Below are positions 1 to 64,000 of a stretch of 64,000 bases of DNA, piece after piece. The notes beneath the pieces are model-generated. The model saw only the letters and a program-made list of their open reading frames with translations, made no database searches and was not told where the DNA came from. Numbering within the stretch: position 1 is the first letter of the stretch; every line of letters begins with the position of its first letter. The stretch spans positions 896,001-960,000 of the forward strand of contig CAWBCJ010000029.1 of NCBI GenBank assembly GCA_963787255.1, in the 5' to 3' direction. This DNA comes from Methanobacteriota archaeon. GTDB taxonomy: Archaea > Methanobacteriota > Methanobacteria > Methanobacteriales > Methanobacteriaceae. The position numbers and the translations under genes were made by a program.

Positions 1-461
1 CTGAATATGGCGCACCTTGATTGTATAGGGTCAATAATTTTTGATGAGTAATTACATGAAAGAATAAATGATGCAGTTTTGGTATACATCTCCATTTCTC
101 TCCTTAATGCGTGCTGAGCATCCTTTGTCATGTTGTCTACTTCATCGAGGAACACAATCCTGAAAGGAGCACCTACTGCTTTTAAACGGCAGAAATTTTT
201 GATGTTAGTTCTTACGGTATCTATTCCCCTTGCATCAGATGCGTTTAGTTCTAATAAGTTCTGTCTCCAGTATTCTCCTAGAATTGACTTTGCAAGTGCA
301 ATTGCGGTTGTTGTTTTCCCAACGCCTGCAGGGCCTGTAAACATTAAATTTGGCATGCTCTGTTCTTCAACGTATTTTTTAAGTCGCGCTATTATATGAT
401 CTTGACCTACAACTTCATCTAAATTGCCTGGTCTGTACTTTTCAACCCATGGGCCGTTCAT
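1..461 (-). CDS. rfcS: Replication factor C small subunit (5' part; runs off the window edge)
   Basis: Manual translation from ATG 461 (GGTGA RBS): [11 protein letters not shown]...[12 protein letters not shown]...[10 protein letters not shown]...FLDEVD...IQSRC; all RFC boxes present. Confidence 0.95.
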
Positions 462-799
462 TTAATCACCGTTTGTATTTTCCTGATTATCACATTAATT
501 TAAGATTTTAGGCCTAAAAGTGTGATAAAATAAATTATAAAATTTCAATTTAAGTATAATTAGCAGTCTTTTTATCTGCATTATGGATTTGTCAGAAATA
601 GATATAAAATTTATTGTTTATGAAAAGTGATTAAAAATTATAATTAGAAAAGCAGTTTTTGAAAATAACAGCTAAATAGTGATATTAGACTATTTTATCT
701 AAAATCATTATATAATTTTGCCAATTAGGACGATTTTTTAAATTTCATTCCTTTTTATTTTAGTTAAATTATTATATTTAATTAAACTTATAATACTAC

Positions 800-1153
800 A
801 TGAAATTAAAATATACTGGAATTGGAATCGTTATTTTAATATTGGGAATAGTTGCATTTTCTGGTTGTACTCAGAATCAGCAAACTACAACTGGGCAGAA
901 TGCCCCAAATACTGTAATTATCCAAAATTTCGCATTTAATCCAGATACTCTTACTGTTCCTGTGGGAACAACAGTTACATGGATAAACCAGGAATCTGCA
1001 CCACATGATGTTGTAAGTGATACAGGAGCTTTCAAAAGCCCAAGTTTAAACACAGGAGCAAATTATACATACACTTTTAACCAGGCAGGCGAATATCCTT
1101 ATCACTGTGGAATACATCCATCAATGAAAGCTAAAGTAATCGTCAATAAATGA
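800..1153 (+). CDS. Cupredoxin (amicyanin/plastocyanin-like) lipoprotein
   Basis: Signal peptide with lipobox-like FSGC; type-1 Cu ligands PHDV and YHCGIHPSM. Confidence 0.9.
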   Translation: MKLKYTGIGIVILILGIVAFSGCTQNQQTTTGQNAPNTVIIQNFAFNPDTLTVPVGTTVTWINQESAPHDVVSDTGAFKSPSLNTGANYTYTFNQAGEYPYHCGIHPSMKAKVIVNK

Positions 1154-1173
1154 ATTTTTTAAAGTAAGATAAA

Positions 1174-1563
1174 ATGTTAAGTGAGATAGCTTATTTTCCA
1201 ATATTTGGAAAGCCGTTGATACTTTATATGGGTGTTATCACTCTTCTTTCATTCGTTATCACGGCTTCTATCGGTTTGATGATTTTTAGAGGTAGATCAA
1301 TACCTTTTAAATGGCATCCAACAATGGCAGGTATTTCTATAACTATTGGGATAATTCACGGAATTTTGGGAATATCAACAGGAAGGCCATTTATAATTCT
1401 TCTGGGTATCATTACAATATCCCTATTTCTCAGCACTGCCTCAATAGGCTTAATGATTTTTAAAGGAAGGAATATACCATTTAAAATTCATCCTACAATG
1501 GCCAGTATTGCCATAATGGTAGGAATAATTCATGGAACTTTGGGAATATCAATTTATCTATAA
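1174..1563 (+). CDS. 4-TM membrane protein made of two 58-aa repeats, each with two His 14 residues apart (putative di-heme cytochrome b-like)
   Basis: Repeats GKP...TASIGLMIFRGR.IPFKWHPTMA...IIHG and GRP...TASIGLMIFKGR.IPFKIHPTMA...IIHG; 20 bp after the cupredoxin gene. Confidence 0.75.
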   Translation: MLSEIAYFPIFGKPLILYMGVITLLSFVITASIGLMIFRGRSIPFKWHPTMAGISITIGIIHGILGISTGRPFIILLGIITISLFLSTASIGLMIFKGRNIPFKIHPTMASIAIMVGIIHGTLGISIYL

Positions 1564-1639
1564 TATTCGATCTAAAAATGAATTAAATCATTTAAATAAT
1601 TTAATTATATCAAACATATTTCTTTAATATTAAAAATAG

Positions 1640-2893
1640 TTATTTAAATAAATCATTTAGTTCCGGGTGGATTTTATCTTTAATTCCAAGCTCATCCATG
1701 GTTTTTCCATAAGAATTATTAATTACTTTAAATTCTGCACGTACTATTCCTCTAAAAGCACCGTATCCCATGACTTTACCGTAATTTTCTGTTATAATTT
1801 CAATAATCTTACTGAAATCAATGATAAGTGTTTTTTCTCTTTCATCTAAAGGAATATCTTCAACATTTTCTCTTATTTTATCAAAATCTATTGCAGAATT
1901 GCTTTTCACATCAACATCTTTAAGGATGGTTTTGCAGTCTTCTAATGGTAAAAATCTTTTTATTAGACCTCTTGCGGGGGATACACCCATGATTTTACTT
2001 GCTCCAATGGACATTGCCAAAAATATGGATTCATAAACATCTAAAATTAAATTAGCCTTTTCTTCTGGAGATTCAGGTATTTGAACATTTTCAGGTAGTT
2101 TAGGGAATGAAATTGGAGGTCTAATAACTGGAATATTGCTACCTGGTTCTTCAACTTCTTCTGGAACTTCAAGCTCTTCATCAGACATTTCTGCTTCTAT
2201 TTCGAGTTCATCTTCTACAATTGAAGGTGTTATTTCTTCATTTTCAGCACTGATCTCATCTTCTGATTTAATTTCTAAAATTTCTGTAAGTTTTTCTTTG
2301 GCCTCTTCAGAATCCAGTGATTTGAATTCTTGTGATTCAATTATTTCATCTAATTTTTCAGTTCCCACTACTTTTTCAAATGCTTCGGAAATATCTTCAG
2401 TTTCGGCAATTCTTTCAACCACTTCTTCTATTTCTGCAGGTTCTAAATCTGATGATTCAATGAGTTTATCAATTTCAGACTTTTCAGTTGATACTTCTTC
2501 TTCAACTGTTTCTGTGAAAACCATATTTTTTGTAAGTTCCATTATATTTTGTGCGGCTCTTTTTGCTGAAACCATAACAAGTCCAACATTTGCTGATACT
2601 TCCATGAGCAAGATAAAATGAACATTACCTAGATGCAAAAATAAAGCCTTTCCTTCCTTTGATTCAACTAGAACTCGCTCTATTTCACCCTGGTCTGCAG
2701 AACTAAGTAATCTTTTAGAGGAACTGGTGATTACATATGCCATTGGTCCAAAAAGAGAAGTATCTGTCCCCCTTGACATGCTATGGCATATCACATTTCC
2801 GTTGCTATCGGATATTAAACCACTTTCTACGCCATCAATTCTATTTAAATCAATCAGTATGCTCATTAGTTGGTTTTCAGTGCTTGAGTCCAT
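1640..2893 (-). CDS. Roadblock/LC7 (MglB-like) domain protein with acidic linker and C-terminal helical domain
   Basis: N-terminal LNRIDGVESGLISDSNGNVI...IERVLVESKEGKALF...NVGLV Roadblock pattern; long E/D-rich middle region. Confidence 0.85.
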   Translation of the reverse strand: MDSSTENQLMSILIDLNRIDGVESGLISDSNGNVICHSMSRGTDTSLFGPMAYVITSSSKRLLSSADQGEIERVLVESKEGKALFLHLGNVHFILLMEVSANVGLVMVSAKRAAQNIMELTKNMVFTETVEEEVSTEKSEIDKLIESSDLEPAEIEEVVERIAETEDISEAFEKVVGTEKLDEIIESQEFKSLDSEEAKEKLTEILEIKSEDEISAENEEITPSIVEDELEIEAEMSDEELEVPEEVEEPGSNIPVIRPPISFPKLPENVQIPESPEEKANLILDVYESIFLAMSIGASKIMGVSPARGLIKRFLPLEDCKTILKDVDVKSNSAIDFDKIRENVEDIPLDEREKTLIIDFSKIIEIITENYGKVMGYGAFRGIVRAEFKVINNSYGKTMDELGIKDKIHPELNDLFK

Positions 2894-3097
2894 ATAACCA
2901 CTTGTATATTTGAAAGAAGTATATCCTATGTGTATGTAGAATGTTTATTAAAAAATTATCTCCAAAATACTATTGTTTTATGATATTTAAATTAATTACA
3001 ATATCATTTTAATGTTCTGAATTTAATTGGAAAATATTAAATAATAATGATTATTCAATTTCAAAAGAGTATTGTTTAGCTTCATTTTTTTTAAATC

Positions 3098-3150
3098 AAT
3101 GATATTGACATTCAAAAAAAAAATAAAATAAAAATAAAAAAAGAAAGAGA
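3098..3150 (-). terminator. Oligo-T terminator after the hydrogenase large subunit
   Basis: Long A-runs on the + strand (T-runs on the coding strand) directly after the stop at 3158. Confidence 0.5.
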
Positions 3151-3157
3151 TTATTCG

Positions 3158-4606
3158 TTACAATACATGCCGTTTAAGGAGTACACCTTCGCTGTCATGT
3201 ATATCTACAAGTAAAGGAGATTCTCCGTTTATCATGTGAGTAGCACATGAGAGACATGGATCATAAGCTCTTACAATCATTTCAAGCTGATTTTTAAGCC
3301 CTTCAGATACTTCTTCGCCTTTAATCATGGCCTTTGCAGTTTCTCTTACACCTATATCCATTGAAAGGTTGTTTTGACCTGTTGAAACTATGAGATTTGC
3401 GCGGTTTATGTAACCTGCAGCATCTGTTTCATAATCGTGAATCAGAATTCCTCTTGTAGCTTCAATCATTCCAACGCCTCTTCTTGTTTCGCTGGATCCT
3501 TTTGCTTCTTCCCGGGTCATGAGAGTTTCTGAAAGACCTTGCCTTAAATCTGTTCCAGTAATTGAACCATCTTCAAGAAGCTGTACAGACCTTTCAGCTG
3601 CAAACATCAACTCAATTAAACGGGCATAATGGTATAGTAGAGCATTTTGGGCAATTCCATACTTATCTTTGTATTCGCCGAATAATTGGGAAGCTTTTTC
3701 AGTTGGAATGTTCTGTGCGATGTTCAATCTTGCAAGAGGCCCAACTCTGTAATTTCCTTCAGGGAATCCAATCTGTTTCAGGTACGGGAATTTGAGATAA
3801 GACCATGGCTGAACCTTTTCTTCGATGTAGTCTAAGTAATCGCTTGCTTCGAATTCGTAAACCGAATTACCGCCTTTGTCAATGACTTTAACAGGTGCAT
3901 CATAAAATTCTATATTTCCATTATTGCTTAAAGCACCGAAATGAGATTCAACAGGGCCTAAAAGTTCTATTGCTTCACTGTACTGTTCAAATAATGGTTT
4001 AGCTACTTCAACGCCCTTTTCTATAAGTCCTACGGCATCTTTAGCTTGTGATAGTAACTTTGATCGTTCTTCTTCTGTAATTCCTTTGGATTGACCGCCA
4101 GGTATAGCAGTTACAGGGCTGATTGGTTTTCCTCCAACTACGCTTGTTATATACTGTCCAATTTTTCGAGTATCTATTGCCATTTTTGCAAGCGCTGGGT
4201 CTTTTTTAAGGATACCTACAACGTTTCTGAGTGCAGGATCTGATTCCGGACCCATTACAAGATCAGGCGCCCCTAGGAAATAGAAATGAAGTGAATGTGA
4301 ATGGATGTATTGGCCTAAAAGCATAAGTTCTCTTAATTTTTGGGCAGTTTCTGGGGGCTGTAATCCAAATACCTGATCTGTAGCCTTAGCAGAAGCTAAA
4401 TGGTGCGCTGTTTGACATATGCCACATATACGTGGGGTAATTCGCGGTGCTTCTTCTACAGCAGCTCCCTCTAGAAATTTTTCAAAACCTCTTATTTCCA
4501 TTACGTGAAAGTGAGCATCTGAAACACTTCCAGAGTCATCTAATTGAACTGTGATTTTTGCGTGTCCTTCAATTCTGGTTACAGGGCTTATTTCAATATT
4601 TTTCAT
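3158..4606 (-). CDS. Group 3 [NiFe] hydrogenase large subunit, MvhA-like paralog
   Basis: TRIEGH, L1 RICGIC, HSHSLH, L2 DPCLSCATH plus a cleavable C-terminal extension; ATG 4606 after GGTGA. Confidence 0.93.
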
Positions 4607-4621
4607 AAATATCACCTTTAT

Positions 4622-5533
4622 TTATTTCTTGACCAGTTGAGGGATCAATGAAACCTGTTTTTCCTCCATTATGGTACTTCCAATTACAAATCCGTATATA
4701 ACATGCCCTATGTCATAAATCTGTTTTTCAACATCTTTTTCAGGCATCTTGGAAAGGTGAGCAATTCTTTTGATTACTCCATTATATAGATCGTGGCTTG
4801 GTTCTCTTAAAACATCCAGTGAAGGTCCTCCACAGCCATGACAGGGAATTCCAGCATCAGTACAGAGTGCACCGCATCTTCCAAGGGTTACTGAGCCTAA
4901 ACAAACGTATCCCTGGCTTAAGAAGCACTGTTGAGAGTCAGGATTTCCTTCTACTCTTCTATGGATTTTATCGAATTCTACGTGATCCATCCATCTTTGA
5001 CAATCTGCACAAACACTCTTTTTGGGAACATTTGGAGCTTCACCATTAATTAAAGGCAATAATATGTCTCCGGTTAATCTTTCCTTTGGAGGACAGCCAG
5101 GAATATAATAATCTACTTCAGTAAAGTCTCCTGCGGGATGAACAATAGGTAGAAGTTTTGGAACAACTTCTGAAGGCACGTCAGCTGATTCTGTACTTGG
5201 ATTATCTGAATATGTACGTGATGTTACTTCTTCAGGGCTGTATAAATCTGCCATTCCAGTTATACCGCCGTAACATGCGCATGTTCCGTATGCAATCAAT
5301 GTTTTTGATTTTTTCCTTAATTCCTCTAATCTTTCCTTGTTTTCTTCATTTCGAACAGATCCAGATACTATTGCTATATCAACATCTTCAGGAATTACTT
5401 TAGCATCAACTAATACGGGGCCATAAACTATTTCGGATTTTTCCAGTATCTGTAATAACTCTTCGTGTAAATCAAGAATCGATATTTCACAACCTGCACA
5501 ACTTGCAAGTGCTTCCATTGCAATTTTAACCAT
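4622..5533 (-). CDS. [NiFe] hydrogenase small subunit, MvhG-like paralog
   Basis: [40 protein letters not shown] and PCHGC FeS motifs. Confidence 0.92.
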
Positions 5534-6087
5534 TATTTACCACCCCATTTTATAGTCAGGGTTTTAAGGCAAGCATTCGGACCAACATGGTTTATATCCA
5601 GTTTTCCTTTGATGCTCATAACTTCCTCAACTGCACCAACCATGTATCCGTATAAAAGATAACATAATGGTCCTTTTTGAGGTAATCCTGTCCTTCGCAA
5701 TGTCTGTCTTACAACACAATCCATAAATAATAGTTGCACTACTGTTTCATCGCCTTTTTCAATTGTATATCCTTCCTGATTGGTTGGTTTCCACATCTCA
5801 AAATAAAATTCAATTCCAAGTATTTCGCTCAGTTCTTTCATGGCCTTTTCCAGGTTGTCTGTTTTTTCCATGAGCTTACCAGCTTCGTGTCCCATTCTTT
5901 TCCCTGCTTGGTAAACAATAGCATTAGCTCCACGGCCGGAAACCTGTTCCAGTGCACTAGACATGGAACCTACAAATTTCATTAAAACATGCAGTGCTTC
6001 TTCGTAATCGTCGATGTCACCACCTGTTTCTTTAGGAATTAATTCAGGTTTAAAATCCCCTCTTACATCTTCCCTTTCAATTTCCAT
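5533..6087 (-). CDS. V4R (4-vinyl reductase / hydrocarbon-binding) domain protein
   Basis: YQAGKRMG helix, then DC...[16 protein letters not shown]...NAC, typical of V4R; stop overlaps the small-subunit start. Confidence 0.8.
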
Positions 6088-6097
6088 TACAAATCCC

Positions 6098-6349
6098 TCA
6101 TATTATTTTACTTAAAGCCTTATTCACTTTTCTGTCAATGTAAAGCCTTTTAGCCACATGTATATCGTCATGTTCTAGCGCTTGGGAAGGGCAAATTTCG
6201 TGGCATGATAGACAACCCATGCAATCTGTTTCATTCACTACTACAGTTTTTCCATGTTCTTTATCCAGTTCATATACATCGTTTGGACAGTCTTCAACGC
6301 AAGATCCGCATCCTACACATGCATCTTCGTCAACTTTTATTTTTACCAT
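6098..6349 (-). CDS. 2x[4Fe-4S] ferredoxin with basic C-terminal extension
   Basis: [12 protein letters not shown] and [12 protein letters not shown]; ATG 6349 after a GGGGG RBS. Confidence 0.92.
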
Positions 6350-6426
6350 ATCAATCCCCCCGGATTTCCCTTTTTTCATTTTTTTGGAGGTTCTTAAAAT
6401 AATTGAACCTTTTTCTAAACATTACT

Positions 6427-6440
6427 TATATTAAATTCGG
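6427..6440 (-). promoter_or_regulatory. Putative BRE/TATA promoter of the ferredoxin-V4R-hydrogenase operon
   Basis: CCGAA-TTTAATATA on the minus strand about 80 bp upstream of the ferredoxin ATG. Confidence 0.5.
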
Positions 6441-6621
6441 TAATCTCAAATTTTTAAAATCACCTTTAGGGTTATTTTTTAATATAAAATCTTTTTATTA
6501 TTAAGGATTTATATTGCTCTTTATACATTTTAATACATGATAATAAGAAATTATTACTTGATAACAAAATAAATAGATTATATTTACAAAAATAATATCA
6601 AATTAGTTAATTATATTAAAA

Positions 6622-7230
6622 TTAGTTTAGTGGTGTTGTTGATACCAGTTTACAATGAGTTATGTATGCTGCTTGTTTTTTCCCTGGAGGATAACAAGTT
6701 ACTAAAAATAATCTTGCATCACCGCTTTGATCAAATTGAATAGGATTTTCTTCATAATCCCAGCGGATATCGTTGCCATTAGAAGTTACTTTATATGTAT
6801 ATTTTTTATTGGATGAATAATCTTTCACTATTACTTCATCACCAACATTAAGGCTACCTAATTTACCAAACAATCCAGAAAATTTAGTCCTATGGCTTAA
6901 AAATCCACATTCTCCACCTTGACCAGGATTTACACTCTCCGGATAATGATAAACAGCATTATACGCATTTACAGTATCCGAACGAATAGTACAATCCACG
7001 CCGATTTTTGGAATTATAAGTCTGGATTTAGTTATTCCACTTGTAGAAGTAGATCTTGTAATTGTAGGATTCAATGCATTTGTGGGTTTACTTTTGTTTC
7101 CTTGAGCATGTAATGCAGCATTATAAGAATTTAATGAATTAGATTTCTCAAAAGCAGCCATTATAATAACTGAACAAATAAGAATACTTATCACAATAAT
7201 GGCTATGGATAAAATTTTATATTTCAGCAT
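6622..7230 (-). CDS. Sortase family protein (class E/D-like)
   Basis: N-terminal TM anchor; [15 protein letters not shown] (His) and LFLVTCYP (Cys) motifs. Confidence 0.85.
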
Positions 7231-7324
7231 TAAAACACCTAAATTAATAAGAGACTATTTATTCATATGCTATATATTTTGTTTCGAAATAAAAATTATT
7301 TAATAATTTTTTTCCAAAAATTAA

Positions 7325-8110
7325 TTATTTAGAAGTTTTATCACATTGCTCTTCGTCGGATTGCATTTTGGTTAAAACTTTATTCACTTCTCTTGCAAGA
7401 TTAGATCTTGAACTTGTAACTCTCCATGGATCGTTTATCCAGGTACAGAGCTTCAATTTAACTCCAATATCCGACAATTCTTTAACAATAACCTTTGGCT
7501 TGGGCTTTTTTAAAACACCCTCACAAGTTGAAGCTATATTTTCAAGTGATTTTATGGTTTTATCTAGTTCAAGATCGTAGGGTACAGTAATGTTTAAATC
7601 AACCCTTCTAATTTCTGATACAGTGTAATTTATGTATGGACTTGAGGAAAATATGGTATTGGGAACTTTTATTATCCTTTCATCGTAAGTAAGCAGTGTT
7701 GTAATCCTAAAACCAAGTTTAACTACTTTTCCCTTTTGATTGGAAATTTCAATAACATCTCCGACCCGCACACTCTTATCTGCAAGTATGAAAATCCCTG
7801 AAATAAAGTTTGATATGGTATCACGTGCACCAAAACCTATTGCTACACCAAAAATACCTAAACTAACTGCAATTGCTGTTAAATCAAATCCTAATTCTTT
7901 AAATATTATAAGTAGAGCAATACCATAAATTGAATATTTTATAATTTCATGGAGGGCCTGAATTAACGTTACATCAATGTCCCATTTGTTCCTTGCGATT
8001 TTAAGGAAATATACGGCCCATTTATAGATTAAAGATGCTCCAAGCAATGTAACTACTATTACTATTATATCTTGAAACCATGGTGATGTGGTCACAGATT
8101 CAAAAGCCAT
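7325..8110 (-). CDS. mscS: Small-conductance mechanosensitive channel (MscS family)
   Basis: GVAIGFGARDTISNFISGIFIL...VGDVIEI...G.V. Confidence 0.9.
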   Translation of the reverse strand: MAFESVTTSPWFQDIIVIVVTLLGASLIYKWAVYFLKIARNKWDIDVTLIQALHEIIKYSIYGIALLIIFKELGFDLTAIAVSLGIFGVAIGFGARDTISNFISGIFILADKSVRVGDVIEISNQKGKVVKLGFRITTLLTYDERIIKVPNTIFSSSPYINYTVSEIRRVDLNITVPYDLELDKTIKSLENIASTCEGVLKKPKPKVIVKELSDIGVKLKLCTWINDPWRVTSSRSNLAREVNKVLTKMQSDEEQCDKTSK

Positions 8111-8239
8111 TTAATTTCACATCCAAAAGTTTTGTGTTCTTATTTCGGTTTGTAGTTTAAATATTTTGGTAAAGAATTTTTTGACTTTTCTAATTTAATA
8201 TCATAAAACAAATAATTTCATGCAAAAATGGCGACTTTA

Positions 8240-9139
8240 TCAACGTTTTATTTCAATACTCATTAAATCTTCAGCAACTACAGAATTATCAAAAACTTCC
8301 CTTGCTTCTGCTAAAAGCAAATCGGAATTTTTGTATCTGGTACTAACGTGGGTTAAAATCAACTTTTTCACATCCGCCCTTTTAGCGATTTCTGCAGCTT
8401 GAATTGATGTGGAATGACAAGCTTTAACTGCTTTATCTCCATATTTACCTTCAAAAGTTGATTCATGTATTAAAATGTCTGCATCTTTTGCAAAATTCAC
8501 CATTTGATCAACAGGGCTTGTATCGCCAGAATAAACAATTACGCGTCCCTTTCTTTCTTTTCCAAGAACATGTTCTGGTTTTATAATTCTACTATTTATT
8601 TCTACAGGAATACCTTGTTGTAATTTCCCGAAATCAGGCCCGGGCATGATTCCAAGTTCTATGGCTTTTTCTCTTATAAATTTTGGTCTTCTTTTTTCTT
8701 CAATTTTATATGCAATGTTTAAAATGCTGTGTTTCATTGGGCAGCAGCTTATTCTGTAATTCTCTTCTTCTAAAACAATTCCTTCATTAATTTCATGCAT
8801 ATATATTTCAAATGTTAAAGAGAAATATCCAAAGTTTCTCACGTTATCAATAAGTGGAACAAGTCCTTTAGGGCCAAATATATGTAACGGTTCTTTACGT
8901 CCTCTAAAAGCCATGGATTGTATTATTCCGGGAAGGCCAAGAATGTGATCCCCGTGAAAATGGGTTATAAATATTTTACTTATTTTCATAGGGCTTATTT
9001 TGGCTTTAGACATCTGGAGCTGTGTTCCTTCGCCACAATCAAAAAGCATTATCTCTCCAAATGCTTTAAGAGATATTGCTGAATGATTCCTATGACTTGT
9101 GGGTATTGCTGATGATGTTCCTAAAAATACGAGATCCAT
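8240..9139 (-). CDS. rnz: Ribonuclease Z
   Basis: [24 protein letters not shown] exosite, [17 protein letters not shown]. Confidence 0.95.
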
Positions 9140-9220
9140 TTATTTCACCTAATAAAAAAAGTATACTTGATTGGGTTAATATTTATATCTTTTATCTTAT
9201 AAGTCTAAATAGGGATTATT

Positions 9221-10052
9221 ATGAGAGATATTTTAAGGCAAATGGTTTATGAAGATGTTGGTTTTGAGGATATAACCACAAATGCTTTAATTCCAGCGGG
9301 CATGAAATCTCGTGCAAGAATAATAGCTAAAGAAGATGGTATTATAGCAGGTATTAACACTTTAAGCGATTTATTCGATGAATTTGGCGTTAAAACTACT
9401 CTTAATAAGAAAGAAGGAAATGAAGTTAAAATAAATGATATTCTAATGGAACTTGAGGGAGATGCTAGATTAATTTTAAGTTTAGAGCGTACCGCACTCA
9501 ATTTACTCATGAGAATGAGCGGCATTGCCACATTAACGCTTAATACGTTGAAAAATATACGTGAAGTTAATGATAATGTTATTTTGGCATGTACTCGTAA
9601 AACAACCCCTGGTTTGCAGTTTTTTGAAAAAAGTGCAGTTAAAACCGGTGGGGGCGATACTCACAGGTTTAGATTAGATGACTGTGTTCTTATTAAAGAT
9701 AATCACATAGAAATAGTCGGCAGTGTTGAAGAAGCTATTACTAAGGCCAAAAATAATGTCAGTTTTACCAAAAAAATTGAAATAGAAGTTGAAAATCTTG
9801 AAGACGTTGTAACTGCAATTAAAAATGGAGCGGATATTGTCATGCTTGACAATATGAGTCCTGATGAAATAAAAGATATTTTATCATCTCTTGAATCTCT
9901 TGATTTAAGGAATAGCGCTTTAATTGAAGTTTCTGGTGGAATAAAGCCGGATAATATCGTTGAATATGCTAAAACTGGTGTGGATGTCATATCTGCTGGG
10001 TTATTTAATCCACTCTGCTAAAGCGCTTGATTTGAGTCTGGAAATATTTTAA
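9221..10052 (+). CDS. nadC: Nicotinate-nucleotide pyrophosphorylase (carboxylating); +1 insertion at about 9998-10000
   Basis: CTRKTTPG, HRFRLDD, LIKDNH, EIEVE, MLDN, EVSGGI; removing one G restores ...SAGYLIHSAKALDLSLEIF* ending at 10052. Confidence 0.92.
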
Positions 10053-10200
10053 ATAATATTCTTCTTTTGTGTGTAATAATATCTGCTTCCAGATAATCTA
10101 ATTTTATATCTTATTTTTGTAAGTGGTAGTTATATTTCAAGTGAAAATAATTTCCGCCCATTAGATTTAATTGAAGGAATGGTTATAATTTACGCATAAA

Positions 10201-10277
10201 TTTATATGTGTCAATGTTTAAAATGAAACTAGGTATCAAATTCTTTAACGTGATATATAGTTTTGTATCATGTTAAA
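10201..10277 (+). promoter_or_regulatory. TATA box plus 14-bp hairpin in the putative 5' UTR of the histone-fold gene
   Basis: TTTATATG at 10201; TTTAACGTGATATA (10244-10257) pairs with TGTATCATGTTAAA (10264-10277) using two G-U pairs. Confidence 0.5.
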
Positions 10278-10306
10278 TTTCTTTTATTTTATGGAGGTTT
10301 TTAGTT

Positions 10307-10786
10307 ATGAGCGATGAAGAAATACGCGAAAATGAAGAAATTGAAGATAACGAAGGTAATGAAGTAATTGAAGATAACGAAGGTAATGAAGTAATTGAAG
10401 GTAATGAAATAATTGAAGATAACGAAGAACTTCAAGAAGAAGAAACTGAAGATTTACCATTTGCTAAAGCTGAAGTTGTCAGATTAATGAAACAGAACTT
10501 AGACAGCGATAAAATGATAAGAGAACGTGTTAAAGTTGAAATGAACAAGTTCTTAGGCCAGATACTTGAAAATGTCTGCAATCAGCTTAACGAATATCCT
10601 TACACCACAATCGAATACGAAATGCTCAAAGAATCAATTTATCCTTACAAGAACATAGAAAGAATTAATGAAGAAAAAGAAAGGATTTTAAAGCATTTAG
10701 ATGCAATTAAAGCCGATTGTGACGCCTTAAGTCTTGATGTCAGAAGGACATTGAAGATTAAAGAAGTGGAAGATACAGTATATTAA
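10307..10786 (+). CDS. Histone-fold (NFYB/HAP3-like) protein with acidic repetitive N-terminal tail
   Basis: [13 protein letters not shown]...[13 protein letters not shown]...TTIEYEML resembles a histone fold; GGAGG RBS. Confidence 0.7.
10340..10427 (+). repeat. In-frame 27-bp tandem repeat (2 perfect copies plus partial copies) encoding IEDNEGNEV
   Basis: ATTGAAGATAACGAAGGTAATGAAGTA at 10340 and 10367, then degenerate units. Confidence 0.9.
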
Positions 10787-10855
10787 TTTCCACTTTTAAA
10801 ATTCTTATTTTTTGTATTTAATTAGACAATTAATCTTATCTTAATTTAAAGAACA

Positions 10856-10963
10856 TTATTTACTTTTTCTGGTTGCCTGCCGATAAAGCCGGCCGTATTT
10901 TACTATTATATAAATAATTATGATAATTAAGCCAATGATAAGGGATATAACTCCTATACTCAT
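10856..10963 (-). CDS. 35-aa single-TM small protein (not in the ORF track)
   Basis: MSIGVISLIIGLIIIIIYIIVKYGRLYRQATRKSK*; AGGTG RBS; hydrophobic helix followed by a basic tail. Confidence 0.6.
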   Translation of the reverse strand: MSIGVISLIIGLIIIIIYIIVKYGRLYRQATRKSK

Positions 10964-11184
10964 GGAAACACCTGTATATATGTTTTAATATTAAATTTAT
11001 CGTAAGGAACTAATTTTTTAATTTTAAGCCAATGTTTCTTGAAAAACTATTCATAGTATTTTTCAATTATTCTTCGAGTTTTTAACAACTAATCCGGTAA
11101 TTCTGTCATTATATCTACAATAATCAGTCATTACATAATTCTAATTATGTTTTTGCAGTATCTAAATAATCATTCTAAGTTATT

Positions 11185-13660
11185 TCACTTATTTAGAGTT
11201 TCTGTAGCCTTTTTAAGTTCAGTAATATCATAAATTATTGAAAAAACCTTTTTTTCTCCACCATAATCTATAAATTCAACAGTATACAATACTTGTACTG
11301 TTTTTCCACTTTTAGTTCGTATTTCCCGCTCTTCATTATAAATAGAATCTCCCTTAGTCAATATCTTAAGTACTGCATCTCGCTCTTCAACGCTAATAAT
11401 ATTTAAATCAGTAACTGCTTTTCCGAGTAATTCTTCTCGTTTATATTCTGTTATATTTGCATAAGCATCATTTACTTCAATTACTTCACCCTTTAAAGTC
11501 GTTATTACTATTCCTGCAGGATTAGAATAAAATGCCTTGGAATATTTCTCTTCACTCTCCTTGAGAAGTTCTTCAGCTTTTTTACGCTCAGTAATATCTG
11601 CGGCTATAACAACGCCTAAAATAATCTTTCCATTTTTATCTTTTATTGGTGTAGAACTGACACTTAGTACTTTTTCGGTTCCATTTTCAAACGAAACTGA
11701 GATTTCTTCATCTGTAACTACTTCTCCAGCAGCTATTGAACGTGATAATGGCCATTCTTTAGGTTTATAAGGACTACCATCTAGATGGAACCCTTTATAT
11801 GTACTATACTCTTCAATATCCTTTGAAAATGTAAAAGGTTGTCCCCACACTTTCTCAAACTGCTCATTAGCCCTTATTAACTTTCCTGAAGGAGCTTCAG
11901 CAACTGAAACTGCTACGGGGATATTATTTAAAACTGTATCTAAAAGGTTCTGTTCATTTCTTAACTGTTCTTCGGTTTTTTTCTGTTCTGTTATATCTCG
12001 AGTAATGCTTCCAATTATGGTTCCTCTTTCGGTTTTAATAGGATAAGTAACTGACTGTGTAAACCTTATTTCTCCATCAGGGCGTTGAATTTTACGATCT
12101 AACGGTTTATTCATCCAATTTGCATCTCCAGTTTGTAGAAATTGCAATATTGTGCCTTTTATGTAATCATATAGTTCGGGGGTTTTCTCTTCTTCTGGCA
12201 GTAGTTCATACTGTGAATCCCATATCTGCATATCAAGTTCTTCTTCTCGTTTATGGCCTGTTATTTTTTCCATTCCTTTGTTCCATTCAATAATAACGCC
12301 GTTTTCGTCTATTATGGAAATACCGTCAGTGGACTGTTCTATGGTGCTGCGGAATTTAATTTCACTTTCTAGTAAATCCATTTCTGCTTTTTTATATTCT
12401 GTAATGTCACGAATTGTTTCTATGGCGCCAACAAGATTTCCCTTATCGTCGTAAAGTGGGGAAATCTTTCCAAATAGATAACCTCCCTTTCCACCAAAGA
12501 TATTTTCTACAAAAGCTTCAGCAAATATAATATCTCCTTCTCGTTTTACGTAATCATATTTTGCATCTATTTCTTTTTCACTTTAAAAAAATCAAATCAA
12601 TTAAAATTGGTCTTTTATGTCCATAGAATGGTATGGAATAAGCGTAATCTCCTTTACCTAGTATTTCTTTCTTTGTGACTCCAGTCATTTCTTCAAGGGC
12701 TTTGTTCCATGCTATTACTTCTCTTTTTTCATTAATTACAAATGTAGCATCTGGTAAGAACTCTATAATATCTAAAAGTTTCTGACGTTCCTGATTTATT
12801 TTCTCTTCTGCTTTTTTGGGTTCGGTGATATCACGAACAGTTTCTATAGCACCAACAAGATTTCCTTTAGAGTCATATAGTGCAGAAGATTTTACAAATA
12901 CATAGGCCCCTTTTCCACCAAATAGATTATTTACATATACCTCAGCAAATAGAGTATCGTCTTCTCTTTTTACGTAACTGTATTTTGCTTCTATTTCTTC
13001 TTCCTTTAAAAAGATCAAATCAATTACTATTGGTCTTTTATGTCCATAGAATGGTATGGAATAAGCGTAATCTCCTTTACCTAGTATTTCTTTCTTTGTG
13101 ACTCCAGTCATTTCTTCAAGGGCTTTGTTCCATGCTATTACTTCTCTTTTTTCATTAATTACAAATGTAGCATCTGGTAAGAACTCTATAATATCTAAAA
13201 GTTTCTGACGTTCTTTATTTATTCTTTCTTCTGCTTTTTTCCTTTCAGTTATATCAGTTGTTAATGTTACACACAGGTCTTCTTTTGGTGAAAAGGCAGT
13301 AATGGTAAAATGTTTATCTAGTTTGGAACGATATATTTCGTATTTAGCCCCTCTTCCAGTATTTACTACTTCATTAGCTTTTTTAATATCTAATTTAACT
13401 TCTTCGGGAGTATAAATTTCTTTGATACTTTTTTCGATTAGGCCGTCCTTTAAATCTTTCCTCTGCTTGTAGGCAGCGAGATTAGCGTATTTTATTATTA
13501 GATCAACTACTTTTCCTGAATCGTCCCGTACTACAGCACTGACAATTACTCCTTCTTGCATATACTCAAAAAATCGATAATCTAAATCTAATAAAGGTCC
13601 ATATTCTTCTGACTCAATCCGAGATTCATCTATGTCATTTAAGTCTGGTTTTCGATCCAT
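11185..13660 (-). CDS. Multi-PAS/PAC protein (about 6 PAS domains) with no output domain; +1 insertion at about 12580-12584 splits it
   Basis: Repeated PAS/PAC ends (TDITERKKAE, RDITEPKKAE, RDITEQKK, ADITERKK, YDITELKK); removing one base joins 12578..13660 to 11185..12381 through EKEIDAKYDYVKREGD...RDITEYKKAEMDLL. Confidence 0.85.
12606..13213. repeat. 185-bp identical direct repeat (12606-12790 and 13029-13213; 423-bp period)
   Basis: Direct comparison; both copies encode ERQKLLDIIEFLPDATFVINEKREVIAWNKALEEMTG...YGHKRPI. Confidence 0.9.
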
Positions 13661-14020
13661 AAGGAAAAATCCGCTCCTTTCATCCTTTTTTAAGTAATAA
13701 TGGATTCTGAGGATAAGTATTATGTATAGTATGTTATTATGTTCATAAATAAATTTTCTTTAATAATACAAATTGGAAACAGATTTTTACATTCATTTTT
13801 ATTTTTACATTCTAAAAACACTATAATTTATATGGACACTTTTTATAAGTCATTAAATTAGATTATTAGCGCTAAAAGAGACAATACTCTGATTAATTAC
13901 ATAAAAAGTTGAGTATAATATAAAAATAGAAGATAATGCAAAAAATAGTAGTTAATTAGCACTTTTTATAAATTTAGAAAAAAATAGAATCATTTATTGA
14001 AAAAGAAATGAATAAAATGA

Positions 14021-14587
14021 TTATTCATTTTCAAACGTTATAAAACCAGTTTTTAAATCTTTAATTTCTTCAATGGTTAATTCACGTTTTTGAGCATCTT
14101 CATGAATTATTGTACTGTGTCCAAAGGGGTCTTCAATTATTATTTCAACTTCCCTTTCACCATTTTTAACTTTTTCTATCTCTTCAAGTATTTTATGAGC
14201 GTTATTCTTAGATTCATCGTCTTCAACAAATCTTAAGGCGGTATTAACTGCATCTTCAAATCTATTTATTATTCCTTCAATATTGGACACATATCCCTGA
14301 CATTTAGTGCCGGGCTCTACTTTTAAGCCCAATTCGGGTATGCGAACAGTCGCAGTTTGTGATTTAACAACCCGTGCATTTAAATTATCTTTTTTAATGA
14401 TCATAGAATATCTTACGGGTTCTTTTTGCTCAAGACATATGGTATCAGAATGTTTATATCCACATTGGGAACAGATAATTGTTGATTCCATAATTTCACC
14501 AAAATAGGGAATATTTTCAGTTTTTGATACAAATTCTACAGTTCCTTTTGATTGGCAAACAGGACAATCTCCTTTCATCTCATTCAA
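14021..14587 (-). CDS. ZPR1 zinc-finger domain protein
   Basis: CPVC...IPYFGE...CSQCGYK; RVVKS...IPELG..VEPG; DPFGHS. Confidence 0.92.
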
Positions 14588-14663
14588 TTTATTTACCCCT
14601 TTTATTTTAAATTAGGAAACACAATAAAAAAATAATTAATTCAGTAAAATAAACATTAATAAT

Positions 14664-15620
14664 TTATTCTCGGTTTTTAAGTATAAAGCCTTTCTTATCC
14701 AGTTCATCAATCATTTCATTAAGGCTCTCTTCATCGGGAGCGCATAAATTATGGCCATGAATATTATTTGATAATTCATAAAGCTTTTCCAGATCCTTTT
14801 TACGATCTTCATTAGTAGCTATACTGTTTAAAAAGCGTTTAACCTCATAGGGATCTGATATATTTACTTTCCTTGTTACAGGCTCTCTAAAGCCACGTAA
14901 ATAATAAGAAATATCTACCATTCGGCCTCCGTATTTCAGTATGGTTTCCATTACTGAACCAATGTCTTCAACAGTATTATTCAAAACTACTGATCTACAT
15001 ATCTTCCTGATTACAGTAAGCATTCTTTTAACTGTATTATCAATATCTAGGTTGTTTACCACACTTACATCATGTTCTTTAGCTCGATTGACTAAAAGGT
15101 TGTTAATTACCCTGTTTTCCTTGAAATATTCCAGATGCTTACCACCCCGTTTTATCTTCATGGCTCTTTTAACGAATCTTTCCTTATGAACTTCTTCGTC
15201 AGAGGTAAGTACAAAAAAATGGATAGATGCATCTTTCTCGAACTTTTTGATATTGACGAGGCCTGGAACGAGGTGAACGCCTTCAATTACTATATCGTCA
15301 AAATCGTCAACTGCTCTTCTAATAACTTTTTCAATTGCTGGAATTACAAAAGAAGCATGTTCTTCAAACCCTGCACTTATCAGGCTTTCATCATCGCCAG
15401 CATACCTGTCCTTATCTCTTATGGTAACATAAGCATCAAAAGAAGATTTATGGAGGGCTGGAGCAAATTCGGGCCCTATTATGCCTCTTACTATTTCCCT
15501 TATAAAATCAGTTTCTATTAAATGTTTGATTTCTAATGTTTTGGCCAGTTCTGAAGCTATTGTTGACTTACCAATTCCTGAAGCACTTCCTATCAAAATA
15601 ATATATGGTTTTCTTAGCAT
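14664..15620 (-). CDS. 2-phosphoglycerate-kinase-like P-loop protein with C-terminal 3H-like domain
   Basis: [28 protein letters not shown]; C-terminal LSNNIHGH. Confidence 0.8.
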
Positions 15621-15735
15621 GATTAGTTTCACCAAATAGTAGTAAAAGGGTAATAATTTTAGTATCTATGTTAATATTATTCAACTTAATATTAAGAATT
15701 TATGATCACTATTTATAATGCCCTTTCACTTGAGT

Positions 15736-16083
15736 TTATCCCAGAAAATCAATCACACGTTCTGCACTTCTTCTCATCTCAATTCTGATTAACCCGAGAT
15801 TAATGGTTATATCAGTAATAACTACTAAAATACCTTCTCCTGCGTCAATCATCAGAGTTTTCCCTTTACTTCCTTCTATCATTACTTGCTGTAATGGATC
15901 ATGTTTCATTTCTTCAGCTGATCTTTCTGCTGTACCAAAAACAGCAGATGACATTGCTGCTACAAGTTCTGAGTCAATATCTCCCGGAACTTCTGATTCG
16001 ATGATCAAACCATCTTTTCCCACTACTAAAGAACCATTTACCCCGTTTATTCTGCCCAAATCTTTAAGTATTCTTTCTATCAT
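15736..16083 (-). CDS. Stand-alone Roadblock/LC7 (MglB-like) protein
   Basis: [28 protein letters not shown]...LVAAM...[10 protein letters not shown]...NLGLIR; ATG 16083 after GGAGG. Confidence 0.9.
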
Positions 16084-16227
16084 ACTATGCCTCCAAATAG
16101 ATTGAGTATAGATACCTAAAATATATATCTTAAAGTATATATCTTGGTTTAACATTTATTAAATAAATAGGTAATGTAAAATTCTCATTAATTCATGAAA
16201 ATTGTATATAAAATAGGAGTGATTATT

Positions 16228-17280
16228 CTGTATGATGTAACTTCTGTAGAGGAACTTCAAAAACTCAACCCGTTTATAGTCATTGGATGCGGTGGTGGGG
16301 GAGAAAAGTTCGCCAATTTTGAGGGAATTAAGACTGTTGGTTTTGTTGACGACAATATTAAGAAACAAGGAATGGAATTTTGCAACAAGGTAATATCTTC
16401 AAATTTAAATGAGTTAATTGCAGAAACAAATGCTAATAGCATCGCGATAATGCTTCCAATTGGTGCTGAAGGATCAGCGCTTAAATATGCTGTGCAAGCT
16501 GTAGATAATGGAAAAAATGTGGTAGTTTCTTTCAGATCATTGTCTCTTGTTGAGAATAAATCACTGATTAAGTTTGCAGAATCTAAAGGTGTAGTTTTAA
16601 AGGAAATTAGCCCCCGTTTGGATGTTATTAAAAAAATATTTGGAACTGCACCTCCTCAATGTACGGAAGTACTGCCCAAGATTTTTTATAAACCAAAGGC
16701 GCCTGTTGTTTTCATAGGGGGTACTTCTCAAGAATGTGGAAAAAGAACTACTACAAGAATTCTTGGAAAAACTGCCGAAGAGAAAGGTTTAAAGGTAGCA
16801 GTAATATCTACTGACGAGATGGGTCTTGAAAACCCTGTTGATATGAATTTCAGGGCAGGAAGTCTTTCAGTAATGGACGTAGCAGCTGCAGTTATGGGTT
16901 CCATGAGATACATGGAAGAAAAAAAGAATCCCGATATCATACTGGTTGAGGGGCAGTCCAGCCTCACTGAGAAAGGAAATCCACATCCAAGGGGGCTTTC
17001 TGGCGCTATACTCATAGGTGCAATGCCTGATGTTACTGTTGTTTGTCATAGGCCTAACCATCCTTTCAGGGAGCCACGTGGAATAAACAATGAGATTAGA
17101 GCAATTGAAGCAGTGGAACCTACAAAAGTTGTTGCTATTTCCTTGAATATGAGGAATGTTACTGACAAAAAGGATATATTAGAGTATGAGGAAAGATACA
17201 AATTACCAGCAGTAGATATTAAAAATGGTGGAGCGTCAAAATTGCTCGACGTTATAATGGATCATGTGGGGATGAATTAA
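16228..17280 (+). CDS. DUF1611-family protein (Rossmann-like N-domain plus P-loop domain); start uncertain (16195-16228)
   Basis: IGCGGGG; [11 protein letters not shown]; ILVEGQSSL; GGAGTGA RBS lies just before an in-frame CTG at 16228. Confidence 0.8.
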
Positions 17281-17334
17281 CATGATAGCAAACTGTTTAA
17301 CCGCCATTAATTATTGTAAAGGGGATATTTTAAA

Positions 17335-17688
17335 ATGAAAGATGTCATGGATTATATTAAGAAAAATCTGGGAATGGAAGAGGAAAGAGAAGCAGAAGAA
17401 GATAAAGAACCTATTATAGTTCCGGAACATTCTTTTTATGAGATAATCCTGATGAAAGCCAATGACATTCCAGATATAGAAGACGCGCTGAACCAAATCA
17501 AAGAAGAAAAAAATCCAATCATATTAAACATGAGTTTTATAGAAGAAAGTCCGGAAGATTTCAAACTGGTTGGAGAAAAATTGAAGGAATTTAGAGACAC
17601 AGTAGGTGGGGAAGCTATTTTATTGTGTAAAAATGGTAAAAATGTGGTAATTATTACCCCCCCTGAGATTAAGCTTGTAAGAAAGTAA
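17335..17688 (+). CDS. sepF: SepF-like cell division protein
   Basis: N-terminal amphipathic helix ([10 protein letters not shown]); PIILNM...VGGEAILL...VVIITP SepF core pattern. Confidence 0.75.
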
Positions 17689-17799
17689 GGATTAACTGTA
17701 AAATTAATTATTTCCACATACAAAAGAATAAAATAGAAAAATTAAATAGTAAATGATTTCATGTGGATACATCTACTGTAAATAGTTAGAGGAGTAAAA

Positions 17800-18948
17800 A
17801 TGGAGTTGCCAATCACTAGACCATCCCAAATGTCCTATGCGGATGAAATAAACTTCAGCGAACTTTTAGGTGAATTAAAATCAAAACGATTTAATGGATT
17901 TGTAAGGGTAACTTCCGGATCATCAGAAGGTTATATTCTTTTTAACGAAGGTATACAGTCAGCAGCATCATTTGACAATTATTCAAAGATAGAAGCAATT
18001 GAAAAGATAAAATCTGTAGTAGATGATAGTAAAACACTAATAGAATTATTTGATCTTAAAAAATCCCAGATGAATTATCTTATGGACTTAAACAAGTTTT
18101 TTATCATTGATTCTGGATCTAAGGTCGAAAATATCATTGATGAGCTTAAAAAAACTGAAAGAGCTAAAACTGAGATTAATAAAACCCCTTCTACAACTGT
18201 AAATGATGTTGAAGAAAATGAAATAGTCCAGAAAGTAATTGAAGCTGAGAACAAATCGGAAAGTGTTCCTGAAGAAAAAGAAAATAAAGATGATGTAGTA
18301 AAAGAGAAACTCCGGGCAATATCAGAAGCTCCTAAAGAATCTTCTGCCGATAAAAAGGATCCTGTAGAAGTTGTAGCTGAACCAGAACTTTCAAGCACCT
18401 CTAATCTAAAAAAATCTAAAAATATAAGATCTACAGTAGTTGAAACAATAACTAAAAAAGAGGATTCAGAACCTGAAATTGAAAAACCACAATATCCTGA
18501 AGAAAATGAATTTATTGAACCTGGTTTTGAAGCGGAAAGTGTAAACCGTGAGGATCTCATGAAAAAATACGGCTTAAAGGATGTTGGGGAAGAAGAAGTT
18601 GATAACATCCTTGAAACATATAAAGGCGGATCACTCAGTGACGAGGATGTTGAAAAGATTGAATTAACACTTATGAATAAGATTAAAAAGACAATACTGG
18701 GAATTCCTAAAATTAGAGGTACAGAAGTCATGGTATTTTTAGATAATACTTCAGAACTTTCTGGAACTATAAATATAATTACTGAATATGAAAGTAAAGG
18801 ATTTTTATCCCGAATTATGGGTGAATCTAAAGATCTTGAAAATTTAAGAAGGCAGATAATGAACATTACCCAAATGGAAGTAAAAAAGAGTTTTAGAGGG
18901 TATCCAGAGATTGTTAATGATTTTGAAATTAATGTAGAAATCAGCTAG
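17800..18948 (+). CDS. DUF2226-like protein: N-terminal PatA_N/DUF4388-like domain, acidic linker, C-terminal domain
   Basis: [21 protein letters not shown]; acidic linker; [23 protein letters not shown] motif. Confidence 0.7.
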
Positions 18949-18958
18949 GAGGTATCGA

Positions 18959-19741
18959 ATGACAAGAGTTATAACTGTCGCCTCAGGAAAAGGCGGAGTT
19001 GGAAAAACAACAATAACCGCAAATTTAGGTGTTGCTTTATCGACTTACGGAGAAGAAACAATAGTGCTTGATGCAGATGTTGCAATGGCCAATTTAGAGC
19101 TTATTCTTGGAATGGAAGGGAAATCTGTTACATTACATGATGTATTATCTGGAGAAGCCTCTATCGATGATGCAATTTATGAAGGTCCGGGCGGACTTAA
19201 AGTTATTCCTGCAGGAATTTCACTTGAAGGACTTCGTAAAATAAGATTGGATAGGTTAGAGGGGGCCTTAGAAGCTATTGTTGAAGATGCAGATATACTT
19301 TTGATAGATGCTCCTGCAGGGCTGGAAAAGGACGCTCTAGCAGCAATAGCAGCTGCACAGGAAATGATTTTGGTCACAACCCCTGAGGTTCCTTCAATTA
19401 GCGACGCTTTAAAGACTAAAATTGTTGCTAATAAACTTGGAGTAGAAATAATTGGGGTTGTTGTAAATAGAGAACAGCACGATAAAACATTTTTAACCAT
19501 AAATGAGATTGAAACTATTTTAGAGGTGCCAGTTATTGCAGTGGTTCCTGATGACCCTGAAGTAAGTAGAGCAGCGGCATTTGGTGAACCGCTTATAGTT
19601 AGGAACCCTAAATCTCCTACAAGTAATGCAATTATGCAATTAGGTGCAGATCTTATTGGAGAAGAGTATCATCCAATTGAACCAGATAAGAAAGGGGTTA
19701 TTTCTAAGCTAGTGGAAGGATTACTGGGAAGAAGGGGTTAA
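18959..19741 (+). CDS. minD: Cell division ATPase MinD
   Basis: Deviant Walker [26 protein letters not shown]; C-terminal amphipathic helix [12 protein letters not shown]. Confidence 0.93.
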
Positions 19742-19767
19742 ACTATTAACAGCAATGAATGGTGGAA

Positions 19768-20556
19768 ATGTCAAATTTTATAGCGATTGCTTCAGGAAAA
19801 GGAGGGGTTGGAAGAACTACCTTAACTTTTAATCTTGGAGTGGGAATGTCACTTTTTGGAAAGAATGTGGTAATGCTGGATTTAGATCTTGTAATGGCAA
19901 ATATGGACGTAATAACAGGTCTTCTTAATCCGGATGTAACTTTACATGATGTTCTTGCGAGGAATAAGTCTATAGATGATTGTGTTTATGAAATAGATCA
20001 CGGTATAAGGGTTATTCCAACAGGGATACACTTTGAAACTCTGAGGCACATAAATCCAAAATATATTTCATGGAATAAGATTCTAGAGGAGATTTCAGAG
20101 TATGGTGATATTTTCCTCATGGACCTGCCTGCTGGAATTAATTCAAGCATTTTTGAGGGGCTTCCTGAAGATTCACAGATGATTATTGTAACCAATTCAA
20201 CAATGACATCTGTTGCTGATGCGCTTAAAATTAGGATACTCAGTAACGAACTTAATATTCAAATAATTGGATTTGTATTGAACATGTGGTACGATGACGG
20301 ATTTTTACTTTCTGTAAATGAAATAGAATCCATTCTTGAAGTCCCCATGATTGGACTAATTCCTTATGACCGGGAAGTTGAAAGATCAATGGCACTTGGA
20401 AAATCTTTGGTTGAAATCAATCCTTCTTCACCTACAAGTAATGCAATCATGCAGCTTACAGCGCATTTACTTGGAGAGGAATATAATCCAATTGAACCAG
20501 ATAAAGAAGGTATTCTAAATAGATTGAAAAAATTCATAGGAATTCTACCCGATTAG
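19768..20556 (+). CDS. Second MinD paralog with Walker A Lys->Arg
   Basis: SGKGGVGRTT, DLDLVMAN, MDLPAG; C-terminal GILNRLKKFIG. Confidence 0.88.
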   Translation: MSNFIAIASGKGGVGRTTLTFNLGVGMSLFGKNVVMLDLDLVMANMDVITGLLNPDVTLHDVLARNKSIDDCVYEIDHGIRVIPTGIHFETLRHINPKYISWNKILEEISEYGDIFLMDLPAGINSSIFEGLPEDSQMIIVTNSTMTSVADALKIRILSNELNIQIIGFVLNMWYDDGFLLSVNEIESILEVPMIGLIPYDREVERSMALGKSLVEINPSSPTSNAIMQLTAHLLGEEYNPIEPDKEGILNRLKKFIGILPD

Positions 20557-20684
20557 AATGTTTTAAAACTGAAATACTGCATTAATTTTTAATTACTTCT
20601 AGATGTCTATTTTAACATAAATTTAATTAATTTACTTTAAAAAATAAGATTATATGAATTTTAAAATTAATGAGGACGATATAA

Positions 20685-21575
20685 TTGCCAGTTGACGTGG
20701 TAGGGCTGGGAGCGTGTAATATTGATTTTTTACAGAAAGTGCCGAGATTTGCTGCTCCTGACGATGAAGTGGAAATAAAAAACCTTCTTTTATCTGTTGG
20801 CGGATCTGCATCTAATTTTACAGTTGGGCTTTCCCGTTTAAATATTAATACTGGAATTATAGCAAGAGTTGGCAGGGATTATTTTGGTGAAGTCGTAGTA
20901 AACGAGTTTGAAAAAGAAAGAGTTAGTACTGAACGACTTTTAAAGACGGATCTTCAAACCGGTAAAGTTTTCATAGCTGTAGAGCCTAATGGTGAACGAT
21001 CCATGTACACATTTATAGGTGCAAATAAGAAATTTAAGCTTCAAAAAGAAGATATAAAATACATAAAAGGCTCAAAAATCCTTCATGTGACTCAAATGTA
21101 CAGGGACGTTGTTAAAGAGGCTTCAAAACATGCAAATATTCTTTCTTTCAATCCTGGTGCTATTTTGTCATCATTTGGTACCACTAAACTTGCAAAAATA
21201 ATTGGAAGAACTGATATTTTATTTTTAAATAAAAAAGAGGTAAAAGTTTTAACTGGTGAGAAAACTGAACATGGTGCCCCTATGCTTCTTGATATGGGGG
21301 CTAAAATTGTTATTGTAACCTGTGGAAAGCATGGTGCAAGTCTTTATACTGGAAAAGAAATAATTCATTCGCCTGCAAGGAAAGTTAAGGCGTTGGATAC
21401 AACAGGGGCAGGAGATTCATTTGCAGCAGGATTCATAGCTACTTTTCTTAAAGATAAAAACCTAAATTACTGTTTAGATTATGCAAATCTTGTTGCTTCT
21501 CACTGCGTTGAAAAATTTGGAGCTTTAAATACTCCACGTTCTTCCCAGTTAGATATTGACATTTTGAAACCTTGA
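20685..21575 (+). CDS. PfkB/ribokinase-family carbohydrate or nucleoside kinase
   Basis: GGSASN, VGRDYFG, DTTGAGDSFAAG. Confidence 0.92.
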   Translation: MPVDVVGLGACNIDFLQKVPRFAAPDDEVEIKNLLLSVGGSASNFTVGLSRLNINTGIIARVGRDYFGEVVVNEFEKERVSTERLLKTDLQTGKVFIAVEPNGERSMYTFIGANKKFKLQKEDIKYIKGSKILHVTQMYRDVVKEASKHANILSFNPGAILSSFGTTKLAKIIGRTDILFLNKKEVKVLTGEKTEHGAPMLLDMGAKIVIVTCGKHGASLYTGKEIIHSPARKVKALDTTGAGDSFAAGFIATFLKDKNLNYCLDYANLVASHCVEKFGALNTPRSSQLDIDILKP

Positions 21576-21583
21576 TAAAACTT

Positions 21584-22339
21584 TTAAATTCCGAAAAACT
21601 TTGAAGCATTTTCATTTGAAACTTTAGCAATGAATTTTTCCTCAAATCCTAATAATCTCATTTTATGAACAGTCTTGGGTACGGATAGCGGGTCTGAAGG
21701 CGAAGAACTCATATCGCTGTCTAAGGTAAATTTCTCAAAGCCGTATTCAGAGACTAATGAAACTGCTTCTTCAGGAGTCATTTTTAGGGGTTGTACTGTA
21801 ATTCCAAGCATTGATCCAAGTTCAATGACATCATCAATTATGCTTTTATCCACATGATCTATTATAACCATTTCTGGATCAATATTTTCTTCTATAATTG
21901 AAATTGTAATCTTTGTTATCTCTTTTTTGTTCCTGCGGGGTGTGTGAACAACTACTTTCATTTCCAGGCTTTGGGCAAGCTTTAATTGTCTTTTGAATAT
22001 TTCTTTTTCTGATTCTGATGCAGTTTCAAGACCTATTTCTCCAACAGCTACTACAATATCATTTTTTAGAAAGTTTGGTAGTTTTTCAAGAGCCCTTTCA
22101 AAATCGGCTGAAATGCTTCGAGGATGAATTCCAAGAGCTGCGTATAATTTTAATCCATTATCGGCGGCTCTTTTGACATCATTAGTTAATATTCTGTTCC
22201 AGTGGTCAAATACAACATCTGAAGTGCTCATTTTTAATGGATCATGGGCACAGGTCACTGATTTTTGTATTCCTGCTATTTTCATCAATTCAAAGTCTTC
22301 GTAAGGTCGTGTATCTGCATGTATGTGTGAATCTATCAT
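21584..22339 (-). CDS. TatD-family metal-dependent hydrolase
   Basis: IDSHIH, GIHP, VGEIGL, VVHTP, IDH. Confidence 0.9.
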   Translation of the reverse strand: MIDSHIHADTRPYEDFELMKIAGIQKSVTCAHDPLKMSTSDVVFDHWNRILTNDVKRAADNGLKLYAALGIHPRSISADFERALEKLPNFLKNDIVVAVGEIGLETASESEKEIFKRQLKLAQSLEMKVVVHTPRRNKKEITKITISIIEENIDPEMVIIDHVDKSIIDDVIELGSMLGITVQPLKMTPEEAVSLVSEYGFEKFTLDSDMSSSPSDPLSVPKTVHKMRLLGFEEKFIAKVSNENASKFFGI

Positions 22340-22693
22340 ATAAACACCTTAAATAAGTTATTATAGTGAAGATAATGATTTATTAAACCTGTGGACAAAT
22401 CGAGGTAATGAACCTTCTAGTATATAATTATCTTTTTTTTGCATTTTTACCTTTAGACAGTTTAAAACATTGAAATTTCACTATTAGTATATAGAATTTT
22501 TTTAAATATTATTAAATATATTTATTTGATCGTTGTAATTAATTTTTAGCATGCCATGTGGGCTATTTAAAAAAAAAGGGATATTATCTTCAAATAGAAA
22601 TTTATGAATCTTTAAGAGAGATTTTAATGAATAAAAATGATATTTTATCTTTAAATAAATAATAAATTAAATATAAAATTGGAGGAATTGAAA

Positions 22694-22846
22694 ATGGATG
22701 TTGAAGAAATGGCTAAAAAAGCAAAACTCAAGGATCTTAAAGAAATTGCAAAAAAACATGAAATAACACTTGGAAGATGCCCAACGAAACTTGATATTGC
22801 TAAAAAGATACCAAAAGACGAGCTTGAAGCATTAGTATCTAAATAA
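22694..22846 (+). CDS. 50-aa Lys-rich small protein, SAP/Rho-N/HeH-like (not in the ORF track)
   Basis: MDVEEMAKKAKLKDLKEIAKKHEITLGRCPTKLDIAKKIPKDELEALVSK*; GGAGG RBS at 22681; T-rich tract downstream. Confidence 0.8.
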   Translation: MDVEEMAKKAKLKDLKEIAKKHEITLGRCPTKLDIAKKIPKDELEALVSK

Positions 22847-22991
22847 ACAATAATAACATATTTTGTTATAAATTTTCATAAATTATTATTTTTTTTATTT
22901 AATTTAAGTTTAAGCCATGATTTTTAAATAAAAAGAATTAATAATTAAAAAGAAGATTAAAATTTATGAAAATACATTGAATAAACGCTTA

Positions 22992-24723
22992 TTATTCTAT
23001 ATTTTCAAATTTAATCCGGTATTTCATCAGATCTTCTATAATTTCACCGATACTTGAGATAGGGATTCTTTTTTGTTCTAGATTATCTCGGTTTCTTATA
23101 GTAACTTTATTGTCTTCCAATGAATCGTGGTCAACGGTTAGGGCGAAAGGAACCCCAATTTCATCAGCTCGAGCGTATCTTCTTCCAATGGTTCCTGAAG
23201 CGTCAAATTCGGCTATAAAACCTTTTTTCCTTAAATCATCCCTTATTTTAACTGCAATTTCTCTTAAACCGTCTTTGTTAACCAGAGGGAAAACGCTTAC
23301 ATCCACAGGAGCTATGTCTGCAGGAAGCTTGAAATATTCGCGCTTGTTTTCTTTATCCTCAGTAAAAGTATGTAAGAGCACTGAAAAGACTATACGGTCA
23401 ATACCGTATGATGGTTCGATGACGTGAGGAAATATCTTTTCTCCCCTTACACTTTCTTCTATATATTCAAAATTCACGTGTTCTGGGGTTAATTCGAAGG
23501 TTTTACCTTCTATTTCTATTTTGAACACACCTTCACTTTCAATAGCTTCTTTAACATCTTCTCCACTAATATCTTTAAGTTCTTTTAGTATTTTTGGAGC
23601 ATCGCTTTTAAATGATGGGCCGAATTTGCTCATGTTAGGTTTAACTGCCAGTTTTTTAATCTGTTTAGGTTCATCGTACTCAATAAAGACTCTCAAGTCT
23701 TCATTACTGTGCTCGGTGTGGGATTTAAGAATCGAAATCAGTTCTATCAGCAATACCAATTATTTCAACCCAGCCATATCTTTCGGTTTTTACCTCTACA
23801 TCCCAGCAATCAATTGCATAATGCGCCATTTCAGTAGGTAAATGCTGTCTGAACCTTATTACCTCATCAGGTATTCCCAGTTCCTTTAAAAACTTCCAAG
23901 CAAGGTACAGTTGATAAATAAGAACCTCACTTGAAACTGTTTTATTAGTTAATGCATCATTAACAGTTATTTCTATTGGTTCTCCTTCATCTATCTGAAT
24001 TTCAGCAGGATAAAGCTTGAGCACCTTATCTTGAATTTCAGAGAATTTTTGATGAGTTTTATCCTTTGGATCTACAAAAATCTCTGCTTCTGCTTGGGTA
24101 AATTCTCTGAGTCTTATAACTCCCTGTCTCGGTGAAATCTCATTTCTGTAAGCTTTACCGATTTGAACGACACCAAAGGGTAATTTACCTCTAAAGAATC
24201 TTAAAAGCCTCTTGAATGGTATAAATATTCCCTGTGCGGTTTCAGGTCGCATGTAACCTGTTTTTTTACCCTTTGCACCAATTAATGTTTGAAACATTAA
24301 ATTGTAATTCCATACACGGGTTAAACGGTTACCGCATTTAGGGCAGCATATTTTTTCAGAGTAAAGTATCTCTGTAAGCTCATCGTTGCTTAATCCTTCC
24401 ATATCTTTGTTTATCACTTCTTCAATGATGTGATCTGCCCTGTAAACTTCCAGACATTCTTTACATTCGGTCATTGGATCTGTAAAATGATCAACGTGTC
24501 CGGATGCTTTAAGTGCCTCTTCAGGCATTACTGTAGGTGATTCTATTTCGTAAAAGCCTTCTCTTACAATATAGTATTCTCTCCACTTGTTTATGATAGC
24601 ATTTTTTAGTATGGCACCAAGTGGGCCGTAATCATAAAATCCTGCAACACCTGCATAGATTTCAAATGAAGACCAGAGAAAACCTCTTTTTTTTGCAACA
24701 TTCATTACTTTATCATGTTTCAT
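22992..24723 (-). CDS. glyS: Glycine--tRNA ligase; +1 insertion at about 23730
   Basis: YDYGPLG, SGHVDHF, MRPETAQG, YRNEISPRQG, EPSYGIDR, GRRYARADEIG; removing one T gives ADRTDFDLKSH. Confidence 0.95.
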
Positions 24724-24810
24724 TAATATCATCTCAAATAATTATTCTTAAATATGAAAAATATAGAGCAATTAACGCTCTAAAAATCGAATTAAAATTA
24801 TAAATAAAAT

Positions 24811-25431
24811 TTATTCTTTTCCATCAGCCTTTTTAACAGCTAATTTTTTTAAGAGTTCGTGATCGTGTTTGATTTTACTTGATTCCGGCCGATCCTGCCC
24901 CATGTATTTACTATCCCTTTCAGGATGCCCATAAGGCTTATCTGCAGGGGATGTCATGGTTTCAAATACAATCTGACACACCCTTTGACCTGTGTATAAT
25001 GCTACAGGCATTTTACCGATGTTTGAAATCTCAAGGGTTATTTTACCATGGAATCCGGGATCAATGTAACCTGCTGTAACGTGCATGGTTACTCCAAGTC
25101 TTCCCATTGAAGATCGTCCTTCAACCCTTGCAACAAGGTCATCGGGTAGTTTAACAGTTTCATAAGTTGTGGCAAGCGTAAATTCGCCAGGATGGATTAT
25201 AAAAGGCTCTCCTTCTTCTATAAAAAAGGATTGCATGTAAGAATCTATATCTGACCCGTCCATTGGATCTATACACGGCTTTCTAATTATCTTGAAGCCT
25301 TTAAATTCATTTCCTATTCTTAAATCAACTGATGATGGTTGTATCTGTATTTTGGGACTTTCAAGGGGATCAATAACAATTTTTCCTGATTCAAGGTATT
25401 CTTTAATGTGTTTATCGCTTAAAATGGCCAT
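24811..25431 (-). CDS. dcd: dCTP deaminase
   Basis: MAILSD..., QPSSVDLR, GRSSMGRLG, AGYIDPGF, TLEI, KYMGQ. Confidence 0.95.
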   Translation of the reverse strand: MAILSDKHIKEYLESGKIVIDPLESPKIQIQPSSVDLRIGNEFKGFKIIRKPCIDPMDGSDIDSYMQSFFIEEGEPFIIHPGEFTLATTYETVKLPDDLVARVEGRSSMGRLGVTMHVTAGYIDPGFHGKITLEISNIGKMPVALYTGQRVCQIVFETMTSPADKPYGHPERDSKYMGQDRPESSKIKHDHELLKKLAVKKADGKE

Positions 25432-25432
25432 T

Positions 25433-26575
25433 TCATGTCCTCTTTTCTTCTTTTTCTTCTTTTTTAATTTTAATTTCCGATAAATCCTGCACGATGTTCT
25501 TGATGCCACAGCTGTTTCCAACACCAAGTACAAGAATATTAATGTCATCTGAAGAATTTAAAATTGATCTATTTACAACTTCAAGGGCTTTCTCTGCAGA
25601 ATCCAGGATTTTCTGGTTCATTGGGCTTATAGCTTCTTCAGGACTCATTTTCACAATAACTGCGTCAATATCCAGGTTTCTCTTGACAATTTCCTCTTCA
25701 ATTGCCCATTTATCTACTCCTAGGCCTCCAATTACAACTCCAATACCTTGCGCTACCTTTCCAGTTTCTTCTCCTTCAAGTTTAACTGCAGCATCAACTG
25801 TTATAATTTTATCTATATTTTCATTTTCAATAATTGATCTGACCACTTTTCCCACTTTTCCAACACGTGCTCCTGGACCTTTTGCACGTGCTATAATCAA
25901 TTTACGTTCATCCATACGTTTTCTAACAACGTACATGTCATCTATTACTTTAATTTCTTCACTTTTATAATCCTTCATAAGCATGCCTGCCACTAACGGC
26001 CCCAAACCATCCCCAATAGTCTTTCCTTCTGCAAATGCCTCTGTACCTTCAAACTGGGCCTTTACAATTCTCATAATCAGTGGAAGGCTCATTCGAAGAC
26101 TCAGTAATATCTGTAAGTTCCCTGTTTTTCTTGCAAGCTCTAAATTGTGCCTTACCTGTTTAGCAACACTATTAATTCCAAGAGTGGCTTTAAGGGTCAT
26201 TATAATATTTGCTTTGGTCTCTTCATCAGCCATGGGTGCTATAACATTTACCATTTGTTTAAATCTGTCTTCAGAGAGGTCTAAAATCTTTTCAAATTTA
26301 TTTACAATACCGTAAGGGTCAAGATTTACAGGAGGAACCACAAAAAAATCCATAAAATCTTCTATCGCTTCCGATTGGTCAAGAATAGGCTTTCCTTTTT
26401 CATTTGATAATTTTTTCAGGATTCCTTTTGATTCTTCAACCATATTTTCTAGTTCCAGCGTGGATTTTGTAACTCCGGATATGATTCGTATTCTTAAAAG
26501 CCATGGAAGAAGGAATATGAGCAAAACAAATACAAGTATTCCAATTATTTCCAGTGGACCTAAACCAAATAACAT
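25433..26575 (-). CDS. DUF1512-family membrane-anchored protein
   Basis: N-terminal TM; PVNLDPYGI, IGDGLGPLVA, VDAAVKLEGE, GVGNSCGI. Confidence 0.8.
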   Translation of the reverse strand: MLFGLGPLEIIGILVFVLLIFLLPWLLRIRIISGVTKSTLELENMVEESKGILKKLSNEKGKPILDQSEAIEDFMDFFVVPPVNLDPYGIVNKFEKILDLSEDRFKQMVNVIAPMADEETKANIIMTLKATLGINSVAKQVRHNLELARKTGNLQILLSLRMSLPLIMRIVKAQFEGTEAFAEGKTIGDGLGPLVAGMLMKDYKSEEIKVIDDMYVVRKRMDERKLIIARAKGPGARVGKVGKVVRSIIENENIDKIITVDAAVKLEGEETGKVAQGIGVVIGGLGVDKWAIEEEIVKRNLDIDAVIVKMSPEEAISPMNQKILDSAEKALEVVNRSILNSSDDINILVLGVGNSCGIKNIVQDLSEIKIKKEEKEEKRT

Positions 26576-26608
26576 TATGTTCCTCCAATTAACAAATAAT
26601 TTTAATAA

Positions 26609-27307
26609 TTATTCCTTTAATTTCCCTCTTATTCTTCTTAAAGTCCCTATTAAGCTATGCGCTTCCCTTCCAGCAATAAATGCCCTTCCAACTATCCTTT
26701 TAAAAACTATAGAGGACGTTTTCATTTTATGAGGAGGGTAACCAGTATATTTAATTAAATTATCCATTTCTTCAATTAAAAGTTCTTTCTCAGCCTTAGT
26801 AGCGGCTTCAAGCTCTTCTCTAGGATATTTCTTTTCTCTTTTAAATATTTCGTACAGTATAATGGCTGCTGCATGTGATATATTTAAAACGGGATAGTTT
26901 TCGTCTGTGGGAATAGTTACAATAACGTCACACAGCGAAACCTCCTCATTGGAAAGTCCATTACCTTCCCTTCCAAATACTATGGCTGTCTTTGAATTAA
27001 CATTTAATGACTCAGCAAAATCTTCAGGTGTAACAGCTATTCTCGAAACATTATAGGTTCCACCAGCCATTCGAGTGGTTCCAACCGTAAAATCTATATT
27101 TTCTGCTTCTATGAACTCTTCAAGTGAATTATAAGCTTTATGATTCCATATTATTTCTTTGGCATGCATTGCCTGATAATAAGCTTCGTTTTCTAACTCA
27201 CACGGATTTATTAGTACTAAATTATAGAATCCAAAGTTTTTCATAGTTCTTGAAAGAAAACCTATGTTACCTGGTGATTCGGGCTCTACAAAAACTACAT
27301 AAATCAT
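26609..27307 (-). CDS. TrmJ/SpoU-family tRNA/rRNA 2'-O-methyltransferase
   Basis: GNIGFLSRTMKNFG, FGREGNGLSNEE, YPVLNISHA. Confidence 0.9.
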   Translation of the reverse strand: MIYVVFVEPESPGNIGFLSRTMKNFGFYNLVLINPCELENEAYYQAMHAKEIIWNHKAYNSLEEFIEAENIDFTVGTTRMAGGTYNVSRIAVTPEDFAESLNVNSKTAIVFGREGNGLSNEEVSLCDVIVTIPTDENYPVLNISHAAAIILYEIFKREKKYPREELEAATKAEKELLIEEMDNLIKYTGYPPHKMKTSSIVFKRIVGRAFIAGREAHSLIGTLRRIRGKLKE

Positions 27308-27350
27308 TGTTATACTCTCATAAACTTAATATTTGAAACACAAAAAACGG

Positions 27351-28841
27351 CTATTTTTCATAAGCCATTTCAAGAAGTTGTAATATATTCAATACGGGAA
27401 TATCAATGCCTTCTTCTTTTAAAGAAGCAATAATATTGTTTTGACAGAATGGACAGATGGTCACTACTGCATCTACATTGAGTTCTTTTATCATTTCAGC
27501 TTTTTTCTTACCTAAAGCTGCTGCTATTTCTGGTTTTCCTGAACGTACACCCCCACCAGCACCGCAGCACTGATTAGGCTCATCCATTTCCACGAATTCA
27601 AGTCCTTTAATTTTATTTAAAATTTCACGCGGTTCTTTGGTTATTCCCTGACCTCTTGCCAGGTGACAGGGGTCATGATATGTTACTCTCATGTTTAAAG
27701 GTTTCATATCTTCAGTGTTTAAACTGTCAACCAGAAATTCGCTAATATCAACTACATTCAGCTTAACGCCATATCTTGGATAGTCATTCTTTAATGTAGC
27801 TCCGCAACCAGCACATACAGTAACTATTGTATCATAACCTTCAAAAACTTCCTTATTTTTAGCTACAAGCTTTTCTACAATATCTGTCTGCCCTGTTCTA
27901 ATTAATGGAGAACCACAGCACACCTGTTCTTCAGGTACGATTACATCAATATTGTTATCCTCCAAAACCTTAAGTAATGCAAACCCTATCTCAGAGTGCC
28001 TATAATCAACAAGACAACCTGTAAAAAACGCTACATTGGGTTTTACAGCTTTGGTTTTCCCTGAAACGGCTTTAATGAAGCCTTCTCCAAGAGGTTCAAC
28101 TGATCTTCCGGTTTTTGCTATTAATTCTTTTACTTCCTTATGGGCTGGAAGTGGTCCCACGCCTTCGCGGCATGCAATTTCCCTTAATTTTTCAATTGCA
28201 CCACCTACAGGACTTATTTCTTTTGGACATATATCTTTACATTTTCCACAAGTGGTGCAGCAGTAAAGTCCTTCATCAAATCCTATTTTTGCTCTGTCAG
28301 CCTTGTCACGGGGATCAAGTGCAAATTTGGATATATAACGCATAAAGTAAGGTCCTGCATATTCTTCGGCTTCTTTTATAACAGGACATGCGGATAAACA
28401 TGAAAAACATTCTATACAACTTCTTAATTTCTTTGAATCAGCATATTCTTCAGGTTTTAGTATTTGGAGGCACATTTCACTATCTTGAGGAACATCATTT
28501 TCTTCAAGGTAAAGATGCATTTCTTTTATTTTATTTTCAATTTCGCTTCTGTCAACAACAAGGTCTTTAATAGTATCAAAGTCAAGGGGTTCGATAACTG
28601 CATTATCTTCTATTTCTGCCTTGCAGGCAAGCACAACCTGGCCGTTTACCTTTAAAGCGCATGATCCACACTGTCCAGCTCTGCAAGAACATCTATAAGC
28701 GATGTTAGCGTTATATTTCTGGTTAATATAATTTAAAGCGTCCAGAACCTTCATCTTTTCAGTTTTTTCAACTGTATATGTTTCAAAATATGGTTCTTCG
28801 TCTTTATGAGGATCATATCTTAGTACTTTAATTTCTATCAT
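27351..28841 (-). CDS. tfrB: Thiol:fumarate reductase (CoM/CoB) subunit B
   Basis: [2Fe-2S] CRAGQCGSC, two [4Fe-4S] motifs, two CCG domains (HDPCHL, CCGAGGG). Confidence 0.92.
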   Translation of the reverse strand: MIEIKVLRYDPHKDEEPYFETYTVEKTEKMKVLDALNYINQKYNANIAYRCSCRAGQCGSCALKVNGQVVLACKAEIEDNAVIEPLDFDTIKDLVVDRSEIENKIKEMHLYLEENDVPQDSEMCLQILKPEEYADSKKLRSCIECFSCLSACPVIKEAEEYAGPYFMRYISKFALDPRDKADRAKIGFDEGLYCCTTCGKCKDICPKEISPVGGAIEKLREIACREGVGPLPAHKEVKELIAKTGRSVEPLGEGFIKAVSGKTKAVKPNVAFFTGCLVDYRHSEIGFALLKVLEDNNIDVIVPEEQVCCGSPLIRTGQTDIVEKLVAKNKEVFEGYDTIVTVCAGCGATLKNDYPRYGVKLNVVDISEFLVDSLNTEDMKPLNMRVTYHDPCHLARGQGITKEPREILNKIKGLEFVEMDEPNQCCGAGGGVRSGKPEIAAALGKKKAEMIKELNVDAVVTICPFCQNNIIASLKEEGIDIPVLNILQLLEMAYEK

Positions 28842-29116
28842 TTCTATCTCCGTATTTTCCCTTAAAAAATTGATTAAAACAATTTAAAGGTTGTATTTAA
28901 TTAATGTGAATATATAAAAAATGGTCTAATTTAAGATAATCATATTCAATTTATAATATCTAATATTTATAATTGATTTTAAAATATCAATGTAGTTAGA
29001 ATAAAGGCTTATTTTTCAAAAAGTTAGTTTATATTGATTTATTTTTGATTTAAGAGTATTTAAACCAAAATATATTATGATAACTTTCATATAATATTAA
29101 TTACTTAGATAATAGC

Positions 29117-29848
29117 ATGCTTTCATTTAAATTTTCAAGTAAACTGGGGAATTATTTGGAAAAAATAGAAAAAGAAACTGGGAAAGAAGTTAAAATACTT
29201 GAAAGCCCTCATCTTGGGTTAAAAGGCATGTGGGCAGGTTATAGATATCATCCCTATTTTATCATTGTTATCATCCGGTCGGGTATTCAAAAGACAAATG
29301 AAACTTTAGAACGTTCCATTGCACATGAAGCAACTCATGGATATATTTTGTTTAAAAAAAAGTATTGCATGGCAGAATTCAATGATTCAACCGCAGAAAA
29401 TGAGAAGAGAGATGTTCAGATGATATTTACAATGGTTGACGATATTGTTGTTAATAAAATCATCTTTGAAAATGGTTTCAGTCCTTTTGGGGCAGAATAT
29501 CTGGCCGTGGTTCAAAAAGAAGTTGATTCCATGCTTGCAGGAGTAGATTTTTACAGGCAGTTTTCTGACGACCTTCTTTTCGATGATTTATTGATGATAA
29601 CACGTTATATCATAGCATGGGGATTTTTAGAATATTTTGAACTTTCCGAAGATGCATTTGAAATTCTTAAAAAATATACTGATGTTTTTAAGGATACTTA
29701 TCCTTTACAATATGATATTGCAAGCAAAATAAAGGTTATAATTACTAATAATGATATTTTTTCAAGTCATGGTCATTGTAAAGCTATGATAGATATTTTA
29801 AAGCTTTTAAAATTTTATGATTTAGTTAAAATAGTAAATGAAAGCTAA
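29117..29848 (+). CDS. Hypothetical protein with HExxH zincin-like motif
   Basis: SIAHEATHG, then DDIVVN. Confidence 0.6.
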   Translation: MLSFKFSSKLGNYLEKIEKETGKEVKILESPHLGLKGMWAGYRYHPYFIIVIIRSGIQKTNETLERSIAHEATHGYILFKKKYCMAEFNDSTAENEKRDVQMIFTMVDDIVVNKIIFENGFSPFGAEYLAVVQKEVDSMLAGVDFYRQFSDDLLFDDLLMITRYIIAWGFLEYFELSEDAFEILKKYTDVFKDTYPLQYDIASKIKVIITNNDIFSSHGHCKAMIDILKLLKFYDLVKIVNES

Positions 29849-29958
29849 TTTGCAAAAAAATGGATGGTAATAAAAAATTTAATGGAATAAAAGATAAAAA
29901 TCAGGATTTAGTAATATCATCAAAATTAAAGATAAAACGCTGGAAATTAATAATGCGT

Positions 29959-30240
29959 TTAATTTAGTTTTGGCATTTCTCCATTTTTTTCTTTAAATTC
30001 TTTTAACAGTATGGTTTGTCTTATCTTTGAACTCTTTTTACTGTCATTTTCACGGAATCTAAAGTAAGAAATACTTTCTGTTTTATCTGATAAATGTGTT
30101 AAAAGGTTATGTATTAGTTTTCCTTCCCCTATATATATTACTTCTTTGTTTTTATCTGCTAACTGATAAACACCGTATGCATTAGGTAGTTGTTTAATAT
30201 TTTCTTCATTGAAATCAATCCATCGTTTTGATGCTGGCAT
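29959..30240 (-). CDS. Small GIY-YIG-like protein
   Basis: LPNAYGVYQL...VIYIGEG...MPKLN; ATG 30240 after GGAGGT. Confidence 0.7.
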   Translation of the reverse strand: MPASKRWIDFNEENIKQLPNAYGVYQLADKNKEVIYIGEGKLIHNLLTHLSDKTESISYFRFRENDSKKSSKIRQTILLKEFKEKNGEMPKLN

Positions 30241-30316
30241 TCCATACCTCCAATCAATGTCTTTATTTTTAATCTTAGTTTTTTGATGTATATAAGCGCT
30301 TCTGCTTTTTTTTTTA

Positions 30317-30889
30317 TCATGATGATTTAATCGGAATGTCTTTAATTGCAAACCAGTAAACTGAAAGTTCATTTTCTAATTTTTTATAATTAGGGAATTT
30401 GGAGGAAATTATATTCCAGAACTTCTTGCTATGATTCAATTCAACAAGATGTGATATTTCATGAAAAACAACGTATTCAATGAGATTTTTTGGCAGGTAA
30501 CTAAGATAAACATTAATGCTTATGTTCTTCCTGCTACTGCAGCTTCCCCATCTGGACTTCATTTTCTTAAAATAAACCTTATTTACACATACATTAAGCT
30601 CTAATGAAAATTTTTGGACAGTAACGTTTATTAAATCTTTAAATTCTGATTCACTACGATTATAATCAAGCTTAATTCTCTCTGCATCATCTTTCTTGCT
30701 ATTTATTTCTTGAAATTTCTTGTAAATCCATTTTTTATTTTTTTCTATGATTTTTTCATGATCAATGCACCCTTGAGGTGCAATAAGAATCAATTTGTTA
30801 TCCTTGATCTCTAAACGCCAGTATTTGACGTTTCGAGTGATGATATCATATTCAACTACTAAATCCAGAATTGTAACACTTTGTGGCAT
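30317..30889 (-). CDS. YgjP/DUF45 (M48/SprT-like) metal-dependent hydrolase
   Basis: MKSRWGSCS, YVVFHEISHLVELNHSKKFW. Confidence 0.9.
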   Translation of the reverse strand: MPQSVTILDLVVEYDIITRNVKYWRLEIKDNKLILIAPQGCIDHEKIIEKNKKWIYKKFQEINSKKDDAERIKLDYNRSESEFKDLINVTVQKFSLELNVCVNKVYFKKMKSRWGSCSSRKNISINVYLSYLPKNLIEYVVFHEISHLVELNHSKKFWNIISSKFPNYKKLENELSVYWFAIKDIPIKSS

Positions 30890-31045
30890 GTTGTTTCCTT
30901 AAGTTTTATAGATATTTTTATATCAATTATACAAAAGCTTAATTTAGATAATTGCATAAATAAAAATTTAATCTCATTCTAGTTATATCCATTGATAAAT
31001 AATAAAAACTAATTTAATTGCTATTAATCATTACAGGACGATATT

Positions 31046-32896
31046 ATGAACATAAAAAACATTTCACAAGGTAAAGATAAGGAAAAACTATTTCTTCTAG
31101 GTAATGAAGCTGCAGTTCGAGGCGCGGTTGAATCTGGAGTTTCAGTTGCCGCAACATATCCTGGCACACCTTCATCTGAGATAGGGGATGTTTTATCGAA
31201 GATTGCAAAGGATGCAGACATCTATTTTGAATTTTCAACCAATGAAAAAGTCGCACTTGAAGTTGCAGCGGCTGCAGCAGCTTCCGGATTGCGTTCATTC
31301 ACATTCATGAAACATGTAGGATTAAACGTGGCTGCAGATTCATTCATGAGCGTTGTTTATACTGGAGTAAACGGGGGAATGATTGTACTTTCAGCAGACG
31401 ATCCATCAATGTTTTCATCTCAAAATGAGCAGGATAACCGTCATTATGCAAGATTAGCTAACATCCCAATGATGGAACCCTCAAATCCTCAAGAAGTCAA
31501 GGATTTAATGAAATACGGATATGAACTTTCTGAAGAGTATAAACTCCCAATTTTAATGCGTACAACCACAAGAGTCTCCCATATGAGGGGTATAGTGGAA
31601 TTAGGGCCAGTGAAAACCAATAAAAAGACTGGTTACTTTAAAAAAGACCCTAAAAGATTTGTACCAGTGCCTTCTAGTGCACGGATAATGCACCAAGAAT
31701 TAGTTTCCAAGATTGAAAAAATAGAAGAAGTCATGAATAAATCTCCATACAATCAGATTTTTGATAATCATGGTAAAATAGGAGTTATTACTAGTGGAAG
31801 CGCCTTCAATTATGTGATGGACGTAGTTGATGAAAATAACCTTCCCGTAAACGTATTAAAGGTTACATTATCTTATCCCTTCCCTGAAAAACGTGTTTTA
31901 GAATTTATTGAGGGACTTGAAAGTGTAATTGTAGTAGAAGAAGTAGATCCAGTAATGGAAAGAGATGTTCTCGCCGTTATTGGTATGCATGGACTGAAAA
32001 AGAAGGTTCATGGTAAATTAGACGGGACTTTTCCAATGATTTTTGAATACAGCCCGGATATAATCTTGGAAGGTCTAAATGAAATCATGAAGATTGAAAA
32101 GGACGAAAAAGTTATTAATCAGCCAGATATTCCACTACCCATCCGTCCCCCAACTTTATGTCCTGGATGCCCGCACAGGGCTGCTTATTATGCTGTGAAA
32201 AAGGCAGGTAAGGATCTTGATCTTGACGTGATTTATCCCACTGACATTGGTTGTTACACACTGGGAATTGAATCACCTTATGAAATGGCTGATTACTTGC
32301 TTTCCATGGGCTCAAGCATAGGTACAAGCTGCGGGTTTTCAAAATCAGTCCATCAAAATATTGTAAGCTTTATAGGGGATTCTACATTTTTCCATGCAGG
32401 TATCCCTCCACTTATAAATGCAGTACATAATAAAGATAAATTTGTGCTTGTTATTTTAGATAATCGGACTACTGCAATGACTGGAGGGCAGCCACATCCT
32501 GGATTGCCTTTTGATGGGATGGGGGATTTGGCACCTGAACTTTCAATTGAAAAGATTGTCGATGCAGTTGGTGTGAAGTTTTTAGAAGTAATAAATCCAC
32601 TTAATATCAAAAAATCACAGGTAATATTTGAAAAAGCGCTGCAATATGATGGTGTGGCTGTTGTTATTTCAAAATACCCTTGCGTGCTTATTAAAACTGG
32701 AAAAAGTAAAAAGCAGACAGTAATGGATGTTGATTCAGATAAATGTGATAAATGTTTGGAATGCCTTAAAAATCTCACGTGTCCTGCAATTTATTTGGAA
32801 GATAGTGGGGATGTTCAAATCGACCATGCATACTGTAAAGGATGCACAGTTTGTATACAGATGTGTCCAGAGAAGGCTATTGGAGTTAAAAAGTAA
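31046..32896 (+). CDS. iorA: Indolepyruvate:ferredoxin oxidoreductase alpha subunit
   Basis: LGNEA, YPGTPSSE, MKHVGLNVAAD, CPGCPH, GDSTFFHAG, C-terminal ferredoxin. Confidence 0.96.
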   Translation: MNIKNISQGKDKEKLFLLGNEAAVRGAVESGVSVAATYPGTPSSEIGDVLSKIAKDADIYFEFSTNEKVALEVAAAAAASGLRSFTFMKHVGLNVAADSFMSVVYTGVNGGMIVLSADDPSMFSSQNEQDNRHYARLANIPMMEPSNPQEVKDLMKYGYELSEEYKLPILMRTTTRVSHMRGIVELGPVKTNKKTGYFKKDPKRFVPVPSSARIMHQELVSKIEKIEEVMNKSPYNQIFDNHGKIGVITSGSAFNYVMDVVDENNLPVNVLKVTLSYPFPEKRVLEFIEGLESVIVVEEVDPVMERDVLAVIGMHGLKKKVHGKLDGTFPMIFEYSPDIILEGLNEIMKIEKDEKVINQPDIPLPIRPPTLCPGCPHRAAYYAVKKAGKDLDLDVIYPTDIGCYTLGIESPYEMADYLLSMGSSIGTSCGFSKSVHQNIVSFIGDSTFFHAGIPPLINAVHNKDKFVLVILDNRTTAMTGGQPHPGLPFDGMGDLAPELSIEKIVDAVGVKFLEVINPLNIKKSQVIFEKALQYDGVAVVISKYPCVLIKTGKSKKQTVMDVDSDKCDKCLECLKNLTCPAIYLEDSGDVQIDHAYCKGCTVCIQMCPEKAIGVKK

Positions 32897-32913
32897 TTTA
32901 GGGAGATTACAAA

Positions 32914-33510
32914 ATGAAATCATATAACATTTACATCTGTGGAGTTGGAGGACAGGGAATCATTAAAACCTCTATTGTAATTGGTGAAGCAGCTATGAAA
33001 AGCAATTTAGGAGTTGTAATGAGTGAAATACATGGAATGTCTCAGCGTGGGGGAGTTGTATCCACAGAGCTTAAAATCGGCGATTCTAGAAGCTCTATAA
33101 TTGAAGCAGGCAGTGCAGACATTTTAATTGCATTTGAACCAATGGAAGCATTAAGGGCGGTGCCCAAGGCAAGTAAAGATACATATGTTATAATGAATAC
33201 CTCGCCAATCATGCCTTTTAACATACAAGGCAGTGAAATCCCTTATCCTGAAGTTTCATCTATTATAGAAGAACTTCAATCAAAAGTAAAGCGAGTATTT
33301 GCAATGGATGCCGAAAAAATAGCTAAGAACGCTGGACACGTACTTTCACTTAATATGGTGATGCTTGGAGGTGCAGCAGCTGTTTCTGGATTTCCAATAA
33401 AAAAAGAAGTGATCATAGAATCAATGAAGAAAAATTTACCCGAAAAAAGTATTCATGTTAATATGAAATCATTTGAGGATGGGTTTGAATTTGTTTGCTC
33501 AGATAATTAA
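32914..33510 (+). CDS. iorB: Indolepyruvate:ferredoxin oxidoreductase beta subunit
   Basis: [22 protein letters not shown]. Confidence 0.96.
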
Positions 33511-33815
33511 CTTTAAAATAAAAATTATTTTATTTTTTAAGATTTTTTAGTTAATTCTATGATCAAAACTAATTTTAGACTCTTTGGTTTATTAAAAATG
33601 TTTCAATGGACATATACTATCACGAAAGGACCCATTATGAATTAATATATGTGTATATACTACTTGAATATAATAGAATTACACAAATCCCTTAGAAATA
33701 GTATTGATCAATTTTGAGGGGGGATCATTTCATATCCATTTTTTTTAGGACGTGACCATTATGTTAGTTCAATTTTTTCAACTAAATCAATTAAAGGCAA
33801 AAGGAGGTGAAAAAA

Positions 33816-34229
33816 ATGGATAATAAAATTGTTGCAGTTATAATTGTTGTTTTATTGATTGTTATTGGGGGCGCATATGTTTTAGGAACTCAAAATTCCA
33901 ATATTCCTGTTGTTGTAAATAATACTACTAATGCTACAAAAGATATCAGTAAAGTAACTCACGATCATTCAACTCATAAAAATAATACCAATCAAACTAA
34001 TACAACTGTAAAAATATCTGCCACACAAGCTCAAAAAATTGCTGTTAGTGCTGCTGAAGAATTAGGAGGAGAAAAAGTCAAAGCAGGTGCTCCTGTACTC
34101 TTCAAATGGACTCAAAATAAGCTTCATACATGGGCATGGGATGTACCATTGTTTTATGTGGCTAATGGGACAGATGCAGGCGGATTATATGTAGATGCAA
34201 TGACTGGGGAAGTTATAATGAATGAATAA
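33816..34229 (+). CDS. Membrane-anchored/secreted PepSY-like protein with N/T-rich linker
   Basis: Signal/TM, multiple NxT sequons, ISATQAQKIA...YVDAMTGEVI; GGAGGTGA RBS. Confidence 0.7.
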   Translation: MDNKIVAVIIVVLLIVIGGAYVLGTQNSNIPVVVNNTTNATKDISKVTHDHSTHKNNTNQTNTTVKISATQAQKIAVSAAEELGGEKVKAGAPVLFKWTQNKLHTWAWDVPLFYVANGTDAGGLYVDAMTGEVIMNE

Positions 34230-34283
34230 AAAAAATAACTTTCTTCTTCATTTTTTTATTCATAAAAAAAATGAAATAAAAAT

Positions 34284-34716
34284 TTACAAACTGTAAATCT
34301 CATCTGCCGAAATAAGCTCGGCCCCGCCATCCTGCAAGGCCTTAATTCCGTCATCGATATTTTCAGGATGTAAAAGGACGATAGCCATCTCTTTTTTTGC
34401 TTCTACAAAAGCATAAAGATATGAAAGGTTTATATCATTATCATCCAGAACTCCAAGGATTTTACCCAAGACTTCCAGGTTCATCTTCCATTCTAACAGC
34501 GATTACTTCTCCTATTTTAACGATGAAATTATTATCTTCAAGTAATTTTTTAGTCTTTTCTGGTTCAGGGACAATTAATCTTAAGATCCCGAAATCTGAT
34601 GTATCTGCAATGGAAAGAGCTCTTATACTAACTCCGCATTTCTCCAGAACATCCAATGCTTTCTTCATTCTACCTTTACGATTTTCCAAAAAAATGGACA
34701 GTTGCTTTATTTTCAA
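34284..34716 (-). CDS. Tandem ACT-domain protein; +1 insertion at about 34465-34467
   Basis: [12 protein letters not shown]...[17 protein letters not shown]; removing one G gives [14 protein letters not shown]...YLYAF. Confidence 0.88.
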
Positions 34717-34727
34717 TTTAATTCCCC

Positions 34728-36035
34728 CTAATTATCATCAAATTTCCTTTTATCAATAACCCTTACTGCTTTTCCTTCGCTTCTTGGAAGTGTTTTGGGC
34801 TCAACGAGGTTTACTTTAACCCTTAAACCAATCTCGTTGTGTATGTAATCCTCTATATTTCTTTTTATGCCCACTAATTCTTTTACCTCATCAGAGAAAA
34901 GTTCTGGAGAAGCTTCAACTTGAACTTCCATCACGTCAAGGTGCTGAGGTCGGGTTACAATAATTTGGTAGTGTGGTTCAAGACCTTCAATCTTTAAAAG
35001 AGCTTTTTCAATCTGTGATGGGAAAACAGCGACTCCTCTAATTTTTAACATATCATCTGTTCGCCCAGTGATACGATCCATCTTAATTAAGGTTCTTCCA
35101 CAATTACATTTTTCTTTTCTTAAGGCAGTAATATCTTTGGTACGGAATCGAATAATAGGCATACCGTGTCTGGTTAAAGTGGTTAAAACAAGCTCTCCTT
35201 TTTCACCTTCAGGCTTTGTTTCCAATGTTTTGGAATCAATTATTTCAGGATAGAAATGATCTTCCATAACGTGCAATCCTTCCTGTTCCCTACATTCAAG
35301 CGCAACTCCCGGGCCCATTATCTCGGTTAAGCCATAAATATTATAAGCGGGTGCGTTAAACCTTTTTTCAATTTCCTGGCGCATTTCTTTAGTCCACATT
35401 TCTGCTCCAAAACCAACAGCTTTTAGGTTTAACTCTGCTGTGTCCAAACCTTCTTCTTCTGCAACTTCAGCTAAATAAAGCCCGTAAGATGGCGTAACAA
35501 TAACGATACTTGTATCAAAATCCTTCATTATCTCGATTTGTCGTTTTGTCTGGCCAGTGGAAATTGGAATTACTGTTGCCCCTATATTTTGAGCACCGTA
35601 ATGAACTCCAAAACCGCCTGTAAAAAGACCATAACCGTGTGTATTTTGAATAACATCGTCTTCAGTGGCTCCAAACATGGTTAAACCTCTTGCCATGACC
35701 TCACTCCAGATTTCAATGTCTTTTTTAGTGTATCCTGATACAGTAGGTTTTCCTGTAGTTCCAGAAGAAGTGTGGAGTTCTACAATCTCTTTACGGGGAA
35801 CTGCAAACATTCCAAAAGGATAAGCTTCTCTTAAATCATCCTTCGTGGTTAAAGGGAGCTTTTCTATATCGTTTAGGGTATTAATGTCATCTGGTTTGAT
35901 ATTGTTGTCGTCTAACCGTCTTCTGTAAAATGGAACATTTTCATATGCTCTTTTTACAACTTCCTGTAATCTTTTAAGCTGTAATTCTTCTTTTTTATCT
36001 TCTTCCATGCATTCTGCTTCTTTATTCCAGATCAT
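34728..36035 (-). CDS. paaK: Phenylacetate--CoA ligase family (aryl-acid CoA ligase)
   Basis: [34 protein letters not shown]. Confidence 0.9.
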
Positions 36036-36504
36036 GTTATCCCCTGAATCCATATATGGAATTATTTAAAATAATGATACTTTGTGTTTAATTATAGAAT
36101 ATATTTCATATTTAATTTAAGAAAAAGGAATTTATAAAATTTGCCATATGATTTTTGCACAAAAAATCTTCTTTCTAGGTATTAATATAGCTAAAGTGAT
36201 GAATATTAATTCGAATTTTCTAAAATGAATGTGGAAATTAAACATAATGGATTAGAAGTTAAATGGTTTGTGCTTAATTTTAACCTATTAATTCATACCA
36301 AATACTGATAATGATTAATAGAATGATTTTTATATAAAATTCAGTTAATAACAATTAATAATGACAGGAAGGTCCCTTTGATTAATACTAATCTTTATAT
36401 TTAATATTCCTAAGAGGCATATTAATTTTTTAAAGGGACTAATGGGATTAAAAAGTTATCTAAGACTTTAAAATTAAGTTAAAAATAATTAGGAGGTAAT
36501 ATTA

Positions 36505-38103
36505 ATGGATTTATTAGCATTAACCATTGTTGTATTAGTTTATCTTATTATGATAGGTTACGTGGGCTACATAGCATGGAAACGTACCAAAAGCGCTGAT
36601 GATTACATGGTAGCAGGGCGTGAAACTCACCCTTACATCATGGCTCTTAGTTATGGTGCCACATTCATCAGTACCGCAGCAATCGTTGGATTTGGAGGAG
36701 TTGCGGCCAATTATGGGATGGGAATTTTATGGCTTGTATTTTTAAACATAATAGTAGGGATATTTATAGCGTTTGTCTTATTTGGAAAACGTACCCGGAA
36801 AATGGGGCATAACCTCAAGGCTCTCACTTTCCCTGAGTTCCTTTCCAGACGTTTTAACAGCAGATTCATCCAGTACTTCTCAGGGGCAGTAATATTTATA
36901 GGTATGCCTTTATACGCTTCAGCAGTGTTAATTGGAATGGCCAGGTTTGTGGAAACCACGCTTCAAATTGATTATAACATTGCACTTATAGTTATGGCCA
37001 TAATAGTGGCAGTTTACGTTATTTTTGGAGGTATAAGGGGTGTAATGTATACTGATGCCCTTCAAGGTACAATCATGTTCTTTGGAATGTTGTTCTTGCT
37101 TATAGCTACTTACTGGCTACTTGGCGGTGTTACAGATGCTAATCAGGCTCTTACAAACCTTGTAAATATCGTTCCTCAAAGTGCAACAGCTAAAGCTACA
37201 GCTACAGGGTTTACGGGCTGGACTTCCATACCCGCATTGGGCAGTCCATTCTGGTGGACACTGGTTTCAAGCCTAATTTTAGGTGTTGGTATTGGTGTTC
37301 TTTCACAGCCACAGCTTGTAGTAAGATTCATGACAGTTAAATCAAACCGTGAGTTAAATAGGGCGGTTATAATTGGTGGAATATTTATATTCATGACTAC
37401 ATTCACAGCTTACGTGGTAGGATCTCTTTCAAATGTATATTTCTTCGATCAAATTGGACAAACAGCAGTTCAAGCAGCAGGAGGAAATCTTGACAAAGTT
37501 ATACCTAATTTCATAGCTGTTGCGATGCCTCTCTGGTTCGCGTACCTATTCATGATTACCTTGCTTTCAGCGGCAATGTCAACCCTTTCAGCACAATTCC
37601 ACGTTCAAGGAACAGCACTTGGACATGATATATACGAAACTTTAACCAAAAGAGTAGGATTATCTTCAGTAATGGTTGCAAGAATAGGTATCGTTGTAGC
37701 AGTTATAATAGCGGTAATACTTGGATTTATCCTGCCCGGAAGTATTGTTGCAGTTGGAACTTCAATGTGGTTTGGTATAACCGCGGCAGCGTTCCTTTCA
37801 ATGTACACGGCTGCGCTCTTTTGGAAAAGAGCAACAAAAGAAGGTGCAATCGCAGGACTTGTATCTGGATCTGTACTTAGCTTATTCTGGCTTGTTTTCG
37901 GTTTTAAGAAATCAGCAGAGGCGCTCGGTATTTGTCAAGCGCTTACAGGTAAAGTAGTTATTATTACAGCAAACCCATGGCCTATTGTAGACCCAATAAT
38001 TATCGCATTGCCTTTAGCAATTATAATGACCATTGTGGTGAGCATAATAACCAAACCCCCAGCTAAGGAACATGTAGATAAGTGCTTTAAAGGAATAAGT
38101 TAA
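36505..38103 (+). CDS. Sodium:solute symporter family protein
   Basis: DYMVAGR, ATFISTAAIVGFGG, TDALQG, QPQLVVRF, SAAMST. Confidence 0.92.
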   Translation: MDLLALTIVVLVYLIMIGYVGYIAWKRTKSADDYMVAGRETHPYIMALSYGATFISTAAIVGFGGVAANYGMGILWLVFLNIIVGIFIAFVLFGKRTRKMGHNLKALTFPEFLSRRFNSRFIQYFSGAVIFIGMPLYASAVLIGMARFVETTLQIDYNIALIVMAIIVAVYVIFGGIRGVMYTDALQGTIMFFGMLFLLIATYWLLGGVTDANQALTNLVNIVPQSATAKATATGFTGWTSIPALGSPFWWTLVSSLILGVGIGVLSQPQLVVRFMTVKSNRELNRAVIIGGIFIFMTTFTAYVVGSLSNVYFFDQIGQTAVQAAGGNLDKVIPNFIAVAMPLWFAYLFMITLLSAAMSTLSAQFHVQGTALGHDIYETLTKRVGLSSVMVARIGIVVAVIIAVILGFILPGSIVAVGTSMWFGITAAAFLSMYTAALFWKRATKEGAIAGLVSGSVLSLFWLVFGFKKSAEALGICQALTGKVVIITANPWPIVDPIIIALPLAIIMTIVVSIITKPPAKEHVDKCFKGIS

Positions 38104-38190
38104 GTGAATTCCTTTTCTATTTTTATTTTTTAAAATTTAATAAAGAAGAATTATATAACTAATTTAAATTACTAAATTCTGGTTTTAGTC

Positions 38191-39057
38191 ATGAGAAGAG
38201 AACTATTTAAGGTTAAAAAAAGCCATTACAATGATTGGAAAGAAGTATTTAAAAATCCAAAACCAATTACTGTTAGGAGCTTTATTACAGGATATGTAAT
38301 GATAAATAAGCGCGGCGCTTTAAATCCAGACCATCTTGAAGCTAGAAATATTGAAGAAGAACTTTTAAAAGTCCCTGTACTTTCTCACTGGATTCATCAT
38401 GATGAATTTGGAGATTATCTTGTAGATGCCGGTTTAGACAGTTCATATACTGAAGATCCTCATGGAAAAATGAAGGGGTTATTTGCAGGATTATTTAAAA
38501 GGTTCAAAATAGCTACAGACGAATATTTTCAGGAGAAAAATCAAAATATTGCATTTCACATTAAAAAGAATTCTATTAAGCTAAATGGACTTTTTCTTTC
38601 ACATTTACATTCAGATCATGTTGCAGGAGTCCGTGAATTACCTAAAGACATTCCTTACGTTGTTGGAAAAGGCGAAAGATATATTGAACATAAACCTTTC
38701 ATTTATGGTGATTATCTAAAAGGAATTGAAGTTCTTTATGAAATAGACTTTTCTAAAGGATCAAATATGCCTATTTTAGGTCCATGTGTAGATATCTTTG
38801 ATGATGGATCATTTTGGGCTATACCCACTCCGGGACATACTAAAGGACACATTTCATTTTTAATTAATTCTAAAAATGGCCCAGTTTTACTTGCAACTGA
38901 TGCATGTTTTATTAATTTAGGATTTGAAAGAGGAATAGGTTCCAGCGACTACACTGAGGATGTTTTAATGACACAGGCATCTTTAAATAATTTAGTTGAG
39001 TTTAAAAGAGTTTATTCCCAGATTAAAGTGATTTGCGGACATGAAATCTCAAATTAA
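38191..39057 (+). CDS. Metallo-beta-lactamase-fold hydrolase, AHL-lactonase-like
   Basis: VDAG, SHLHSDHVAG, TPGHTKGH, ATDA, terminal GHE. Confidence 0.8.
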   Translation: MRRELFKVKKSHYNDWKEVFKNPKPITVRSFITGYVMINKRGALNPDHLEARNIEEELLKVPVLSHWIHHDEFGDYLVDAGLDSSYTEDPHGKMKGLFAGLFKRFKIATDEYFQEKNQNIAFHIKKNSIKLNGLFLSHLHSDHVAGVRELPKDIPYVVGKGERYIEHKPFIYGDYLKGIEVLYEIDFSKGSNMPILGPCVDIFDDGSFWAIPTPGHTKGHISFLINSKNGPVLLATDACFINLGFERGIGSSDYTEDVLMTQASLNNLVEFKRVYSQIKVICGHEISN

Positions 39058-39307
39058 AGGTTTGCTTGAGTATTTCCGCGTTGAAACCAAAGAAAAATAA
39101 TGAACTTTTGGATACTAATTATTTTTTAATGCAAACCATTAATTTTTTGCACTTTTGAATAATATTATTATTTTTTGCAGCTTTTCACTAAATTTTCATA
39201 TAATAATAAAAATACATATTAAGGATAATAGCAAATTAGTAACTAGATGTTCGTTTAATCCATCATTATTTAATGAATCAATGTAAATAATCAGAGGTAA
39301 GTATAAA

Positions 39308-41341
39308 ATGGAATCAAACAGCATATTTTCACTTAAAGAGTCAGAATATCTCCAAATATTTGAAAATATGGAAGAAGAAATCCATGTTCACGATTTAGAA
39401 CGTGATAAAAAGGGTGAAATTGTAGATCTTATTTTTAAATATATAAATCCGGCATCAACGTTAAATTCGATTATTTCAAGGGATAAAATCATTGGTAAAA
39501 AAGCTTCAGAAATATATAAATCTCCTAATTTGATTGAAAGCGATTTAAAGATAGCTAACGAAGTTGTTTCTAATAATGAAAATAGAAAATTTGAAACTTA
39601 CTTCCCGCATATGGATAAATATTATTTAATCTCAGCATTTTCAATAAATGGACTTTATGTAACTCTTGGAATGGATATTACAAATCAAAAAGAAGCAGAA
39701 GAGAAGATTAAGATACATGCAGACATTTTATCTCAGGTTAAAGATGCAGTAATTGCAGTGGATAATGAAAACCGTATAACATACTGGAATAAAGGTGCGG
39801 AAGACCTCTTTGGTTATAAATTAGATGAAATAAAAGATAAAAAATTTGTAAATACTGTAAATTACCGCTGGCTTACTCCAGAAGATAGGAAAAATGCTTA
39901 TAATCAACTTAAAACCATTGGAAAATGGCATGGGGAGAATTTAAGCACTAGAAAGGATAATAAGGAGATATATATAGAATCTTCAATCAATGCTTTTAAA
40001 GATGACAAGGGAAATTACATGGGAACGGTTTCAATAATACATGACGTCACTGAACCTACTAAAATTAAAAAAGCACTTGAAGAAAATTATAGAAGACTTC
40101 AGGAAGCGCAGCGAATAGGAAAAATTGGAAACTGGGAATGGAACATTAAATCTAATATAATAACATTATCAGATGGTTTATACAGAATTTACGGCATTGA
40201 TCCAGGTGAATTTGTAAAATATGAAACCATACTTGACATGGTAATTCCAGAAGACCAGCAGATAGTAAATGATACTCTTGAAAAAGCTCTTAGAGAACAT
40301 AAACCATTTAAATACGATGTTACAATACGCCGTAAGGATGGAAACTTCAGTGAAATTTCATGTAGTGGTGAAGTGGTCACAGACTTTGCTGGACATCCTC
40401 TTAAAATCGTTTGCGTGGAACAGGACATTACGGAACGTAAAGAAATTGAATACGCACTATGGGAAGCGAAAAATAAACTTGAATCAACTGTTGCAAGACG
40501 TACAAGGGAACTAAATCAGACCAACATTCTTCTTGAAAATGAACTTGAGGAAAGAACAATCGCTGAAGATAAGCTTAAAGAAAGTGAAATAGAGCTTAAA
40601 ACAATGGTTGGAGAATTAAAACGTTCCAATGAGGAACTGCAGCAATTTGCCTACATTACAAGCCATGACCTACAGGAACCGCTTAGAACAATTTCGAGCT
40701 TCACACAACTTCTTGAACGTCGTTATAAAGATCAAATGGATTCTAACGCCGATGAATTTATTGAATATATTGTTGATGCAACTCAAAGGATGCAAGATCT
40801 AATTAAAGACCTTCTTGAATATTCAAGGGTTACTACACGGGGAAAGGAATTTAAATTAGTTAACACCGAAGAAATTCTTCAAAATACCATTTCCAATTTA
40901 CATGCTGCTATTGAAGAAAGCGAGGCTGAAGTTTCCTACGAAAAGCTTCCTAAAATAATGGCCGATGAGGGGCAAATGGGCCAATTATTCCAGAATTTAA
41001 TTTCAAACGCTATTAAATTCAAAAAGCCCGATATTTCGCCTAAAATACACATTTCTGCACGTAAGGATGAAGAAAATAACGAATATATTTTCAATGTTTC
41101 TGATAATGGAATTGGAATAGAAAAGCAGTATTTTGACCGGATTTTTACCATATTCCAAAGATTGCACACACGGGAAGAATATGCAGGTACGGGAATAGGA
41201 CTTTCAATTAGTAAAAAAATAGTTGAACGCCACGGAGGGCGAATTTGGGTGGAATCAGAGCCAGGGATTGGTTCTACATTTTACTTTACGATAAATATCT
41301 TACCAAAAATGAGTAAAATTTCTAAAGAAAGTAAAGATTGA
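39308..41341 (+). CDS. Cytoplasmic PAS-domain sensor histidine kinase
   Basis: 3 PAS domains; H-box SHDLQEPLR, N-box QNLISNAIKF, DNGIG, GTGIGL, GSTFYF. Confidence 0.93.
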   Translation: MESNSIFSLKESEYLQIFENMEEEIHVHDLERDKKGEIVDLIFKYINPASTLNSIISRDKIIGKKASEIYKSPNLIESDLKIANEVVSNNENRKFETYFPHMDKYYLISAFSINGLYVTLGMDITNQKEAEEKIKIHADILSQVKDAVIAVDNENRITYWNKGAEDLFGYKLDEIKDKKFVNTVNYRWLTPEDRKNAYNQLKTIGKWHGENLSTRKDNKEIYIESSINAFKDDKGNYMGTVSIIHDVTEPTKIKKALEENYRRLQEAQRIGKIGNWEWNIKSNIITLSDGLYRIYGIDPGEFVKYETILDMVIPEDQQIVNDTLEKALREHKPFKYDVTIRRKDGNFSEISCSGEVVTDFAGHPLKIVCVEQDITERKEIEYALWEAKNKLESTVARRTRELNQTNILLENELEERTIAEDKLKESEIELKTMVGELKRSNEELQQFAYITSHDLQEPLRTISSFTQLLERRYKDQMDSNADEFIEYIVDATQRMQDLIKDLLEYSRVTTRGKEFKLVNTEEILQNTISNLHAAIEESEAEVSYEKLPKIMADEGQMGQLFQNLISNAIKFKKPDISPKIHISARKDEENNEYIFNVSDNGIGIEKQYFDRIFTIFQRLHTREEYAGTGIGLSISKKIVERHGGRIWVESEPGIGSTFYFTINILPKMSKISKESKD

Positions 41342-41457
41342 GTAAGGTCGTTTTCTTAGATTTGATTAGTATATTATTAAAAATGATTGTTATTAGGTTT
41401 TATTTATAAAAAAAAGAAAAAATTGAATAATTTAATGAATATAAATTTAAAATAAGC

Positions 41458-41550
41458 TTATTCTGCATCCATCATTTCGCCGTGCTCGATTTCTATTTGA
41501 CAGCCTTTAGGGCCGCAGCAGAAGTGCTGTAAGTCTAATTGTACTTGCAT
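41458..41550 (-). CDS. 30-aa Cys/His/Met-rich small peptide (not in the ORF track)
   Basis: MQVQLDLQHFCCGPKGCQIEIEHGEMMDAE*; ideal GAGGTGA RBS; GC-richer than its flanks. Confidence 0.75.
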   Translation of the reverse strand: MQVQLDLQHFCCGPKGCQIEIEHGEMMDAE

Positions 41551-41568
41551 TTTTTCACCTCATCATAC

Positions 41569-41617
41569 TATTGTATAACTAGTAATATATACTTAATGGT
41601 TAGTGAAATATACAATA
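41569..41617. promoter_or_regulatory. Inverted repeat in the divergent promoter between the peptide and the ArsR-like regulator
   Basis: TATTGTATA (41569-41577) and TATACAATA (41609-41617) flank a TATA-like TAATATATACTTAA. Confidence 0.4.
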
Positions 41618-41689
41618 CTTCTATATAATAATAACTTTTGAGGTCTTGATGGAAACCTTTATTATGAAAAATCACAATAAATTAACACA

Positions 41690-42445
41690 ATGTTAAATGA
41701 GGCTGAAATTTACAGTAAAGAGATGGATGAAATTAAAACAAAACTTGCAACCATCCACAGGGATATAAAAAATCTCATGGAAAACACCAATCAACAATAT
41801 CTTGATTTAATACTTTCAAACTCAAAAAAAGACTTTATCAACGCATTAAATGGCTATATTAGTCAGGACATCCAAAATGGTCTTGAAAAAGGAATGATAG
41901 ACAAGTGCGAAACGAAAGAAGAATGTAAACAAGTATTTTCATCATTCTTACTCAAAAATGCAGGCCTTATAAACCATGATAAAATCCCTGAAGAAACATT
42001 AATGGAAAATAAGGCAGAATTTAACAAAATTAAAGATGAAGCGCCGTACCAAAAGTGTGAAATTTGCTTTGAAGAAGCAAATAACCTTTTTGAAAAACAG
42101 CTAAGTTTAATGCGTTCTATGTGTATTTATAGCACTTCTGAAGAGAAAAAGCAGGATATATGCTCAATTTGCGAAGAAACCATGGTTAAGGACGTGCTTG
42201 AACCATTATCCAACAAACAAAGGCTTCAAATTTTAAAGGCCATGTCCAGTGAAACAAGAACTTTCTCTGCCCTATCTGAAATAACTAGCCTAAAAGGCGG
42301 TAATCTACTTTTTCATCTTCAAAAACTGCTTGATAGAGATATAATTATCCAACGCCACGAAAGAGGCGATTATATGCTAACTGACAAAGGATACAAACTA
42401 CTGGTAGTTTTAAGCGAAGTTTATGTACTTCTAGATGGAAAATAA
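41690..42445 (+). CDS. ArsR-like winged-helix regulator with Cys-rich N-terminal domain
   Basis: CxxxxxC, CEIC and CSIC motifs; C-terminal PLSNKQRLQIL...GGNLLFHLQKL...Y.LT.KG. Confidence 0.85.
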   Translation: MLNEAEIYSKEMDEIKTKLATIHRDIKNLMENTNQQYLDLILSNSKKDFINALNGYISQDIQNGLEKGMIDKCETKEECKQVFSSFLLKNAGLINHDKIPEETLMENKAEFNKIKDEAPYQKCEICFEEANNLFEKQLSLMRSMCIYSTSEEKKQDICSICEETMVKDVLEPLSNKQRLQILKAMSSETRTFSALSEITSLKGGNLLFHLQKLLDRDIIIQRHERGDYMLTDKGYKLLVVLSEVYVLLDGK

Positions 42446-42467
42446 CTTTTTTTATGATATTTTAATA

Positions 42468-43139
42468 TTAAAGGCCATTATTTGCAGTAAAAAGGGCAGA
42501 TTTATACAAATTTTCCCTAACATCTGGTACAATTCCTTCTAAAAATGTTAAAAAATCCTCAGGAGTCTCATAATTTTGATTCAATTCCTCATGAGGTTTA
42601 TTTTCAATCCATGAGCATATCCATGCCTTTGGAATGTTTATCAGTGGATAAATCATTTTTTTGTCATCAAAAAGCTCAATAGAGCTTAATAACTCGATTT
42701 TTTCTCCACTCATCATTGAATTAATAATATTCCCCGTCTCATGGTCAAGTGTAAGTGCTAATGCAATTGAATCGATATTTAAACCCATTGATTCGCTAAT
42801 AGCGTTACCAAAAACAAGTTTAATCCCATACTTTCGTTGATATGGTTCTAAAATTACATGAAGCGCAAAATTAAGGGGATCATCATTTTTAACCAAAAAA
42901 ATTTTCTCTTTAGGGCGAATGCTGTGTGCTAGATTTCTTGAAGCCCTTGTGCAGATTTTCTGAAATATCTTCGACCGCACCACTTCCATTTCAGGATAAA
43001 CATTCAAAAATACCCATTCCTTTTTCCTTGAAAATCTGGAAAACTTTAAATTATTTATAAATATCTTATTTTCCATTATGCTTACAAATCTTGTGTCTAC
43101 ACCCGTTTTTTGTAAAAATTTGACCAGATCTCTGTCCAT
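42468..43139 (-). CDS. Hypothetical protein, possibly a degenerate TtcA/PP-loop ATPase relative
   Basis: IALALTLD.E...IYPLINI...FLE...PDVREN resembles the TtcA C-terminal half; no intact SGGKDS. Confidence 0.5.
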   Translation of the reverse strand: MDRDLVKFLQKTGVDTRFVSIMENKIFINNLKFSRFSRKKEWVFLNVYPEMEVVRSKIFQKICTRASRNLAHSIRPKEKIFLVKNDDPLNFALHVILEPYQRKYGIKLVFGNAISESMGLNIDSIALALTLDHETGNIINSMMSGEKIELLSSIELFDDKKMIYPLINIPKAWICSWIENKPHEELNQNYETPEDFLTFLEGIVPDVRENLYKSALFTANNGL

Positions 43140-43506
43140 TATATCACATTTAATATAATAATCTATTTTTAAATTTAATAGTTCTGTAAGCTACCAATTA
43201 TTTCTTTTTTTAAGTTTATAGAATATTATCTTTTTATTTTTTCATATTTATTTACTGTTTAATTTATTTATTTTACTTACAATCTTTGGAACTAGAAATA
43301 AAACTTATTTTGTTATTTATTTGGTTCTACTGATAATTCAAGGATTAATATTGATTTACACTTTCCTATTATGTATCTATTATTCACAAGTTAAAAAAAT
43401 ACAATCAGTTAGACGGCGAAATTTTAGAAACTAATGGCGATAATCCCCTAATTAAAATAAAAAATTTTTTATATATTTAAAAAGAAATCATATAAATGGG
43501 ATTATA

Positions 43507-44436
43507 ATGCTTAAATTGTTCGGTAAGAAATCAAAAGAAAAAGAGAGGGATATTCTGGAGTTAGATATTTCAGAACCGGTTGATTGTCTTTGTGATTTTA
43601 CATATAATTTTTACTGGCAGCATAAAGGGGAAAAACTCCAGCCAGAATGGAAAATTTCAGGAAATGAAATTACTTTTAAGGATCTAGTGGAACATCTTAA
43701 AAAAGGCGGTTCAGTAAAAATAAAGGGCAATATAGGGCACCGCTTATGCTCCAGCATGGGTGTAGATATAAAATATTTCGGCGGAAGCGGTAAAGAAACC
43801 GACGTTGGAGATGTAATTGTTGATGGTGACGTAGATACTCGAATGGGAATAAGCATGGTCAAAGGGAGTATCTATGTTAAAGGAAAGGTTAAAGAGCCTT
43901 TTGGAAATTTAGTTGAAGTTAAATCAGATATGAAAAACTATAAAAAGTTTAAGTCTATAACTGACCTTGTAATGAATGGTCTTAATGGAGAAAAACTGAA
44001 AGGAAGTCAAATAACAGTTAATGGCATTTTCATAAACGATGGGGTTGTTAGAGATACTGTAGGCTCCAGGCTGGATAAAGAAGCGGAAATAATTGTAAAT
44101 GGAAATGTTGATTTAAGTACAGGGATTTTAATGCGAAAGGGTACTGTAAGGGTCAATGGTAACGCTGGTAAAAACACAGGAGCTTTATTAAACGGTGGAA
44201 CAGTTGTTATAAATGGTAAATGTGATGATTTTACAGGTATAGATATGATTAAAGGCACAATAATTGTAAACGGAAATGCAGGGAAGTTCCTAGTCGCTAA
44301 TAAAAAGAGTGGAGTTGTTTTTTCTAGAAATGGAAGTCCAATACCTCCGGCAAGTGAAAAAGATCTCTTAAGTGAAGATAGTGCAATGCTTGTTAAATTT
44401 GGATTCAATCCAAGGGAATTTAAAAAATTTGAGTAA
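43507..44436 (+). CDS. FwdC/GltB domain-3-like GXGXG beta-helix protein
   Basis: Repeated G-x-M-x-x-G-x-I-x-V-x-G units ([39 protein letters not shown]). Confidence 0.8.
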
Positions 44437-44559
44437 TGATTTTTTTTTACATATTCAATAACTTTTAATTATACGAATAACTATTCAATTTAGGAATGAT
44501 TTTTGAAATAAAATTTATGATATACATTTAATCTAATGAATATTTTTAGGAGTAATTTC

Positions 44560-45168
44560 ATGATAAGCATTATTGATTACGTAAGTCAAGTTGCAATTAA
44601 TCTTATAGAGTATTTGGGATACTGGGGAGTATTTTTAGGAATGACTTTAGAAAGTGCATGTATTCCGCTTCCAAGTGAAGTAATAATGCCATTTGCCGGA
44701 TTTGTTGTTTGGGAAGGAAAAATGACCCTTTTGGGAATAACAATTGCCGGAGTTCTTGGAAATTTACTTGGCTCATGGATAGCATATTTTGTCGGATTAA
44801 AAGGTGGAAGACCATTTTTAGAAAAATATGGCAAATATTTCCTTATAAGCCACAAAAAGCTTGATATGGCCCACGATTGGTTTGAAAGATATGGCCACGA
44901 GGCAGTTTTTATAAGCAGAATGCTGCCGATTATACGAACTTTCATTTCCCTTCCTGCAGGTATAGCTGAAATGAACTTTAAAAAATTCAGTATTTACACA
45001 TTATTAGGTTGTATCCCATGGGTTCTTTTTTTAGGTTACGTAGGAGTATTTCTAGGGCCGCACTGGGAGACCATAAGGAGTTACTTCCATATTTTGGATA
45101 TAGTTGTTGGAATAGGAATTGTGGTGGCTATTATTTACATTATATACCACTACCGGGTTAAGGATTAA
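44560..45168 (+). CDS. DedA family membrane protein
   Basis: LESACIPLPSEVIMPFAG, SRMLPIIRTFISLPAG. Confidence 0.93.
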   Translation: MISIIDYVSQVAINLIEYLGYWGVFLGMTLESACIPLPSEVIMPFAGFVVWEGKMTLLGITIAGVLGNLLGSWIAYFVGLKGGRPFLEKYGKYFLISHKKLDMAHDWFERYGHEAVFISRMLPIIRTFISLPAGIAEMNFKKFSIYTLLGCIPWVLFLGYVGVFLGPHWETIRSYFHILDIVVGIGIVVAIIYIIYHYRVKD

Positions 45169-45194
45169 AATAAATAAATTAAGTTCTTTTTCTA

Positions 45195-45533
45195 TCAGTA
45201 TCTTAAAACAAGAATTGATGCAATTATCATATATACAACAACTCCGGCAGCCAGCGAAATTCCAAAATTATATTTAGGAATTAAATACAGGACTATAATT
45301 AAATATAGAATCCAGGCGGGTGTAAGTATAAGTAAACCTTTGACATAATATGCCACAGCTTCTGAGCCAGCTGCAGAATATATTGTAAATATAGTAAAAG
45401 CCGTTACAAATGGAAACATCGCAAAAAACGCTGCAATTAACCCTTTTTTCTCACTTCCAAAGTAGGTGGCTAAAGTTACTATTAATCCACCTAAAATAAA
45501 ATATATTAAATATTTTAAAGCTTCTCCCATCAT
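45195..45533 (-). CDS. DUF3147/GlpM-like 4-TM membrane protein
   Basis: FILGGLIV...GLIAAFFAMFP; hydrophobic throughout. Confidence 0.65.
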   Translation of the reverse strand: MMGEALKYLIYFILGGLIVTLATYFGSEKKGLIAAFFAMFPFVTAFTIFTIYSAAGSEAVAYYVKGLLILTPAWILYLIIVLYLIPKYNFGISLAAGVVVYMIIASILVLRY

Positions 45534-45708
45534 AAAAATAACCATAACAATTTAGAGCTCTGATTATAATATGATCTAAGTAATAATTATATTTTATTTG
45601 TTAGTAAATTTAATAATCCTAAAAATAGTTCTGCTATTAGTTACAATAATATTTAATAAGGCATCTTTAAACATTAAGATAATATATTTAAAAAAATTTG
45701 GTGTTAAA

Positions 45709-46671
45709 ATGAAAATTTCAAGTACATGGAAGTTGAATCTCAGATTATTGCTTGCAGGAGCACTGCTTTTTGTTCTGATTTATGTTATAATAGCTGCAGT
45801 TGGCTATTACTTTGGATTTGGAGGACCACTAATCTATGGAATTTTTTTAGGAGTCTGGGTTTTAGCTCAGTATTTGCTAGGTCCGAAGATGGTTGAGGCC
45901 ACAATGAAGGTGAGATATGTTTCAGAAGCAGAAGCTCCAAAACTGCATCAAATGGTGGAAGATTTAGCAGTTAAAGCAGGTATTCCAAAACCAAAAATTG
46001 GAATTTCTGAAACCAGTGTACCAAACGCTTTTGCATTTGGAAAAAGTAAAGGAGACGGCCGTATATGTATTACAAGGGGAATTTTAAATTTATTAAACGA
46101 AAATGAACTTAAAGCAGTTTTAGGTCATGAAATGTCCCATATTAACCACAGCGACATGATAGTTATGACTTTAATAAGTGTTGTACCTCTTATTTGTTAC
46201 TTCATCTTCATCAGCACCCTCTTTTCAGATGGAGACCGGGAAGGGGGAACTGCAATAATTGGTATCGGAGCTTTAGTTGCTTATTTCATTAGTAATTTGC
46301 TCGTGCTCTTTGTATCTCGTGTTAGAGAATACTATGCGGATGAGGGAAGTGTTGAATTGGGAAATCAGCCAAATCATCTTGCAAGTGCACTTTATAAATT
46401 GGTTTACGGCTCTGCAAGGGCTAATAAAGATGAATTGAAGGAAGTGGAGGGCTTAAAAGCATTTTTTGTAAATGACATTTCAGATGCAAAAAATGAAATA
46501 GAAAGTCTTAAATCAATGGATTTAGATATGGATGGTTCTATAAGTGAAAGTGAACTTGCACAGATTAAATATACTGAAACAAGAGTTGGTTCAGGCGCTA
46601 AAATCATGGAATTATTTTCAACTCATCCTAATATGGTGAAAAGAGTTAAAAGACTCGCAGAAATGAGCTAA
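45709..46671 (+). CDS. htpX: Zinc metalloprotease HtpX
   Basis: PNAFA, LGHEMSH, SRVREYYAD, FSTHP. Confidence 0.93.
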   Translation: MKISSTWKLNLRLLLAGALLFVLIYVIIAAVGYYFGFGGPLIYGIFLGVWVLAQYLLGPKMVEATMKVRYVSEAEAPKLHQMVEDLAVKAGIPKPKIGISETSVPNAFAFGKSKGDGRICITRGILNLLNENELKAVLGHEMSHINHSDMIVMTLISVVPLICYFIFISTLFSDGDREGGTAIIGIGALVAYFISNLLVLFVSRVREYYADEGSVELGNQPNHLASALYKLVYGSARANKDELKEVEGLKAFFVNDISDAKNEIESLKSMDLDMDGSISESELAQIKYTETRVGSGAKIMELFSTHPNMVKRVKRLAEMS

Positions 46672-46762
46672 TTAACTTCATTTTTTTTTAAAAGAACACT
46701 ATTAAGATCTATTTTTGGAAATGTTGAAAAGACTGTTAATTAAAGATTCAGATTATTATATC

Positions 46763-46960
46763 CTATTTTTTAATTATTTCCTGCACTCGACCTATCTGTC
46801 CGTCTTGCAGTCTTACTTTTATTCCATGGGGATGGAATGAAGAATTAGTCAGTATGTCCTTAACAAAACCTCGAGTTTTTCTTCCAGTACGCTGGTCTTT
46901 TTTTAAAACGATGTAAACCTCGATTCCCGGAGATATATTTTTTCTATTTTTTCCATCCAT
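46763..46960 (-). CDS. YwbE (DUF2196) family protein
   Basis: IVLKKDQRTG..T.G.VKDILT....HPHGIKVRL.DGQIGRVQ. Confidence 0.9.
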   Translation of the reverse strand: MDGKNRKNISPGIEVYIVLKKDQRTGRKTRGFVKDILTNSSFHPHGIKVRLQDGQIGRVQEIIKK

Positions 46961-46997
46961 TTAATACACCTTTAACTCATATTAAAATAAAAAATAT

Positions 46998-47019
46998 TGT
47001 GGATTCTTTTAAATCCACA
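46998..47019. terminator. 8-bp stem hairpin directly after the S26 peptidase stop
   Basis: TGTGGATT-CTTTTA-AATCCACA. Confidence 0.45.
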
Positions 47020-47655
47020 TCAATAAATCTTTACCACTCCAACGATGTTTTCACGAGGGAGCCAAGTATCTAGAGGGGTCTTTTTAAAGGTATCAATTTC
47101 CACGAGACCGTTACCAAGATTCTTTTCCGTGGTAAAATATTCCACATTTCGGTTATCGCTCATTAAATAGACCCTATTATCTTCTATTTTCTTTAATCGT
47201 TTTACAATCAACCCATAATCTGGATGTATGGCCACTACGATGTCATCTACCTTATAATCCTTGGTTTTAAGTACAATTATGCTCTGACCATCTTTTAGTG
47301 TTGGAACCATTGATGTACCGCTTACTGTGGCCGGCATGGGGAGTTGGTTAGTTCCAAACTGGGAATTAATAGTAACTGTTGCCGTGTAATTATACTTTTT
47401 AGCAATGGCATTCATATCATTTCCAATGCTTTCCACTGTACTATTTGATTCAATTATTTGTTCTGCGGCCTTTTGCTGCATTTCATCCTTCATTCCCACA
47501 GGAGTGATGAAAATGGATGATATTTTTACGGTGGTTTCAGAACCATTAGTATCGATGGTTACTCCAACGCTGTTGGTGCTCTGCATTACAAATGCAGAAG
47601 CAGCTATAATTCCTATAATAATTATTCCTATAATTATCCATGTACGTGATTTCAA
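47020..47655 (-). CDS. Membrane-anchored S24/S26 (signal-peptidase-like) protein
   Basis: VSGTSMVPTL (Ser), IVKRL (Lys), SDN, ENIVG; start overlaps the aroD stop. Confidence 0.85.
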   Translation of the reverse strand: MKSRTWIIIGIIIIGIIAASAFVMQSTNSVGVTIDTNGSETTVKISSIFITPVGMKDEMQQKAAEQIIESNSTVESIGNDMNAIAKKYNYTATVTINSQFGTNQLPMPATVSGTSMVPTLKDGQSIIVLKTKDYKVDDIVVAIHPDYGLIVKRLKKIEDNRVYLMSDNRNVEYFTTEKNLGNGLVEIDTFKKTPLDTWLPRENIVGVVKIY

Positions 47656-48323
47656 TCAATCACCGCCAATTTTTGTAAGATATCTTTAGTAGTTTGAATA
47701 TCCAACTGTCCTGGTGCGGATTCCTTGCCAATTGATGCAAATGTAATGGGTGATCCGAAAATTGGAGCTACTAATCTTGTGTATTTTCCAATTTCTCCCA
47801 TTGCAATTCCAATGGTGTTATGTACCTCGGATAACACATTTAAAACAGTTAAAGTATCTTTATTGTTATTGGGCATTACTGCAAACTTTGCAATGTCTCC
47901 AATTTCTTTTTCTTTCTTTACCACGTCCAAAAGTTCTGCAAAAGAAGGAGTTTTTTTGAAATCATGATATGATATTATTGATGATTTTGAAGCTTTTATA
48001 ACTTTTTCTTGCAGCTTATTCTCTGTATGGAGCTCTATATCTACAATATCTGCATTTTTAGCTGCTTTTATTAAAATTGAAATCCTTTCTTCTTCTGAAC
48101 CATTGAAAAAACCGCCTTCACTTTTCATGCGGTTAGTGGCAATTAAGGGGTAGTTAATTTCTTCAATGAGGTTTTGAACGTCGTTAGCATCAGGATTTTC
48201 CAGTGCATCGATTCTAAATTCAAGAATATCTGCGCCTAAGTCAATTGCTTTTTTTGCAGATTGAAGTACTGATTCAGATTTTTTTTCAAGAATTGGAGCA
48301 CAAATCATTGGTTTTTTAAACAT
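47652..48323 (-). CDS. aroD: Type I 3-dehydroquinate dehydratase
   Basis: EFRID, TNR...EGG, ISYHDF, IAKFA, AMG..G..TR, APGQ. Confidence 0.95.
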   Translation of the reverse strand: MFKKPMICAPILEKKSESVLQSAKKAIDLGADILEFRIDALENPDANDVQNLIEEINYPLIATNRMKSEGGFFNGSEEERISILIKAAKNADIVDIELHTENKLQEKVIKASKSSIISYHDFKKTPSFAELLDVVKKEKEIGDIAKFAVMPNNNKDTLTVLNVLSEVHNTIGIAMGEIGKYTRLVAPIFGSPITFASIGKESAPGQLDIQTTKDILQKLAVID

Positions 48324-48698
48324 CAGTAATACCTTTTTAATTTTTTATTTAATGTTGGTCTAATTAAATTTACGTATCAATCAATAAATTAATAGATAGT
48401 TTATCTAAATTTTCGCCATATTAATTTATTTAAATCTTGTGAATAACATTAATAAATTCGCAAATCTATAAAAAGAAGTTCATTGAAATATAGCTTATAT
48501 AATATTAAGGTACGTTCATGACTTTAAGATAGTGCAAAAAACATTTCATGCATTGATATTTAGTGTAAGTTTAATTAAACACATGATTTATTTGAATTAC
48601 TTGATAAATCTTTCAGGGAATCAAATAAAAGTTCATTAAATGTTATACTTGAAAATTGAAGGCGAGTGTTATTAAGTTTAATTATTAAGGGTGATTAT

Positions 48699-49436
48699 TT
48701 GAAATTAACTGCAATTGGTGCAGATGTCTCAATAAATGATGTTTCATGCAGTAAATCTCTTATCTGTAGTATAGAAAAGGATATTTCAACTCTAATAGAT
48801 GTGGGGGCATATAAAGCAGCTTTAACTAATGTTACAGGAGATGACCTGGTTATAAGTGCTTTTGTTGAAAATGATATGCTTGAATCCGTTAATTCGGGAA
48901 TAATTGAAATATTAAAGAAAAACGCTGAAAATCTTGGTGATGTGGCAGGAATATCAGATTCTCCTTTGGAAGCTGGGGAAGGTATTTCTTACGCTGAAGC
49001 AAAAATAAGGCAAGATAGATATCCTGATGCTGTAATAGTTGCATTTGATACATACGGTGGAGAGGAAATTGTTGGAAAAGTTGCAGATTCAGTGATGAAA
49101 GCAGCAAAAGGTATGGATGATGTAAATGATATTGGAGGCGGCGCTGTGGAAGGAACACTAAAAATACCGGGCGTAGGTTATGTTTCAAACCAGACTGATG
49201 ATCCAGTAGTAATTGCAACAATAGACAATATAGAAAGTGTAGGCATCGTAGCGGGTGCAATGATTGGCGCTGCTCTTGGAAATCAACATGTACGCCTTGT
49301 TCGGAGCAGAACACCATCTTATTTAATACCAAGAGGCGTTATAATGTCAGTTACAGCATTTATGAATGGGAATGTTATGGATTTAGCTCTTCCTTTATCA
49401 GAAAGGATGAGAGTTTTTGGAGATGTGAATAAATGA
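48699..49436 (+). CDS. Conserved-looking hypothetical protein translationally coupled to sucD
   Basis: Long ORF; TTG 48699 after GGTGA; stop overlaps the sucD ATG. Confidence 0.75.
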
Positions 49437-50293
49437 TAATTCTTGACGGGAATACAAGATGCATTGTGCAGGGAATTACCGGAAAGCAGGGATCTTTCCA
49501 TACAGAGCAGATGCTGAACTACAACACAAAAATTGTGGCAGGAACATCCCCTGGAAAGGGAGGCCAGAAATTTAGTTCTGTGAATGTCTATAACTCCATA
49601 GAAGAAGCAAAAGAAGAATTAGACATTAATACGTCAATTATTTTTATTCCAGCGCCATTTGCAAAGGATGCTGCATTTGAAGCAATTTCACAACTTGATA
49701 CTGTAATTATAATTACAGAACACATTCCAGTTCATGATACCATGGAAATTGTTGAATACGCTAAAAGGAAAGATACAACCTTGATAGGACCTAATACTCC
49801 CGGAATAATTTCTCCAGGAGTTGGAAAGCTTGGAATAATGCCAACTCACATTTTTGATCCTGGAAACATTGGAATAGTCTCCAGAAGCGGTACACTCACC
49901 TATGAAGTGGCATATCAGGTTACAAATGCCGGAATGGGTCAAAGCACATGTTTAGGTATCGGAGGCGATCCTGTTGTTGGAATGGACTTTTCAGACGTTC
50001 TGCAGAGGTTTGAAGAAGATAATGAAACCGATGCAATGGTGATGATAGGTGAAATTGGTGGCAATGCTGAGGAAAAAGCTGCTGAGTATATAGACAAAAA
50101 TATATCAAAACCGGTTATAGCTTACATTGCAGGAGTCACTGCTCCCCCTGGGAAAAGGATGGGACATGCTGGCGCTATAATTGAAGGAGAAAGCGGGACT
50201 GCAGAAAGTAAAATGAACGCACTCAAAGCAGCAGGTGTAGAAGTTGCAAGCAGGCCTTCTGAAATCGTTAATATTATTAAAGGTATTTTATAA
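49433..50293 (+). CDS. sucD: Succinate--CoA ligase alpha subunit
   Basis: [35 protein letters not shown]. Confidence 0.96.
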
Positions 50294-50478
50294 CGATATT
50301 TCAGCCTTTGTTGAAGTGGAAATATAATAGCAATAATATAATATTTATACCAATATTTCTAAAAGTTAATACTAAATATAAATTCATGCAACCAGGCAAA
50401 TAATATAAAAATCCACTAATTATATAAATTATAACTAAATTTTCAATTTAAACTTTTAAAAAACATATCGTGAGAATT

Positions 50479-51690
50479 ATGGTAAATGAAAGAGAAATAA
50501 TAGATAAATTAGTAAAAGGCGATATTAAACTTCATGAAATAGAAAAACATACTGAAAACGCTGACCAGGCAGTTGCAATCCGGAGAAAGTTTGCAGAAGA
50601 AATCAGCGGTGCAGAACTTAAAAATATTTCTAATTACTCAATTAACATGGAACTAGCATCCAAAAAGAACATTGAAAATTCGATAGGTGTTATTCAAATA
50701 CCTTTAGGTATTGCAGGTCCTTTAAAAGTTAAAGGAGACCATGCAGACGGAGAATTTTATGTGCCTCTTGCGACATCAGAAGGAGCACTTGTAGCATCTG
50801 TAAATAGAGGTTTTTCAGTTATATCCGAATCTGGTGGGGCTATTACAAAAATACTTGACGATAAGATGACAAGAGCACCTGTTTTAAAAGCCAAATCTGT
50901 AACAGACGCGCTTGAGATAAAAGCATGGATTAATGAAAACTTTAAAGAACTTAAAAAAGCTGCAGAAGTAACCACAAGGCATGGAAGACTTATAAAAATT
51001 GATCCTATACTTGTCATTGGAAAATATATTTATCCAAGGTTTGTATATACCACTGGAGACAGTATGGGGATGAACATGGTTACAATAGCCACTGAAGCGG
51101 CTTTAAACCTGTTGACATATAAAACAGGGGCACATTTAATTGCTTTAAGTGGAAACGCATGCGTTGATAAAAAACCATCATCATTAAACCTCATTGAAGG
51201 AAGAGGAAAAAGTGTAACAGCTGAAATAGTTGTTCCAAGGGCCATAGTTAAAAATAAGCTTAAAACAACCCCTGAAGCAATAGTTGAAGTTAATATAGCT
51301 AAAAATCTAATAGGATCTGCAGTTTCAGGCAGCATGGGTTTCAACGCTCACTACGCTAATATGATCGGAGCTATATTTTTAGCAACAGGACAGGACGAAG
51401 CGCATATAGTTGAAGGGAGCATAGGAATAACCACTGCAATGGTAGAAGATAATGGAGATCTTTATTTTGCAGTTACACTTCCTGACGTGCCTGTAGCAAC
51501 TGTTGGGGGAGGAACTAGCATTGAAACCGCAAGAGAATCCCTTGAAATAATGGGTGCTTATGGAAACGAAAAGGTTCATAAGTTTGCAGAAATCGTTGCT
51601 GGAACTGTTCTTGCTGGAGAACTTTCATTGATGGGCGCACTGGCAGCAGGGCATCTTGCAAGGGCCCATAAAGATTTGGGAAGGGCTTAA
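50479..51690 (+). CDS. hmgA: HMG-CoA reductase (NADPH)
   Basis: IENSIG, PLATSEGALVAS, GDSMGMN, DKK, GQD.AH, GTVLAGELS. Confidence 0.96.
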   Translation: MVNEREIIDKLVKGDIKLHEIEKHTENADQAVAIRRKFAEEISGAELKNISNYSINMELASKKNIENSIGVIQIPLGIAGPLKVKGDHADGEFYVPLATSEGALVASVNRGFSVISESGGAITKILDDKMTRAPVLKAKSVTDALEIKAWINENFKELKKAAEVTTRHGRLIKIDPILVIGKYIYPRFVYTTGDSMGMNMVTIATEAALNLLTYKTGAHLIALSGNACVDKKPSSLNLIEGRGKSVTAEIVVPRAIVKNKLKTTPEAIVEVNIAKNLIGSAVSGSMGFNAHYANMIGAIFLATGQDEAHIVEGSIGITTAMVEDNGDLYFAVTLPDVPVATVGGGTSIETARESLEIMGAYGNEKVHKFAEIVAGTVLAGELSLMGALAAGHLARAHKDLGRA

Positions 51691-51719
51691 AAAAAACTTT
51701 AATTTATTATATATTTTAA

Positions 51720-52033
51720 TTGAATCATATTTTAGAGTCAATTAGACTTATTGAAGATTATAATAATTTAATAAAAGAAGATTTCTTAAACGATGATTTC
51801 ATTCAAGATGCTGTAACCTAAAGAATTAAGGTCATTTCAGAATTTGTAAACTACCTTTCAGAAGACTTTAAGATTTCATATCCTTCCATTCCTCGAATAA
51901 CAATTCAAGTGTAAAAGAAACTCTTGAAAATGAAGAAATTCACCGGGAAATGATATGGGTCATAATAGAAAATGAAATATCTCTTTTAAAGAAAGAAATT
52001 TTAAAAATAAATGAAGTTAAATTAAGCTATTAA
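51720..52033 (+). pseudogene. Decayed HepT-like (DUF86, HEPN) RNase toxin gene
   Basis: LNHILESIRLIEDY...FLNDDFIQDAVT*RIKVISE....LSEDFKISYPSIP, then in another frame EMIWVIIENEISLLKKEILKI; internal stop at 51819, frameshift, no Rx4H motif. Confidence 0.7.
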
Positions 52034-52085
52034 ATTTAATATTAACACTATTTAATCTAGATTCTAAATAGGAGAAAAATAAGAA

Positions 52086-52664
52086 ATGAACATAAGAGAA
52101 TTCATTGAAGAATACTTTAAAATGAGTAGATATGTTGCTTTAGGTACATTGGACGGAATACTGGCTGTTATGGGTGTTACTCTTGCTGCAAGTGGTATTG
52201 CTGCAGCTGGCGGAGTTGAAATTTCAAATTTTGTTATAGGACTCACTGGACTTAGTGGGGGGATTGCTCTTGCAATGTCCAATGCATTCGGTTCATTTAT
52301 AGGTGAACGTGCAGAAGAAGCACGAACTCTCCGAGAACTTGAGGATAAAATGATGCTTAGCGAAGGGGAGCTTGATGACACAATTATTCACAAGCAGGCC
52401 AAAAGAAGGATTTACATGAGTATGTTTACTCATGGATTTTCGAGTTTTGTAGGTTCATTTGTGCCTGTAGTCCCTTTTTTGTTAATTGCAGATAGAATGA
52501 GTGCTTTAGTAACTACTTTAGCAGCATGTTTCATTGCATTAGCTGTACTTGGTATATATTTGGGTAAAGTTTCCAGGGAAAGCCTTCTTAAAACAAGTGT
52601 GGAGATTGTGATAATAGGCGTAGTTATCAGTGCAATATCATTATTAATAGGCGGCAGTCACTAA
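52086..52664 (+). CDS. VIT1/CCC1-like (TIGR00267) membrane protein
   Basis: RYVALGTLDGIL, ALAMSNAFGSFIGERAEE, FVPVVPF. Confidence 0.85.
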   Translation: MNIREFIEEYFKMSRYVALGTLDGILAVMGVTLAASGIAAAGGVEISNFVIGLTGLSGGIALAMSNAFGSFIGERAEEARTLRELEDKMMLSEGELDDTIIHKQAKRRIYMSMFTHGFSSFVGSFVPVVPFLLIADRMSALVTTLAACFIALAVLGIYLGKVSRESLLKTSVEIVIIGVVISAISLLIGGSH

Positions 52665-52708
52665 AAATAAGTAATTAAAATAAATATGGATTTATAATAA
52701 ACTTTTTT

Positions 52709-53555
52709 TTATTCTAAATCAATTCCATACACCTTTTTTATATTTTCAACATGAATAATATGAGCATCTTTTCCTGTTAAAGTACCGTTTCTCAAAAGTT
52801 CTTTTGTCCTTCGGGGAACTGTTTTTGGGCCTAAAACAGCTCCAGGACGGCTTTTCATATCCAGATAATCCGTTTCCATCAGAAAGTTATTCCCTTTTTT
52901 CAATCCTTCAACTCACAACAGTTTTAGTCGCAATCAAAGATGGTGTTAAACCGTGATTTTCATTTTTACTAACTAATGGTCCTGAAAAATGTTTTATTAC
53001 CTTATGCCTTTCTAAACCCGCTTCATCGGCCATTTCAGCAAATTCTAAAAATTGTTTTTCTTCAGCACTTTCTGTATGGAGCTGCACAGCGCAATCAGCA
53101 TCTGCAGCAAGCTCCATTGCATATAAAATAAGTTTATTGTGAACTTCAAGCTCTTCTGGAGAAACTTCATAGTGGGGCCTTCCAATTTCTCCAATTGCAA
53201 TGGCTTTACCTTCAATAACAAGTTTCTGGGCAGATTCTAAAGTTCCTTTCATCATTTTTTCAGCCATCTGAAGTTTCATGCCGTTTTCAACGCGCCTTGA
53301 AAGTTCTGCTGGATGTGCACCTACTACTGCAAAAGCTTTTACATCGGTACATTCATTTATTTCGTTTACATATTTTATAACAAGCTCCATGGCTTCTTCA
53401 AAGTTACATGATTTTCCTACAGTCCATGTGGGCTTGTTGGGAATGATCATTACGTTTCCACCAGCTCTCTGGAATTTTTTAGCAACTTCAATTGGACCTT
53501 CACCGTTTATAGGGTCAACATGTATATGATTATCTGTAATAATTAAATCTTCCAT
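52709..53555 (-). CDS. TatD-related hydrolase; +1 insertion at about 52910
   Basis: TDNHIH, GAHPAE, GEIGRPHY, QLHTE, IKHF; removing one T joins to EGLKKGNNFLMETDY...RPGAVLGP. Confidence 0.88.
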
Positions 53556-53559
53556 AAAA

Positions 53560-54418
53560 TTACCTCTTCTTTTTTCTATGCTCCTTTAAAGCATTTTCAA
53601 AGATTTCAAGGGGAGGATAAATACCAGTCCATATTTTAAAGGATTCCATCCCCTGATAAATCAACATTTTAATTCCAGATACGGCTTCAGCGTTTGCTTT
53701 TTCACATTCTTTGAGTAAACATGTTTTTAGGGGATTGTAAACAAGAATCATTAACAACTAGATTTTTATGCATCATTCCAGCTTTAACCAGCGGCTCTTG
53801 GTCTATATCAGGATACATTCCAATGGGAGTGGTATTAATTAAGATATCTGCATCTAAAAGCTCATTTTCAAGTTTTTCCCCGAAATCTACAGTTTTGACA
53901 TCTGCATTTAACTTATCTCTCAAGTCTTTTTGAAGATTAAGTGCATTTTTGGAGGTTCTATTTGCAATAATCAGTGACCCAGCGCCTTCAATTAGTATTT
54001 GAAATGCAACTGCTCTTGCCGCTCCGCCTGCACCTAAAATAATAACTTTTTTATTTTTCACACTGCTAACTTCTTCAATGGATTTAACAGCGCCAATTCC
54101 ATCTGTATTAAACCCTATAATGCCATTTTCATCAAATTTCACAGTGTTTACTGCCCCAATTAGTTCTGCAGCTTTATCAAGAGAATCAAGGTGCTTAATA
54201 ATCTCTGTTTTATGCGGAATGGTCACGTTAAGTCCTTTTATGTTCAACGAATTTGCTCCGTTTATTGCATTTTTAAGAGCGTTTTCAGCCACTAAAAATG
54301 GTACATAGATATAATCTAGGTCTAGTTGCTTAAAAGCAGCATTATGCATTAATGGAGATAGGCTGTGCTCTATGGGATTGCCAATTATTCCAACAACGTT
54401 AGTTTTACCGGTTATCAT
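53560..54418 (-). CDS. aroE: Shikimate dehydrogenase; +1 insertion at about 53746
   Basis: HSLSP, NVTIPHK, GAVNT, NTDG, GAGGAARA; removing one T restores NDLVYNP...GIKMLIYQG. Confidence 0.94.
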
Positions 54419-54520
54419 TCTATCATTTTACCAATTAAATAGAATATTTTATATTCCTTCGATTAAATAAAGATTGATATATTTAAATTATAGATATTTT
54501 GAAATTATAGGGGAAATTTG

Positions 54521-55183
54521 ATGCCTGCAAAGCAAAGATTTGTTCTGGACACAACTGCATTTACAGATACACAGCTTAGAGAAGAATTTGGAGATGGAAA
54601 TCTTTCTAAAACAGTAAGTTTATTAACGGATTTAATTGCAGAGTCACGAATAAAGCTTAATATGAGCTGTCATATGCCCCCAATTACATATAAAGAGCTT
54701 ATAGAATATTTAACCCGATATGAATGTCCTGAAGATGTACTGGTAAAAACTGAGACATGGATTGTCAAAAAAACTCCTGATAGATACGAAACCAAGATCC
54801 CCTCTGAAATATTCTACGAATATGTACATGACATGAGGGAACGGATGAATAAAGGAATGAGGATATCCGAAAACGCATTGTGGGAAGCTGCAGTTGAATC
54901 AATGGTAATGTTATCAAAAGGAAATAAAAAAGCGGATATTGAATTAGAGGTAATTGGAACGGCCATAAAAGACTTTAGAAAAAAATATAGGGCAGCTTTA
55001 AGAAAAGGAACCCTTGACAGCGCACCCGATCTTGACGTGCTTCTACTGGCGAAAGAATTAGGCGCAGGTGTTGTAGCTGCAGATGAAGGAATTAAGGTTT
55101 GGGCAGAACGGCTAGGATTGAGGTTTTTAAGTGCAAAATCTTTTCCTAAAATGGTAGGAGAATATTTGAAACATTATGAGTAA
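54521..55183 (+). CDS. HARP, RNA-free RNase P homolog (PIN-like, TIGR03875 type)
   Basis: RFVLDTTAFT, RERMNKGMR, YRAALRKGTLDSAPDLDVLLLAKEL, DEGI..WA. Confidence 0.88.
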   Translation: MPAKQRFVLDTTAFTDTQLREEFGDGNLSKTVSLLTDLIAESRIKLNMSCHMPPITYKELIEYLTRYECPEDVLVKTETWIVKKTPDRYETKIPSEIFYEYVHDMRERMNKGMRISENALWEAAVESMVMLSKGNKKADIELEVIGTAIKDFRKKYRAALRKGTLDSAPDLDVLLLAKELGAGVVAADEGIKVWAERLGLRFLSAKSFPKMVGEYLKHYE

Positions 55184-55379
55184 TTCTGGACTTTAATCAT
55201 TAATCAATAAAGATGCTAAAAGGTGACTTAAACATTTTAAGGAACTTTTAGAAATTATTAATTTAATTTTTTAAAGAAAATTATTTTAAATGAATTTTAT
55301 AGATACTATAAGAGCATAAAAAATATCATTTTTCTAATTTAACACATTAATATTAATTTATTTTGAGGGATGGTTAAAA

Positions 55380-56666
<1,287 letters not shown>

Positions 56667-56678
56667 TGGAACGATCAT

Positions 56679-57074
56679 ATGAATACAGAATATAATTTGA
56701 ACTTTAGACACAAAGTAGGCGATCAAGAACTAGTTATAGCGATAGCACAGGATTATAAAACTTCTGAAGTTCTAATGGTAGCATATATGAACAGGGAAGC
56801 CTTTCAGAAGACAGTGGAAACAAAAAAAGCGCATTACTGGAGTACTTCACGTCAGAAAATCTGGCTTAAAGGTGAAAGTTCGGGAAACTTCCAGGAAGTT
56901 CACGAGATACTGGTTGACTGCGATGAAGATGCTGTTCTTATGAAAATAAGTCAAAAGGGTGGCGCTTGCCATGAAGGATATGAATCATGCTTTTTCAGGA
57001 AATTAGAGGATGATAAATTAGAAGTTTTTGGAAATAGAGTATTTAATCCGGATGAAGTTTATAATAAGAGTTAG
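56679..57074 (+). CDS. hisI: Phosphoribosyl-AMP cyclohydrolase
   Basis: [28 protein letters not shown]. Confidence 0.96.
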
Positions 57075-57116
57075 AATTACTTAAACTTAGTTTAAAAAGT
57101 TATGGAGAGAAAAATA

Positions 57117-58940
<1,824 letters not shown>

Positions 58941-58986
58941 AATTCAATTCTTTAATTCATTTTTTATAAACTAATAAGGTGATATA

Positions 58987-59739
58987 TTGAAAATAGGAGT
59001 ATCAACATTAGCATTATTCCCCATGTCCCTTGAAAAGATACTTGATTATCTAAAAAGCATCAAATTAGAATATGTCGAGATAATAAAGGAATATCCTTAT
59101 CATTCAATCGATCCAGAAGTGGTTAATTCATATAATTTCAAAACAAGTGTTCATTCACCTCTCTCAGACATAAATATTGCCTCTTTAAATGAATCTATAA
59201 GAAAAGCGTCGATTAAAGAAATTAAGGATTCCATTAATCTGGCGTCTAAAATTGATGCTTCTGTGGTTGTTGTTCATCCAGGACACATGGCCTTTTTAGC
59301 TAGGGAATTTCCGGATGAAATAATGAAAAATAGCCTTAAATCCCTTAAAGAATGTTCAAAATATGCTGAAGAGCATGGAATTTCATTATGTGTCGAAAAC
59401 ATGCCGGACATGGAAGGGCTGATCTGTAAAAACCTCGATGAGCTGTATGAGCTAACTCAGCAATTAGAGGTTTTAATGACTCTTGACGTGGGTCATGCGC
59501 ACAACATGGGCTTATCTGTTGATGAAATGCTTAAATATGATAATATTGGGCACATACACTTAAGCGACAACGACGGCTCATTTGATAACCACGATGCAAT
59601 CGGTAGTAAGAATATAGACTTTGAATTATTATTTAAAAGACTTAATAAGGAAAAATTTGAAGGCGTATGTGTAATAGAGGTTAAACAGCAGGATGAAATT
59701 TTAAATAGCCTCCATTATATCAATAAAATGGTATATTAG
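58987..59739 (+). CDS. Sugar-phosphate isomerase/epimerase (AP endonuclease 2 TIM-barrel) family
   Basis: VHSP..DIN, VVHPG, VENM, LDVGHA, HLSDN. Confidence 0.88.
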   Translation: MKIGVSTLALFPMSLEKILDYLKSIKLEYVEIIKEYPYHSIDPEVVNSYNFKTSVHSPLSDINIASLNESIRKASIKEIKDSINLASKIDASVVVVHPGHMAFLAREFPDEIMKNSLKSLKECSKYAEEHGISLCVENMPDMEGLICKNLDELYELTQQLEVLMTLDVGHAHNMGLSVDEMLKYDNIGHIHLSDNDGSFDNHDAIGSKNIDFELLFKRLNKEKFEGVCVIEVKQQDEILNSLHYINKMVY

Positions 59740-59973
59740 CTGATAAATATAACATCTAAGGAAAATTGGAATAAATTAGGATTATAAACTAAATAAACAG
59801 TATTTCTCGATTTAAATTATATGAAAAACCACTATTTACCTAATTTTTATTATTAAATCCAGCATAATTCATTATTGCTCCTAAAGAAATAATAGGAATA
59901 TTTATTTATGCTGAAATAGTTAATTTTAAACAGAGATTTTTTAGATGTAATATAATTAATTGGAGATTTTTCT

Positions 59974-60645
59974 ATGAAAATTGCAATAATAGGTGGAACC
60001 GGAGATCAGGGCATTGGATTGGCATTAAGATTTGTAAAAGCTGGTGAAAATATAGTTGTAGGCTCAAGAGATATTAAGAAGGCTGAAAATACCATTAATA
60101 TAATAAAAAACATGCTGGATGGCCCTGAATTAAATAACGTAAAGGGCATGACTAACGAAGATGCTGCAGCATGGTGTGATATAGCCGTCTTAACTGTACC
60201 TCTCCAAGCTCAAATGGCAACTCTTCGAAGCATAAAGGATAATTTAGAAGGAAAAATACTCATAGATGCCACAGTTCCTTTAGACGGATGTCTTGGAGGA
60301 AAACCAACCCGCTACATCGACGTCTGGCAGGGTTCAGCCGCAGAAAGATCTGCAGAATTCCTTAAAGACAAAAACGTAAAATTAGTATCTGCATTTAACA
60401 ACATAAGCGCTGCAAGCTTACTTAATGCCGATGAAGATGTTCAATGTGACTGTTTAATCTCAGGAGATGATATGGACTCTAAAAAGATAGCAATGGAACT
60501 TTCAGAGAAAATTCCCGGAGTAAAAGCTATAGACTGTGGTCCACTGGAAAATGCAAGAATCGTAGAAAAAATTACGCCGTTACTTATAAATCTAAATATT
60601 CGAAATAGAATTAAACTTGCGGGTATTAGAATAACCGGCCTTTAA
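59974..60645 (+). CDS. npdG: F420H2:NADP+ oxidoreductase
   Basis: GGTGDQG.GLA.R, GSR, AFNNISA, LINLN. Confidence 0.93.
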   Translation: MKIAIIGGTGDQGIGLALRFVKAGENIVVGSRDIKKAENTINIIKNMLDGPELNNVKGMTNEDAAAWCDIAVLTVPLQAQMATLRSIKDNLEGKILIDATVPLDGCLGGKPTRYIDVWQGSAAERSAEFLKDKNVKLVSAFNNISAASLLNADEDVQCDCLISGDDMDSKKIAMELSEKIPGVKAIDCGPLENARIVEKITPLLINLNIRNRIKLAGIRITGL

Positions 60646-60811
60646 ACTTAACATTTAATTATTTAGATTTAGTGGCATTTGAATATTGTTGATTTGAGTT
60701 AAATTATAATAATCAATAAATCCAAATTAATTTCACCACAATTTAATTCAATACAATTGTGCTACTTAAGTTAGTTTTAATCAAATTTATTAAATTTTAA
60801 AGTGAATAAAA

Positions 60812-61399
60812 ATGGAATACGTAAAAAAAACAGCAAAAGAAATAACAACACACGCTCTTGAAGTTATAGAGAAAATAAATGAAGATCAAGTCTCTAAAAT
60901 GATTGATACAATTGTTAATTCAGACTGTGTCTTCATTGTAGGTACTGGAAGGTCCGAACTCGTTGGAAAAATGTTTGCAATGAGGCTAATGCACCTTGGA
61001 TTCACCGTCCACGTGGTAGGAGATGTCACCACACCTGCAATTAAAGGAACAGACAGTCTAATCGCAATATCTGGGTCTGGAGAAACAAAAACAGTTACAC
61101 TTGCCGCAGAAACTGCTAAGGAAGTCACAGCTAAGGTTATTGGAATAACTGCAAATTTGAAATCTACCCTCAGCAAAAATCTGGACATAATGATAAATAT
61201 CGAAAGTAAAACCAAGGAACCGTGGAAATATTACACATCCAACGTTTTAAAGGGACATTACGATGATTTAACCCCAATGGGAACACTTTTTGAAGATACC
61301 GCCCATTTATTCCTTGATGGACTTATAGCAGAGTTCATGTCACGTCTTGGTAAAAAAGAAATAGATCTTAAAAGAAGACATGCCATTATAGAGAAATAA
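60812..61399 (+). CDS. hxlB: 6-phospho-3-hexuloisomerase
   Basis: GTGRS, FAMRLMHLG, SGSGET, PMGTLFE. Confidence 0.92.
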   Translation: MEYVKKTAKEITTHALEVIEKINEDQVSKMIDTIVNSDCVFIVGTGRSELVGKMFAMRLMHLGFTVHVVGDVTTPAIKGTDSLIAISGSGETKTVTLAAETAKEVTAKVIGITANLKSTLSKNLDIMINIESKTKEPWKYYTSNVLKGHYDDLTPMGTLFEDTAHLFLDGLIAEFMSRLGKKEIDLKRRHAIIEK

Positions 61400-61428
61400 A
61401 TCTATAAATTTTACTGCCCGGTGAAATA

Positions 61429-61932
61429 ATGAATTCAGAGTTATCTGGAAATTTAGTAATTGTCAAGGATAAAAAAGCAGCTAAGCTTCACGAGAAAAGT
61501 CACTATGGAAATATGGTACCTGAAGGACTTCAACTTTCATTAATAGAAGCGCTATACTTAGTAGAAAAAGAAAAAATAAGAATTTTAAAGAAAGGAAAGA
61601 AAGTTTCCATTGACGAAATGTTTCAAATAATTCGAAAAGAGAATTTATTAACAAAATATCTTGTTTTCAGCGACCTTAGGAATAGGGGTTATATTGTAAA
61701 GACCGGATTCAAATACGGCTCCGAATTTAGGCTTTATGAACGTGGAAAATCTCCTGGAAACGGCCATTCTGATTATCTGGTTAAAGTGATTTCTGAAGAT
61801 TATGAAATAAAATCATCTGATTTTTCAAGCTACGTAAGAGTAGCCCACGGAGTTAATAAAAAACTCCTTTTTGCTGTAGTTGACGAGGAAAATGATATAA
61901 CTTACTATAATGTTGAATGGACCCGACCATAA
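61429..61932 (+). CDS. endA: tRNA-intron endonuclease
   Basis: LSLIEALYL, GFKYGSEFRLY, HS, RVAHGVNKK, TYY. Confidence 0.95.
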   Translation: MNSELSGNLVIVKDKKAAKLHEKSHYGNMVPEGLQLSLIEALYLVEKEKIRILKKGKKVSIDEMFQIIRKENLLTKYLVFSDLRNRGYIVKTGFKYGSEFRLYERGKSPGNGHSDYLVKVISEDYEIKSSDFSSYVRVAHGVNKKLLFAVVDEENDITYYNVEWTRP

Positions 61933-62147
61933 ATCATTTCAAGATGTTTTTAAAATGAAAAAATTAATACCCAACAATTTATAGAGAATTTCTGAAATTT
62001 CAAATTAATTGAAGTAGTAATACAGCAATATTTATTATAAGAGTAAGTATGTTTTATTAACACGATATTTTAAAAACCTAATTCCAATGAATTGAAGAAA
62101 CTAAAGATAATATTAATAGAAATCCTCATTACTCAAAAGGTGATCAA

Positions 62148-63254
62148 TTGATAGATCCATGGAGTTCAGCAATAATTGATTATGAAAAACTAACACAGCA
62201 ATTTGGTATTAAATCCTTTGAAGAATTTAAAAAAGAGATAGAAAACCCTCATATTTTGATTAAAAGAGGCATAGTATTTGGACATAGGGATTATGGAAGA
62301 ATAGCGAAAGCCATGATGGAAGGAAAGGAATTTGCTGTTGTAAGTGGGATGATGCCAAGTGGTAAAATGCATATCGGCCATAAAATGATTGTAGACCAGC
62401 TTATATGGTATCAAAAAAAAGGAGCAGACATTTACATACCAATAGCAGATATGGAGGCATATTCTGCAAGAGGAATTGATTTTAAAGAATCAAGAAAGCT
62501 TGCAATTGACGAATATATAACCAATTACCTTGCACTTGGCCTTGACTTTGAAAATGAAAACATAAGTATCTACCTTCAATCTGAAAATCGAATCGTGGGG
62601 GATCTGGCATACATATTAGCTAAAAGGGTTAATTTCAATGAAATGAAAGCAATTTACGGCTTTTCTGGAAGTACCAATCTTGCTCACATGTATGTGCCAT
62701 TAATTCAAGTTGCTGACATTCTACATCCTCAAATCAAGGAATGTGGTGGCCCAAAGCCAACAGTAGTTCCTGTAGGGCCTGATCAGGATCCTCACATAAG
62801 ACTCACCAGGGACATTGCAGAACGTTTTAAAAATAAATATAAGTTTATAGCACCTTCTTCAACCTACCACCGATTTATTACAGGACTTACAGGTGGTAAA
62901 ATGTCAAGCAGCAAGCCAAAAACAGCTATATTTTTAAGCGACTCTCCTAAAACAGCAGAAAAGAAAGTTAAATCCGCTAAATCTGGTGGAATGGAAAGTC
63001 TGGAAGAGCAACGAAAACTAGGAGGAGTTCCCGAAGAATGTACAGTTTATGAACTACTGCTTTATCACCTTGTAGAATCAGATAAAGAGATGGAAGAACT
63101 GTATCACGATTGTAAAAACGGAAATATCATGTGTGGGGAGTGTAAAATGAAAGCTGCAGCCATGATGAGAAAATTCTTTGATAGCTTTTCTAAAAAGAGA
63201 GAAAAAGCAAAGGAAGAAGCTAAAAAAATATTGGATAGGGAATCTAAATGTTGA
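62148..63254 (+). CDS. trpS: Tryptophan--tRNA ligase
   Basis: [23 protein letters not shown]. Confidence 0.96.
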
Positions 63255-63907
63255 AAAGAAGTTCTAGAAGATATGCAGACAATGAAGAATTTCACGGATT
63301 TTTCGGGGGTCTGTACAAGCGCAATGAATTTTTATTAATGATTTCTGCAGTTGTATTTTTTGGTTCGCTGTTTATAGGTTATTTTTTAGCAGGATTTTTA
63401 GATCAAATATTAATAGGCACCCTCCGATCATTTAAAGATAGCATTAGCAAGGGCCAGATTCAACTCACTACCCTCTCAATATTTGCTAACAACATAAAAA
63501 TTGCACTCCTTCTTTACGGTTGCGGAATAACTTTGGGAATATTCACATTGGGGATACTGGCGTACAACGGTATTTTTATTGGATATGTGGCATCTAAATT
63601 CCCTGTAGGGGATTTTATAATCTACACTATACCTCATGGGATATTCGAACTTACAGGTATTGTAGTTGCAGGTACCGCTGGTTTAAGGCTTGCAAGCACT
63701 ATAATACATATAATAAGAGATATTTTAGATATTCGGAGATACATGCCTATAGGAACGCAATTAAAACATGTATTAGATGTGAATTACATGGAATTTAAAG
63801 AATCTCTGATATTAGTCATAATTGCAGCAGCCTTAATTCTTATTGGAGCTTTCATTGAGGCTAATTTTACGATAGCATGGGGTAATTACATTAAAGGCGT
63901 TTTATAG
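63248..63907 (+). CDS. SpoIIM (DUF95) family membrane protein
   Basis: IFANN, NG..IG, PHGIFEL, AFIEA. Confidence 0.88.
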
Positions 63908-64000
63908 TAGATAAAATATCTTTAAATATCCAAAATAATTAGTAAATCGAATAAGAATTCTAAATTAATTAAAAATTTAAAATAAATTTTAACTAACAAA

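Follow-up and report, generated by a model that had tools for sequence, protein, structure and literature searches.

A tandem two-helix membrane protein encoded beside a blue copper lipoprotein in a methanogen: a putative transmembrane dihaem electron conduit

We find that a methanogen gene directly downstream of a type-1 copper protein gene encodes a 129-aa membrane protein which, on sequence comparison, is a tandem-fused member of an undescribed family of proteins with two transmembrane helices per unit (the 2-TM family). What we observe is an internal repeat, the conservation of a few residues across the family, the topology logic, linkage to redox genes, fusions to other domains and a weak family resemblance to known haem proteins. 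We think it rather probable, with clear reservations, that the protein is a minimal MsrQ-like transmembrane dihaem conduit feeding the surface cupredoxin. No description of the 2-TM family or of the gene pair was found in the literature, in a search that covered few subscription journals.

The gene pair and the internal repeat

Both genes lie on the forward strand of the window, by which we mean the whole stretch of 64,000 nucleotides that was analysed. Their features are as follows.

800..1153, + strand: gene for a 117-aa type-1 (blue) copper protein, amicyanin-like (Pfam Cupredoxin_1 and Copper-bind; amicyanin 2qdv)
800..868, + strand: signal peptide, ending in the lipobox-like FSGC (Cys23), as read from the sequence
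869..910, + strand: Gln/Thr-rich linker from the anchor to the copper domain, TQNQQTTTGQNAPN, from the sequence
1004..1126, + strand: predicted copper ligand codons, His69 (1004-1006), Cys103 (1106-1108), His106 (1115-1117) and Met109 (1124-1126), from the amicyanin alignment
1154..1173, + strand: 20-bp spacer between the two genes, from the ORF coordinates
1174..1563, + strand: gene for the four-helix membrane protein of 129 aa, made of two tandem copies of the 2-TM unit and a putative dihaem electron conduit, from the ORF and alignments
1174..1386, + strand: repeat unit 1, residues 1-71, with an N-terminal FGKP motif, TM1 at about 14-37 (Gly20, Gly34), a basic loop at 38-47 and TM2 at about 48-69, from alignments
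1315..1359, + strand: His48 (1315-1317) and His62 (1357-1359), 14 residues apart on TM2, from H-x13-H conservation
1387..1560, + strand: repeat unit 2, residues 72-129, with TM3 (Gly78, Gly92), a basic loop and TM4, from the internal repeat
1489..1533, + strand: His106 (1489-1491) and His120 (1531-1533) on TM4, the unit-2 equivalent of the TM2 pair, from the tandem-form alignment

The 117-aa protein scores well above the curated Pfam cut-offs of Cupredoxin_1 (PF13473; 2.4e-14, 53.6 bits against 27) and Copper-bind (PF00127; 2e-12, 47.8 bits against 21.2), and it aligns with amicyanin 2qdv (3.5e-15) such that His69, Cys103, His106 and Met109 fall on four positions which we take to be the copper ligands of amicyanin. 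With these profile matches and the complete His-Cys-His-Met set, the ORF at 800-1153 is assigned by sequence to the type-1 blue copper family. In 51 aligned cupredoxins H69 never varies, and at C103, H106 and M109 conservation is 90% or more. The same holds for Gly22, at least 90% conserved, with GC at that site in most of the rows shown; the protein is probably attached by a lipid anchor to the outer face of the membrane. Relatives in Methanoregula carry longer, Pro/Thr-rich linkers at the position of the Gln/Thr-rich linker. With amicyanin and plastocyanin the 117-aa protein shares the fold family, all four copper ligands and the short C-x2-H-x2-M loop; unlike amicyanin it reaches only 59.3 bits where the equivalog cut-off is 110.2, and unlike both it is lipobox-type, archaeal and without a methylamine dehydrogenase context, its conserved partner being the 2-TM family. 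The sequence-only reading, which had placed an exported copper lipoprotein 20 bp upstream of the membrane protein gene, is borne out by the gap, the profiles and the lipobox-like motif.

The short spacer suggests that the two genes form one operon. Corresponding spacers measure 19-31 bp among relatives from Methanobacteriaceae, and mostly 0-7 bp in the other loci. Rfam and tRNA scans of the window found nothing. Next to the pair there is no gene for a cytoplasmic donor, the neighbours being RFC, a Roadblock-domain protein and a hydrogenase. The gene content of the window includes TfrB, a VhuA/G-like hydrogenase and NpdG, which agrees with an origin in Methanobacteriaceae, as do the nearest homologues.

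The 129-aa protein had been described, from the letters alone, as two 58-aa repeats with a 174-bp period, and this is upheld by comparison of the protein with itself, where 38 of 71 residues are identical when the sequence is shifted by 58 aa; over 5000 shuffles that preserved composition, the count at the best offset averaged 14.7 (sd 1.6) and never exceeded 22. In the DNA, 133 of 213 bases (62%) match at an offset of 174 nt, and a repeat search paired 1251-1378 with 1425-1552 at 75% identity and a spacing of 174. Tandem Repeats Finder did not report the 174-nt repeat, because the repeat is too diverged. All the residues to which attention had been drawn are present, with His48, His62, His106 and His120 the sole His of the protein and Gly at 20, 34, 78 and 92. 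Read from the alignment, the tandem form has four hydrophobic helices and the single form has two. On a helical wheel His48 and His62 share one face with the small residues at 52, 55, 59 and 66, at angles within ±40 degrees. His48 is right at the beginning of TM2, a shallow position for a haem ligand.

The 2-TM family and its genomic partners

The homologues of the 129-aa protein (n = 57) comprise 18 tandem forms, 37 single units and 2 fragments, so that the single-repeat versions looked for do exist; a single unit of 70-75 aa is in fact the commonest form of the family. An exhaustive profile search returned 424 representatives at E ≤ 1e-3, with 172 at the stricter E ≤ 1e-10, and no Pfam or NCBIfam model covers the family.

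Conservation of the His pair in homologues, a prediction of the sequence-only reading, was found: of 148 representatives, 139 carry H-x13-H and a further 2 carry H-x13-M, and several of the 7 that have neither seem truncated or frameshifted. We use 139/148 as the unbiased count, since in alignments A4 and A6 the invariance of the His holds by construction, the 9 representatives without H-x13-H having been dropped from them along with all but four of those outside 60-95 aa. The Gly pair fared less evenly in the family alignment: Gly20 is conserved in 124 of 125, but the position of Gly34 holds Gly in no more than 56 of 123, Pro taking it in 24 and Ala in 22. Pro14 (117/125), Ala52 (112/125) and Ala or Gly at position 59 (117/125) are also well conserved. 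In the tandem forms His106 and His120 are invariant (28/28 proteins). A paralogous tandem group carries Met62 in place of His, in L072 as well as in all 10 rows of this kind in alignment A3 (28 rows), and retains His48, His106 and His120; His and Met are the two classical axial ligands of haem. These Met62 paralogues adjoin cytoplasmic SnoaL-like genes and not redox partners.

Three features would place both termini of the unit outside the cell: the basic TM1-TM2 loop, with a mean of 3.08 Lys+Arg compared to 0.71 in the N-terminal segment; the C-terminal fusions to a CxxCH cytochrome c, full-length in P0095, P0105 and P0117 and truncated in P0158; and a form with an N-terminal lipobox. The tandem fusion apparently arose at least three times from duplication of a 2-TM half, in agreement with the proposal that the four-helix form was made in this way. 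Such repeated fusion fits a dimer of units as the working form. A search for longer fused forms found none, which is weak evidence. A seeming fusion of cupredoxin and 2-TM unit in L018 was rejected as a one-base frameshift; the other frame restores a normal cupredoxin end (...MQGTITVGA and a stop). The L018 contig nests among Methanoregula loci.

Neighbouring genes were compared in 80 loci, retrieved with a single peptide pattern and thus a part of the family: 21 from Methanobacteriaceae, 26 from Methanoregulaceae/Methanomicrobiales, 15 from CPR and unclassified bacteria, 13 from DPANN and Altiarchaeota, and 5 others. Locus L004 belongs to Methanobacterium sp. MBAC-LM (NZ_CP187261.1). A type-1 cupredoxin gene is directly upstream of the 2-TM gene in 47 of these and within 1.5 kb in 56, and this linkage spans Methanobacteriaceae, Methanoregulaceae, CPR bacteria and DPANN archaea, so that the gene pair is conserved across phyla, as a search for linked homologues had been expected to show. 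Loci lacking a cupredoxin often have a cytochrome b5 lipoprotein, a molybdoenzyme resembling MsrP, an Fe-S/FMN reductase or a reductase resembling Fre next to the 2-TM gene. Cytochrome b5 lipoproteins with the HPGG motif intact are directly upstream in 4 of the 80 loci. Within 1.5 kb there is a Cys-rich flavoprotein of the FMN_red type in 11 loci and a Fre/FNR-like reductase in 2. Any redox partner is found in 65 of the loci; in 15 none is present within 1.5 kb. The loci from Methanoregula have housekeeping genes as neighbours. In L026 and L044 the order is rubrerythrin, superoxide reductase, cytochrome b5, the 2-TM gene, the MsrP-like molybdoenzyme and MsrB, followed in L026 by MsrA and a Fre-like reductase and in L044 by an FAD/NAD-binding ORF. 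Matches to a rubredoxin seed in L026, L044 and L052 were not counted as separate partners, as they may be the rubredoxin-like tail of rubrerythrin.

Resemblance to known haem proteins

When 125 family members were matched to Pfam, Ferric_reduct (PF01794, the haem domain of MsrQ and NOX) gave weak matches in 38 at E ≤ 0.1, the best at 1.4e-5, and the next unrelated family was matched by 5; Ni_hydr_CYTB and DUF4079 were each matched by 3 and DUF4405 by 2. These figures come from the 25 most-matched of 67 families. Where bits are shown, no member attains the curated cut-off of any haem-protein family: for Ferric_reduct, with its cut-off of 28 bits, the values are 22.9 (P0158) and 18.0, and the 129-aa protein itself has no Ferric_reduct match; against the eukaryotic family Cytochrom_B561 (PF03188) it scores 16.2 bits (E 0.013), below the cut-off of 23. 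The family HMM sets its two His on R77/H91 and H151/H164 of E. coli MsrQ and on H138/H152 of YodB, although these alignments were scored against two sequences and a model with two invariant His tends to find His pairs anyway. Alignment by hhalign to the single MsrQ sequence was weak (P 0.038), as was that to the single YodB sequence. A homologue search with MsrQ listed relatives of 77% identity or more, too close to one another for a diverse FRD profile. R77 as an aligned site fits the Arg that stands in place of the first canonical His in YedZ/STEAP (PMC3591440).

PDB sequence searches with the 129-aa protein, the family profile and P0126 gave nothing relevant. The Atlas model of P0014, a homologue with 67% identity, is confident (pTM 0.81); its feature leads are Cytochrom_B561 (0.83), DUF4079 (0.82) and Ferric_reduct (0.80), all below the 0.9 line, and beyond its own family the nearest fold is DUF2231 (PF09990; TM 0.77 over 124 residues), with Cyt-b5-DUF2231 fusions at 0.76. 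DUF2231 is likewise an uncharacterised four-helix membrane domain, and its cytochrome b5 fusions parallel the cytochrome b5 genes adjacent to some 2-TM genes; on the other hand it is absent from the 25 most-matched Pfam families, and four-helix bundles match easily. We did not find its function addressed in the literature searched.

By these comparisons the closest kin of the 2-TM family would be of the MsrQ/FRD type and not the cytochrome b of bc1. Kinship to the eight-helix cytochrome b of bc1/b6f, with which the protein had been compared at the outset, did not hold up: the spacing of the His is the only pattern common to both, and PF00033 and PF13631 are absent from the matches of the 129-aa protein and from the 25 most-matched of the 67 families. 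Like bc1/b6f cytochrome b and the bacterial b561 proteins (CybB/YodB, PF01292), the 2-TM family carries His pairs, spaced by about 14 residues, on every other helix of a predicted four-helix bundle, and cytochrome b has Gly on the neighbouring helices; unlike them, the 2-TM family has no quinone sites or further helices, and the similarity is below every cut-off. To our knowledge the hosts of the family have no quinones.

MsrQ offers the nearer parallel. It is a membrane b-type cytochrome through which electrons pass from a flavin reductase in the cytoplasm to a soluble redox protein on the outer side (PMC5676040, PMC8238504). As msrQ adjoins msrP in the MsrQ/MsrP/Fre system of E. coli, so the 2-TM gene adjoins an MsrP-like gene in L026 and L044, and the L026 locus encodes a Fre-like reductase and L044 the FAD/NAD-binding ORF. 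In contrast, MsrQ is one chain with six TM helices and three of the four canonical His (PMC3591440), whereas a unit of the 2-TM family has two helices and the tandem form has four, with all four His; the family's usual putative acceptor is a cupredoxin and not a molybdoenzyme.

In the wider FRD superfamily His101/115 lie on TM3 and His209/222 on TM5, in NOX2 numbering (PMC3591440, PMC5676040). Two His pairs 13-14 apart on two parallel helices are also found here; six helices with the motifs on helices 3 and 5 are not. The NOX/FRE/STEAP core shares these pairs on two parallel helices and spans the membrane with two haems, and a separate Fre/FNR-like gene in some 2-TM loci mirrors the dehydrogenase domain of NOX; unlike it, the 2-TM family has no flanking helices and no fused FAD/NADPH domain, and would consist of two identical halves instead of one asymmetric six-helix domain. 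The 2-TM family is also common in archaea, whereas ancient archaeal copies of the FRD superfamily were judged likely absent (PMC3591440).

The methanogen group of the host is classically described as having no cytochromes, and we know of no haem synthesis in CPR or DPANN. AhbABCD was counted in none of 102 Methanobacteriales genomes and none of 32 from Methanomicrobiales (PMC8351635). On that count for Methanobacteriales the cofactor of the 129-aa protein would be scavenged haem, or something else, and most hosts of the family would likewise need to scavenge haem.

A proposed electron conduit and its alternatives

From here on we infer haem as the cofactor, the path of the electrons, their direction and the physiological role. 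We propose that two units, as two chains or as one tandem chain, would assemble into a bundle of four helices whose N and C termini lie outside the cell, and in which TM2 and TM4 would give two His each to hold two bis-His b-type haems. One haem, between His48 and His106, would lie near the cytoplasmic face and the other, between His62 and His120, near the outer face, with Gly20/Gly78 at the depth of the outer His pair and Gly34/Gly92 at that of the inner. The bundle would pass single electrons from a cytoplasmic reductase, for which the Fe-S/FMN reductase or the Fre-like NAD(P)H-flavin reductase of relatives is a candidate, to the lipid-anchored blue copper protein whose gene lies 20 bp upstream. 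Such a design would be a half-size relative of the haem core of MsrQ and the NOX-type ferric reductases and could work as MsrQ does with Fre. Type-1 copper sites usually have a high potential, near +200 to +400 mV, and for this reason electrons would likely flow from inside to outside. A likely role would be to supply reducing power at the surface for oxidative-stress repair, detoxification or metal reduction.

The same module could instead run in reverse, the surface cupredoxin taking electrons from outside (reduced minerals, humics, a partner cell or a cathode) and the bundle handing them to cytoplasmic acceptors, as a route of extracellular electron uptake for methanogens without cytochromes. 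The architecture is symmetric as to direction, the bins of the hosts derive from peat, fen, soil and groundwater, several DPANN/CPR loci adjoin detoxifying enzymes that consume electrons (rubrerythrin, superoxide reductase and rubredoxin-like genes), and, according to 10.1101/458091, citing Holmes et al. 2018, membrane-bound cupredoxins of Methanosarcina barkeri are more highly expressed in direct interspecies electron transfer. We consider uptake unlikely, however, as transfer from type-1 copper at such potentials to flavins, rubredoxin or the carriers of methanogenesis would be uphill, and the adjacent NAD(P)H/FMN reductases and outside MsrP-like enzyme fit outward flow. Nor do we regard it as likely that the His and Met bind copper ions, to be delivered to the exported apo-cupredoxin or imported in the manner of CopC/CopD. 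The commonest partner is indeed a copper protein (the 56 loci noted above), His and Met are also copper ligands, and members from Methanobacteriaceae carry an H-P-T-M motif; but the Met following His48 is not conserved (of 125 members, 45 have Leu at position 51, 33 have Met and 21 have Phe), cytochrome b5, the cytochrome c fusions, the MsrP-like enzyme and the flavin reductases need no copper, and no CopD or other copper-transporter match is among the 25 most-matched of the 67 families in the 125 members.

The His pairs could also hold scavenged haem that is moved or stored in the membrane for extracytoplasmic haem proteins. Cytochrome c maturation proteins have transmembrane His pairs which those of the 2-TM family resemble, certain members have a cytochrome c fusion or a cytochrome b5 lipoprotein as neighbour, and the hosts seem to be haem auxotrophs. 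Yet by far the commonest partner is a copper protein free of haem, the adjacent NAD(P)H/FMN reductases point to electron flow, and neither a WWD-type motif nor likeness to Ccm/Ccs appears among the 25 most-matched of the 67 families, and we find haem handling quite improbable. A small membrane protein outside redox chemistry altogether, an anchor or scaffold for surface proteins or a holin-like protein with a merely structural His pattern, seems to us very improbable. In its favour, the 129-aa protein matches Phage_holin_5_1 exactly at the curated cut-off (22.4 bits, E 1.7e-4) and has a weak PHROGs match of unknown function (1.1e-4), but one would not expect a mere anchor to keep, in nearly all representatives, a pair of polar His that lie buried in a membrane helix among small residues of the same face, and the exchange of His for Met at position 62 fits a metal ligand. 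The holin assignment itself (phage holin Hol118 family, PF06946) was rejected: it is matched by 1 of the 125 members compared to 38 for Ferric_reduct, the annotation of the window shows no phage genes, and PHROGs gave no holin family.

Returning to the outward dihaem conduit, we suggest a wider reading, tentatively and with less than even confidence, namely that 'cytochrome-free' methanogens (Methanobacteriaceae and Methanoregulaceae) and many CPR and DPANN may have a 72-aa two-helix cytochrome b, dimerised or in tandem around two scavenged haems, which would export electrons to surface proteins of copper, haem or molybdenum. The unit might then be a free-standing half of the four-helix core of MsrQ/NOX/STEAP and a living model of how such wires originated by duplication.

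We know of no transmembrane electron route for Methanobacterium, Methanoregula, CPR or DPANN, and none was found in the literature searched; if our reading is true, the family would provide a very small and easily expressed candidate for electron exit, and possibly entry, in these organisms. If haem binding is true, the textbook division of methanogens by presence or absence of cytochromes would call for a footnote, and organisms without a haem pathway would be using scavenged haem in a dedicated membrane wire. A natural dihaem bundle of 72 residues would, if true, be relevant to the design of haem maquettes and to the origin of NOX/MsrQ-type domains. The conserved neighbours suggest oxidative-stress repair at the surface, which bears on how strict anaerobes survive pulses of oxygen in soils and peat.

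The gene pair and the two-helix family

The gene pair consists of two ORFs in the same orientation, separated by 20 bp:

800-1153, + strand: ORF, cupredoxin gene, 117 aa
1174-1563, + strand: ORF, four-helix membrane protein gene, 129 aa

Shifted by 58 residues, the membrane protein is identical to itself at 38 of 71 positions; the best offsets in 5000 shuffles averaged 14.7 identities and never exceeded 22. The repeat also shows in the DNA, where 1251-1378 and 1425-1552, spaced by 174, share 75% identity. Its only histidines are His48, His62, His106 and His120, and glycines are present at positions 20, 34, 78 and 92. The sequence-only reading had described the ORFs, the repeat and the His and Gly positions in this way, and our ORF, shuffle, residue and DNA-repeat analyses bear it out.

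No Pfam or NCBIfam model files the 129-aa protein. It belongs to an unnamed family; the basic form there is only half as long and consists of a single unit with two transmembrane helices (2-TM). A word-indexed search returned 57 homologues, namely 18 tandem forms (129–133 aa), two fragments and 37 single units (71–78 aa). When 1.84 billion representatives were searched with a single-unit profile, 424 matched at E<=1e-3 and 172 at E<=1e-10, mostly proteins of 70–75 aa. Among the representatives listed (P0058–P0205), 139 of 148 carry H-x13-H and two carry H-x13-M; the other seven have neither, and several of these look truncated or frameshifted. Nine representatives without H-x13-H were left out of the family alignment before conservation was counted per position, and in the remainder Gly20 (124/125, numbered as in the window protein), Pro14 (117/125), Gly12 (113/123), Ala52 (112/125) and Thr30 (101/125) are conserved, while position 34 is Gly in only 56/123 and Gly, Pro or Ala in 102/123. 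Drawn as a helical wheel, TM2 has residues 48, 52, 55, 59, 62 and 66 within +/-40 degrees of one another's face, where both His are joined by small residues, and TM1 residues 20, 23, 27, 30, 31 and 34 share a similar helix face.

Lys plus Arg average 3.08 in the inter-helix loop versus 0.71 in the N-terminal segment, so by the positive-inside rule the loop is predicted to be cytoplasmic and both ends of the unit outside. Fusions are consistent with outside termini: some members have a C-terminal cytochrome c, the maturation of which occurs outside the cytoplasm, and one form has a lipobox signal ahead of the unit. Given this topology, TM2 would carry His48 at its cytoplasmic end and His62 six residues short of its outer end, while on TM1 Gly20 would also be six residues short of the outer end and Gly34 close to the inner one; judged from these residue numbers, each Gly would therefore sit at the depth of one His.

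The product of ORF 800-1153 matches Cupredoxin_1 and Copper-bind, both above their cut-offs, and its best solved relative is amicyanin (3.5e-15), on whose copper ligands His69, Cys103, His106 and Met109 align, each invariant or at least 90% conserved among 51 cupredoxin relatives. Because its N-terminus is a hydrophobic signal up to FSGC followed by a Gln/Thr-rich linker, the product reads as a putative lipid-anchored blue copper protein of the outer face.

Genomic neighbours, fusions and duplications

One contig scan with one peptide pattern gave 80 loci (L-numbers), a sample covering part of the family only.

Loci carrying the 2-TM family, grouped by record title
Methanobacteriaceae and kin: 21 loci
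Methanoregulaceae / Methanomicrobiales: 26 loci
CPR or unclassified bacteria: 15 loci
DPANN or Altiarchaeota: 13 loci
'Methanosarcinales' bins: 3 loci
Actinomycetota bin: 1 locus
Gammaproteobacteria bin: 1 locus

A same-strand cupredoxin gene ends 0–34 bp upstream of the 2-TM gene in 47/80 loci, and a cupredoxin lies within 1.5 kb in 56/80. Four loci instead have, directly upstream, a cytochrome b5 lipoprotein whose HPGG motif is intact. Within 1.5 kb we also found a Cys-rich FMN_red-type flavoprotein in 11 loci and a Fre/FNR-like reductase in two; the flavoprotein is often accompanied in its gene string by a cupredoxin and by a small rubredoxin-like ORF or Cys-rich DUF2769 protein. In all, 65/80 loci have some redox partner within this distance and 15/80 have none; for the window's genome, no cytoplasmic electron donor was identified among the neighbours of the gene pair. 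In L026 and L044 the order is rubrerythrin, superoxide reductase, cytochrome b5, the 2-TM gene, a lipobox MsrP-like molybdoenzyme and MsrB, followed in L026 by MsrA and a Fre-like NAD(P)H-flavin reductase and in L044 by an FAD/NAD-binding ORF. Other neighbours in Methanoregula and the window's clade (helicase, thermosome, RFC, a Roadblock protein, hydrogenase) are housekeeping or merely syntenic.

Small (~73 aa) Cys-rich DUF2769 proteins recur in CPR bacteria (L013, L022, L025, L029, L043, L072 and L078), where their genes have the FMN reductase on one side and the 2-TM or cupredoxin gene on the other; they might serve the same chain by carrying metal or Fe-S. An FAD-dependent oxidoreductase with a fused Rieske [2Fe-2S] domain (L035:6263-7741) comes after the 2-TM gene on a Roizmanbacteria chromosome, a possible further redox partner that occurs once. 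The units and gene order of the 'Methanosarcinales' bins L026 and L037 group with Nanoarchaeia (L044, L027, L063) and not with methanogens; both may be misbinned DPANN contigs.

The C-terminal cytochrome c domain (CxxCH) is found in P0095, P0105 and P0117 (175–177 aa) and in the truncated P0158. In P0126 and P0183 the unit stands behind an N-terminal domain of ~130 aa without assigned family, for which neither PDB nor NCBIfam gave a match and a weak likeness to Desulfoferrodoxin (E 0.12) is a lead only. P0126 opens with a hydrophobic signal-like segment; P0183 has none, and its N-terminus may be cut short. An apparent cupredoxin–2-TM fusion in L018 was rejected, as a one-base insertion at L018:5900-6020 merges the two frames. 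This contig, binned as Actinomycetota, has its unit at zero branch length among Methanoregula units in the tree and is probably mis-binned.

A quick unit tree, built on 72 columns and with SH-aLRT as its only support measure, places the C-halves of the window's tandem group as a clade (99) within the single units of Methanobacteriaceae; in a second tandem group the two halves come out as sister clades (95), and those of P0149 as sisters (88). These placements indicate that tandem fusion took place at least three times, which would be expected of units that always function in pairs. The second group, a paralogue group in Methanobacteriaceae (L048, L065, L066, L067, L071–L074; P0018, P0022, P0060), has no cupredoxin linkage. 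It carries Met62 in 10/10 such rows of a 28-row alignment and in L072, and keeps the other three His. His and Met are the classical axial ligands of haem, so the replacement exchanges one for the other; Met for His62 occurs only in unit 1 of this group, an asymmetry possible only after fusion. A cytoplasmic SnoaL-like gene lies directly upstream of the Met62 paralogue in L066, L073 and L074, and in L067 an FMN reductase is divergently transcribed from it.

Elsewhere in the window, a 417-aa protein (1640-2893, -) has a Roadblock/LC7 domain (3.7e-7) at its N-terminus and a long central part that is rich in Glu and very acidic; six Methanobacteriaceae loci conserve it downstream of the gene pair. 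A divergent [NiFe] hydrogenase pair (3161-6379, -), made up of a VhuG-like subunit and a VhuA-like one that scores 454 bits (cut-off 800), is followed by a 184-aa protein without clear family and a small ferredoxin; a NiFe hydrogenase pair has a similar place in six related Methanobacteriaceae loci, which may be plain synteny. The glycine-tRNA ligase gene (22995-24732, -) is split by a frameshift, real or an assembly error, into two overlapping ORFs, the upstream frame stopping right after ...GIADRTDFDS:

23728-24732, - strand: glycine-tRNA ligase ORF, TIGR00389 residues 2-329
22995-23759, - strand: glycine-tRNA ligase ORF, TIGR00389 residues 330-563

Possible distant kinship with dihaem cytochromes, and haem supply

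When 125 family members were scanned singly against Pfam at E<=0.1, Ferric_reduct was matched by 38 (best 1.4e-5) and the next unrelated family by five. Ni_hydr_CYTB (3/125), DUF4079 (3/125) and DUF4405 (2/125) were also hit, and these four presumably form one Pfam clan of two-haem cytochromes. The Ferric_reduct profile is covered by residues 47-161 of E. coli MsrQ. On MsrQ, the family HMM gives two in-register alignments, its His falling on R77/H91 and on H151/H164, and in YodB its His match H138/H152. Statistical support for these alignments is weak, as they were scored against two sequences only, and the two invariant His of the HMM favour finding His pairs. An hhalign comparison with MsrQ was likewise weak (P 0.038). 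The Atlas model of P0014, 67% identical to the window protein, is confident (pTM 0.81), its feature leads Cytochrom_B561, DUF4079 and Ferric_reduct stand at 0.80–0.83, below the 0.9 line, and its nearest fold outside its own family is DUF2231, including cytochrome b5-DUF2231 fusions (TM 0.76–0.77). MsrQ R77 under a family His fits the Arg that an earlier study reports in place of the first canonical His in YedZ/STEAP (PMC3591440).

No haem gene is annotated in the 64-kb window. Johnson et al. (PMC8351635) report AhbABCD in 0/102 Methanobacteriales, 0/32 Methanomicrobiales and 114/132 Methanosarcinales genomes, VhoC and HdrE only in haem makers, and KatG homologues in 13/102 Methanobacteriales; haem auxotrophy is their proposal. 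Their screen relied on VhoC/HdrE models and would have missed the 2-TM family. Cytochrome b5 genes with intact ligand motifs adjoin the family in DPANN loci, which shows that at least some hosts handle haem.

A putative transmembrane redox module

Judged from sequence, a transmembrane redox module with haem is the likeliest mechanism, and we consider it reasonably probable. Two units would pair into a bundle of four helices with two bis-His haems, one inner and one outer. The inner haem would be reduced by a cytoplasmic flavoprotein, and the outer haem would reduce the tethered cupredoxin, from which single electrons would pass to surface targets. Rival explanations are that electrons flow in reverse, being taken up from outside, that the membrane protein handles copper or haem, or that it is a plain anchor or holin. 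The weakest step of the redox module is its physiological role, on which we are only tentative: rubrerythrin, superoxide reductase, MsrA/B and MsrP-like neighbours suggest surface repair or detoxification, and metal reduction, as in FRE/STEAP, is an alternative.

L026 and L044 mirror E. coli msrP-msrQ, with the 2-TM gene in the msrQ position; Fre is the electron donor of the E. coli system, according to PMC5676040. We propose that the 2-TM family works like both MsrQ-Fre-MsrP and the NOX haem core, although profile score and helix number place it outside the MsrQ and NOX-type families. A literature search of partial coverage found no description of the family. On present sequence comparisons, the most fitting description is a novel, half-size version of the dihaem transmembrane cytochrome b design, for which a cupredoxin would be the usual acceptor.
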